Assembly: GCF_947568905.1 (NCBI RefSeq)
Contig: NC_079168.1
Coordinates: 36,146,001 to 36,210,000 of the forward strand
Direction: 5' to 3'
DNA: 64,000 nucleotides
Source of the DNA: Ostrea edulis
Taxonomy: Eukaryota
The translations under genes were made by a program, and so were the position numbers. The number at the start of each line of letters is the position of its first letter. Positions within the stretch are counted from its first letter, which is position 1. The notes beneath the pieces are model-generated. The model saw only the letters and a list, made by a program, of their open reading frames with translations, was not told the DNA's origin and ran no database searches. Below, piece by piece: positions 1 to 64,000 of the stretch.

Positions 1-1135
1 CCTCAAAAATAGAAGAAAATCAAAATCCTTGCCACATACACATCTTGAATACCCATACAAACATTCTGTAAAATAAGGTCCTCCCTTGAAAAGTGGTAGG
101 AGTTAATGGACAAATGATGTACCCTCCATATAACAATAATTTTCAAATAAAGTGGCAAACTCCTGCAAGAGAGGTTGAAATGTATCAAAATTGCAGTATG
201 GTCTACAGTGATCCACAAACAAGCTACATAGCAAGTCTCAGCAGGTTATGTTAGAAAGAAATGAAAAAAGAAACAAAACTCCATATGGACAGATGGAAGG
301 ACAGACATACAGACATCACTGTACCGTAATCCGAAGATGGGTGTATAAAAAGATAATGACAAAACTAAATGCTTGTTTCCACAAGCAACCAACATAATGA
401 CTACACAGATTATTGTATTTACAGGTACAAGTGTACAATGTATATACACATCCCTGTACTTTGCTCATAACTTTTGCAATAATAGACGGAAATTCAGAAG
501 ATGAATTCACAGTCTTTTTGACAATTAAAAATGCAAGTTCTTGGCTTTCTAATAATCAAGACATTCATTCATAAACTAAAAAAATTATTTCAATGCTATC
601 ACTTTCAGACATTTACAAGAACATATATTACACACAAATTCACGCACAAACATGAACAACCTCCCACTTTCTTGGTAACTATATAATAGTAATAGTATTT
701 GACAGCTAATCTATATTATTCAAAGGTTTTGAAAAAATACATATCAACAATTGATATAAAACAACACAATAATCCAAATGGCTCCATACTAATAATTATA
801 TCACTTATTTTGTTGCTCATTTTTATCATTTCTAGGATATTACTTGCAAATATGACATTGCTTTTAGGCTTCCACTTTTGTAAAACATTTCTTTTGATAG
901 TATTTAGTATTTATTTCATTTGCATATTTAAAGAGAAGCCGCTTTAATACATTTGATCATCTTCCTCACTGTGTGTAGATCCACTCTGTCCCACTTAAAA
1001 ATGCAGGCATTCAAAGTTCCACTACACAGAAGAGCTCTTATCTCAAAACTGGCATATTACAGATCACAGTGACCATGGTACTGTGAGCGATATGGCAGTC
1101 CTACAAGCTGTAGCTAGTGGGAAAAATTAACACTT

Positions 1136-1198
1136 TGGCTCGAATGGTAGAGTGCTGGACTTGTGAGCCAGAGACCCGGGTTAAACTCCCATCAGAGG
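1136..1198 (+). mobile_element. tRNA-derived SINE head fragment
   Basis: A-box-like tggctcgaatggtagag and B-box-like ggttaaactcc; no complete cloverleaf. Confidence 0.5.
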
Positions 1199-1751
1199 TA
1201 TAAAAGATGTCTCTGTTACATGACCTTAATGAAGGGTGTGACAAACCTTCTAACTGACCAAGTTTGATGATTCTAGGCCAAATAATTGTTCAGTTATGAG
1301 CCAGACAAGGATTTTCCATATTGGCCATATCATTTTGATTAAAGGTCACAGTGACCTAATTCAAAATGCAACACACCCAAGATGAATCAGCTGACAAAGT
1401 TGATGAATCTAATCCTCATAGTATTTTAGTTATGAGCCGAACACAAAAAAGCTAACACACAGACAGATGAAAATGAATGCCATACTACAATATGTCCCGT
1501 CTTAAACAGGCGTACAAAATCTGATATAGTCAGCCCCATTGTCAGCTTGTCTTGTATAACTTTTGATCTTATCATAAATAACTAATTTGAAGTCTGTAGA
1601 TTGATAAAACGGTCGACAGAAAGATTGAACACAAAGATTACAACTGGACTCCAACATTTTCAATGCAGCTCTTAATACAATGCATTACAACTCATATAAA
1701 GCAACAAGTAGTACTACTAACAATTTGTAACTGGCAAAAAAGTTAACTTAC

Positions 1752-4700
1752 GTCTGGTTTCATGCCCTCCTCCTGTTTTTCATCATCAGAGTCATTCTGT
1801 TTTTCCTGTATATAGAAAAAGTATATATTACTGAAGGTAACAAACAGAACTAAACAACCCATAGGACAAAACACCCACTGAATTATGGCAGATTTCACCA
1901 GCTTTCTATTTAAGTCTCTAGTTTGAAAGACTCGAAACATTAACTAGGCTCCCTTTACATAGAATTTTCAAAATTTACTTCAGACCAACACAATGGGGAG
2001 CAAGTACACCAAGTTTGGTGATCCTCACCTTATTAGAACAGTACTGTTTTTCCTTCATTACCCATGAAAGTTTGTCCTTAACCTTTGACGCAGTTGTGTT
2101 AAGTAGGGCCATAGAAATATATCAGGAAAAAAGCATTAATAAACAGATCAATTTGTGACAAATTCTGTAAACACAACCCTTTTATACAAAAACAATATGT
2201 ATATATCATTAAGTGCATATTGACCTCTTATACATTTTTCACCAGACCGACAACCTCAACATCAACTCTCTATCACATGATCAAATATCAAGATAAAAAC
2301 GTATCGTGTATGTATAAATCATAGAATTAGCACGATATCCAGATATCAATGCAAGTTGAAGTTAAAATAACTTCAAAGCATATTAATTTCTTAATTTGAA
2401 AAGTGCTGAGAGCAAGTTTATTGTGACTTGCAACATGTCTAATTTTTGCATTGAATATGCAAGATGCAGCGATTTTTGCACATATGAAGTTGAATCTAGC
2501 CTGAAAAACATATTTTCTGTTGAAGTCAGAACTTGCTCCCCTAACTTTCCTTTGGCACTGAAGTTCACATGTCACATAAATCAGACATCTTTCACTTAAA
2601 AACCTCGGGGTGTTGTGCCAATGATGAATTTTTTATGTACGGAAACCCTGTTTATGCAAATGAGTCCATTGTGAAAGTAACTATACGTGTAGATTAGGGG
2701 CGATATCAATATCACAATATAATATGGATATTACTTTAGCATGTATGTTAGATAAAGAAGAAATTGAAACTTTTTCAATATCAAAGAGAATTAATATAAC
2801 CCATTTGACAGAAACTTTTACGCGATTGCAGTTTACCGTTTGACAGCGGTGGTAAATAACGAAACAATATTTTGACATTTCCAACCACAAAAGGACTGTA
2901 GATATGTACGTCATGACCTTCGTCATGACGTAATTTTCATTGTGACGTTGTGCAATGTGCCAGTGCGGTAAAGTATATTTATGTACAGCACTGGTATTCA
3001 GGGCCGTAACTGCCGATGAGGCAGACGAGGCAACTGCCTCGTCTGATTTTTTGGCAAAAAAGAAAATAAAATTATATAAATGTTATATTATAGGATATAT
3101 GTTTAAAATGAAGACAAGCACCTTTGTCTTTGACACCATATTACGATTCTTTACATAGTACAAATGAAACACAAACATGATAAATTGGGATTTAAAAAGT
3201 GTCATTTTCAGTCGTAAAGTCAATCGGCGGCCCCCAATCCCCTGCCTCCCCTGATTTAGAACCCTACTTACGGCCCTGGTATTAAAAATTTTATGGGGAA
3301 AGCCTTAACTCAACCGCGGACCTTATGAAATAACAGGCATTAATCTCTCACCATGGGGAGTGTGTATCAGGATGGATTATCCTAGTCTTATTAGTACTTT
3401 TTATCCTCCTCACAAGGTGCTGACGGATAAACAGACACACACACAAAACACTGTGCCATGCCATAATATGTCCGGTTTATGACGGTTGAATGTGTATGAA
3501 GTTTGATAATCCTAGCCTTATTAGTACTGTTTCTATCTTGTTTTGTGCCTGTAAAATGACCCATGTAAGTTTGACCTTGACCTTTTGCTCTTGAAAAAAG
3601 AATAGGCTTCTTCTAATAATTGGATATATGTATACCAAGTTTTATTATCCTAGCCCTATATGTAGTTTTTATCTGACCCACAAGGTGCTGACAGACAGAA
3701 ACACAAACAAATCTATGATGTTTGATTATACATGTATATATCAAGTTTGATTATTCTAGCCTTATTAGTACTGTTTCGGAGGAAGGGGGCTGTGCCTATA
3801 AAATTAATCCTGCCATATAATTTGACCTTGACTTTTAACCTATCACCTTGAAAAATGCTAGGCTTCTTCCTCTGATCATGAAGAATATGTATACCAAATT
3901 TGATGGTCCCTAGTCTTATAAGTTCTGTTTTTATCTGATCCACAAGGTGATGAAAAACAGACAGACTCGCTACGCCATAATTTGACCCATCTACGATGGG
4001 CATATCAAAATATGTGCAAGATACTTGGCACTTGTCATGCAACCATTCTTTCCAAAAAAACATACAGATATAGACAGATATTTTAATATTAAAAAAACCT
4101 TATAGCCTATGGTTTCTGTGAGCCGAAAATGAAACAATATTGAAAATCTTCAATTCTATACATCACCTGTTTTGCTAGTGTTGCTGGGTTCCCTTGTGCT
4201 TTCTCATTTTCCACTGTTGTTGATTCTGTATAGGAGAACATTTGTCAAATAATCAAAACTATAAAAAAGTCTCTTTTTTTCGAAGTAAAATTTAAAAAAA
4301 CTCTGAACACTTTCTAGAAATATTTCGACCATGTTACCGGTCTTCTTCAGTCATGTTTATCTAAACACGGTCAAAATCTTTCTAGAAAGTGTAATCAAAA
4401 CTACATATATATGTATGCATCTCTTGTACAATCATTGTCCATCTTTCAAAACTTCATAAAGTTAATTAATAATTATGTCCAATGATTGAAAAGACCCATT
4501 AATCCCCAGGTTGGATTGTCTGGTGAAGTGTCATCCCTAATTACAAAGTTGTCAAACCTTGTTTTGTGAGCTGTTAAAGATGGTCTTCTGGTGAAATCCA
4601 TGGGATGATATTTATGTCATGAGTGACTAGTAGCTTATGTAAACATTTAGCACTTAAAAGTATGGAGAGTAAAACTTCAAAGGATTATATATAGCAGGAC

Positions 4701-7700
4701 TAAATTTTACTTTGAGGGATTTCAAAAGATCAAGATTTAAAGAGAACAAGAGATCAAGAACTTTGAGAGATCAACATTCAAAACATTCAAGAGTCAACTG
4801 CAGATACAAATAAAACATAGCAACTTGACATGTTCCTGTATTTAAATACATGTAACTTCATTATCTTGCACTACAATAAATCCATTCAGTAAACTCTATT
4901 TTTGTATTGAGATGTATTATATTAATATGTTTACGGTGTGACCGTAGAGATGAGCGAAGACCCATAACATCTTACAACACGACTTGAGCCAATTCATTTA
5001 ACGCGGGAAATATTACGCGGTTGATGTAACCAGTGCATTGTGAGTCATCATTAACAGCGATTGCTTTTCTTTCAAATCAAGCAATTATTTACAACAAAAC
5101 GCACAAAGGTATGGGAAAGCTAAGCTTGTCTGGAATTTAAAATCATTTGTGGTACTTTCCAAACTATTTATTTGTTTTATCTAAGGGGTTGTCAATGAAG
5201 TATACCGCAGTGACGGCGACATTCTCCGGAAGCATTATGGGTAGTCTCCATCATTTTTCAGCTGATGAAGAACAAATCACATGATTCTATTGCATAATCA
5301 TTGGAGCTTCGCTCACTATAAAATATACTTGAAAACACAATAAAAACATAAATGCCAAACAAAGTTTTCTTACCTTCAATAATAAGCTCTGCTGTAGGTT
5401 GCAGTATGATGTCTACAGACTTGGCTTGACCTTTGTCCTTTTGCTGCTGTAACTGTTGCTTTGCACTGACAGGTCTGGCATTCTGCTGGTGTTGGCCCTT
5501 CTTACCTTTCTTCTTTTTATCCTCCTTTTTAGCACCTGCTGACTGTGAATTATCATATCCAATAAGCAAAGTAATTCTAATGTTTACAAATGGATGTATT
5601 AAATGCAACTCTAAGCTCAGTTACAAAACCAATTTTCCAATTATTACATATGATAATGTACCGTATATACTCGCCTATAAGTCAGATTTTGGGGGTTAAA
5701 TTTTGGTCCAAAACTCTATGTCCGACTTATAGGAGTGTCCCAAGAAGATTAGTATTTTTCTGGATGGCGTAATGTATAGCCTAGTATTTTTTAAACAGCA
5801 AAAACATGGACGAAATAAACAAAATAGTAATTGTTTAATTTGTTGAGAATAAAAAGTGAAATATTGATGTCATATCCCAAAACATTATTGGAACACAGAT
5901 AAATACATAAGAGTTTTGATATGAAATTCATTTGTTAGGAAAAAATATCAAATATTGGCACATTTCTCAAAATATTATTTGAAACACAGGTAAAAACATT
6001 AGAGCATTAATTTGAAATTGTCAACCGATTCTTGAAAAAAGTTGGACCAACTTATAAATGAGTCAATGGCAGTTCCCTCCAAAATAAAAAACCTATAGGC
6101 GAACCAACTTATAGGCGAGTATATACGGTAAAACAATTTTTATAACATTCAAGCTTTAGTTTGAGTGACATGAATTTCCATAGTCATTGAAAAGAAATTC
6201 TTACTGCTAAAATTTCCATCCTGAGTTGTCTTTCTTCATCATCTTGATCTCCATATTTATCTTTGATCTTCTTCAATTTACTCTGCATGCAGAAACATGA
6301 AAATGAAACAATTAAAGATTGGATATTTTAACATACACATACATGTGCAATAGACCAACAATGCATTCAAAAGTGGTTTAGTATTAGGGCATACAATAGA
6401 TTTCTTATAAAACGTGAGCAATTAATTTCGTGAAATTGCCAATTAACATGAAATTGCAATCATGAAAAATTTTCAATGCTACAATGTATATTCTGAAGGA
6501 CTTAATTCTTTGTACATGTATGTGTGTTGATAAAAAATTAAATGCTAAAGTTTTGATTTTGCAAGAGAGGCCTCAATCGAATTAATGTAAATATCAATTA
6601 TTCATATATGCACATACATGCAATAGGGAATCTATAAATTGCAAAATTTGTGCGCTATATCAGAAGCTTTGCAATAGATTATGTACATTTACAAAACACA
6701 CTGTATATGTACTACAGAGTAGCATTGTGGACAGATCTGATATGCATACCTTTTGTTTATGGTAATTTACTGACATGTTGATCCTTAAACCTATATGTAC
6801 AACAGATGTGCAATTTAACATAAGTCTTACCCTTTGTCCTCTTTTGAATTGTATCTGAGCCTGCTTTTCAACAGAATCCAGTTCATTAGAGTCTGATTTT
6901 GGATTGTGATCTTGCTTTGACTTCTGTGTTGACTGGTTCTCTTTCACATCTTCTCCTAGTACCCTGTCCTTATCTTGACGAAGCCAAGATACGTTATCTT
7001 CCTCATCCTCTTGGTTCTCTTTCTGTTGGTTCTGGACTCTTTTGGCTTTCTTCATTTCCCTTCAAAGAAATCAACTACATCATATATGTACTCCAAGAAG
7101 CCATATTCTATAAATGAAACTGGTGCTCATTAAATTTGAAAGAAGACTTTAAAAGGCAATTTTACCTCCTTTGTTTTGCTGATATTTTTGCTCCTCTACC
7201 TCCTGTCTAAAATACAGAATTTTAAAAGTTGTCTCATCTTAATCAATGAATGAACACCAAAATGCAAACATGTACAGTTTCAAATCGTTTATATGATGTC
7301 AGTGTTATTACACATTGTAAGCCATATCGCAGACCATGCCATTGAATTTAAAAAATAAATTGATATCTAAATCAACTAAGTCCTGTAAGCTATAAATTCC
7401 CCATTTTATAGTATCATTACCTGTAGTACAGGTGTCATTTCCTTCTTCTCCGGATCCTCCACACTGCCACTCGTATTACTCCTCTCTCGCTGGAGCTCAA
7501 ATCTAAACAGGTACATGTATGTCATTGATTTAAAGGGGGAAAAATGTACATGTTGAGTATATATAAGCCTTCACATGCAACCTAAATATCATGGTGCAAG
7601 AGTTGTCTAAAACATGTGATATATTATTAAGTGTTTTCTGATGGAAACTTTCCTAATTCTTGGTTACATCTATCAGTCTAAGCACTGTGCCTATCTTACC

Positions 7701-10700
7701 AAGGGGAAAATTTGACGGTATCGATAGGATTTGTGGCAACAGCCCATATTAAAGTACAAAGGTTTCATTTTATGACTTTAGTAGCAATTCCTGCATGAAA
7801 TCCCTAATAAGGATGAGAAAATTGCAAAAACCTGTTCTATAATTTTGAAAGTGCATATTGAATTGTTTTGCTAATTTCAAGATGTTTGAGTCAGTGGTGA
7901 TTGTTTAGAACAAAAGAGAATCCGTGCATAATTAGGAGATGCTAAACAACATCAATGAATGATGCCACAGAACGTCTGACAGTTAAAAATTTCATAATAA
8001 GGAAATTCATAGATAAATAACAGGAAACCAGATTTAATGGACTTTGTGTTTTATACAGCATTACTGTGCAATGGGTTGCAAACAATCTTTATAAAATTGT
8101 TTTAATCTGATGATAATCTGATGATACTCTTACAATTTAGTATATAGGATCAGTCAGATTGAAAATACATGTGAACCACTCCTTTTTTCTGTCCAAATGA
8201 GATCCTGTGCGAATATGGTGTGACTTATTGGAGTTTTTTTGCATGCAATATAATCTACTTTTTATCTTGATTTAAACATCCTCATTCAGAGTGTTTTGAT
8301 TACAGATATGTTCTAAAGTTGTTTTCCTCCAAAGAAATGTAATTGAAATTCTCAGAACTGATTTTGAAAAACATTTTTGGCATAAATAAGATACCTATAT
8401 TCAGTCTGTTCAGATAAAAACCCAATTTTGTGTACCGAAACATGAACGTTCAGTCACATTTATTTAATTAAAGAAAAATACGCAATTTTATCATAGTAAA
8501 TCTGTACATGAACCTACACTTCATAAATTCACTTGTTCAGGAATTCTTTAGACAACCCTTCTATCTACATTTCACATAATTGACATGAATAAATATTATG
8601 AATGCCTTTTGTCAGTTGTCAATGTGAAATTATTCCTGCAGTTGAGACTTACTTATCTCCCTTGACATGTTGTAATGATATTGATGTGTCTGGAAACAAG
8701 TTCTTCTCCTTATCGTCTTCCTCCTTCACTTCCTTTTTATCACTATCTTCACCTGATATTTTTCCATTTTTGTCTACACATTGACAATCACCATTTCCAT
8801 CTGTTTTACTTTCACTATCAGTCTGAGGCCTTTCGCTGTCTTCAGTACTTTCACTTCTGTTGTAATTTTCCTCTGTCTCACTATCACTATCACTGTCTGT
8901 GTCTTGATTCACACTGTTTGTGTCGGCAGTCAGATCACTCTCTGTTGCTATGGAGTCTGCTACTGATATGGCATCATCCTCCACTTTGTGGACTTTCCGT
9001 TCTCCTCTATGTCTCTCTATGCTGTCATCCTCCAACTACAATCAAAAACAGGAACAATATGAAATTACTCTCTTCTATGTCTCTCTATGCTGTCATCCTC
9101 CAACTACAATCAAAAACAGGAACAATATGAAATTATTCTCCTCTATGTCTCTCTATGCTGTCATCCTTCAACTACAATCAAAAACAGGAACAATATGAAA
9201 TTACTCTCTTCTATGTCTCTCTATGCTGTCATCCTCCAACTACAATCAAAAACAGGAACAATATGAAATTATTCTCCTCTATGTCTCTCTATGCTGTCAT
9301 CCTTCAACTACAATCAAAAACAGGAACAATATGAAATTATTCTCCTCTATGTCTCTCTATGCTGTCATCCTCCAACTACAATCAAAAACAGGAACAATAT
9401 GAAATTACTTTCTTCTATGTCTCTCTATGCTGTCATCCTTCAACTACAATCAAAAACAGGAACAATATGAAATTACTCTCTTCTATGTCTCTCTATGCTG
9501 TCATCCTCCAACTACAATCAAAAACAGGAACAATATGAAATTATTCTCCTCTATGTCTCTCTATGCTGTCATCCTCCAACTACAATCAAAAACAGGAACA
9601 ATATGAAATTATTCTCTATACTTCTTAACACTTTCATCTTCCAGCTACAATCAAAAAGTATAAAAATTATTTTCCTCCATGCCTCTCTATTCTATCATCC
9701 TCCACCTAAAACTGTATGATGTCCATTTTTGAGAACTATGTCCACACTTTTATAATATGAGAGTCTATCTATGAAATAATGAATAATACAGAAATGTACA
9801 TTCTGTAACTTCTTGCATGCATTCAATACAATGTAAATCCCTGCAGAGTATACAAGGGGATTAGCACGAGAAGCATGTGTGCATTGTATTAGATACAAAA
9901 TAGTACCTTACCTTGAACAGTAATCCAAATCCATAAACAAGGTGGGAAGGTGGTAGGTAATTCTTTTTACCTATTGAACACATGCAGACATATAAGTTAT
10001 GTGAACCTCAATTTGATTTTAATAGCATCCTCAGATCTGCTGACATTGTTGCCAACTATACAACAATATTGAAGGAATTTGATTTCAGTCAGGTTGTGGG
10101 AATTTTACAGGTTGGTAAAGTGGGCCTCTCCATGAGAATTTTGTGATATTTGTGATATTTTCTATCATAATGGATTACCATCATTTGTGTCATATCTAAC
10201 ACAGACGTATATGCAACAATGTTATTGAATTTCAATGTAAATCTGGTGAAACTTTAGTCAGACACTTTTAAATGTGGAGCAAATCTTCACAAGAAATTAT
10301 TTGTAAAATATTAATTGTATGATTAAAACTAAGTATAGGTATTTGCCTCACATACCAAGTTTTTTAAATATCTATTGATATCATATCATCATTTTCACTA
10401 TAACATTGGAGGCCTGTGCCTCAATGGACACCAATTTTCTTCTAGCATTATTCTGTTCAATTTTATGTAAATACTGTATGACTATAATACCTGTAAATGT
10501 AATGTTTAATGATACAACGTAAAGTACCCATGTAAAAATGTAATACTATGGTACAATGTAAGAGTCAGGTTTCTACAGTCAGCATTGGAAATATGCAAGC
10601 GATATGCAGTTGTGGTGTATTTAAACTGTTCTGGGAGCTAATGTAGTATAAAGATGTGAATATATATCAGGAGGTGGGAGATATACTCTTAAAACCATGA

Positions 10701-13700
10701 GCATCCTTACAAACCCAGAAAATTTAACAAGTATGTTTTTTGTATGTTGCAGTAAGTGTAACATCCAAAAGTTACCTACCCCTGATTATAAAGCTTCCTG
10801 TTGTGAGGTATTCACCAGATGGCGCTGTCTTGGACACTTGATCATGATAAACCCACCAAGCACTTGTCACAACTTTAGCATCCCATGCCACACTATTACA
10901 AATAGCCATTGTGCCTGCTTCATTCAATGACTTGGGAGGAACTGGTTCTCCTAACAAACAGATACAGTATGTATGAGGCAAAAATCACATCATACAACAT
11001 GAAAAATACTAGATCTACAGTACATGTGTTAGGTACTCATAAAGTATTTAATACGCAAAAACTCTTCAGTATTTATTTTACCTGATGGATTTTTCATGAC
11101 ACAGCTACTAGCACCATGGAGATCAGCATGAATATACAAGTCCCCTAGTAAAGAAATATATACAATTCTAACATCTTCAGATTAAAGCATGGTTAGCATA
11201 ATTATTTTCTGTATTCATCTTTCATTGTATCATGTAATATGCATCTATCAATCATAGTTTCTTTCTTTGTAAGTTAATATGCTATCCTTTGAGCCCTTGA
11301 TTGACAATAAATTCATTTTATCTTGCACATACAGTACATGCATCATACATTGAAATCGAAAGTATTATGCTTAAATGATCATATTTTCTAAGTTTTCCTC
11401 TTTTTCTCAGTAGTATACACGTCCTGACATATTTCTGACAGACCTGGACGGAGGTATCTTTTGACTATCATTTCGTTTTGCTGTTGGTCCCGTCCACCGA
11501 TGACCAGATAGTTCTCCGATGTAATAAACCAAAGGAACTTCTCAAACCTGCAATTCACACCAGTGAAATAGATACACTGCATAATATGTATAATATCGTT
11601 CACAAAGACTGTTTCACTTTCCTCAGTCACTATAATACATGCAAGTTTTCTTCATTTGTATGTACATGTAGCTTTCTATAATTGTACAGTCTTTACCAGT
11701 AAGTTTTCCGAGCTTTATTGATAGTTGCTGCTGTGGCTACTTCTTTGAGTGTTTCTTTAGTTTTCTTCTCAGCTGATTTTAGAGCCTATCACATTAAAAT
11801 TAGTCAATTTTAAATTACAGTATAAAAAACCAAAATACATTGTGTGCAAGATATTTTAGAACTAAATAAAATTTAAAAATTCAAGTTTAAGAAAAGCTAT
11901 CTCTTAATAAAAAGAATCTTACAATGAATGTTGAAGTTAAACACAAACCAGCATAGAATATAAAAATGACTAACAGTAATGGCTTTGCTATATTTAATAG
12001 AGTTTTACTGTTAATTGACCTTAGCTGAAGCATCTATAGTCTTCTGTTCTTTCTTTGCTGCAGTTTTCTTCTTGTCAAAATATCTGTTGAAAATGAGATA
12101 ATTAAAATTTTAAAAAGTACATGTATGGCTGCATATTTTGCACTTTTTACAAATCTAGTCAAATTCCAAAACTGACTCAAACTTTCAGAACTCAACCTTT
12201 CATTTATTATGATTCAAAGGACAGATAATCCCATCAAAATCTACCATGCATACCTATTATTTTTATATGTGTAGAGATTTTACATGGGTTTGTTTCTCAA
12301 CATTACATGCATAGTGTATAAATAATTGTACCAACATTTTGCATGCTGCTCATTTCTGTGCAGTGATTAGAAGAACTCGTAAATGACCGTCAGTTTTCAA
12401 TTTACTTTTGTCATATATGCTCAAATAAACAAAACCATTTATTTTTTATATGGATTTTATATTTAAATGCATTTGACCCCAAAATAAACTAATTATCATT
12501 GATAACCTCTATCATGTACACCATTTCCATCAAGTGGCAGTTGAGATCTGCATATTTTTTTCTCAATATTGCAAGAAATATAGCAAAGTGATGAACTACT
12601 CAATATGATCTTATGGTCACTTAATCACTTTGGTGAACAGTGTTTAATTACACTATTTAATTACATATATAAGCATAGTAATCATTTTCCTTTCTAATAC
12701 ACTACAATTGTTCTGATGGTTTTCTAATACCATTAAATTATGATTAGCTATCAAATACTACATACATGTAATTATAATTATAGCTATGAAGAAAGTGCTT
12801 TTGTATGGAAGATTGTATGCATGTGTGTGAATTTGTGTGTGATATGATGTGTGTATATGTTATTGTAAATGTCTGAAAATAAAGCATTAAAATAAACCAT
12901 TGTTCTGATGGAGACTTTGTTCTAACAGAAACATACTTCCTTGAATTGCCATAGGCACTCATTGAAATGTCGATGTCCACCTTAGTCGGCCTCAATATGT
13001 CCTCCTCATCCTCATCCTCCTCATCACTGTATCTGAATGGGTCCCTGCAATATCAAATCACATACAGTACTGGTACATCTGTTTGTGCTCCATAATATAC
13101 AGTCTGTACATTATGTAATGCATAACTGAAATTAGATGTTTTTCTATACAGAAAAAAAAACCCACTAATCCCTATTACTGGTAAACAATCATTGAGTTTG
13201 TTTAAATATTTTAAAATTACCTGGCATTTCACCAGTGATCTAAGGTGACAAATTATTTTTATAACAGCTTCATTTCTCACATGGCAGTGTATTTAAACAC
13301 TTGTCAACCTAATATGGACATTTGTTTGAAAACATGGGTGGATGGCAGTATGTGAGTAGGAAATTTTAGAGAGCAGAAAAGTTCCTGACAAAAAGTGGTG
13401 GAAAAGTGAAAATGGCGATGAACTAAGACATCAGAGTGACAATAATTTAAGAATTATCTGTATAGCCCTTTATACTCTGTAATTCATATCCAAAAATAAA
13501 CCACCAATGTTGTACCTGGTCACCTCTAAAACGATAACAAACCAAATGAACTGGAATACAAACTTAAGCCATATAATTGGTAAAAATTAAAAACTAGAAG
13601 ATTTGGTACATGCATTTTAAAAATCTTTGATTTTCTGAAACATAAACAAAAGATAGCAGTCAAAGCACCTAAGTAAGAGAGCGATCGTGTTGGATTCCAG

Positions 13701-16700
13701 CTTGAGTCCTACTATGCAGGAGGCCACTGGATCTCCCTGTAGTTGAGCCTCTTTGACCAAGTTCTGTATTTCTGTCCAGTCAATCTGATTGGCCAGAGCA
13801 CTCCTCACAATCAGCAGGGCCTGATCCACCTAGAGATTATGTGTGATTAGTATATCAGTCATCTTGTATTGTATGTACATGTATTCTAAATAATGATGCA
13901 CAAGCTTCGTACACAGTCAACAGCCATCACGTTTAATCAGCATTAACGATAACAGTCCAAACAAAATGATTCAAATTCAGATTACACATTACAGTACCTG
14001 TTCTATGCAAATCTTACTAATATAGTTCTTTTAAAAGTCTCTAACTAAGAGAAATGATCTTACCAATGGCAGGTTTAATTCAATCAAGCGGCCCTTATTG
14101 ATATCAACTTCTTGGTCTTTCTGTAGTCCATCTATTCTCTTCTCATGATCTTTCTTGATGTTGTCCAGCTTTTTGAGAGCTGACTTTTCCTTAAATAATA
14201 ATATTTTCTTTGTAACATACTTTCTCTTTTAGAATATATGTATATATTGTCCCCATTGCATGTACATGATCATCCATTCATAAATATTTACCAAAATTGT
14301 TTCTAAAGAAGATGGATTTACAGTATTTTATATAGACAATTGTATGGCATTGATCTTCATATTTTGTTCTATTAAATGATTGATAAAGTGAGTTGAAAAA
14401 ACCAGGGCAATATATTTCATGATAATTATTCTTACAAGCAGGTATAACATTCCTAGAATATAATATTACCTGTTGTAGAGCTTTCATGTCTAATTTCTGA
14501 CTCTCCAGTTGGGAAAAGAACTCATCTACAGATTTGTTGTAGTTTTCAAACATACAATGAGGCTTGTTTTCAAACTGTTTGAACAACATGGGATGGAACT
14601 CTTCATATCTGCCAGTCAATTAAAATCAGACTTACAATTACACTGAGGTTCCAGTTAATCAAAATCAGAGTTTAAATAACATTCCAGTAAATAAAAATCA
14701 GAGTTAACCTTCCAGTTAATAAAAATCTGAGTTAACAATACAATGAAGTTCCAGTTAATCAAAATCTGAGTTAACATTACACTGAATTTCCAGTTAATCA
14801 AAATCACAGTTAACCTTCCAGTTAATTAAAATCTGAGTTAGCAATACACTGAAGTTCTAGTTTACCAGTATAACAAATTTGTGACAGCGATGGAATTGTA
14901 ATCCTATTTTACAATGTGTTCCCGCTACAAACACCTACGTTAACAGTTCTGATGGAATTGTAATCCTATTTTACGATGTGTTCCCGCTACAAACACCTAC
15001 GTTAACTGTTCTGATAGAATTGTAATCCTATTTTACGATTCCCGCTACAAACACCTACGTTAACAGTTCTGATGATTCTCCATCCTTGAATGTTACTCGC
15101 TTCTCTTTCTTCTGGATAATCACTCCCTGTATGGATGAGTAATAATCAACTACATGTATTTCTAACTTTGTTCCATAAAAAACATAATTTTCCCTTAAAA
15201 CTATCTTGTATTATTGAATGACACAGTAAAAATGATGCTGGTCCTTTTCATAAAATATCTTGTAGCTATATTGAAAAAAAAAATTCCCAACACCTAACAA
15301 TCAACTAAGCATCACAATTTCTGACATATACATGTATGTAATTACCAGTGTATTTAAAGACAAAATTTTGCAGTTTGAGACAGCCATATATAATTACTCT
15401 TTCTCACATTATCACCAGTTTGAGATCGACTTTACCCATGTTAGACAACCATATGAGATTTTTCTGTCTCACACTGGTGTGACGTCATTTGATTGTGATT
15501 GTCATATATTTTCTAGGATTTACGTTACACAGTGAATCAAAATATTTTGCATTGTTTTCTTTAAATTCTAATGTGATATAGCTTGCTGGTGGACAACCTT
15601 GGGGTTTTTAGTTTACGCTTATAATGTGAACCATTTTTGGGTATGCTCTTTCTGTCTGTCTAATTTGTTTTGGCATTGAGGTTCAAATGAGGATTTTAAC
15701 AAGAGGTACTAAGAGCAATGCTCACTAAGAATACCCCCCGCTTACCCCAATCTCCCAAAGAGTGTTGTTAATAGGTATAAATTACCTCTTTCCTGAGAGT
15801 AAAAATATGGTATGCCTTTGTAGAAGAAAATGGAAGATATAGTCCGAACACAAATCCATGGCTTAAACCTATAATTTTGACCTTGAGATCAAAGGTCAAG
15901 GTCATGAATGTACATGACACATAGTCTCATAGTGATACACCCATGTCTTATGGTATGACTATGTCAAAACCCTATAATCAATTTTGACCTTGAGGTCAAA
16001 GTTCAAGGTCATATAGAGGTCGTGAAGGTACCTGACACATCGTCTCATGATGATACACTCATGTGGTAAATATGGTATGCCTATGTCAAAGAACAAAGAA
16101 GTCATGGCCCTGACACAAATCCATTGTAAAAACCTTTAATTTTGACCTTGAGGTCAAGGTCATATGGAGGTCATGAAGGTACATGACACATCGTCTAATG
16201 GTGATACACTCATGTGTCAAATATGGTATGCCTATGTCAAAGAACAAAGAAGTTATGGCCCGGACACAAATCCATTGTAAAAAAACACTTTAATTTTGAC
16301 CTTGAGGTCAAGGGTCAAGGTCATATAGAGGTCATGAAGGTACTGGACACATCGTCTCATGGTGATCCACCTGTGTGCCAAATATGGTATGCCTAAGTCA
16401 AAGAACAAAGAAGTTATGGCCCGGACACGAATCTGCATAGACAGACAGACAGTGATTCCTATATACCCCCTGAACTTCATTCGGGGGGTATAATAATTTT
16501 GAATATTTTTTTTGAAAGCTCCTGAATTTATGCATTAAACTGTAGGCAAAATGTGAGAAAAATAATCCTTCATTATTTACTTGCACTAAACTGTGGGAAA
16601 ATGTGCAAAAAATAATACTTTGTTATTTACTCATGTGGCATCAAGAAATTCCACCTCTGGAACAAGATTTGCTTTCGAGGACTCGACAAAGCCTCGTCCT

Positions 16701-19700
16701 AGACTGCAAATTTTGTTCCTTCAATGGAATTTCCCAATCCCATACTTGTACTAATGAAGAATTATATTAGTCTTTGGAGGTATGGTCAGTTGATGAATTA
16801 AAAATCAATTACATTGTACAACATTTGACATTCCTATTTCCCCCTCTTTTTTTATGTTTAAACTGGCAATAGATCTTTTCAAACTCTTCTAAAATTAAAT
16901 CTAAAATTACATTTCAATATGTCATTTCTGCTGGTTTACATACCTGACAAGGTTCCGATGATAATTTTGTCATTAAAGATTCTGCCATTTCTATTGCACT
17001 TTTCAGTTTATCCATATCTATTTCATGTTTAAAGAATTATGAATGAAAAAAATATACATGTAACATCAAAATTAACAAGAGGCACGTGTATCAAAATCAA
17101 TCACTAAGAAAACACAAAACAGTCAATGAAAATGCATTTCATATTCACTAACCTTCTGTGATGATGAATCCTTTTCCAATTTTGACATTTTCTGGCAACC
17201 CAATAGACTGAAGGCAATGCTCAGTCAAAGCAGGTCCATAATCTAAAATGAACTCACACAGGTATAAAATTGAAAGGACACTCACACTTGACATTGAGAC
17301 TGACAATATAATGGATAAATCATTTAAAAAATCATGACACAAATTACATATATCATATTACCAGCAGCCTACCATGTCTCATATACATGTACAAGGACCC
17401 AGTATTTGAGAAACAAGATGATGACAAGACACCACAAAGATTAAAGCATTGTAGTCTACTTGAAATTCTTGTAAACTGTAAAATCCTTAATTTTTTGCAA
17501 GGAATTAATTTTCATAATTTCATGGTACATACACTGTGCAAATTTATCAGGACCCATTAAATCATATCCTCCATAAAATGTGACAGTCAATTAAACAGAA
17601 AATCATGAAATCAGACCCTACAAACAAATATTATTTTCTTAGTCATCAAATTTTGACCCCATCAAAATGGGTGCATTTATGGTACACTGCATAAAGTTTT
17701 ATACTTACCAAGATATGGAAGCAAAACTTTCTTCAAAACTTCCCCAACTTTGGCTGCCAATATCACTTCCATTAACCTTAAGAGAACAAAATCAATTATA
17801 TATTCAAAGAGCACAAGCTGCCTGCCTTATCAGAAGTATCAGACTTATCAGAAGTTCCATCTCAAAGAGATTAATGCTTCCATCAACATGAGATGTGATA
17901 CACAAAAAGTCTGAATAATTGTTTGAAAATTTTGACCTCAGAAAAAAGAGAAAGAGAGATACTATACACCATGATAATACCAAGCATGCATTCACACCAA
18001 AAATATTTTTAGCATAATACTTAATAGGAGATAGAATATAAAAGGGGGAAGGAGCTGACCCCATTTTTACATTTTTTTCGAAAAATTTTATGGATCCCTT
18101 TGTTTTTGTTGCTCCCCCCCACCCCCCCCCCCCCCCCCACCCCACCACCCTGAAATTGCTTTCAACAGGTCTGAGCAAGATGTTATTTCACATAAATCTC
18201 ATAAACATGCAATGTTACATCATCAACTTCATTCAAACAGATAAATAACGGTAGAATAAGCATGTACATGTAGTCCAATAGTTGCTGTTATTTCAAAATC
18301 AGCTCTCTGGTCACTTTCACATATCTTACTTTTCATTGGAGGGTATGGAATGTTGCTTGGCAGCACTGATTGGATAACTTTCTCGAACAGCAAACTTCAC
18401 ATCCTGGCATGTGTCAGTTCGGGGTCGCAGAATATTTAAAATGGTGTACTCAAAATCTGTCAGTACCACATTGCCCTTAATAACAAAAATATCTAACATA
18501 CATGTACATGAATTATAAAATCATACAACAGCTACTTATGGAATAAAGGTCTAGATGGTTGATATCATGGAGTAATTTGTATGAGAGGCAAAGCCGAACA
18601 TGCAGAAATTACCTCATGCTTCCAATATTTTCATTTCCCCGATAATCCAAACAACCTTGACATTTATTCCTCACTTCTATATTTCATAATAAAACCTTTC
18701 ACTTTATAAAGTATCGGCTTTTATGTCAAGTAGAAAGGTATATTGCAATTAGCACATCCATGTTTTTATCCAGAAGTGGAAACAAGAAAGGTCTATTACA
18801 CACAAAACATTGGTTAATGTAAACATAGCAACCTGAAGTACTTTTAAAAAAGATTTTAACAAACATGTGGTTTATAGTTAAGAAAACAGATAACAGGTTT
18901 ATGCACTCTAACAGTGCAGCAGTTTTGCTGTTACAGATGTAATGCCATTATATGACGTTTCAAAACTCTTCTTGCTACAATAACATGCACTGTGTTCCTT
19001 TGTTAAATTCATGATAATATCTTTAAATGTGCCAACTAGGGTACATGATATGCCCATGTAGATCCACATGTACAATTTACATATGCATAACTTTTGTTGG
19101 CATGCTGTGACATTTTCAAATTGAGGCCACAGTGACCTACTTTTGGGTTGTGGCACACCTTCCACCCCACCCCTACCACCCCCATTGGCTGACCAAGTTT
19201 AATGGTCATAGGCCTCATAGTGTGTAATATATGATCCAGATATGATTTGAATATGTAGAGCCATAAAATTCCAGAAGGAGGTTACAGTAACCTATTTTTG
19301 GTTTGTGATGCATCTTCCTCCCAAAATGTTTTGAGTTTGATAGGCCTAGACGTCACAATGTGAAAGATATGACCCAAACATGAAAGAGCTGACAGACAGA
19401 CAGACAGGAAAGCCTATATCATAATACATGTCCAGTCTGTCATAAAACAGGCATATATCTCAGCAGTAATTTTATCATTACTTACAGTATTGTCATGCAA
19501 TACAGTGTACATTTATTCTGTTACATGAACTACATTTTCTCCAGTAAACCCTACATTCAATACTGAAACTTTTTATCATGATAGTACTCACTGAGTGGAT
19601 AGACAAAAGGGTTTAGAATATTACAGGTTGTCAGACAAAATAACCTATCATAAAGCTCCAGTGTAACACTAATTAAGGTTTAGAATATTACAGGTTGTCA

Positions 19701-21153
19701 GACAAGATAACCTATCATACAGTTCCAGTTTAACACTAATTTGGGTTTAGAATATTACAGGTTGTCAGACAAGATAACCTATCATACAGTTCCAGTTTAA
19801 CACTAATTTGGGTTTAGAATATTACAGGTTGTCAGACAAGATAACCTATCATACAGTTCCAGTTTAACACTAATTTGGGTTTAGAATATTACAGGTTGTC
19901 AGACAAGATAACCTATCATACTGCTACGGGGTAACACTAATTTGGGTTTAGAATATTACAGATTGTCAGACTGGATGACCTATCATACTGCTCCAGTTTA
20001 GCACTAATTTGGGTTAAGAACATTATCGGTTGTCAGACAAGATAACCTACTCTGTCATACAGCTCCAATATAACATGATAAGCTGCCTCTCCAGAACCAA
20101 ACTGTAGGTCCACGATCCTGTCCAAGCCCAATTGGCATATGTTCTCTAGGCGTCTCCCTTTAATGTGCTTCCTCAGCTAAATAACAACAGCAGAATTATA
20201 AACTTATACATGTACAGTACATGTATATTATTTTCTTGATTACTGACATCAAAGTTGAGTTCCTAGGCCTTTTGTGTGATGTCACAGATGAGTTAAAAGA
20301 GATAGTTCCCAGACCTCTTTTACAGCTAGGAACTCTCTATAGAGTATTATATATCTTTAAAAACTATCAAAATAATATACATGTTAAAAAAATATCAGAA
20401 TAATATACTTATTAGATAGAGAAATAAAATACAAATGAGTAATAATTATTCAGTATACGGCATTACTTTTATCAACACATGATTTTGATTTACCTTCATG
20501 GAAAATCCAGATGGTGCCATATTCTTTGGCCAATCATACTCTGTTCCATGTATACGAATGCCAGATTCAATCAAGATGACAGCTTTATCATCAGGTCTAC
20601 AATAGTAAACCATATGAGACATGTTTGTATCAGACCAAAAAATGTACACAGATCAAATGCACAAAATGTGCTCAGTGTTTGTAATTTCAAATATCTAATT
20701 GATTCTTGATAAGAATTTCATAGAATTGTCCTTAATGTATACATTAAATATTTTTAAAGCAAAACTTTACACCCGTTGTGGCCCCATCCAGACAATTGCC
20801 CATTTACAACCATAGAGACACAAATAAAACTTCAAGTGATTTTTTTGAAAATTAGTGACAAATTATCGTTTTAGAGATACTGGTATCTATAGAAATTTGT
20901 CCATATGGTAACTTACTTTCCCAGTTTGATAAGGTAGGTTTTGGCATCCACATCATACACATTAACTACTCTCATTCCATAAAATCTGAAAATAAAGTAA
21001 TATTCAATAGGGTTGAGGAAAAAATGAATTTGACATTATCTGTATCTCGAATATGGTTTATCTCGAATACCCTGCTTGAGTTGAAGTCGACCGCCGGTCC
21101 CGGCCGTTTTCCCTATATAAATGATTTTAAAAACTTCTGATATTTCGAACACC

Positions 21154-21184
<31 letters not shown>

Positions 21185-23312
21185 ATTTTCAAGGTCCCAT
21201 GCCATAAATTCACCTGGTTTATCTTGAATTGCAGTCAATTTTCCGCTCTGCTTACCATGCCTGGCGTCGTAAGTCAAAAATTCACACCCGCGGCTACACC
21301 AATTATAATTAATGACGGCTAATCCACGCTCGCCTTTTCCGAGTAGACCCAGGTCACAATAAATTGTTCAACAGCTTGGGTGATAAGTGAAGCCTTCACA
21401 CATTATGGATTAAGTCCACCGCCAATTATGAACTAACACGCCCGATTCCAGGGGTGGTGTTTTGAGTGACACACGCTATGGGTTAGATAAACGCACAAAA
21501 TTGTCGAAGTGCGCTTGAAGGTAATGCTCATAATAACGATAATGCATATAATAATACACGTTTTATCATTAAAACTAGGACAGAGAAAAAAAATTTATTT
21601 AATTAACATTTACAAGTTTTTTGTTTTTTTAAATCCGTCTTTTTTGTTTCTTATGTGATAGATTCTTTCACTACAACACAATGATAGCTACATCCCAGTC
21701 GAGCCTAGACATTAGTAAACTTAAAGTAAGCATACAAGCACGATCATCTTAATTTTGAAACACATTGTGAATTCAATGGGATGTTTATATATATTTAAAA
21801 AAAACGAAATATTTGTCTTCGAAATTCCGCCATATCAATTTATCAACTTGCATTAAACTATAAGAAACAGCAACGGGGTTGTTGTTTATAATGCAAATCT
21901 CATATTATGCATCAAATATCCTCCTTCAAAAAAAATAATATTCAAGATCGATTTTGGATATCTCGAACCCCCGGATATCTCGAAGTTTTTTCGAGGTCCC
22001 TGTACATCTAATGACTGTACATCTAATGACTAGTATGTTTTGTAAGTTCAAAAAAAAATTTATCCTCTAAAATTTCCCGGCACACCAAATTTTACATACA
22101 TGTATAATGACACACCAGTGTGCAACATTAATGACAGACCAATAAAGAAAAATCTATAGAAAATGCGTCCTGTATATAGCATGTCAAACATTTTCTGACT
22201 GATTTGTTTATAGAGTCAACACAGCGTCAAGTTGGTGAAACATTTTACATGATAATTCTCATGCGTGCAAGAACCATGATTAAATAGGATAATGAAAAAT
22301 GACTATGTAAAGTCCTATTCTGTATATATTTTGTTATGTTTACAGTGCTCCTGTTGGGGTGAGCATAGCACCTATTCATTTAATGCAGGAAATAACGCAG
22401 TTGATGTAACCAGTGCATTGTGGTGTCATATTCAGCTTCGCTGTGTTTTCTTTCAAACAAAACGAGCTAAGTGTCAAACAATATCCATCTCAAAATATTC
22501 ACAAATTAAAACATTATCTATTTTTTATAGTAAATTAAATACTTCAGTTTTGGTTTAAAAATAAAATAAAATAATTGTGAGATCCATCCTAATAATCAGA
22601 GGTCTTGAAGGTTACAGCTCAAAAAAGTGCCCGATTTTTTCACACATTCTAAATTATAACTCTTTACTCAAAGGCTTTGTTTTAAAGGGATAAAGATGGC
22701 GGCACCCTGGGTGAGACCAAAAAAATTTTGTGATAATACATTCACTTTCATTGCTCGTTTTGACTAATTTTCTTTTATACATGAGTTACCATTCAAGCTT
22801 GCTGCGCTCACTATCAATTAACAATTCAACACACGAGAAAGGTGGCCGACCCAGGGGAAAACCCCACAAAAAACAGAAATGGAGAAACTTGTAGAAGAAA
22901 CAGGAAGTGACAGAGAAAATTGAGTAATAAAATGATAAAATGTTGATAAAAGAAATGGGAAACGAATAAACTATACAATAAAACATAACGAATACTAGTT
23001 CTTTGTTGCTGGCCCATAAATAATCAGTCAGGTACATGTAGTACACATATAAGCACTTGGAGTACTACTTTATTTATACAGAAACCGAGAAAAGCCGATT
23101 TCATGACATCAAACACAAAATCATAGTGAAAGAAAATAAAAATAGCAGGCAAAAGCCCTTTGCATCCCATCATCTATATGTTTTATCTGACATTTGGTTA
23201 TGAAATATGTGTACCACGTGAAATGAAACTACCTTTCTAAATAACGTTAAACCAACCTTTTCAACTCCTTTATCACTACAGCTATATCAACTGTACTAAA
23301 CCTCGACTTCAT
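1752..23312 (-). CDS. NEMF: Nuclear export mediator factor / ribosome quality control subunit NEMF (Rqc2 homolog), 27 coding exons, 3'-partial
   Basis: Exons (high to low): 23257-23312, 20917-20985, 20494-20596, 20051-20176, 18330-18475, 17709-17776, 17153-17242, 16944-17017, 15059-15126, 14470-14608, 14064-14189, 13669-13829, 12937-13044, 12020-12083, 11697-11785, 11444-11547, 11082-11144, 10780-10950, 9912-9970, 8653-9035, 7421-7502, 7166-7206, 6831-7059, 6205-6282, 5374-5542, 4167-4225, 1752-1805. All introns are GT-AG and phases are consistent (2979 nt, 993 codons). Diagnostic peptides: [108 protein letters not shown]. The NFACT-C (DSLTG...) exons were not found in the window. Confidence 0.96.
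2999..3278. mobile_element. hAT-like MITE with 5-bp TSD
   Basis: Perfect TIR CAGGGCCGTAA / TTACGGCCCTG; GTATT duplicated at 2994-2998 and 3279-3283. Confidence 0.8.
3350..4012 (+). mobile_element. Degenerate HINE-like element
   Basis: Repeated gtttgataatcctagcc units, (gaca)n and a terminal ccataat...gacccatctacgatgggcatatcaaaa hairpin. Similar remnants occur at about 1215-1520, 19080-19460 and 35200-35830. Confidence 0.5.
5661..6128. mobile_element. Tc1/pogo-type MITE
   Basis: TIR CCGTATATACTCGCCTATAAG / CTTATAGGCGAGTATATACGG, flanked by TA on both sides. Confidence 0.85.
9006..9715. repeat. 68-bp minisatellite spanning the NEMF exon-20 acceptor (9 near-identical plus 2 degenerate copies)
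   Basis: gctgtcatcc recurs at 9021, 9089, 9157, 9225, 9293, 9361, 9429, 9497 and 9565. Confidence 0.95.
14612..14860. repeat. 28-39-bp minisatellite adjoining the NEMF exon-10 acceptor
   Basis: The motif ccagtyaatyaaaatcwgag occurs about seven times. Confidence 0.8.
14888..15074. repeat. ~60-bp triplicated unit containing the NEMF exon-9 donor
   Basis: acctacgttaac at 14933, 14995 and 15053. Confidence 0.9.
15698..16494 (+). mobile_element. HINE-like non-autonomous Helentron with internal tandem repeats (NEMF intron)
   Basis: 5' aacaagagg...; internal repeated units containing ttttgaccttgaggtcaa; 3' (gaca)n followed by the hairpin ataccccctgaacttcattcggggggtat. Confidence 0.75.
19609..20075. 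repeat. 67-bp minisatellite (7 copies) overlapping the NEMF exon-4 donor
   Basis: Unit starts at 19609, 19676, 19743, 19810, 19877, 19944 and 20011. Confidence 0.92.
21040..22018. mobile_element. pogo/Tigger-like MITE remnant (NEMF intron 1)
   Basis: Repeated tatctcgaa motifs at both ends and a terminal ...gactgta. Boundaries are approximate. Confidence 0.5.
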
Positions 23313-23829
23313 TTTATATATATTATAATTAACAGAACGTCAACGAATCAGGTATATCATTACACGACGTTCCAAGAACTATTTGTCATATCAATGAAAT
23401 ATTATTATCAGTGTTGACATTTTGTAACTTCCGGTTTGACTAAACTGCAGAATGTCCTCGGATGTATATATCCGGGAACTTGTACAAGTGCTCGTTTGTG
23501 CGGAGAGTTTCGAAGCTTTGGTGGTGGGGGAGGGGCGGGGGGTCTTCAGTAAGAAACTAAATGTACAACAGCATTCCATTTTTTCCAGGTCTTATGGAAA
23601 AGGCCAGAATTATCTTTAGAAAACTATTTTTAAAAAAACAAAAAACACACACCCCAAACTAACAAAGAAATAGATGTCGTCAAAATAAATAACATTCTTT
23701 GTCATAAAAAAGTTCAGTCTTGTATTCCAAAATATTTCAAGATCAATTTTAGTCTACACCTCCAAACTTCTTAATTATACAAACTTTGCAATGCCTAGAA
23801 TGATATAGACCATCTTATTCTTCGTCTTC

Positions 23830-25770
23830 TTTCAACTATAGTCCAGCTGATCGACATGTCGATCATTACTGGTGTTGTTGATAAAGTTGAAAATGAGGAC
23901 CTCAAATCACTTATTCTAAAAGGTCCTTTAATACAGATCTAGAGAATCTTGGTCTCCCAATTGGCGACAGAACTTCATCTCTATTATGAATTATGTCGAA
24001 AATTGTGCCAGACGATGGGTTAAATATGAGGGGGGGGGGGGACAAAAAACAACATGCATGTGATACCTTGTCAGAATGGATTAAAAGTATACGAGAAATA
24101 TTAAGATCCCGTGTTATACAGTGTCCGTACCACCTATCCTTCTGTGTTTAGTAAACCAGAAGTGATGAAGGAATTAGATAGGTTACATGAGGAATATGTT
24201 TTAGTTCAAGCTGACAAAGCTTGTAACAATATTGTCTTTGTTTGTATTTGGCTCATTATTAGGCTACAACTAGTTGTGTCTTACACGAACTTGGCATTAG
24301 TTCCACATACATGGTAATCGTAGTTATACTTCAGCTACACTTTCACAAGATGAAATTCTTCAAAATCATCCTTCAGTTTTAGACACATTTAATATCCCAG
24401 TCAATAACGTGGATGAATATGAGTTACCGTACCTATACTGGATTCCTAAACTTCACGAAAACCCTTATAAAGAAAGATACATTGCTGGATCGAGTAAATG
24501 TTCTACCAAGCCCCTACCTTTGCTCATCACGAAAATATTAGCAAGCTGTGAAGGAGAAACTTTAAACGTACTGTGCCAGAACATATGCCAGAAGTTGTGG
24601 AAATCAAATGTGGATTCTAAAATTTGCTAAAGAACTTTTAAACAGTAAATTTTAAATCGCAAAACTTTTCTCAAATCAACAACATCAAAACGTATGACTT
24701 TTCAAATTTTTACACAACCACTCCTCACCATAAATTAAAGACGAGGCTTTTTGACATCACAGACAGTTGCTTCTTCAACAAAAAAGGGAAATAGTCGTAT
24801 CTAGTGGTCAGTCATCCAAAAAATTACGTTGTTAAACACCACTCTGATTCCACACACAAGTACTCTGATGTTGAAATAAAAAATATGCTGGAGTTCCTCA
24901 TTGACAGTATCTTCGTGGTCTTTGGTGATCATGTCTTCCAACTGTCTGTTGGAATTTCCATGGACACGGATTATGCTTCTTTGTTAGTTGACCTGATTTT
25001 ACATTCTCACGAAGCAGAGTTTATTCAAAAACTTGTACATGACAAGAAAAAATATCTTGCTGTGGCCTTCAACTCGACATTTAGATATATCGACGACGTT
25101 TTATCTATTAACAATAATCATTTTCATTCATATGTTGATTCGATATATCCCCGTGAACTCGAGATAAAAGACATCACAGAGTCCTCCTCATCTGCTTCGT
25201 ACTTAGATATTTTATTGAAAATGAATATTAATGGCAAACTAACTACTCAACTGTATGACAAACGGGACGATTTCATCTTCTCCATAGTCAACTTCCCATA
25301 CTTGTGTATAGCAATATTCCAATATTACCTGCATATGTATGGATTGGTGTTTATACATCTCTTAACTGATTCTATACGCAAGAGCTTGTTCTGTGTATGA
25401 TCATTTTTAAAATTGAGATACACTACTGACAAACAAATTGATGTTACATTGGGTTTCAAAAGTCTCGTTTAAAGTCAGCATTTCGCAAATTCTATGGACG
25501 ATATAATGAACTAGTTTGCCAATACAACCTATCATTGAGTAAATGTTTCATACCGATTGTTAGGTCATTCTTGGCACACTGATTTTGATTACAGATTACT
25601 CCGTTTACTTGACCAAGACATGGGGCTCATGGCGGGTGTGACCGGTCGACAGGGGATGCTTACTCCTTCAAGACACCTGATCCTACCTCTGGTATGTCTA
25701 GGAGTCAGTGTTTGTCCAACTCTTTATTTTGTATTCCTATTGATCACTATTCGTTATCTTCACCTTTCAT
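23830..25770 (+). mobile_element. Penelope-like retroelement (probably Naiad/Chlamys type), 5'-truncated RT pseudogene
   Basis: Frame-broken RT motifs: LPYLYWIPKLHENPYKERYIAGSSKCSTKPL, IKTYDFS, GISMDT..SLLVDL, TFRYIDDVLSIN, YLDILL, LYDKRDDFIFSIVNFP. Upstream is a KGP.YRE-like segment. The conserved 3' tail is also present, inverted, at about 59532-59610. Confidence 0.8.
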
Positions 25771-28700
25771 TTACCAGAAGTGATTGGTTGTTATTGGTAT
25801 CATTGACTGGAGTATAAACTCTCAGAGTTGAGTTATGATGTACAATTTTATCATGTTTATACATGTAATCTTTACGCTAAAATTAGACATGTTTTATAAT
25901 TTCTTTATATATATGCTGCCAAGCAGAACTTTTACGAGAATGTACATGTAAAATGTCATTGTCCATTTTTCATTTCGCTTCAACTATATGATGATATGAT
26001 ATTTGCGATGAACAAAGAAGACATTGGATGATAAGAGAATGGTTTTAGTTTTAATTTAAAGATTGTTCTGGAGAATTTCTACTTCTATCACGCAATCAAA
26101 ATAATTGCGAATTACGGTCTGTAATTATCTTATTTCCTGGAAATGTTATTGAAGGAACGCGAAAATTATATTCACCGTGGACCATCGTGACCATGGTGAA
26201 AAGATTCAGTAACGCAGGGTTTCTAGATTTTTAAAGCGATCGGTCGATTTATTTTTCTCAAAAACAACATAAATGATAGTTTTCTTTGTCTAACACATAT
26301 CGCACGGAACGCACAGAAATATTAAGAAACAGAATATGCCCCATACTTTGAATGAAAGTAGTTACTTTTCTCAAACACTCGTGTTTAATATCGAGTACCT
26401 ACGAAAATTCGTACGGATGTTTGTTTCATGAGCTAAATTCAAGGTTTGAAACAATTTGAGAAAGAACCATGATAATCTGTCACAAGAATATAAAAAGACA
26501 TTCCATTTCTTACTAAATTGGGATTCATAATAGTCTTTATTTTGACAAAATGCTTGAAAATGAAAATAACGTAGGGTGAAAAGATGGAAGATGTAGCGTT
26601 ACTAAGGTGAAAAGATATCAAAGATTGTCATATTGATTAATATCATCCAGTAAATTCACAATTTTAAGTTTTTCTGTCACATATTATATTCTGATTTAAG
26701 GAATGAATCTATTTCTCTTTTCGTAGCGCATGATACATAAGTTTCCGTTCCATTATAAGATATGAATAATTGCTACAAATAAGATGGATTGTTGGTACAT
26801 GTATGATGTGCAGGTACATCTTTAAGAGGATGTCAAGGTGCAATATGTTTTCTTTAATCTTAGCCATACTTTAAATCAGACAGAAATCCAACATATCTCA
26901 ACTCATAACTCAACTCTGAGAGTTTATACTCCAGTCAATGATACCAATAAATTTAACAACTGAATCTTTTCACCATTTATTAGGTGAGTTATTGGGTGGT
27001 TTTTTTTTTGGGGGGGGGGTTGTTTTTAATTTCTTCCTTTGCTTCCATGACCACCACTTTAAGCTGCATTGAAGTAGGGACCATTCATTATCTAAATAAT
27101 GTAGCAAGAAAAGCCAGTAAGTGATATCACTCATTCGAATAAGTGATATCACCAAATGTTACGTTCTGTAATTTGTATATATTCATCGGAGTAAAATAGA
27201 AACAGAACAATTATACGTTGTTGTCGGAATTGTTGAAGAATAACCCCCTTGTACCTAGCTGAAGATATTGTTGAAAAATCAATAGTGTAGAGCTCGTGTA
27301 ATGCCTAGAGCTCAGGCCCTATGATGCATTTCACCAACATAAAACTATTATTTTTTATTTCTTAATATCTATCACATAAACTGCGTGTGTTTTGTATTCA
27401 TAATGAACTTTGATGGAGATAGCTACCAAATATAAATTATTACTAAAATAACTGAAACTCGTCCCCCCCCCCCCCCCCCCCCCCCAAGCATGTAATTTTA
27501 GAGTTCAAATGTTAACACACGACGAACTAAGTCCGACGAGGTTCCACCAAGTGCCTGTGGTATTCAGGCCATAATTTTTCAACAGAAAGACATCATAAGT
27601 TCATACTTCAAGCAAAATTTGCTAGAGAGGAGATTTTGCCATCGTCCCAGATAAATGGATCCAAAATCTGTCCAAGGTCAAAATCACTATTGAAATAAAA
27701 TAATCGTCAAGATCACGCCTTAGTAAATCTAGAAATATATTGCATGGTAGATCATACTAGGCAAACAGATAACTTAGGATTAATTTGGTCAAGAACTGGC
27801 TTTGACTATCGCGGGAAAAAAAAAGTGAACGCGGATCTAAGAAATAACCTGCAATGAAATATGTAGGCCTATGGTTTTGTTGGGGTGGTTTTTTTTTCAA
27901 AGAGCAAAATTATTTAGATCGTATTCTATCATATCGTCATTACCTTACGAGATATTCAAAACCTTCCGATCAGTTCAACGAGATTCCAAAATAAATAAAT
28001 TTTCGGTTTTTTCTTCTTCTTCTTGTGTACATACATATATAAGTATTTTAAAATTAGATAACCGCAATGTTTGGCGTACGTTCAGAAAATTCTATATAGA
28101 TTGGGACCACCTTGTTTTGAATTATTTTGCGGATTAATTTGCATTTAAAAAATTGCATAAATTTATGAACATTCATGTTTATGTTTCATTAAAGATCGAG
28201 ACGATTAAAACCGCCCTCTCTCAAAATCATAGGAGTGAGGTTGCAATTCCCCACCCGTGTAGATTCTACAACTGGACTTACATCTGTTTAAGGACACTTG
28301 CTACAAACTTTAAAATTTTGTCAAAAATGATGAAAATAAAAACCGAACTTGTTTTTATAAGTAAAAGAAATCCCACTTACCTATAAATGCAATTTATTCC
28401 CACATCTTCTCAATTAAATCCCAAAGTCTGGGCAAAATATGAATTATATAGAGATGAGTGCATGCAATATATTTCAAATTTTGAACATACATGTAATAGA
28501 AAATGTATAGGTCGATCACTTATTTGTTTTACTTTTTCTCACTTGCACCTAAGTTATTCCAATCAAACAAAGCCAGAAAATATGTCAATCCATGTATCCA
28601 TATTTTTGATTGTGACAAGTGTCTTAATATTCCTTCATTAATTCATACAAAAGGAGACAAACTTTAACCGTACTTTTTCTCTCCGTAAATGTCAACTTTG

Positions 28701-29661
28701 TTTCAGACTTTTCATAAAAATGCATATAAAGTTAACGATACATTAAGAAATCGAAATGCAATGATAATCGAAATAGAAAATCGTTCCTGATCCCCCGAAT
28801 TTAAGTCTTTTGCGAACTGAAGGAAAAAAAAGGAGGGGGGGGGGACTATAAAGTTGTTGATTAATTAATGAACATTTCGGCGGTTTCTAGGTTCCAACGC
28901 CTACAGAAGCCATTCAACAGAATACAAAATGCGAAAGATTGTAGCATTTCAAACAAGGGATGGTTGTCCCAGTTTGGATGTTTTATTGAAAATTTCACAT
29001 ATTACTCCCCCAAAATCATTATCTCCTATTTAATCTCTCTGCTCGCTTGGGTTTTTCTAGTATGGTATTTTTGTAACTTAATTAAGCAAATCATACTCTT
29101 CGAGTTTTGATGCAATGTTGAAAGTCTAGCTATTCTGAATTTACATATATCGTTCATATATATAGTATTAACACAGTTTTGAATGGATCGTCCTTTGCAA
29201 GTGCTAGCTAGAAAACTATGAAAGGCAATCCCTTCGGTTGTGAACCTCACTTAAAATGGAATTATTCCATTTGGTAATATAGAAAATTCAATTTTCCGAC
29301 AACAAATTTGCATATGAAAAAAGAAGCAAACCACTCCACGATTCAATCCCGAATGGAGCAGTTGTGTGGGACAACCGTATTTTTGAGAACGTTCGATCAT
29401 CATTATTACAAGCAAAGCATTAAAGATGTATACTAATTAACTGCCCCCTTTTAGATAGTAGCATTGGATGAAAAGCTTGAACTGATGAATTCAACCCATG
29501 AAATGAAAGATAAATCCACCCCACCCCCTCTAACATCAATAAAAGTTTAGTGGGGTTTTTTCTGGGTTTTTTCTATTTGCTTAAAGTTGGGAAAAGGAGC
29601 ATCTGTTAGTTTTTTATCATTATTATTTTTTGATTGTCATGAATCAACTTCTACTCTGGAT

Positions 29662-29702
<41 letters not shown>

Positions 29703-30064
29703 AGTTGAAAAACGATGCTACAGGTATGTCATTATACAATTGAGAGATCTGTATTTTAATCAGATTGGTCACTATACAAACCCTTTAGATGATACCAATA
29801 TTTCATTTACACTCCATTTGCTCTAGCTATGATCTGTGATGCATAATCAATAAACAGTGTCAACATTGTGATTTATTTTGTCTGGAATGATCAGACTAAT
29901 AGCTGAATAATAATTCTACATATCAAAGTACATGTATTACAAATATGTACATATAATTCAGATTAACTCCATATCTGTTTAAAAATGATCTACACTGTAT
30001 TCTATTTTTCATTTGTTATCATATCAAATTTGAATATGACTCAAAAACATAATCACAGATTTCT

Positions 30065-33000
30065 TCATAATTTAGAGAATGTTGCTTGTTTCTTTTCCAT
30101 CATTGCCATTGCAGCCTTCATCACATCTTCACTCTGCAGCATTCCTTGGTTCCACAGACCCTGACAAACAATAAAACGTTTATATCACACATGAACTTAC
30201 CGGTATACCACAACCAAACCAAATTCTAATGAACAAACCTTTACTTTTCATTTGATACACTCTGAACTTTGTGTATTATGACCTCACCACATGATTCAAG
30301 CCCTCTTGTACACTGTGGTCTCGAGAAAACACCAAGCTATGTTTGGAGGCCTGCACTGCTACAGGTGATTTTGTTGCTATCACAGAGGCTGTTTCTAGGG
30401 CTCCCTCCATCATGGCTTCTTTGTCTGGGAAGACTCGGCTGAGGAGAAAAAAACAACACTAGAATGTGACACAGGTAATACATACTACATGAGTACACGT
30501 ACTGATTTTATTGCACTAATATCAACTGTATGTTGTTGACTCTTTCCAGTGATATATCAAAGTATTGTTCTTTTATTGCCAATCAATCATAAATTATTTA
30601 TATTTCTTAGTCTTAATGAAAATCAATCCACAGACTCATGACTGCTACATCATTACTCAACAGACTCATGACTGCTACATCATCATTCAACAGACTCTTG
30701 ACTGTTACATAATCATTCAACAGACTCATGACTGTTACATAATCATTCAACAGACTCATGACTGTTACATAATCACTCAACAGACTCTTGACTGTTACAT
30801 AATCATTCAACAGACTCATGACTGTTACATAATCACTCAACAGACTCATGACTGTTACATAATCATTCAACAGACTCTTGACTGTTACATAATCATTCAA
30901 CAGACTCATGACTGTTACATAATCATTCAACAGACTCATGACTGTTACATAATCACTCAACAGACTCTTGACTGTTACATAATCACTCAACAGACTCATG
31001 ACTGTTACATAATCATTCAACAGACTCATGACTGTTACATAATCATTCAACAGACTCTTGATTGCTACATAATCATTCAACAGACTCTTGATTGCTACAT
31101 AATCATTCAATAAACTCATGACTGTTACATAATCATTCAACAGACTCATGACTGTTACATAATCATTCAACAGACTCATGACTGTTACATAATCATTCAA
31201 CAGACTCATGACTGTTACATAATCATTCAACAGACTCATGATTGCTACATAATCATTCAACAGACTCATGATTGCTACATAATCATTCAACAGACTTATT
31301 ATTGCTACATAATCATTCAACAGACTCTTGATTGCTACATAATCATTCAATAAACTCATGACTCCTACATCATCACTCAGAAGACTGATGACTACTAGGC
31401 TACATCATTGAAAATTTGTACATAGGTATATGCTTATTATATTTCAGTTTGACCAAATTTACCTCAAAGGAACAGAACTCTAATGAAGTCATTTTACCAT
31501 GGATAGATACATGTACAATGTGTCTTTTCTCTCATAATTATTCCATGACATTGCTTCTCATGTACTAATACTTAAATCAGTACCATTTCTTCCTTTCTAT
31601 GAACATTTTGAAAATTCAATTGCTGTGAAAAACGGGGCAAAATAGGAGCAAAAATCATCTACTGTAAACAAACTTTTAATTGCATGAGAGAAATTTTTGT
31701 GTCAGAGATTTGCAAGAAACTCATCATTGCAAGTATTTCCCGCCATGAACCAATTCTGTAAAGTTTCTTGTATGTTTAAGATTTAATCATGGTCATGAAA
31801 ATTAGTTGCCTTGAACCAGTTCATCACTAGTAAATCTAGAAATACAGTCATTGCAAGTAAAAGCTGGTTTACAGTCTATCTGATCTGTCTGAAGGATTTA
31901 ATAATAATAAAAGCTGGTTTACAGTCTATCTGATCTGTCTGAAGGATTTAATAACTTTTTGTATCAATTTGAAAATCAAGAGTTCTACATTTAACTCTGC
32001 AGGGTTTCAATTTTCAAAATCGCTAGTCTCACTCAACTTTATACATAATAAAAGGTTTTTTGGAAAATATGTATTGGCATCAGTGCTGTTTCTCCACCTA
32101 TGAGTTATTCGTCTCTCAGGCAATATGTGAATATGTAACATACCTCACCTTACAAAGCCTATTTGCTTTGCCTCATCACTGAAAAATTTTCTTGCTGTGT
32201 AACAAAGTTCTCTCACTAAACTGTCATTTCCCACTATTTTGGGAAATCTCTGTAATGTTCCTAAATCAGCGGCAAGCCCAATGTCTACCTCCTGTAAATA
32301 GTTAGTAACAATTCATATTTACATGCATGTACCTTAAAGTTAATTTTAAAATTTAATAGTAAGATCTATTCATATAAAGGTATATGGCATTTCAAAATCA
32401 CAAATATATTGATCATATTAAACATTCATTTTTATTGTTCTAAATTGCACATAGAATTTAATTCAAATCTATAATTTCAAATATACGAAATTGCGTGTCT
32501 AAACTTTTTTGTAGATGTATTTATGTCTAACTTGGTTTCTGAAAGCTTTTGAATCTTGTCTCAATTGAGCTAAAGTATCTACAATTTACCTTTATTTGAA
32601 ACCAAGCATCACTGGTACAATATCGGATATCACATGCTGATGTCATATCAACCCCACCTCCAATACAGGCACTATGTACTGCTGAAATCACTGGTTTGGA
32701 GCACTGCAGTTAACATAATCTTTTTATATTTGTTTCATAACAATTCACTACCTAAGGTTTCTCCAAAAAATGTGACATAATTTTTCCAAAGAAATTTGCT
32801 GACACAATAAAACTCTGATCTTTATATTCTTTTTGTTGCTAAATGTACTAGTTTGACCAATTACTGTGGAAGTACTTGTCTACTATTAGAATGAGACTGG
32901 TATTCAGAGTTACATTTGTTCTGTTTTCTGTTGCACCAAACAATGTAGTAGAGATTGAAGTTAATCAATAATATCCTGTCGCAATGCTATGCCTGACATG

Positions 33001-33780
33001 TACATCATGAATAAAATTCATTTCATTTCGTCGTGAAACTGATTTTCCTATCAACACTTTGCCACTATTTGTATAATATACCCTGATTGCTTACTTTTTC
33101 GATAACAGTGAATGATTCCTGCAAGTCTTTTATTTTATTTCTGATCAGGAAGGCTTTTCTACTGACATCCATGTTCGGGTTGGTAAACGATGCAATGTCA
33201 CCAATATCCGTCAGATCTAAACCTGCAATAAACCACATCCTCCTTCTTAATTACTATGTATGCAGAATTTATAGCGAGGATCAAATCTTAGCATTAGTAC
33301 ATGTAGCAAGAGTGATGAGATCACTAAAATTGAATATTGCTAGCAATTTATTCCCTATCAAAGGTAATAGCTATGATATCTTTCCTGAATTTATAAAGTC
33401 ACTAAAATTAGCTCTCGCTAAATATGTATACCCATTTTTATGAGAAAAAACCCCCTAAATTTGGGTGTAGTTAAAACTTCTACTTAGGCGGTATTCAGTT
33501 TTCCCATACATGCAGTCTCCTTTCTAAAAACTGAGGACGAGATACATGTAGCTACACATTGTAGCTAATAGTACACCAACCATATGACATCATCCTTAGC
33601 TCTTAGCTTCTTCTGTAACATGGATAGGCATACCTGCTGTAAATATTTTTCCTGACCCTGAGAGCACCACAACTCTGCAGTCTTGATCTGTAGACAGTCT
33701 TTGAAAACACTCTCTGCAATCCCTTCAGTAGAATTCAATGACAACAATGAGTTTGCAAAAAAAGGTTTTTAATCAATTAT

Positions 33781-33827
<47 letters not shown>

Positions 33828-36767
33828 ACACACACACACAAATCAATGCTTTAGATAAAGCAGATACTAATAGATATGAAGAAAAAAAAACACGTTTCTT
33901 TTTTTGTCTTTCTTTCTTTTTCTTATCGTTGTGATACTGAAATAATGCACTACATGGCAGGATAAATATCAAGCCTTTTAAATTGTCTGTGTTTACCTCC
34001 AAAATGCTTGATTCATTGCATTCATTTTCTTTGGGCGATTAATTTCCACTTGCACTACAAATTCCCTTGGTCTCGTGACACTCAAGGTGTCGAATTTGTA
34101 CTCCTCTGTTGACATGTTTCTTGCTGTACTTGTGAGAACCTGCGACTGACCTGATTTAAAGACATACACACTCTGGTACATTATCAAATAATGATCTGTA
34201 AGGTGGTTAGTTCACTGCCTTACTGTTAGTTTGGTGTTAAATTCTAATTTGATAATTGTTGTAATATTTTAATTTGTTTTCATTTCATGCTCAATGGCTT
34301 CCTATGTAATGAAATTAAAATATAATTATATAAAGTTTAGCTTGCTTAAAAAAAATGTTTATTCGGTATATACAAATATACATACATAAATACCAAGGAT
34401 AACCCATGAAAGCTCAAAAGATAACTTTCAATGGCGTCCTTTTGATGCACAGATGTTGGCACTAGGGGGTCATTGTGTGGGAGGAAACCAGAGTACCCAA
34501 AGGAAACCCACGTATCTGAGCAGATGACCACCATGCATACCCTCTCAAATACTACCACTGCCAATCACGGGGATCAAACTCGGGTTGCAGCAGTTAGAAG
34601 CAAGAGCACTATCTCTGCGTTACACAGACACCCCATAGTTTTCATTTCAAAAATATTCCTTTTACCCCTTTTTCATTCACAAAGATCAAAGATTGTGATA
34701 TTGTTTTTTAAGTAGTCAAGAGTACATCTTTACTTATCAAAACAATATATATGCAATAAAATGCTTCAAATAGATGATTCAATGATCATTTCATAATGGG
34801 TACATAGTATTTATGCTTCACAATAGTCGGTTTTATGGCCACAACTCCTTTAAATCGTTACCAATCTTCGTGAAATTTGATCCGTGAGTAGATGACATAC
34901 AGATGAACACATACTGAGGTAATTTCAGCCCTTTTATTGGTAATTTTGGTCATTTCTTAGGTATCGGTGATTAGTGGTAATTTCAGTCATTTCTTAGGTA
35001 TCGGTGATTAGTGGTAATTTTGGTCACTCTACAGTGTTGAATCACAGGTGTCTGAATTTTAATCAGTAAATAAAAAGAACAAGATTACCGCAAACAGTAC
35101 ATGTACAATATACACCCGTCGGACAGTGAAATTCAATCTGGAAGCATATTGTGCACTCTGAATACAATGAACATTCTAAATAGAAAAGCCTTAATTATAT
35201 AAAGTGGGTCATGGTGCATCAATCCATCTGACATGTGAATTGAACTGATTATGTATTTCTTTGAAAGTAAGGTTGTGACAAAATGTTGGTGCAATATCTA
35301 TACCTACGATAACAAAAAATCCTGAAAACCATTAGATCTACTTTTAGCCCTAAAGTAGGTCATGGTGCAACAATTACTAATTGAAATGTTTGAAATGTGA
35401 ACTGATTATGTATTTCTCTGGGAGGAAGGTTGTGACTAAACTTCAGAGCAATACCTGTGACCATACCCCCTAAAAAATCTGGAAAACTGTTTAACCTACT
35501 TCTAACCCTAAAGTACTGTAGGTCATAGTGCGCAAATCCAGCTGAAATGCTAACTGAACTTGTCTTCCTCCGAGAGGAAGCCTTTAATCTTTATCCGTAA
35601 TTTAAAAAAAGCCCGGAAAATTGTTTGACCTACTTTCAGCCCAAACGTAGGTCAAGGATGGACCAATCCAGCTTAAATGCAAACTCACTCTTACAATTTT
35701 TGTAAGAGAAAAGTTGTACATGCATCTGTCATGGAAAAAACCCGGAAAACATGACCCCGAACGGACGGACAGCCAGACGCAAGGACATCGCCATAACATT
35801 ATGCATCACGTTTAATGACAGGCGCATAAAAAAAACTACATCTATATATATAAATACATGTAACTTATATATAGATATATTTTTTTTTCTTCTTTCTTAT
35901 ATGTCTATTTACTGATTAAACAGGTTGGGAACACTTCCTCTATAGTGAGATCTCGCTAAAATGCGATTATGATATCCCTCTTTAGCAAGAGAGTATAAAC
36001 ATGACCATAAACAGGTGTTTTGGTGGTTTTATTGCAAAAAATGGCAAATTCCGTGCAATGCTGAATAAGTGCGACACACACTCAACATGAAGAGAATTGT
36101 CTCTATAAAATTGAGAACACAGTCAAGAAATTTCAAATCAATGTTGCTGCATATAATAGGGAAGGAGGCTGAAATCCAGCGCACATTTTGAGTGTTTTTG
36201 TTTTTATTTATATATTTGCAGAAGTATCAGACATTTCAGCACCTTTTCTTCTTTTCATGTGAAACACGAAGAGACGTACTCCACGGGTGTTTTTTCTCTG
36301 TTGTACGGGATATATTCACTCTTGCTATAGAGAGGGATAATCGCGTTTTCGCAAGATAATTTCGCAATAGGGGAAGTGTCAATTCCCAACCTGTTTAAGT
36401 TCAGATACCTGTGGTTGTATGTACCACGTACACATAAATTTATATTTTACTTACAAGCACGGGTGCTTGAGGACAGGAAACAGCACCTACCCCCCTCACC
36501 AGAGGCCTGGACCCAGTTGCACAAAGGTTATAGTTAACTTTAACTGCCAGTTAACTTGCCATTAACTTGAACATTTAGATCTATATAGCGCTAACTTGAA
36601 GTTAACTGTCAGTTAAACTTAACTAACTCTTGTGCAACTGGCCCCTGGGGGGTAACACCCCACCCCAGGGGGAGGGGGGGTTCTAATCTCAGTGAGATTC
36701 GTCGAGGCTGGATATTTGGACTGACGCCTCTCGGAAATATCCAGCCTCGACGAATCTCGCTGAGATT

Positions 36768-36800
<33 letters not shown>

Positions 36801-36972
36801 CATGTCCTCAAAACCTGTGCTTACAGGTCTACTTCATGGAAAAGGGCATATGATCATACAGAAATTTAGCTGGAGGTAATGCTCTAAATATATTTCATAG
36901 ATTATACTGACCACTAACAAATTTTCTTCGTATGAATGCACCAGTGAAAAGTAACGAGCGAACTTTGGACAT
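30065..36972 (-). CDS. ECH1: Delta(3,5)-Delta(2,4)-dienoyl-CoA isomerase (crotonase family), complete, 8 exons, 311 aa
   Basis: Exons 36912-36972, 33997-34150, 33634-33722, 33095-33222, 32590-32703, 32149-32291, 30288-30438, 30065-30160; phases are consistent (936 nt). Peptides: VEINRPKKMNAMNQAFW, SGSGKIFTAGLDL, KPVISAVHSACIGGGVDMTSACDIRYC, EVDIGLAADLGTLQRFPKIVG, KSPVAVQ. C-terminus ...ATFSKL* (PTS1). Exon 1 (MSKVRSLLFTGAFIRRKFVS) is assigned from its ATG, phase and donor site. Confidence 0.94.
30631..31385. repeat. 30-bp minisatellite (~25 copies) in ECH1 intron 6
   Basis: The unit cagactc(a/t)tga(c/t)tg(t/c)tacataatca(t/c)tcaa has a period of exactly 30. Confidence 0.97.
34430..34632 (-). 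mobile_element. tRNA-derived SINE with Meta/Deu-like core
   Basis: The minus strand has a degenerate A/B-box head followed by gtgggtttcctttgggtactctggtttcctcccaca. Confidence 0.7.
35918..36397. mobile_element. MITE with ~80-bp imperfect TIRs (ECH1 intron 1)
   Basis: aaacaggttgggaacacttcc...ctctttagcaagagagtata is inverted as tatattcactcttgctatagag...ggaagtgtcaattcccaacctgttt. Confidence 0.6.
36510..36644. mobile_element. PIF/Harbinger-like MITE (135 bp)
   Basis: TIR G(A/G)(C/G)CCAGTTGCACAA, CTG duplicated at 36507-09 and 36645-47, internal gttaact repeats. Confidence 0.7.
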
Positions 36973-37305
36973 TTTGAAGATAGTACTGAAAACGAAAGTA
37001 AAATTTTAAATTAATGCGTTCGTGAATAACAGTCAAAAACCGGAATCGTATTCGGAGAAATTAAAAAGTTTTTTTCTAATCATTTACAAAAAACATAAAT
37101 ATTTTGTTTACTATCAACCTAGGAAGAAGATCTTATGTCTAAATATTTCCTATTTTAAACTCGACAGCATGTAGGTACGCTTTAATAAGGAAAATCCTCG
37201 AGACAAATGATATTGAAAGTAGAACCGCGACCCAGTGACATTTATACATTAATTTGACTAGTCTAGTGTGGTGTTTGTGGCTGTGTTGATGTCGATGTGA
37301 GAAGA
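36973..37305. promoter_or_regulatory. Probable bidirectional promoter between ECH1 and RDH14-like
   Basis: The two start codons are divergent and separated by only 333 bp. Confidence 0.6.
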
Positions 37306-38259
37306 ATGTCAGTGTGTAAATACGCAACAGCAGGTTGTGTAATCACGATTTCAATAATGCTTTTGAGGAAATTTTCAAGAGCTTATAGGGTTTATAAACG
37401 TGCAATGACAATAGCTGGAAAAGAAATGTTAAACAAAACAGTCATTATAACAGGAGCAAACTGTGGCATCGGAAAAGCTACGGCATTGGAGCTCGCCAAA
37501 AGACATGCTCGTGTCATATTGGCATGCAGAGACAAGGAGAAAGCCAATTCTGCTATATCAGATATTAGGAGAATCACTAGCAGTGGAGAGGTGGTCTTCA
37601 GACACCTCGATCTAGAGTCTTTCAGATCCATTAGAGATTTCTGTTGCGAGGTAATTGAAAATGAAACTAAGTTAGATATACTGATCAACAATGCAGCAGT
37701 GATGAATCACCCCTACAAAAAAACTGAAGACAATTTAGAAATCCACATGAGTGTTAATCATTTCGGAAATTTTTTGCTCACAAACCTTCTTTTGGATCTG
37801 CTGAAAAAATCGTCTGCAGGCAGGATAATATTCGTGTCTTCTGCCTTACATAAATATGGAAAAGTGAATATGGAAGACTTTCAAGGCCAACAGAAAAAAC
37901 CTTATGCTAACAGCAAACTTGCCAATGTATACTTTGCACGAGAACTAGCACACAGGTTGAAGGGGACAGGAGTGGCTGTGCACACATTGCATCCTGGCAT
38001 GGTAAATACAGAATTATCAAGATACTCTTATGCACCAGTCCTAAACATCATAGTGAATCCATTAAAGTATCTCCTACTCTCGTCTGCTGAAGAAGGAAGC
38101 CAGGGTATTGTGCATCTTGCAATGGCTAATCTTCAAAGTGACACTGGAAAATATTATGGTAGAACAGGTGAAGAAGAAGAATGGCCTGAAATCTCATCAG
38201 ACAGGGCAATTTGGAAAAAGATGTGGGAAATCAGTGAAAAATTAACCAATCTTCAGTGA
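37306..38259 (+). CDS. RDH14: Retinol dehydrogenase 14-like short-chain dehydrogenase/reductase, single exon, 317 aa
   Basis: Uninterrupted ORF; the first ATG is at 37306 (the track starts at a GTG). It has a hydrophobic N-terminal anchor, TGANCGIG (TGxxxGxG), LDILINNAA, NHFGNFLLTNLLLDLL, YANSK (YxxxK) and LHPGMVNTEL. The SDR family is certain; the exact RDH11-14 orthologue is less so. Confidence 0.85.
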   Translation: MSVCKYATAGCVITISIMLLRKFSRAYRVYKRAMTIAGKEMLNKTVIITGANCGIGKATALELAKRHARVILACRDKEKANSAISDIRRITSSGEVVFRHLDLESFRSIRDFCCEVIENETKLDILINNAAVMNHPYKKTEDNLEIHMSVNHFGNFLLTNLLLDLLKKSSAGRIIFVSSALHKYGKVNMEDFQGQQKKPYANSKLANVYFARELAHRLKGTGVAVHTLHPGMVNTELSRYSYAPVLNIIVNPLKYLLLSSAEEGSQGIVHLAMANLQSDTGKYYGRTGEEEEWPEISSDRAIWKKMWEISEKLTNLQ

Positions 38260-39545
38260 ATTAAATCTTTTACCTTCAAATTATTGAGTGGACCCTGAGA
38301 TCCATGCAGAAAATTTATTTAAACTAGGTTAAATTGGATGCTATGGAGAAAAGTCAGCTTGCACAAATGTACACATGTTTTCACTTTAAGAGAATTTTAA
38401 AAATCTACAGTTCTTTATGATTTGTGAAAAATAGTTTTTAGTATTCTTAATAATAAATGATTAATGTGGTGGAGTCTAATTTATACATAAAACTTAACAT
38501 GACAACATATTCACCTCAGCGATGCTAAAAACAAAGGAAGTAATGTATCGTTGTTCATATCTTAAAATAGACATCATTTCTTGTGAAGTTGCACTGAGCT
38601 TTTGAAATGAAAAATGACATTCAAGCCTGTGAGCATCAATATTTTATTGCCAGATATATATATATCAATGAGTGAAGGTACTTTGTATTTTTAGATTAAG
38701 GTGATAATAAAACTCCAACAAATTATTTAGACCCATTTGTGTCCCCTGTTGAATTTGAACTTTAAGGTCCAGGCCCTGGGATCATGCAACAAACATCTCA
38801 TCTGTAAGATGTTCATTACTTTTGAACTGAAACTCTTCTGCAGATGCAAGAAATTTGATGAAGCAATACTGAATAACAATTTTATTTTGGAATGATTGAT
38901 TTCTTAATTATTCATTGCTGCTGTTTAAATTTTGATTTTATTTTGTGTTTCATGATCCTGGGGCTATATCAAGGTTAAAGGTCAAAGCAATTTCTGATTA
39001 AAATACAGATCTCTCAAATAGTGCACAGCACTGTGCACTCTTTGAGAGATCTGTATTTTAATCAGATTGAGGTCAAAGCTACAAATATCCATTTGACCTG
39101 AATACAGCTCATAGTCTAGCAGTAAGACTTATAATGAAACATTTGCATCTTTCAAGATTTTAAAAATTAATCTGTTTTAAAGCACATTTTTGTTTCAATC
39201 TAGAATATTAAGTTTCTGTTAGAAACATGATCCACATATTGCAGTCCTTCTTTAAAAGACAGCAACTTGAATGTTCATTTTATATGGATACAAAGGTTAT
39301 TTGAATTTCAATCAATTCATACATGTATATTGTATATTAAACAGACTAAGTAATAGTTATTGTATGTTTATTTTGGTGTACCTTGATTTATTTGGATGAA
39401 GGGTGGTGATGAATGCAAAGCACGAGTCTCCGCCCTTCTTCCAAATAAATCAAGATGCACCGAAATAAATACAGTCAATAACTTAATTTTATCATGACCA
39501 ATTAGAAATATAATATCTGTCATGTGACCAATGATTATTGCATGA

Positions 39546-41057
39546 TTTTTTAGGTCACCTGAGTAAACTTAGGTGACCTATTGCAATTGGTTGTCGTCTG
39601 TCGTTAACAATTGAACATTTTTAACTTCTTGATAACTACCAGTCCAATTCTTTTTAAATTTGGTATGAAGCATCTTTGGAACAAGGTTAACATAAATTGT
39701 AAATTTCAGGATTCTTAAGGGCGGGGCAAAAACGTGTCGAAATTAACTTTTTCTACCACAGGCTAATTTTAGCTTGTGGGTAAAAAATCCACAGGCTAAA
39801 ATGAAAACCTACAAGCTAAAATAAGAATAATGAAGCAGTGCTCTTTTTTCATCATGTTTTTTTAAATCAATGATTTCCCCCATCATTATTGAGCCTAGTG
39901 GGTCAACGGGCATCGTTTGGACAAATTACGTAAGTTATGTGGTGCAATGTTTAGGTCTCTTGACCATCGCACCTCTAATCCACAACCTGTTTACTGCAAG
40001 TCTAGATCCAATGTCTTCCAATTTCATGCCACATCAGGGGTGTCACTACTTTTTTAAAACTGCCCAAAATTGACCAATTTTCAAAAATCTTCTTCCCAAG
40101 AACCGCACATGTGTAAGAAAAACTAAATGCATGGTGATGGAGAGTAGGAAGGCTTCTACCGAAATTGTAAATTTCATGATTCCCGGGGTAGGGGTTTTGA
40201 CCCCAGGGCAGGGCCAAACTTGCTATATAGTGTTTATGTGTAAAACACTTAAATAACATCTTCTTTGGTACTATTGATACTAAATTGTAACTAAATGGAT
40301 ATTTTGAAAGAGAAATTGATGATCCCAGGGGTAGGAGTTTTGATATTACGGTGGGGCCAAAATAGTTGGTTATTAAATGTGTGAACAATAGTAATTTTTA
40401 ACTTCTTTTTGATAACTACTATACCAATTCTTTTCAAATTTGGTTTGAAGCATCTTTGAAACAAGGGGAACATGAATTGTAAATTTCAGGATTCATGCAT
40501 CCCTGGGACCTTAAAGGCAGGACAAAAACTGCCCAGAATTGACCCATTTTCAAAATTATTCTTCTCTAGAACCGCACGTTCAAAAACTAAATACATCAAG
40601 ATGTAAAGCAGGAAGGCTTCTACCAAAATTGTAAATTTCACGATCCTTGGGTAGAGGTTTTGACCCCAGGGTGGGTCCAAACTTAGTATATAGTGTTTAT
40701 GTGTAAGTTTGCTAATACTGTATACAATCTAAATGCATACTAAGGAATAGCAGAAAAAGATGTACAAAGAATGGTGAATTTCATAACCCAGGGTTTTGAC
40801 TCTAACATGGGTCCAAATTAGTCATATCTTTTATAATGTTAATACATCTATTATATTATATGAAGCCTTTCATCAGTTTATGCACTTATGAGGGCATTGA
40901 AGTTGTAAGAACACATCTTGTTTTAAATACTTTTGCTGAATGTTAAAATTTAGCTTAGCTATTCAGAACAGGAAATTTTTTTATAGTCCTTGGGAGTATA
41001 GTGATAATTTTTCACTAGTAATCAGGTGACTTATTAAGGCCTGTGGGCCTCTTGTTT
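39546..41057 (-). mobile_element. HINE-like non-autonomous Helentron
   Basis: On the minus strand it begins aaacaagaggcccacaggcc and ends in the hairpin taggtcacctaagtttactcaggtgacctaaaaa. There is an internal duplicated block (about 39620-39740 versus 40400-40530). Confidence 0.7.
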
Positions 41058-41517
41058 AACTACCCTATTGAAAAGTAAAGTTTTGTCAGGTGATTGCTGG
41101 GGTATTTTCAACATCCCGCAAAGCATGTTCATCGCGCCCGATTGTTTGTGAGAGCGTATGTGCAGAATGTGTCTGATCAGAGCACTTCAACTATGAATAT
41201 TGGTGATTTACACGATTTTATTCAATGATGATGGTGTACATGTATGTATTTTCAGTTATTGTACACTTTTCATAAAAGGAAATACACCACAGCCATGATC
41301 CATTTAACAGTATACAGTCTACTCCTCTTTAGCCTTGTAATATATTGAAGTAACTTATATTGAACTATCTAGCTGTTGCATGTATATTGAGGTTAAATAA
41401 ATCCCCAGTAGCATTATTTATATACATGTAGTTCAACATTTGTTATATATGTATTGAACTTTTGGATTTAATGAGTTCACGATATACCGGAGTACTTAGA
41501 GCATTCGTTACGGTATA

Positions 41518-43057
41518 CGAGGGCTGTTCGATATAAGGATATGTAATGTGTATTGTACGATATCTCAAAAGCAGTGAAATGAACATTACACCCCTTCAAA
41601 GTATTCTCCGTGGTTTGAAATACATAATTTCAATCTTTGAATCCATTTCTGAAATGCGTCACGGTACGCTGATTTAGGTAGACCTCTGAGGCACTGACTG
41701 CAGATGGCTGAGCCAAGGGCTTGTCGGGACTTGTAATGACGACCAGATAAGAACTTTTTAAGTTTTGGAAAAGGGAAGAGGTCGCATGGGGCTAGATCTG
41801 GAGAGTATGGTGGGTGTGGCAAGACGGTAACCTTCTCCGACTTCAAAAATTGCTTCACAAGCCCATATGTATGTGATGGAGCGTTATCAAAAAGTGGACG
41901 AACATGCATAAATCCTGACATAGGGCGTCGTTTATGATAATATTTCTTGAGCTTTTTTATTATAACATCTCGGTAATACCGACCTGTAACACTTTTGCCC
42001 TTCGGCACAGGAATTTGTTCGGCTATACCATCACATGGGAATATGCAATAAAGAACCTTCTTTGTGCTTATGGTTCTTTTGGCAACTACAGGCCTTCTAC
42101 CGTGTTTAGTTAGCCATATATTCCCCCCCCCCCCACTTTTTCGTACTGGTTCGAAATATTTAAAATCCACCTATGATGTCATTCTTTTGTTCGAACACTC
42201 CATTATTTTTCAGGAATGGAGTGCTCGGAAAGTAGGTCAACCTTTATACAAGTAGATATAAATGCATGCAACAAAAGAATGAAAAACGTAAGACATGATT
42301 AAAATGCACAAAGTGTAATAGCAAGGGGCCCAGCAAAGGTGGATTTTACATGTAAGTGGGTCAGCTAGTGTACTCGTATCACTCCATTCCTTAAAAGCAA
42401 TGGACTTCGGGGCTAGCTCGGTCCATTACTTTAAGGAATGGAGCGATACTCGTACATTAACCCTTACTGAACCCATGTTTCGTCACCAGTAACAATGTTT
42501 GCAAATTGTCTTTGATTGAATTTGGGAAACATTTTGAGCAATTGCTGAACGGTTTGTACTCGTACCCGTTTTTGGTCATCTATCAATATATGCGGTATCC
42601 ATCTGGCAGAAATCTTGCATACTTTCAAAATACGCTTCAACATGAAATGCACCCGCGATAACGATATGCCAACAGCTTTAGCAATATCACGAATCGTGTA
42701 TCTGCCATTACTTTCGATAATTTCCCTGACTTGCGCCTTGCCTGTTACAGTCACAAGTCGGCCAGATTTTGCTGCATCTTTGACGGGCTCTGTGCCATGC
42801 AGTCATAAATTTCTTTCTCCACCTACGAACTGTCTCATAAGATACCTTATCAGACCTATAAACTTCCCCCAATTCAGCAAAAATCTGCATTACAGAATGA
42901 CCGAGTTTTGTGCGAACTTTTATATAAGCTCTAATTTCTTCAAAATTCTCAACCCGTTTCCCAACCATTTTTACAACTGGCAAACGACTGGCTCTATTGA
43001 AATGACTATAAGTTTCCTTGTAAATCTCCGTTTTCATGATATTAAAATAGCACCTTG
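41518..43057 (-). mobile_element. Mariner (Tc1/mariner, D34D type) transposon, inactivated
   Basis: Left end TA|CGAGGGCTGTTCGATA; an imperfect right end ...GCACCTTG|TA. The minus-strand transposase pieces are an HTH (EIRAYIKVRTKLG...VRRWRKKF), WIPHIL, IVTGDETWV, DNAPSH and HPPYSPDLAPCD. It carries a 4-bp frameshift near 42790 and a ~310-bp insertion (42159-42467) directly after GDETWV. Confidence 0.88.
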
Positions 43058-44472
43058 TATGGTAACAGTCTTAAAGAGAAGGATGTTTCCCCTTTGCAAT
43101 AAAATTTCCCTCCAGAGAAAATGGCTTTACACAGTTAGAGTAAAATTAACAACAACATCCCTGGGAAAACTGGCTTTAGAGTATTATAGGAATTATAACT
43201 CCGCCATGAAAATCCCTCTGAAGAGAGTCGGATATACGCTCCTCTTCCCTTTCACATTTCAGCCGTGACTCGCGACGATGGCTTCCCAATCTCTGTCTCA
43301 ATTTTCAATCAGTGCTCACCACAAATGCTCTAACGAACAATATTTAATTATGGCGGAGATTGACACCAATTACAAAATTTTATATGGATTTATGCATATG
43401 TTTAGTGCCTCTTTTTACTTAAATGTAAGATTTTAGTTTTAAACCAATTCAAAAGATGTGTTGGAGCAACACAAATGCCCTGTCTAAGGGCCAAAAACTA
43501 TGTTAAAAGTTATCTGACCGGTCACATATGATATACCTACCATATATACCTGTATCCCAAGTTTGAATTCAAAATATCCGGCCATGTATGACTTGAGATA
43601 ATGAGTGGAAACTGAATTGTTTGAAATTTATCAAGTGAAAGGACCAACAATAAGAAGTCTTAAGCCTCACAGTGTGACATTTACATGTATGATTTAAACA
43701 CGATTTGAGTATATCATTTTCCAGGAGGCCTATTTGGTTCGTGACACACACTCGCGCACAGTTCCGATTCATCAACAGAGCAAGTTTGTATGGAGCACCA
43801 AAGTAACATCAACAGAAATATTTGAAGAAATCGTTAATTATTTGAGGATACCATTGATTCAATTATTGCATACAATAATTCAATTGCTACCCACATCAAA
43901 TTATAATTATTGCTCTCATCAATTGAATTGATGCGCGCATCAATTGAATTATTGCACACATTTTAAAATTGATTTGATGCGCGCATCTACTGACATTGCG
44001 GGCAATAATAGATGTGCACATCAATATTGAATTATTGCTGGCAATAATTGAATTGATGGGCACACCAACTGTTCAAAGTATTGTACACAGTAATTGAATT
44101 GATGCGTGTATCAAATCAATTATTGTTCTCATTAGTTATAAATTGATGAGTGCTATCTATATACAAAATAATTATGAAAAATATTGCTTAGGTTAATTTT
44201 TCTTAAACATAAACTTTTACGTTGTACAGACAAACTGTATATGTCAAAAACTTTGGTACTAAAAAAATTTCTTGTCAAAGGGAATGCATACATGATGAAA
44301 GTAAGGCACAGTGTATATCACTCCCATTTTCAAAAAGTTATGAGCAAGGTTAAAGTTTTGAAATACTGGTCAACCTTCAAGGTCAAAGATCATGGTCTGA
44401 AATGTAAGGTCTTGTCATGAAGAATCTATATACAAAATATGAAACCTCTGGCTTGTGTTGTCCAAGTTAGGT

Positions 44473-47400
44473 CCCGTACCAAACATCCTAACAAATGCTC
44501 ATGAGCAGCTCATGAGAAGCACATAAAAATCTGGTAAGAATCGTATGCAAATTAGTTAGCATTTAATTTTGCTCATGTGCAGATTGTTAGTCTCTGTTAG
44601 GGAGGAAAATACTAACCAAAATGCACATATGCAAAATTTTGCTCACCTGAATGCTCATGAGCAAAAGTCGATTCAAATTGCTCACATAAGCAACTGGCTA
44701 TCGATGTTGGATTAATTTTTCTAAGTTCAACTTTCTCACGTGAGCAAGAGGTTAGGAAATTGGACTTAGTCAAAAAATGAGAGTGGTAAAAATTCACCTT
44801 TATATCGTATAATTTACATATCAGGATTTTATCCAGGTACGTTATTCTGGTTTGTGGAATGCTAATTTATACTAAGTTAGAATAATCTAAGCTGTATACC
44901 AAAGTAGGTCTTCATGGGGCTTTACGGCTCTATGCATCGTAAATAGAGATCGGGTTCAATGCGTCGGGTGTGGGATTCACACAATATATGCTGAGCGCGA
45001 AAGTTGATTGACAGGCGCCATGATGTTATACCGGTAAACAACATTTTGAACATGAATCGAGAACAGGAGTTGAATCAGTTGATGCAGATATTCTGAGGAG
45101 AATCTTCCAGTCATTGAGTAAGTGAATTACTGTGTGTCTTATAGTTATAAACTCTGTAATATATTGTTCAAAACGAAACTGACCATCGCTCATATTGTAT
45201 GTTGTTGCGTCAAATCTTGCAAGTCAGTGTTTACGTTCATACATTCAATTCTTTGGAATTATGTGGAATTCATTTTTTTTTAAATTTCCTTTGTATGAGA
45301 TTAGACTCCTTCTAGTTGCATTATCGTAGCCCTCGCGGATTTTTTTCCTTTATACATTAGGACAGGACCATAAGGCACTTTAAAAAATGGAGAGAGAGAG
45401 GAAGAAATGCCGAAAAACAAACAAATAATTAGGCACTATTTCCGTAATACTTATGCTATTTTTTGTTTACTTTCTACTCGGGTGATGATTTGCAAAACTG
45501 AATTAGTTTCTTAAGTAAATGGTGTTTTTTAATGAATGGTTGATTATTTTTTTTATTCAAATGCTTATGATTTGAACCCAGATGTCCAGTTAGAAAAATT
45601 AAACTGCATTATGATCAGGGATGTGACCTCCGGAATCTCAATATTGTCACTACATCAATGCATATACGTTATTAAAATGGATTGAAGATCTTGTCTTGGC
45701 AATAAAGTTAATTTGTATGTAAAGTCGGGTCAGCGTGATATTAACAGTTGAGCATCAGATATTGCATGTATTGGCCCAATGGGCTGTAATGCAACATTGA
45801 TTATTGCTCGGCTTTGAAAATCGGTGGCCCCAGGTGACGGTAATTACATGTACACACCACAGAATGATTCCTCCTATGTTAGATGCCTTGCAAACTTGTA
45901 TATAGGAGGGCCAATGGTATCTCGTAATTATTTAAAATTTGATATCTTTTTCAGAATATATTTCATGATAGTCGTGCAGATTCAGAAGTTGTGATGGTGT
46001 GTTGATAGGCTGTCTTCAACTTGCCATATCTGAGAGTTCCAACATGCAGGCCTGGATTATTGTGTATAAATCACTAATGAAGTTACTTAGTGTTATTTAG
46101 TTTTTTTTAAAAAGAATGACATTTCAATTTATACACACTTGCCAAGTGAATCTGATGAGACTGCTACATGTATTTGGAAGAATCAATAAAAGAAAGTGTC
46201 AATCTTGACCAGTTTTTCCAGCCTGGAGATGGGAAGGTATGTAACATTTACACATTTAATGAGTAAGTTCAAATCATTCCTTATATCAATTGTAAATGAA
46301 TTTAAACATTATATTGCTGGTATATGTTTATTTGCTTGAATGACATTCATGACTGACTGTAAAAAAAAAAAAAACTAGACTGAACTTAATGTAAAATTTG
46401 AACAGATAAAACTTGTGGAGGGACAGTCGCTATACATTGATTCAGTGAAGCTGGCAATCCTGAAGAGGAAATGCAAGAAAAATGAAAGTAAAACTTTAAA
46501 AGCTTTGTTGGACTTTTACTTTACACCAAAGTACCTCGCAATGCACTCTGCAACAGGAGAGAAATCAGCAAAACCAGGCTTACCAGTGAAAGTTGTAAAT
46601 CCAATTAGAGGTATGTTCATTGTGGGATCAAAATCGGTTGATGTTTGTTATAAAAATTCTAATATAGTAGCAAATTATGTAAATAAATTTTAAAAAGTTA
46701 CATGTATAATTAGCTATTTTATTTTTCAGATTACATGCAACAAAGTTTCAAAGTGGATGCCTCTACCTTAAATGCAATTATCAACCGGAAGTGCTTGGAT
46801 GCAAAGAGATCCAAAAAATGTTGACGATCAATGTCTATATTGACTGTAAAATCTCTTCATAAATACAGTAAAAAATGTAGAGCTAATGAATATGCTGTGT
46901 GTACAAACATAAGTAGGGAGTTATTTTGTTGCACATAATATAATATACTAGGTGTTAAATGATTGATTTTAAGTAAAAAAGTGAATATCACTGTACATTT
47001 ATGCAAGTATTTACATGCTGCTTAAGATTAATGGCATTTATTGTTTTAAATTTATATTATGCAACTACTTCTTTATATAGTGATTCATGTCAGTTTATCA
47101 ATACTACGAGTAAAATTTTGTGTAACTTTTCATTTGAATTAATTGTGGTGTTTTCTTAACTTTAAACAATATGTACAGGATAATTATGAAAGTTTGCAAT
47201 AATGTCTATAGTTTTTCCATATGCCAGTAAATTTCAGTTTTGTGTTGTTTGGAAATTTTATTATCTCAGAACTTTCCACATGTTCCTATTAATATAATGT
47301 TCAAGAATGTATAGAATTATATTTTTATAATGACATATGTAATTATGTATAAATGTATAGAATTATATTTTTAAAATGACAGATGTAAATATATACTGGT

Positions 47401-47649
47401 GTTGTAATTTCAATTTTTCTCCGTTGTCCTTGAAGTGAGAAACTGTGGCACATGAGGCTCATGAGCAAAACTTTTGGTGAGCGAAAATATTCCTCACGTG
47501 AGCAAAAAATCCTCATGTGCAGAATTTTGCTCACGTGAGCATTTCACCTAATTTGCATGTTAAATTGTTCATAAGACTCACGTGAGGAAATCTTGTTAGT
47601 CCTCACGTGAGCTTCTCATGAGCAAATTGTGAGAACGTTTTGATATGGG
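44473..47649 (+). mobile_element. EnSpm/CMC-like DNA transposon derivative (3177 bp) carrying a BEN-domain gene
   Basis: Ends are CCCGTACCAAA... and ...TTTGATATGGG, forming an imperfect ~45-bp TIR. A 2-bp duplication GT lies at 44471-72 and 47650-51. Clustered palindromic subterminal motifs occur at both ends. The element is inserted in a HINE-like element. No DDE transposase ORF is visible. Confidence 0.75.
46168..46824 (+). CDS. BEN domain-containing protein (transposon-borne), at least 122 aa, 3 exons
   Basis: Exons 46168-46236, 46406-46610 and 46730-46824 (GT-AG, in phase) give MYLEESIKESVNLDQFFQPGDGKIKLVEGQSLYIDSVKLAILKRKCKKNESKTLKALLDFYFTPKYLAMHSATGEKSAKPGLPVKVVNPIRDYMQQSFKVDASTLNAIINRKCLDAKRSKKC*. 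The pattern LL..F...LA.HS.TG....P.L....V..I....I..KC...R is typical of BEN domains. Upstream exon-like pieces (about 45020-45117) appear frame-disrupted. Confidence 0.72.
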
Positions 47650-48117
47650 GTGTTCTTAAAAGTAGGCCGAACTCCAGAGTCAAAGTAAAAAGGTAACTTT
47701 GGTATCATGTAATAAAGGTGTTGTCACAAGAAAGGCACATCTGTCCTATATTACACACCATTCAAAAGTTATGAGCAAGGTTATAGTTTCAGACAGACAG
47801 GACAGATCCAAGATATGTCCCCTCCAACTGACTTTAGTTTCGGGGCATAAAAAGTTAGGTACGTTTGCATTTTCATATAATTTAATGTAGTTTAAAGAAT
47901 TTGTTTTGATCAACTTCCTTAAATTAATATTCCCATGTAAAACTTCAATCTCCTATGTGGCCAGTCTGATTAAAACCATGCAGCCCACCTTTTTCTGACG
48001 ATAGGAGAACCTTGGGGGCTGGTTTATGACGATAGGAGAAGGGGTTCTGGTTTTAATCAGACTGCTATGTGGCAACCCAACTCGGGGGACCCTGAATTGA
48101 AAACAACTAATTTGCAC

Positions 48118-48470
48118 CATACCAATCTATTAAATTTCAAATCTTTTCTAACCGTTACACTGGAGAAGGATCTGACAGCACATTTGAGGTCCATTATCGT
48201 TAAAATATATTTCATGTGCCGTTCTAACATTGCTCATGGCCACCACCATCTTCGACGAATATTCTCTGGTACTTCTCAGTAATTATTGACAAGCGTATGA
48301 TAAATACAAAGTGTGTTCCGATATAACACAACAAAACGTTCATGTTAGCAAAAGCCGTCATTTGATTGGTCAAGTGTGAAAGTTGAAATAACATGACCTC
48401 AAACACAATGCTGTCAGATCCTTCCCCAGTGTAACGGTTAGAGGTCTGGTTTTAATTGGATTGGCACCAT
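48118..48470. mobile_element. MITE-like inverted repeat element
   Basis: ctaaccgttacactggagaaggatctgacagcac..tttgaggtc is inverted as gacctcaaacacaatgctgtcagatccttccccagtgtaacggttag. Confidence 0.55.
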
Positions 48471-49044
48471 ACCTGAAGATGCCTGCATATCAATATGACA
48501 AACCATAGTCCTGTTCTTCATTTTTTAAGATGTTTCCCTAGATATATTCCCATACAAAACTTTAATCCCCTATTGTGAACCCCCACCAAGATGCAATAAT
48601 GTAGCCCTCTCCGATTTTGGGAGGGAGGGGGGAGAAAATGTCAGAATAATAAAAATCGGATAGGGCTACATTATTGCAGCTAACCCCCACCCTACCGCTG
48701 GGGTAATGATTTGAACAAAATTGAATGTGTACTACCTGGGGATGCTTGCATATGACTATGACCAATGGTCCCCGGGGGCGGCATCCTTACAAGTCAGGGG
48801 TTATTGATTCGTTACGAATCAATTTTGAGAAGAAAAGTTTTTAATGATGTTTTCCTATATATTCCCATGTTAACTTTGATCCCCTATTGTGGACCCACCC
48901 TACCCCCGGGGGTTACAATTTCAACATACTCAAGAATCTGCACTACCTGGCATGGAAAATTTCAAAGTCATAAAAAAACCCAGGAAAACGTTAGATATTT
49001 CGGACTAGTGATCCAGATGATTGGTAAGCAGAGAAGATTAGAAT

Positions 49045-49270
49045 AGGTCTTCAGTGCCCCTTGTTTGTCGTATGAGGTGACTAAATGGGGCGGTCCTTCA
49101 GAGGAGACAACAAAAACCGAGGCCCCGTGTCACAGCAGGTGTGGCATGAAATAGATCCCTCCCTGTTCAATGGCCATAAGCGCCGAGCATAGACCTAAAT
49201 TTTGCAGCCCTTCATCGGCAATACAACGTCTCCATATGAGCGAAAGGCTCTCAAGTGGTCAACTTCAAAC
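49045..49270 (+). mobile_element. Bivalve SINE 3' part
   Basis: gtcgtatgaggtgactaaatggggcggtccttc...gtgtcacagcaggtgtggca...gcgccgagcatagacctaaattttgcagcccttc. The same family occurs inverted at 63055-63117 and 63799-63927. Confidence 0.65.
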
Positions 49271-49869
49271 AACATACTATCTACCCTACCTCAAATAATT
49301 ACGAAGTGTGCATGGAGACTATAGGCGTGGTTTGCGATGATGAGTAAAAAAGGCACATCAATTGAAATTTCAGGAACGGATCCAAGGGACCAAGAAGTGA
49401 AAAATGAAGGCACCGTCACTAAAGGTTCGGGATTGAGGAGTGAAAAAAAGAAGACACCATCATCAAATGTTTAATGGGAACAGATCCAGAGGATTGAGAA
49501 GAAGAAAAATGAGGCACTATAATTGAAGAACCAGTCGATTGAAGCAGAAAAAGGCACCAGCACTGAAGATTCGGGAGCAAATTTAATCCATGCATGAGAA
49601 GCAGAAAAAGAAGGCATATCTCCGCCCTTTAAAACATCTTACCCTCACCCAAGTATCACTTATATTTCAAGACAGTAACAATGTATTTTATCGCCCTGTG
49701 CCGACAAATTTATCCATTTACACCCTGACAAACCTTGGTAGACTTCATGGAACACTTCTAGTATGCCGGTTCCCATCATATTAGAAACTACCCAGTCCGA
49801 CTATTTGAAATCCAGCTGCAATGCCGTGAAATAGTAGGGTCTGGCTTTTGTCAGACTGGAATTGGAAAC

Positions 49870-50461
49870 CACCCGGTCTCATCCTCTAAGCATTGGGAAC
49901 ATGTGTACCAAATTAGATGTATTCATGCAAGATTGACCCTAACGTTGAAAAATGATAGGCTTCTTCTAATCATTGAAAATCAATATATGCACCCAGGGGT
50001 GCATGAGATACATTGTAAAGTCACGAATGATGTGGCATATTTATAATTGTGAAGAACTAATTGTTGGATATAATGTAATAAATTCCTGTGAATACATTTT
50101 TAAAAGGAGATCCAGATATTTCTTTTTTCAGGACTGTGACCTTGACCTTTTTTCTCCAAAATCTAAAAGGAGTCTTCCTTACCTGGTACCTAACAATATC
50201 TTCAAGTATTATTTGATTAGGATTTAAACTTTCTGAGTTATCATCCGGAAACCAAACTTTCATTCTATTTTCGGTCACTGTGACCTTGACCTTTTTCTCC
50301 AAAATTATAGGGTCTTCCTTACCAGGTGCCCAACAATATATCAAAGTTTCATTTGATTAGATTGTAAATTTTCGAGTGATCATCCGGAAACCAATTGTTG
50401 ACACCCGCCCGCATCACCAAACCAATAGCCGAGTTCAACTTCGTTGCAACTCGGCTAAAAA
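49870..50461 (+). mobile_element. HINE-like element, same family as 61725-62580
   Basis: Shares atcaatatatgcacccaggggtgcat, the internal units, and the terminal hairpin tagccgagttcaacttcgttgcaactcggctaaaaa. Confidence 0.72.
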
Positions 50462-50617
50462 TATGTGCATAAAGTTTGATGATCCTTGCCACAGTTACAA
50501 GTACTAGTCTTGTATGTATCTGAACCACAAGGTGCTAACACTAAACAAACACCACTATGTAGCATGACCGTTCAATAACGTTTGTATCAATAAAAATCCA
50601 CTCCATGGAAACATTCC

Positions 50618-50618
<1 letters not shown>

Positions 50619-50654
<36 letters not shown>

Positions 50655-52603
50655 TCACCTTGGTCCATATCAGAAGATTTTCCATATCTATTTGCATGTA
50701 AAACCGTAGTCCCTATTATGGCCCCAAACCTTCCCCTGGAGGCCATGGTTTTTGCAAACTTGAATCTACACTATGTCAGAAAGCTTTCATGTAAATGTGA
50801 ACTTCTTTGGCCCAATGGTTCTTGAGAAGAAGATTTTCCCTATATATTTGTATGTAAAACTTTGATCCCCTATTGTGGCCCCATCCTACCCCAGGGGGGC
50901 ATGATTTTAACAAACCTGAATCTGCACTATATCAGAAAGCTTTCATATAAATCTCAGCTTTTCTGGCTTAGTGGTTCTGGGAAGAAGATTTTTAAAGATT
51001 TTTCCTATATATTTGTATGTAAAACTTTGACCCCTATTGTGGCCCCATCCGACCCCCGGGGGCCATGATTTTAACAATTTATAATCTGCACTATACCAGG
51101 AAGCTTTCATATAAACCTCAGCTTTTCTGGCTCAGTGGTTCTTGAGAAGAAGATTTTAAAAGATTTTTCCTATAAATTTGTATGTAAAACTTTGATGCCC
51201 CCTTGAGGCCCCATCCAATCCCCGGGGTCCATGATTTTAACAAACTTGAATCTGCACTATATCAAAAAAAAAACCCGAAAAAAAAACAAACTTTGACCCC
51301 CTATTGTGGCCCCATCCGATCCCCGGGGGCCATGATTTTAACAATTTAGAATCTGTACTATATCAGGAAGCTTTCATATAAATCTCAGCTTTTCTGGCTT
51401 AGTGGTTCTTGGGAAGAAGATTTTTCCTATATATTTGTATGTAAAACTTTGATCCCCTATTGTGGCCCCATCCGACCCCCGGGGGCCATGATTTTAACAA
51501 TTTAGAATCTGTACTATATCAGAAAGCTTTCATATAAACCTCAGCTTTTCTGGCTCAGTGGTTCTTGAGAAGATTTTAAAAGATTTTCCCTATATATTTG
51601 TATGTAAAACTTTGATCCCCTATTGTGGCCCCATCCAACCCCCGGGGGCCATGATTTTAACAATTTAGAATCTGCATTATATAAGGAAGCTTTCATATAA
51701 ACCTCAGCTTTTCTGGCTCAGTGGTTCTTGAGAAGAAGAGTTTTAAAGATTTTCCCTATATATTTGTATGTAAAACTTTGATCCCCTATTGTGGCCCCAT
51801 CCGACCTCCGGGGGCCATGATTTTAACAATTTAGAATCTGCATTATATAAGGAAGCTTTCATATAAATCTCAGCTTTTCTGGCTCAGTGGTTCTTGAGAA
51901 GAAGATTTTTCAAGATTTTCCCTATATATTTGTATGTAAAACTTTGATCCCCTATTGTGGCCCCATCCGACCCCCGGGGGCCATGATTTTAACAATTTAG
52001 AATCTGCATTATATAAGGAAGCTTTCATATAAACCTCAGCTTTTCTGGCTCAGTGGTTCTTGAGAAGAAGAGTTTTAAAGATTTTCCCTATATATTTGTA
52101 TGTAAAACTTTGATCCCCTATTGTGGCCCCATCCGACCCCCGGGGGCCATGATTTTAACAATTTAGAATCTGCATTATATAAGGAAGCTTTCATATAAAT
52201 CTCAGCTTTTCTGGCTTAGTGGTTCTTGAGAAGAAGATTTTTCAAGATTTTCCCTATATATTTGTATGTAAAACTTTGATCCCCTATTGTGGCCCCATCC
52301 GACCCCCGGGGGCCATGATTTTAACAATTTAGAATCTGCATTATGTCAGGAAGCTTTCATATAAATTTCATCTTTTCTGGCCCAGTGGTTCTTGAGAAGA
52401 AGATTTTTTAATGACCCTACCCTATTTTTACCTTTTCTTGATTATCTCCCCTTGGAAGGTGGCCTGGCCCTTTATTTTAACAATTTAGAATTCCCTTTAC
52501 CTAAGGATGTTTTGCGCCAACTTTGGTTGAAATTGGCCCAGTGGTTGTTGAGAAGAAGTTGAAAATGTGAAAAGTTTACAGACGGACGGACGGACGCCGG
52601 AAT

Positions 52604-52654
<51 letters not shown>
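50619..52654 (+). mobile_element. Helentron/Helitron-N2-like non-autonomous element carrying a ~166-bp HindIII (Cg170-like) satellite array
   Basis: 5' aacaagaggcccatgggccacatcgctcacctgag; 3' (ggac)n microsatellite then the hairpin agctcacttgagctttcagctcaggtgagctaaaaa. AAGCTT sites at 50781, 50937, 51101, 51368, 51524, 51687, 51853, 52019, 52185 and 52351 give spacings of 156-166 bp; one monomer near 51264 is disrupted. Confidence 0.88.
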
Positions 52655-52655
<1 letters not shown>

Positions 52656-52949
52656 GATCAGTTTGAAAGGCAAAACAACTTCTATTCAACCAAGGCCAGT
52701 TGCTCAACTTTATTTCATGATTGCGACAAGGTATATAACACACGACTGCATTATTTTATATAATATATGCAGTTACAACAACAAGAACAATGTAACAATA
52801 TCAACAAGGATGATCAACATTATAAATAATGCTTGCATTCATATACGATTTACATAAATATAGGAGAGATATCCTTAACACTAATAAATAAAGATAACAA
52901 GCAAATACAAACTCAACAATATCCGGTCCCGCCAATTTATAATAACATC

Positions 52950-53552
52950 CTATTCCTCCATGTGAAAGTTTGGAACAACGTGGTCGGAGTCGGAACACGA
53001 GGACAAGATTCTCTCCTCATCGGAATCATAGAACGACCCGTTCAAGTCTGGAACACGTCGATCCCTGTTCTGAATTCTGTTTCTCGTGTAAACATCATCA
53101 TCTATGGGATTCCATCTGACGACATTTATATTTGCACTCTGATTCTCAATCTGTTCTTCCATTTGCATATCTCCTGTTTCACTGTCCGACTGGCTCAGCT
53201 CATCATCTGATATCCGTTGGTTCAAATGATCGTTTGCATCGTTAAAAACTTCTTCGGATGGTACAATTTCGATCGGAGGATAAACCATGCCTCCTGGTAT
53301 GTTGTCCGATCCCTGCAAAGTAATGGAGGAAAACGGTACGTTGTGGTCAACTTCATCCGATAAAGATTCTGAACAAAAGAGGTCACAACCTTCTACATCC
53401 GGCACTAAATCTCCGACATCGTCATTGACGTCGAACATTTCATGAAGGTTAAACTGAGTCTCTCCAGATTCAAGAGCAAAGCCTTTGTTCGATTGACTTG
53501 GTCCATCTTCTATCACATGAGTATCATCAAAATTCAAGGGAAGAATTTTCAT
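52950..53552 (-). CDS. Uncharacterised acidic, low-complexity 200-aa ORF with a possible spliced 5' UTR
   Basis: A 603-bp ORF in otherwise AT-rich DNA, rich in D/E/S. A candidate GT-AG intron 53569-53740 lies upstream. No recognisable domain. Confidence 0.45.
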   Translation of the reverse strand: MKILPLNFDDTHVIEDGPSQSNKGFALESGETQFNLHEMFDVNDDVGDLVPDVEGCDLFCSESLSDEVDHNVPFSSITLQGSDNIPGGMVYPPIEIVPSEEVFNDANDHLNQRISDDELSQSDSETGDMQMEEQIENQSANINVVRWNPIDDDVYTRNRIQNRDRRVPDLNGSFYDSDEERILSSCSDSDHVVPNFHMEE

Positions 53553-55466
53553 CTTTGCACATCAAATCCTACATTTAAAAAATATAACATTCTAAAAAGT
53601 ATATTTACGTATTAAGCGGAACATGAATAGTACATATGCTACGTGTTTGTGTATACATTCAAAATATTGAATTTCGTTCACATATCAGACCCGTACTTAG
53701 TATAATGCATACAAAAAAGTAATTAGAACTCAACTGTTACTTGAATTCAGTAGAGGAAAAATAAAATTCACGGTAGATCTACTGTGGGAAAGACGAACAG
53801 TGTATTGTAGAGAGCGATCCAGTTTGTCAAAAATGAAATCTGAGAAAAGGAAGTTATCAAGGTTGCCTTTATTACCAGAACAAAATCATAAACGGAAATG
53901 TAAATTGTAAATTTATAAATTATGGGAAAATAAAATTTGAAAATTTTCAGTTCTAGTTCTTTGATGTCAAAACCAGTGCTTAAATGAGGTTATGCTGTTT
54001 AAGCCAACTTTGAAGGTTAATTTCAACATTGTAAATAATAAATCATAGGTTCGAAATGAAAAGTCAATGAAAAATTCATATCCAAAAGTACGACAAAAAC
54101 TTGATAAAACAATCTGATTTTTTCAGAAAAAATGTTCTCTCCTATAGGTCTTTTCTTTCGTTACCCTGAATTCTTCATCTTTTAAGTGTGTCTGATGATT
54201 ATAAAGAGTTAGGAAGATGATCGTGAAAAAGATAATGAATATCGTTTTTGTTGATTATTGTGTATTGTTTTATCACCGAGTGTCAGTCGATATTCACATA
54301 AAATGTAATGTTTTTGCTACAAACCCCCATAAAACCGACATAATTCTAGTTCAAAATATCGGCTAGGTGATAAATAAGATAAAATGATTCATATGAATAA
54401 CATATTTTATAAAATATATGTTCTTTAGTCTTTACAGTTAAGTTTCTGGATTTCTAATAGGCGATGAAACTAAACTTCTCTTTAGAATTTCTTTAACAAT
54501 ATATTTTATCGGCTATCCCAAACATGAAAACCAAATTGCATTTTAACGATAATTATCTTAATTAAAAACTCAAACCATACCTTGTTTTCTGAAATACATT
54601 CGAATAAGCTACACTTCGTCACTTGGAAGCAGACGACAGTATTTACAATTCAGTGCATAACGAACCCGAGATTCTTGATTTCTCATGATGTTTACTTTTA
54701 GTTTATTGCATCTTATAAGAATATAATATGCATTTATATAATTATTTATAGTTTCTGGGATGTTGTACAAAGATCTATTGAATAACGTGCTCATGGACTA
54801 AGGAGCATTTAGTCTAATTATTTTTGCCACACCACCATACATATCACGTGATCAATTCAACATCCGGTTTTGCGGCGATCATCACTAAAGACTAGATAAT
54901 TTGATACATTGCAATGTATTCAGAAGAGGAGGACGATATATAGATATTTATTAACAGTTAACGTGTTAAAAGTCGTAGGAAAACCTATGCATTGAGCAGG
55001 TTCAGGTGTGAGATCAAATAAAAGTCAGGACCCAGTGCAACAAGGGAAGACAATCCTTGCTACTGGCACTTATCACTATCAGAAGTCGACAAATTTTGAA
55101 CAACAGACGCCTGTGATTTCTACCCTCATTTCCTGGTACGTTTCCAGATGCATTCATTTCATTAATATGTTGACAGTGTTACTGCTAGATGAGCGCAAGT
55201 GCGTCAGAATGTAAAATTTAAACCATGTGCTCTGATCTTCAGCATTAGTCTGATTAGAATAATTCAGCTCTCTCCGATGTTATTTTTTATTCCAGATGAC
55301 GTTTTCGCGAAAGGTCTACAATTCCATAGGATCTTCGTAATGGTGCAAAATATTTTTATGAATAACATGTAATAAACTCCGTGTATTCGTCTCCCAAGAG
55401 TACCAACTTTGTGCTTGGGCATGTCTAATAAATGGATAAATGTCGTGTACATTGTGCAGCATGATA

Positions 55467-56242
55467 CAGGGTTCCAACTTCGATTTAATACCTTAGGGGC
55501 CAAGTGGGCCCCTGAATAAGAAATACTGTTAGCCCACATGAAATTTTAGTAGCCCACACATATCATGAAATTGAATAACATGGTTTCTTTACAAGAAAAA
55601 AGAAATGCCAGGTCACATTGCAATTTATAAATTAAAAAATTAAAATATCAAATATTTAAATTCTGTTTCCTTCTCCGTAATTCTTTCGAATACCTCTCTC
55701 ATTTCCACTCTCATTTCATCAACCTAGCAAAAATATCAGAGTTCAAGGACTTTTTTATCTTTGCAGCGTCTGACTTTAACACACATTTCTTCAGACTTTT
55801 TATGTGATTTCAAAATTTCTCAGCTTTACGATGCTGTCAAGTTTATAACTTGGGCAAGCTGTCACAACGATTGGACCTTTCGTCGCATGTTTTGTACACA
55901 CAGCACATCATCCCCTTTTCGCCATCATCGAACCATATTCTCCCCTTCTTTCCACTTTGGTAAAAGCAGACGCTTTCTTTTCGTTTGAAGTAACCCTTGC
56001 ATTGTTCAACTTCTGGTTTAAATACATTTGGAAGGTTTGATACCCCAGGAATGTCTCGCCAAGTGACAAAACCTCAACCGGAAATTGAACTTCAATTATA
56101 ATAGGACTCGGATTGGTTGGAAAGAAAAATGTTGATCAGACAATTACGGTCGCCATGTGGACGATGAGAACGGAAATTTTGGGTGCCCACAAGCAAAGAT
56201 TAGTCGCCAATGCGAGTGGGCGAGTGGTAATTTGGAACCCTG
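55467..56242 (-). mobile_element. hAT-like deletion derivative with 6-bp TSD and degenerate TTF-type zinc-finger remnant
   Basis: TIR CAGGGTTCCAA / TTGGAACCCTG; ATGATA duplicated at 55461-66 and 56243-48. A frame-broken minus-strand peptide KRKRLLLPKWKEG...DGEKGMMC..CTKHATKGPIVVTACPSYKLDSIVK resembles hAT transposase N-termini. Confidence 0.75.
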
Positions 56243-56594
56243 ATGATAAGAGTCTTCGTTTGTTCCACCATGCTTGTTATTACAAGATCTTGTAGGTGGA
56301 TGTACTGAAAACCCTAAACATTGACAATCAGCGTGAAAATGTAGTTATTCGAGCCATTCCAACAAAGAAAGGAAAATCATGGTGTCAGAAAAAAATTACA
56401 CTCTGCTGTTTGTTTTTCAACTTGATATCAAATTTAGATCTTTTCATAACTGACGAAATTGCTTTCTACTCCGTACTCATCCATTAATGTAAACACTACC
56501 TTGTATAGGCCTATGCAAATAACTTGACAATTAAACATGGCGCATAAATATGAATTGAGAAATTGGAATAGGGCATACCTAATTTAAGACCTAT

Positions 56595-57160
56595 ATGGGT
56601 AATTGAAGACCTACAGAAGACTTGCAGAAGACCTAAAAAATGTGAGCTGTATACATGAAAACTAATATGATTTTCTGATTAAACATGTCTCAAGTATTAA
56701 TAAACACAAACAATTTTGATAGAATTAAGTTTTAAATTGTATTTATACAACTAGGTATGGGGAACAATTTTTTTCTCTTAGACGACCTAGCACAAGAACG
56801 ATAACTCATGTAAATATATATCTACAAATTAGCTGTTCAGTTGTTAATCATTTCATTTTAATATACAATTTTAAAACATTTTTTTCTGTTCTTTTAAAAA
56901 AGAAAATAAAAGATTAACAATTGAACAGCTGATTTGTAGGTATGACATGTATGCGAGGTGTTGTTCTTTTCTACGAGAGAAAAATAGTTTCCCCTACTGA
57001 GCTTTGAAAATACACTTTAAAATTTATTGTTATCAAATTTTTTTGTTTAAATTAGATATTTGAGACATGCTTAATGAAAAAATCATATTAGTTTTGATAT
57101 ATATAGCCTATAATTTTGTAAGTCTTCGGTAGTTCTTCAGTTACCTGTAGGTTTTCAATT
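56595..57160. repeat. Foldback element with ~270-bp imperfect inverted arms
   Basis: aattgaagacctacag...aaaactaatatgatttt...catgtctcaa...ctacaaattagctgttcagttgttaatc is mirrored on the right half. Confidence 0.7.
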
Positions 57161-58408
57161 AAAACCTTTTCAATACCGACGAAATTGCTTTTTACTCCAT
57201 ACTTGTCCATTGATGTAAACACTACCTCGTAATGTATTGGCATACAGTGCAAATGACTTGACAATTAAACATGGCGCAAAAATATAAATTGAGAAATTGG
57301 AATCTGTCGAAATTGTTAAAAACGTTAGAATAGTGCCTCACAAATCATAAATTGCAGGTGTAAATTTAGATATTGACTATTAAAGAAACAGAATATCATT
57401 TTATTTATTTATGTAAAGAAAGCCAGCAAATGTTTAGAATGATCAAAAATGTTGCGGGAGTGATTCACTCCCACATCTGCACCATTACAGAGATCCTAAG
57501 GAAATGAAGCCCTTGAACTTGAGATCTGCCATTCACCAGCCTAATGCTTTGACCACTGAGCTACGATGATAGACAAACAAATTGATCGATACAAATAATT
57601 TCACAAAACAATTAAATCGTTTAATAATTGCCATCTTGTGACATAGTGTCATAAAGAGTATAAGCTTTAGCGCAGTGAGCTACCTTAAATGATTGAATAA
57701 ATCAGAGCTTTCTAATTTGCCAATCCAACAAACTAGAAAAAAAAATACAACAATATATTTACCTCCATATGCCTTCAAGGTGAATGTAACATTTGATCAG
57801 ACCAAAAATATATTCTGAAATACAAATACATGTAGATACGATTGATTATTGTCTGGTTGTACAACAAAAACTTGTGTCTAATCACTATTGGCTTGGTCAT
57901 GCTGTAAACAAAAATGGCTGACATGGAATAAGCTCCTGTAACCAGTTTATTCAATCAAATTTTCAAACAATTATTGATATTACTGTGGTCAATACAATGA
58001 CTTAGCCGGTACCTCAAAGTACAATATTCACCTCGCAGTCTTGGCTCGATGAATATTGTACTCCTCAGGTAGTGATAGCATTGTATTGACCTTAGAAATG
58101 TCAGTAATTGTATTGACTGTGCTTTCTGCCAGCTGGATGCAGTTTTGATTAGATATCTGTGATATTGCAGTATTTAGTAAGGTACTGGACTATTAGATGT
58201 AATAGGAAATACTTTAGATTAGAAGAAATTGTAGATTTGTACAATTCGAATTAAAAGATTTATGAATTTAGTGTACGGTAAGTGCTCCTAAGTATGTATA
58301 GGGTTGTCTTATTTAAATTAAAACAAGTTAATGAGATATTCGTGCTTTAAACACTTTTTCTGTTGACAGTTCATCTTCATTAACTGTTAAGAAGACCAGA
58401 ACTTAAAG

Positions 58409-61400
58409 ATGTGGCATGAGGCTAGAAAACAAGAGAAGAAGATCAGGGGTCTTATGGTGGATTATAAAAAGAGAGCAGAGAGACGAAGAGAATATTATGA
58501 AAAAATAGTATGTATCAATATTAGTAAATGTTCAATGTATAACTTGCATGTATTGCTACTGTTCTTCTAAGTGTTGAATTTATATCTAACATATTTTTAC
58601 TTGTTGTTATTTGCAGAAGCTTGATCCAACCCAGTTTTTGAGGGTGTATGGGCGACCTGTAAAGGTGAATTTAGATCCTGCAGTTGCTATTGCAGCAGAG
58701 AGTCCACAGAGCATGTTAGTATTTCAAACTCGTCTCTAAATGTATGTTGTATATATATTTGTAGCAAGGTAGTCACAAGGGATTGAGGGTCAGGTCCTAA
58801 AGATTTTCTTTATTTTCATTCAGTTTGCCATTTGTATCCATCTATAAATGAAAATTTGTGTTTGTTGCATTTGAAAATCATCAAAAACTTCAACAACTGA
58901 GAATCTCACTAAATTGATAAATGTTACATTTTAAAATGTTACACAATGACTAGATCTACCTGTAGTAACTTAGTCAAACGTATCTTGACATTTCACTGAC
59001 AATCCAGAACTTTATATGAAAATTATTAGCCCTCAGCTATATGGTGGGTGCACTATAAGTAATCTGTCATACCATATATCTGTCTGTCCATCAGCACTTT
59101 CTATGATACACCATAACTTGAACCTCCTTGGGAAGAATTTTGTACATGATAATTGAATTAGGCAGAGGAGGAGCCTTTTGTTTACTTTATCATTACAGAG
59201 TTAAGGGACTTTAATTTTTAAAATATTTAGTATTACATGTACTAACATAATAGCACTTTCTATGACACACAGTAACTTGAGATTACTTGAGAAGATTTTT
59301 GCATATTTGAGGTAATGCTTTGATTAGGAAGACCCTATTTGATTTTCAGATTTATCAGTTTTGTTATTTCAGAGTTATAGGACTTTAAGTTTTTTAATTT
59401 TAATTAATTAGATGACAGCACTTTCTGTGGCATGTCAGAGTTCGAAATTAACTTTTTCAAGCACTAGTCCGTACGGACTGGTCACTATTGATGTTCACTA
59501 GTCCGCAAAGTATTTCACTAGTCCGTCCAGTATGAGAGGTGAAGATAACGAACAGTGATCAATCTCATAACTCCTATAAGCAATACAAAATAGATAGTGG
59601 GGCAAACAAGTATATCATATTTAATGATCTTCATTTTATTCAATAGTATTTAATTAAATCAAACACATCACATTTGCAAGCAATTCAGTTTCTGACACCC
59701 ACAGAAGAAAAACACCCCCATACTTTATTTTGCATTCAAGATCTTCAGAAGCATACAGTAACCTCCGAGTTAATCCTTTTATAAACATCCATAAGTGCGT
59801 TTGACATTAACATTCTCGTTGTTTTCGTGCACAGTTCTTAGAGTCACAGGAGTTCGAAATTTTATCAAAAAAGTCAATAAAATTCACTCGATTAACCAAG
59901 CCATGAGCTATAGTGTTACGAACTCCTGTGTTAGAGTCACGAATGACGAGAACATGTGCGCACAAACGTGCTTGTTCTTAGATCACACTACTTGCAGTTC
60001 TTGAACCTCGAATCTTTTCTCGTGATGCGTACTCGGAGTTTGGAATCGGCAAGAATTTGTGCTTGTTCGAAGAACGGCGGTCTCGAACGCACTCCATGTG
60101 TTTGGAAGATCAGGATATCATAGTCAAGCAAATACTTAACCATGCAGGTAATCGACCATAAGTTCAAACATCTATGAGACTCGGACAAATCTTGCTAAAA
60201 TCTTAACCAATTCAAGATTGATTTCCAGATTTTCACTAGTCCGTATGAACTAGTGCTATAGAGAGTTTATTAGTCAGACACGTTTTTTACTAGTCTCGGA
60301 CTTACGGACATGAAGTAATTTCGAACCCTGCATGTGATATCTTTGAGTTCAGAAAAACATTAAGGGTTGATGTACCAGCCATGGCAATTTAACTACCTGA
60401 CCAGATCAGTGCTTCCCAATGTCTTCTGGTACTTACTGGACATTTGGTCCAGTATAAATGGTTGATTTATTACTGGACCATATCACATTTTACCAGACCA
60501 AAATTTTATATGCAAAATAATCCCCTCTTGTGGCCACACCCTACCCTTGGGGGTCATGGTTTTGACAAACTTGAATTTACACTATATCAGGAAGCTTAAA
60601 ATTTCATGTAAATTTTTAAAGATCCCTACCCTATTGCCACCCTACCCTACCCCCGGGGGCCATGATTTTAACAATTAAAATGTCAGGAAGTTTTCATGTA
60701 AATTTGAACTTTCTGGCCCAGAATGGCATCGGCTACGTACTTTATTAGCCCAAGCATTTCACTTTAGATTCGTCAGTGGAGTAAACTTTTCCAACCTGTG
60801 TTCAACACCAGTGTTATGAAATACACGTTTTTTTTAAACTCGAACAATTTGCGTAACTCAAATGCAAATTGTTCAATCAAACGTGTGCGTGCCCATGTTG
60901 TTCAAGTACTTCTTGATCAAAGTATAGTTTAATTAAATGCTTTATTTACATGTTATTTATTACCTAATTAAAACGCTTCAAAGACGTCTGTAGTTTCACG
61001 GGATATTGCTCAATTGTATTATCACCCTCTCAGGGGGAATTGAAGACGATTGCAAGTTTGATAAATATTTGAGTTAAACGTAGACACGTTTTCTGTTTGC
61101 AATGACTAAAAAACAAATAAATTTTGGGACATGCTGCTTAAAATTGAAAATTTATCTAATTATGTATTTCATTGGGGGGAAAATTATCGGACACTTGGTC
61201 CGGCCAACAACTAATATTGATCGGACCACAACAAAAATTACCAGACATTTGCCAATGTCCGACGGACCTTCGGAATCAATGCCAGATGCATGTAGTTCAA
61301 TTAATAGAGCACCTGATGGATAATGTTCATTAACGAGCCTTTTCTGACTTCTCAGTTTTCTAGTTTCAATTTTATCATTTAGCAGACATTGTGGAAATTA

Positions 61401-63005
61401 TTTAGGTCATGTAGCATTTGTCCACATGTCTGTAATTGCTGCTTGTGTTTATTTACACTGTCACTAATTGTATGCATCCTTGACATGTCCCAGGTTTGAT
61501 ATCTCCACTGAACTCATGGCTTAGTAATGAATGTCTCAGTGCACATTGAATATGGGTTTCATGTGTGAATATCTCATTTAGTCTTTAAAATATAAATAGG
61601 ACCGATTACATTCATTTTATGGAAGAACTTAGAAGACTTATCCTTTTCAATATTTTATGAAATATTATACTTCGATTGCCATCTAATGAAAGTTGGTGAG
61701 ATTGTTATCTCCTGCCAGAGAACATTTTTAGCCGAGTTGCAACGAAGTTGAACTCGGCTATTGGTTTGGTGATGTGGGCGGGCGGGTTGGCGGGCGTCAA
61801 CAATTGGTTTCCGGATGATAACTCGAAAAGTTTACAATCTAACCAAATGAAACTTTGATATATTGTTGGGTACCAGGTAAGGAAGACCCCTATTGATTTT
61901 GGAGAAAAATTGTCAAAGGTGAAGGTCACAGTGACTGAAAATTTCAGAAAAATTTGGTTTCTGGATGATAACTCAGAAAGTTTAAATCTGAATCAAATGA
62001 AACTTTGATATATTGTTGGGTACCAGGTAAGGAAGACCCCTATTGATTTTGGAGAAAAAAGGTCAAAGTTCAAGGTCACAGTGACCGAATATAGAATGAA
62101 AATTTCAGAAATATTTGGTTTCTGGATGATAACTCAGAAAGTTTAAATCCGAATCAAATGATACTTAAAGATATTGTTATGTACCAGGTAAGGAAGACCC
62201 CTATTGATTTTGGAGAAAATGGGTCAAAGGTCAAGGTCACAGTGACCGAAAATAGATTTAAAATTTAAAAAAAAAAAATTAGTTTCCGGAGAATAACTTG
62301 AAATTTTTTAATTTGAATCAAATGAAACTTGGTTATATTGTTGGATACCAGCAAAGCAAGGCCCCTATTGATTTTGGAGAAAAAAGTCAAAGGTCAAGGT
62401 CACAGTGACCAAAAATAGATTGAAAACTTCAGACAAATATGGTTTCTGGACAGTAACTTGAAAAGTTTAAAACTGAAATTAGTTCTTCACAATTATAAAT
62501 ATGCCACATCATTCCTGACTTTACAATGTATCCCATGCAACTCAGCTTATGCACCCCTGGGTGCATATATTGATTTTTAATTATTTCAATCTATGAAAAT
62601 CTCTGGACAGTTTGTAAAAAATCACATGTATATCTTTTATGTAATGATATAAACTAGTAATTTGTTTATTTGGCATGTTACTGCTTGATAATTTTTAATC
62701 ATGAATTGTAATTTCTATTGACAGGATGCCATGGCAGGGAGATAAAGAGAATATGATAGACAGATTTGATGTTAGAGCACATCTGGATATAATGCCCAAG
62801 TTCAATCTTGTAACTCCACCTATGTAAGATATTGTCTATGTATATATATGATTTTTTTCTTCCTGGTTTTAATGTATTTATGAGCCCTGAATCTAATAAC
62901 ATTTTCATGTTTTTGACAATAGATTGAGTCAGAGGGAGGAAGAGGAAGAGAGGAGAGCTAATTATGAAAGATATCGAACATTAGTGGAAAATGAATGTGC
63001 AGGCG
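58409..63005 (+). CDS. CLASRP: CLK4-associating serine/arginine-rich protein (SWAP-related), first 4 coding exons, continues beyond window
   Basis: Exons 58409-58507, 58617-58714, 62725-62823, 62923-63005 give MWHEARKQEKKIRGLMVDYKKRAERRREYYEKI/KLDPTQFLRVYGRPVKVNLDPAVAIAAESPQSM/MPWQGDKENMIDRFDVRAHLD.../...RRANYERYRTLVENECAG. This matches the conserved CLASRP N-terminus. Introns are GT-AG with consistent phases. Confidence 0.93.
59436..60330. mobile_element. hAT-like MITE with 5-bp TSD containing a Penelope-like 3' fragment
   Basis: TIR CAGAGTTCGAAATTA / TAATTTCGAACCCTG; CATGT duplicated at 59431-35 and 60331-35; subterminal actagtccg repeats. Confidence 0.78.
61725..62580 (-). mobile_element. 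HINE-like element with ~150-165-bp internal repeats (CLASRP intron 2)
   Basis: Terminal hairpin tagccgagttgcaacgaagttgaactcggcta, (ggcg)n microsatellite and 4-5 tandem units. It is an inverted relative of the copy at about 49870-50461. Confidence 0.75.
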
Positions 63006-63117
63006 GTAAGGAGTACTTTGGGATTAATAAAATGAGGCAATAACATGGATTGAATATTACTTAACGTCCCTCTCAAGAATATTTCCCTCATATGGAGACG
63101 TCACTATTACCGGTGAA

Positions 63118-63798
63118 CATCTTCGCAAGCCAAGTATCTGATTTGTATCCTCTCATCTCCCCCTTGGAGGATTTAGTCACATTTCTAAGCCTTCAAAATA
63201 TCGTGCTTTGACTTTACAAGGCATCCAATCAAATTGTGCCATACATACAGTTTAGTTTGGGTAATGGCGGCCCCCATGTCTAGCCCGAGTTGTCGTCTTT
63301 GCCATGGTACTTTGTATAAAAAAAACAAAGACAGACGATTTTCTGAGAAAGTTTTTGGGTTAATGATCAACTTCTAGAGATATTAAATTGATCATGTACA
63401 TGTACCTCACCCAAAGGATGGTATGTGCTGAAATAAACTGAACAAACTCAGAAAAATTGAGTACAATATGAAAACAAAAGTAGAAACGTTGAAATCTGAA
63501 TGGATGCTTTGATGTGTGATTTACTCTTTAAACGCAAAGGTGATTTGGGCGAACAGCAAGTATGGCATGCACATATAAATAAATAAAAAAAGAAACATTT
63601 TATTGTTTTCAACTGTCAACTCCCATTTTGTAAACACACACATGTAACAGAAATTATAATGTGTTATCTGATTGGTTACATTTTGTTTTCATCAAGAACG
63701 ATAACTCGCTCTATCCGTTAGATGGCAGATCAGTCGGGACTTAATCTGCCAAGGGGAAGATGAGAGTTAGTGAATTGGACACTTGGTTTGCAAAGATG
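63118..63798. mobile_element. TIR element with 9-bp TSD inserted in a SINE
   Basis: TIR CATCTTCGCAAGCCAAGT / ACTTGGTTTGCAAAGATG; flanks accggtgaa and gccggtgaa. The two halves of the host SINE join across it. Confidence 0.75.
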
Positions 63799-64000
63799 GC
63801 CGGTGAAGTGCTGCAAAATTTAGGACTATGCTCGGCACTTACGGCCTTTGAGCAGGGTATTGTGCCACACCTGCTGTGATATGGGGTCTCGGTTTTTGTG
63901 GTCTCATACGAAGGACCGCCCCATTTAGATTTATCCAAATGACATATTTAATATGTACAACTAGTTTTGAAATTCTTCCAGCATCAAGCATTTTTACAGA

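What the first reader, a model, noticed from the sequence alone, without database searches (positions are those of the whole stretch)
44473..47649. EnSpm/CMC-like transposon that carries a spliced BEN-domain gene and no visible transposase
Seen in sequence: CCC...GGG ends with an imperfect ~45-bp TIR, a clean 2-bp TSD (GT), insertion into a HINE element, and three in-phase GT-AG exons giving an open 122-aa protein whose pattern fits a BEN domain. No DDE ORF is visible in the 3.2 kb. Established: BEN domains are sequence-specific DNA-binding or chromatin modules, and plant En/Spm elements encode a separate end-binding protein (TnpA). Inference: this is a bivalve CMC family in which a BEN protein is the accessory end-binding or regulatory factor, kept intact after the transposase was lost. 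It could be a mobile source of lineage-specific BEN transcription factors.
Basis: partly seen in the sequence, partly recalled or inferred. Interest (0 to 1): 0.82.

Follow-up and report, generated by a model that had tools for sequence, protein, structure and literature searches.

The report
Oyster transposon remnant with BEN gene
This is a recently mobile, transposase-less copy of a flat-oyster cut-and-paste (CACTA/CMC-type) transposon that still carries the DNA-binding half of the family's second gene, a BEN-domain protein that may recognise the element's own end repeats, though this is untested.

Summary
Window 44473-47649 is a 3,177-bp DNA transposon with CCCGTAC...GGG imperfect inverted ends. 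The genome holds three copies, 99.3-99.5% identical, at unrelated sites with 2-bp duplications GT, CA and AG. The three-exon 122-aa model is identical to RefSeq protein XP_048732734.1 (Ostrea edulis). That protein passes Pfam's BEN threshold (32 vs 23.2 bits).

- Positions 44775-46176 are an internal fragment of an unrelated high-copy repeat.
- The BEN gene is 5'-truncated. Relatives have an exon 1 of at least 92-99 codons; here about 20 remain, and the ATG comes from the foreign fragment.
- The closest transposase-bearing partner (left end 96% identical) is a pseudogene.

An intact 8.1-kb relative has the same CCCGTAC ends and a 2-bp duplication. It has an 834-aa Tnp2-type transposase on the opposite strand and a weakly BEN-like gene (no Pfam hit) in the same position.

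The BEN gene is therefore a resident accessory gene of this CMC lineage (pN 0.20 vs pS 0.84 between lineages). Binding to the palindromic end repeats (CTCATGAG, CTCACGTGAG) is inferred only. No RNA data were reachable.

This scan had already noted CACTA+BEN elements elsewhere in this genome. I found no paper describing the pairing.

The parts
44471..44472 (.). Target-site duplication, left copy (GT)
   Evidence: The other two copies have CA and AG.
44473..44520 (+). Left terminal inverted repeat, starting CCCGTACCAAACATCC
   Evidence: Aligns with the reverse complement of the right end. The CCCGTAC terminus is shared with relatives L045, L046 and L062.
44473..44774 (+). Left end region with subterminal palindromic words (CTCATGAG at 44498, 44509, 44654; CTCACGTGAG at 44735)
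   Evidence: 96% identical to the end of the transposase-bearing element at C1:109569215-109569526. All copies of these motifs in the 64-kb window lie in the two ends.
44775..46176 (+). Foreign filler: an internal 1.4-kb fragment of an unrelated non-coding repeat (over 4.4 kb, high copy). It supplies the first three codons (ATG TAT TTG) of the ORF.
   Evidence: 39 matches at 89-95% identity. Other copies continue on both sides. No ORF of 90 aa or more in parent copy L006.
46168..46236 (+). Exon 1 (remnant). The ATG at 46168 lies in the foreign fragment. BEN-gene sequence begins at 46177. A GT donor follows 46236.
   Evidence: Relatives C6 and L056 have 92-99 or more open codons ending ..YFQPADGK|GT.
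46406..46610 (+). Exon 2: N-terminal extension and first half of the BEN domain (HSATGEKS motif). Ends in phase 1.
   Evidence: Pfam BEN E 0.029 here, 0.0024 and 0.00077 in paralogues. The exon profile's best PDB match is the BEND6 BEN domain, E 4.5e-4.
46730..46824 (+). Exon 3: second half of the BEN domain, with the stop codon at 46822-46824
   Evidence: In database protein P0002 the BEN profile (positions 5-76) covers residues 56-113.
46825..47337 (+). 3' non-coding region of the gene. The 46-bp tandem duplication (47306-47397) begins here.
   Evidence: D3.
47338..47649 (+). Right end region with subterminal palindromes (CTCATGAG at 47458, 47615; CTCACGTGAG at 47493, 47530, 47577, 47602) and the right terminal inverted repeat ending ...GATATGGG
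   Evidence: The last 136 bp are 73-80% identical to the ends of seven other loci.
47650..47651 (.). Target-site duplication, right copy (GT)

Best explanation
Window 44473-47649 is a non-autonomous derivative of a bivalve CMC (CACTA/EnSpm-like) DNA transposon family. The family has CCCGTAC...GTACGGG termini, 2-bp target duplications and arrays of palindromic subterminal words.

In the ancestral two-gene element, the transposase lies antisense next to the left end and a multi-exon BEN-domain gene lies sense next to the right end. Everything between about 300 bp inside the left end and the middle of BEN exon 1 was lost and replaced by 1.4 kb of filler copied from an unrelated repeat. This was probably aberrant gap repair after excision (inferred).

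What remains is both ends plus a chimeric 122-aa ORF that is essentially a bare BEN domain.

The composite was then moved in trans very recently, giving three copies 99.3-99.5% identical. Its closest partner transposase is a pseudogene, so the enzyme probably came from a lost or unassembled partner, or from a related intact family that shares the CCCGTAC(C/G)AAA tip (inferred).

By analogy with TnpA of plant En/Spm, the family's BEN protein most likely binds the subterminal palindromes CTCATGAG / CTCACGTGAG and helps or regulates synapsis of the ends (inferred, about 45%). Whether the truncated protein still does so, acts as a competitor, or is inert is open.
For: Mobility:
- Three full copies with different flanks and TSDs GT, CA and AG.
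- Substitution identity 99.3-99.5%.

CMC affiliation:
- Left 302 bp are 96% identical to an end at C1:109.57 Mb. Just inside that end lies a transposase aligning to residues 77-828 of an intact 828-aa ORF.
- That ORF and the 834-aa ORF of L062 hit PF02992 (Transposase family tnp2) at 1.1e-11 and 3e-13, plus DUF4218.
- C(2)C, H(3)H and E motifs are readable in both. These are the CMC hallmarks according to PMC12730594.

Archetype:
- L062 5-8107 has TIR CCCGTACGAAAT and TSD AT.
- Its transposase is antisense near the left end and a weakly BEN-like gene (no Pfam hit) is sense near the right end, with a phase-1 intron at the equivalent point just before a (D/E)Y.

BEN:
- P0002 scores 32 bits against a 23.2-bit threshold.
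- The only PDB matches are BEND6 and NAC1 BEN domains.

Resident gene:
- Homologous exons and intron positions in L056 and L058, and exons 1-2 in C6.
- pN 0.20 vs pS 0.84.
- DNA similarity to L056 is confined to exon 2, exon 3 and the terminal 136 bp.

Truncation and filler.

End motifs:
- All 10 exact motif copies in the 64-kb window lie in the two ends, against 0-1 expected.
- The L062 family uses different words (AGGCGGA / AGACGGA) with a different BEN-like sequence.
Against: - No RNA evidence. The only public runs holding the stretch behave as DNA contigs and keep the introns.
- No intact close transposase exists in the assembly. The next best after the C1 pseudogene is 65% identical and also broken; the rest are 42% or less. 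The source of the mobilising enzyme is therefore unknown.
- Termini are not the CA..TG typical of CMC.
- The window BEN and the L062 BEN-like exon show no significant sequence similarity (hhalign E 0.31), and the L062 exon gets no Pfam BEN hit.
- Among the three young copies, the deficit of exon substitutions is not significant (1 vs 3.7 expected, p = 0.12). The truncated ORF may simply not have had time to decay.
- DNA binding was not tested, and the structure model was unusable (pLDDT 42).
Confidence: 0.8

Rival explanations
1. The 122-aa ORF is an inert remnant. The deletion happened to spare the 3' part of the BEN gene because it lies next to the cis-required right end. The ORF is open only because the copies are very young.
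For: Copies are 99.3-99.5% identical. The exon substitution deficit is not significant (p = 0.12). The native N-terminal part is missing and the start codon is borrowed from filler DNA. No transcript evidence was found, and no spliced-ORF contig exists in the protein collection outside RefSeq.
Against: NCBI's pipeline independently models the same three exons at two loci. The whole BEN domain, both introns and their splice sites are intact in all three copies.
Confidence: 0.35
2. The BEN-only protein is a repressor. It is a DNA-binding domain without the N-terminal part, so it occupies the subterminal sites and damps transposition of its own family. This would work like the KP protein made by internally deleted P elements.
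For: Only the BEN domain is retained, while relatives have a long N-terminal region. The end regions carry dense palindromic words.
Against: Nothing tested here bears on binding, dimerisation or repression. The family is low-copy and largely dead.
Confidence: 0.15
3. The BEN exons are a captured host-gene fragment (transduplication, as in Pack-MULEs or gene-capturing CACTA elements), not a gene of the transposon family.
For: The element demonstrably carries captured foreign DNA at 44775-46176. CACTA elements often capture host fragments (PMC8195511).
Against: A homologous gene with matching exon 2 start and end positions lies near the right end of relative L056. Its exons 1-2 also lie inside the transposase-bearing relative C6. 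The only BEN exon-2 homologues in the genome are seven loci, of which the three copies, C1:27.0 Mb and C6 lie within about 1-8 kb of family-type ends, C9 lies about 7 kb from one, and the C4 locus has none found nearby.
Confidence: 0.04
4. The three copies arose by segmental duplication, not transposition.
For: None beyond the low copy number.
Against: Similarity stops exactly at the CCC/GGG termini. The flanks are unrelated, and each copy has its own 2-bp direct repeat.
Confidence: 0.01

Closest known systems
Maize En/Spm and other plant CACTA elements (TnpD transposase plus TnpA end-binding protein)
   Same: Tnp2/TnpD-type transposase (PF02992) in the autonomous relatives. A second gene is encoded inside the element. 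Arrays of short subterminal repeats sit at both ends. TSDs are short. Non-autonomous derivatives containing foreign DNA are frequent.
   Different: The second gene is a BEN-domain protein, not TnpA (no PF03004 hit). In relatives it is on the strand opposite the transposase, rather than spliced from a common transcript. TSD is 2 bp, not 3. Termini are CCCGTAC, not CACTA.
Mirage branch of CMC (2-bp TSD; from my own knowledge of Repbase classification)
   Same: 2-bp target-site duplication and a CMC-type transposase.
   Different: Phylogenetic placement was not tested here. As far as I know, Mirage elements are not described with a BEN gene.
PIF/Harbinger two-gene elements (transposase plus Myb/SANT DNA-binding ORF)
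   Same: The logic of a separate DNA-binding accessory protein encoded beside the transposase.
   Different: Different transposase superfamily, a different DNA-binding fold, and a 3-bp TWA TSD.
Internally deleted P elements encoding the KP repressor (own knowledge)
   Same: An internally deleted, transposase-less element that still encodes a DNA-binding fragment and is mobilised in trans.
   Different: KP is a fragment of the transposase itself (THAP domain). Here it is a fragment of a separate accessory gene. Repression here is only a hypothesis.
Cellular BEN proteins (BEND6, NAC1, BANP, Insensitive/Elba)
   Same: BEN domain above Pfam threshold. The only PDB sequence matches are BEND6 and NAC1 BEN domains. 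Several BEN proteins bind short palindromes (own knowledge), as would be needed here.
   Different: Encoded inside a mobile element in three near-identical copies. It is 122 aa with no partner domains. Its target is unknown.

Membership tests
CMC (CACTA/EnSpm-Mirage-Chapaev) DNA transposons | Autonomous members encode a Tnp2/TnpD-type DDE transposase (Pfam PF02992) | tested here: met
   Not within this element but in its relatives. L061 828 aa scores E 1.1e-11. L062 834 aa scores E 3e-13. The C1 partner, whose end is 96% identical, aligns to residues 77-828 of L061.
CMC (CACTA/EnSpm-Mirage-Chapaev) DNA transposons | [quoted passage not shown] | tested here: met
   Read directly from the sequences. 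L061 has CWKC, HQLVH, FSFED. The C1 partner has CPCC, HLLLH, FPFED.
CMC (CACTA/EnSpm-Mirage-Chapaev) DNA transposons | Short TSD (2-3 bp; 2-5 in the wider CMCT clade) | tested here: met
   2 bp in all three copies (GT, CA, AG) and in intact relative L062 (AT).
CMC (CACTA/EnSpm-Mirage-Chapaev) DNA transposons | Termini 5'-CA..TG-3' (CACTA in plants) | tested here: not met
   Termini are CCCGTAC... / ...GTATGGG or GTACGGG in this element and its relatives. PMC12730594 says CA..TG holds 'in most cases'.
CMC (CACTA/EnSpm-Mirage-Chapaev) DNA transposons | Subterminal repeat arrays inside both ends | tested here: met
   5 CTCATGAG and 5 CTCACGTGAG, all within about 300 bp of the ends, against 0.96 and 0.00 expected in the whole window.
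BEN domain (PF10523) | Score above Pfam's gathering threshold | tested here: met
   Database protein P0002, identical to the spliced model, scores 32 bits against 23.2, E 1.5e-7, over profile positions 5-76. Exon 2 alone gives E 0.029, 0.0024 and 0.00077 in three paralogues.
BEN domain (PF10523) | BEN fold | tested here: inconclusive
   The single-sequence AlphaFold model has pLDDT 42. By sequence, the only PDB matches are BEND6 and NAC1 BEN chains (profile E 4.5e-4).
BEN domain (PF10523) | Sequence-specific DNA binding | not testable with these tools
   Needs EMSA, DAP-seq or PBM.
TnpA of En/Spm (Pfam PF03004, Transposase_24) | Sequence homology to TnpA | tested here: not met
   No PF03004 hit for P0002 at E <= 1. 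The relation is analogy only.
TnpA of En/Spm (Pfam PF03004, Transposase_24) | Made from the same transcription unit as the transposase by alternative splicing | tested here: not met
   In C6 and L062 the BEN or BEN-like gene and the transposase are on opposite strands, arranged divergently.
TnpA of En/Spm (Pfam PF03004, Transposase_24) | Binds the subterminal repeats | not testable with these tools
   Only circumstantial: family-specific end words go with family-specific BEN or BEN-like sequences in two families.
Non-autonomous deletion derivative | Shares ends with a transposase-encoding element, lacks transposase, and is present in several copies with TSDs | tested here: met
HINE (Helentron-associated interspersed element) as insertion target | Flanks belong to a Helentron-derived non-autonomous element | not tested
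   Shown only that the flanks are a very high-copy repeat with modules 250-310 bp apart (D8, 24, 68, 76).

The most novel reading that the evidence does not exclude
The BEN protein is the family-specific end-recognition factor of these animal CMC transposons. This element is 'half-autonomous': it has lost the transposase but keeps its own BEN domain. It can therefore mark its private subterminal palindromes (CTCATGAG / CTCACGTGAG) while borrowing the catalytic transposase of other, still active CCCGTAC-tipped families whose own BEN-like proteins read different words (AGGCGGA type). That would explain how a family with no intact transposase produced three 99.4%-identical copies.
Probability: 0.15. 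Interest if true: 0.75.

Novelty: new variant of a known kind. Interest (0 to 1): 0.55.

Why it matters
Plant CACTA elements are the textbook case of a transposase that needs a second, end-binding protein. Nothing comparable is described for animal CMC elements in the papers I could search.

An oyster lineage that pairs a Tnp2-type transposase with a BEN-domain gene gives three things:
- An independent solution to the same problem.
- A natural set of BEN proteins with candidate cognate sites written into the element ends.
- A plausible route by which BEN DNA-binding modules spread and get domesticated.

This particular copy is a truncated, transposase-less member. Its own value is as a recent mobilisation event, and as a minimal BEN-only protein that can be expressed and tested directly against two short palindromes.

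Tried and rejected
- RNA support: the run search returned no RNA-labelled run. The four runs laid are DNA contigs that keep both introns and show no 46236/46406 or 46610/46730 joints.
- Structure: single-sequence AlphaFold of P0002 gave pLDDT 42 and was not searched further. I did not run the large representative search to build a deep alignment, because Pfam already settled the family.
- Relatives by word search: only the RefSeq protein, the window's own read-through ORF and two Logan fragments were found. One of those is a degraded copy, 75% identical at DNA level, from run SRR14865109.
- Empty site: other copies of the host repeat lose similarity 17-28 bp before the insertion point, so there is no usable paralogous empty site.
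- Right end or BEN gene of the C1 partner: none found within 19.7 kb.
- 'Complete nested TE' for 44775-46176: rejected. It is an internal piece of a longer repeat, and I saw no convincing microhomology at the junctions.
- Segmental duplication: rejected.
- Selection on the three copies: not significant.
- Sequence homology between the window BEN and the L062 BEN-like exon: not shown (E 0.31).
- The BEN-like ORF in the C1 nested element: no Pfam BEN hit.
- The spliced model was searched exon by exon by reference. Whole-protein results use the database protein P0002.
Full report
**What is there.** The stretch 44473-47649 begins CCCGTACCAAAC and ends GATATGGG, with GT on both sides. The two ends align as an imperfect inverted repeat over roughly 35-48 bp. 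A search of the window's own genome (894.8 Mb, 52 contigs) found two more full-length copies, at C2:52776299-52779522 (minus strand) and C5:62083488-62086707. Their flanks are unrelated to the window's and to each other. Similarity stops exactly at the CCC/GGG termini, and each copy has its own 2-bp direct repeat: GT, CA and AG. Counting substitutions only, the copies are 99.3-99.5% identical. This is therefore a real transposon that moved very recently and makes 2-bp target duplications.

**Composite structure.** Element positions 303-1704 (window 44775-46176) match 39 other places at 89-95% identity. In those copies the similarity continues for at least 1.5 kb on both sides. The segment is therefore an internal fragment of a longer repeat (over 4.4 kb, no ORF of 90 aa or more). 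It is not a complete nested element. Only the left 302 bp and the right 1,473 bp belong to the transposon family. Searched separately, these find the three copies plus a handful of diverged ends at 73-81% identity.

**The gene.** Exons 46168-46236, 46406-46610 and 46730-46824 are in phase with GT..AG introns.

- Exon 2 alone hits Pfam BEN at E 0.029, covering the first half of the profile.
- The homologous exon of two paralogues gives E 0.0024 and 0.00077.
- A profile of the three exons finds the BEND6 BEN domain as its best solved structure (E 4.5e-4), followed by NAC1 BEN domains.
- The word search returned a RefSeq protein, P0002 (XP_048732734.1 / XP_056010410.1, 'uncharacterized protein' of Ostrea edulis).
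- P0002 scores 32 bits on BEN against a cut-off of 23.2, E 1.5e-7, over profile positions 5-76.
- In a PDB search with P0002, the only three hits are BEN chains.
- A single-sequence AlphaFold model was too poor to use (pLDDT 42).

**The gene is truncated.** In the relatives at C6:81.81 Mb and C1:27.0 Mb, exon 1 is an open frame of at least 92-99 codons ending ..YFQPADGK followed by a GT donor. The window keeps only the last 20 or so codons. BEN-gene sequence starts at 46177, directly after the foreign fragment. The first three codons, ATG TAT TTG, belong to that fragment. The 122-aa protein is thus a chimeric, nearly bare BEN domain.

**Family.** The left 302 bp are 96% identical to an end at C1:109569215-109569526.

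- *Closest partner.* Just inside that end lies, on the opposite strand, a transposase that aligns to residues 77-828 of an intact 828-aa ORF from the same genome (L061). It carries three in-frame stops, a frameshift and a 5.3-kb nested insertion at about residue 502.
- *Transposase type.* L061 hits PF02992 (Transposase family tnp2, the TnpD type) at 1.1e-11, plus DUF4218. The C(2)C, H(3)H and E motifs that define the CMC group (PMC12730594) are readable in both proteins.
- *Second relative.* A degraded relative at C6 has left end, then transposase (antisense), then BEN exons 1-2 (sense), in that order. Its exon 3 and right end were not found.
It holds an intact 8.1-kb element (L062 5-8107). 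Its features are TIR CCCGTACGAAAT, TSD AT, an 834-aa transposase antisense near the left end (PF02992, 3e-13), and a multi-exon BEN-like gene sense near the right end. A phase-1 intron at the equivalent point in the alignment lies just before a (D/E)Y.
- *Limit on that comparison.* The L062 exon is not significantly similar in sequence to the window's (E 0.31) and gets no Pfam BEN hit. The correspondence rests on position, orientation and intron placement.

**Selection.** Between the window gene and its C1:27.0 Mb homologue (66% identical in exon 2), pN is 0.20 and pS is 0.84, which is saturated. DNA similarity between the two survives only in exon 2, exon 3 and the terminal 136 bp. The gene has therefore been a functional part of this transposon lineage. 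Among the three young copies there is one exon substitution (Val to Ala) against 3.7 expected, p = 0.12, which shows nothing either way.

**End motifs.** All five CTCATGAG and all five CTCACGTGAG in the 64-kb window lie within about 300 bp of the element's ends, against 0.96 and 0.00 expected. Related ends carry variants of the form CTCA(CA/TG/CG)TGAG. The L062 family has none of these and instead repeats AGGCGGA / AGACGGA. Family-specific end words going with family-specific BEN or BEN-like sequences fits a TnpA-like role. With only two families compared here, it is no more than suggestive.

**How it most likely works.**

- *Shown:* a CMC-type non-autonomous element, mobilised in trans, carrying an intact BEN domain ORF.
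- *Inferred:* the internal deletion and filler arose by faulty repair.
- *Inferred:* the enzyme came from a partner absent from the assembly or from a related active family sharing the CCCGTAC(C/G)AAA tip. The basis is that no transposase above 65% identity to the partner is intact.
- *Inferred:* the family's BEN protein binds the subterminal palindromes, as TnpA does in En/Spm (PMC8195511).
- *Open:* whether the truncated protein helps, competes or does nothing.

**Not obtained.**

- RNA evidence. No RNA run holds the stretch, and the four runs laid are DNA contigs with both introns.
- A true empty site.
- The identity of the host repeat as a HINE.
- Placement of the transposase within CMC.

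**Literature and earlier notes.** Four searches found no paper that links BEN domains with CACTA/CMC transposons or with bivalves. Earlier notes of this scan on other DNA of the same genome describe CACTA elements with BEN-type second genes. I verified one of them independently.

Noticed in passing
window 44775-46176; parent copies L004-L030 (e.g. L006 = C5:58482462-58486860): The parent of the filler fragment is a repeat over 4.4 kb long with no ORF of 90 aa or more. 39 matches at 89-95% identity were listed (a lower bound). It has a sub-repeat of about 180 bp on one side (L006 3855-4397). Its class is unknown.
   Followed up: partly
C1:109562533-109567869 (inside L052/L051): A 5.3-kb element with a perfect 15-bp TIR (CCCCTGCGAAAACAT) is inserted in the partner's transposase gene at about residue 502. 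It carries an ORF (L052 3710-4048, minus strand) with a coiled-coil stretch and a BEN-like '..FTTEEVLGCSRTGKK' motif, but no Pfam BEN hit. I did not find a clean TSD.
   Followed up: partly
C1:109569526-109569640 (L044/L048): The outermost 46 bp of the partner's left end, plus about 68 bp of flank, are tandemly duplicated.
   Followed up: no
L062 5-8107 (C5:82590005-82598107), and C5:82588414-82589130: An intact 8.1-kb two-gene relative (834-aa transposase). A second 834-aa transposase ORF in the opposite orientation lies immediately beside it, so two copies appear to abut.
   Followed up: partly
L063 (Logan contig of run SRR14865109), 363-1076: A degraded copy of the same BEN gene, with frameshift and stops. 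It is 75% identical at DNA level, introns included, and extends further into exon 1 than the window copy. The contig has no CCCGTA terminus. The organism of the run is not known to me.
   Followed up: partly
L056 reverse strand, about 1704-1710 (C1:27.0 Mb): The homologous exon 2 is followed by G|GCAAGT rather than GT. This is either a GC-type donor or a dead splice site.
   Followed up: no
window 47306-47397: A 46-bp tandem duplication (87% identical) in the 3' non-coding part of the element.
   Followed up: no
window 44299-44472 and 47650-47800: The host repeat is extremely abundant (at least 861 candidate copies). It occurs in modules 250-310 bp apart, and its copies diverge from about 44444 onward. 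The right flank repeats part of the left flank at 78% identity.
   Followed up: partly
C4:7083443-7083643 (L058) and C9:21120757-21120921 (L059): Two more BEN exon-2 homologues at 49% identity. The C4 copy has an open exon 3 and a conserved acceptor. The C9 copy is frameshifted and lies about 7 kb from a family-type right end.
   Followed up: partly
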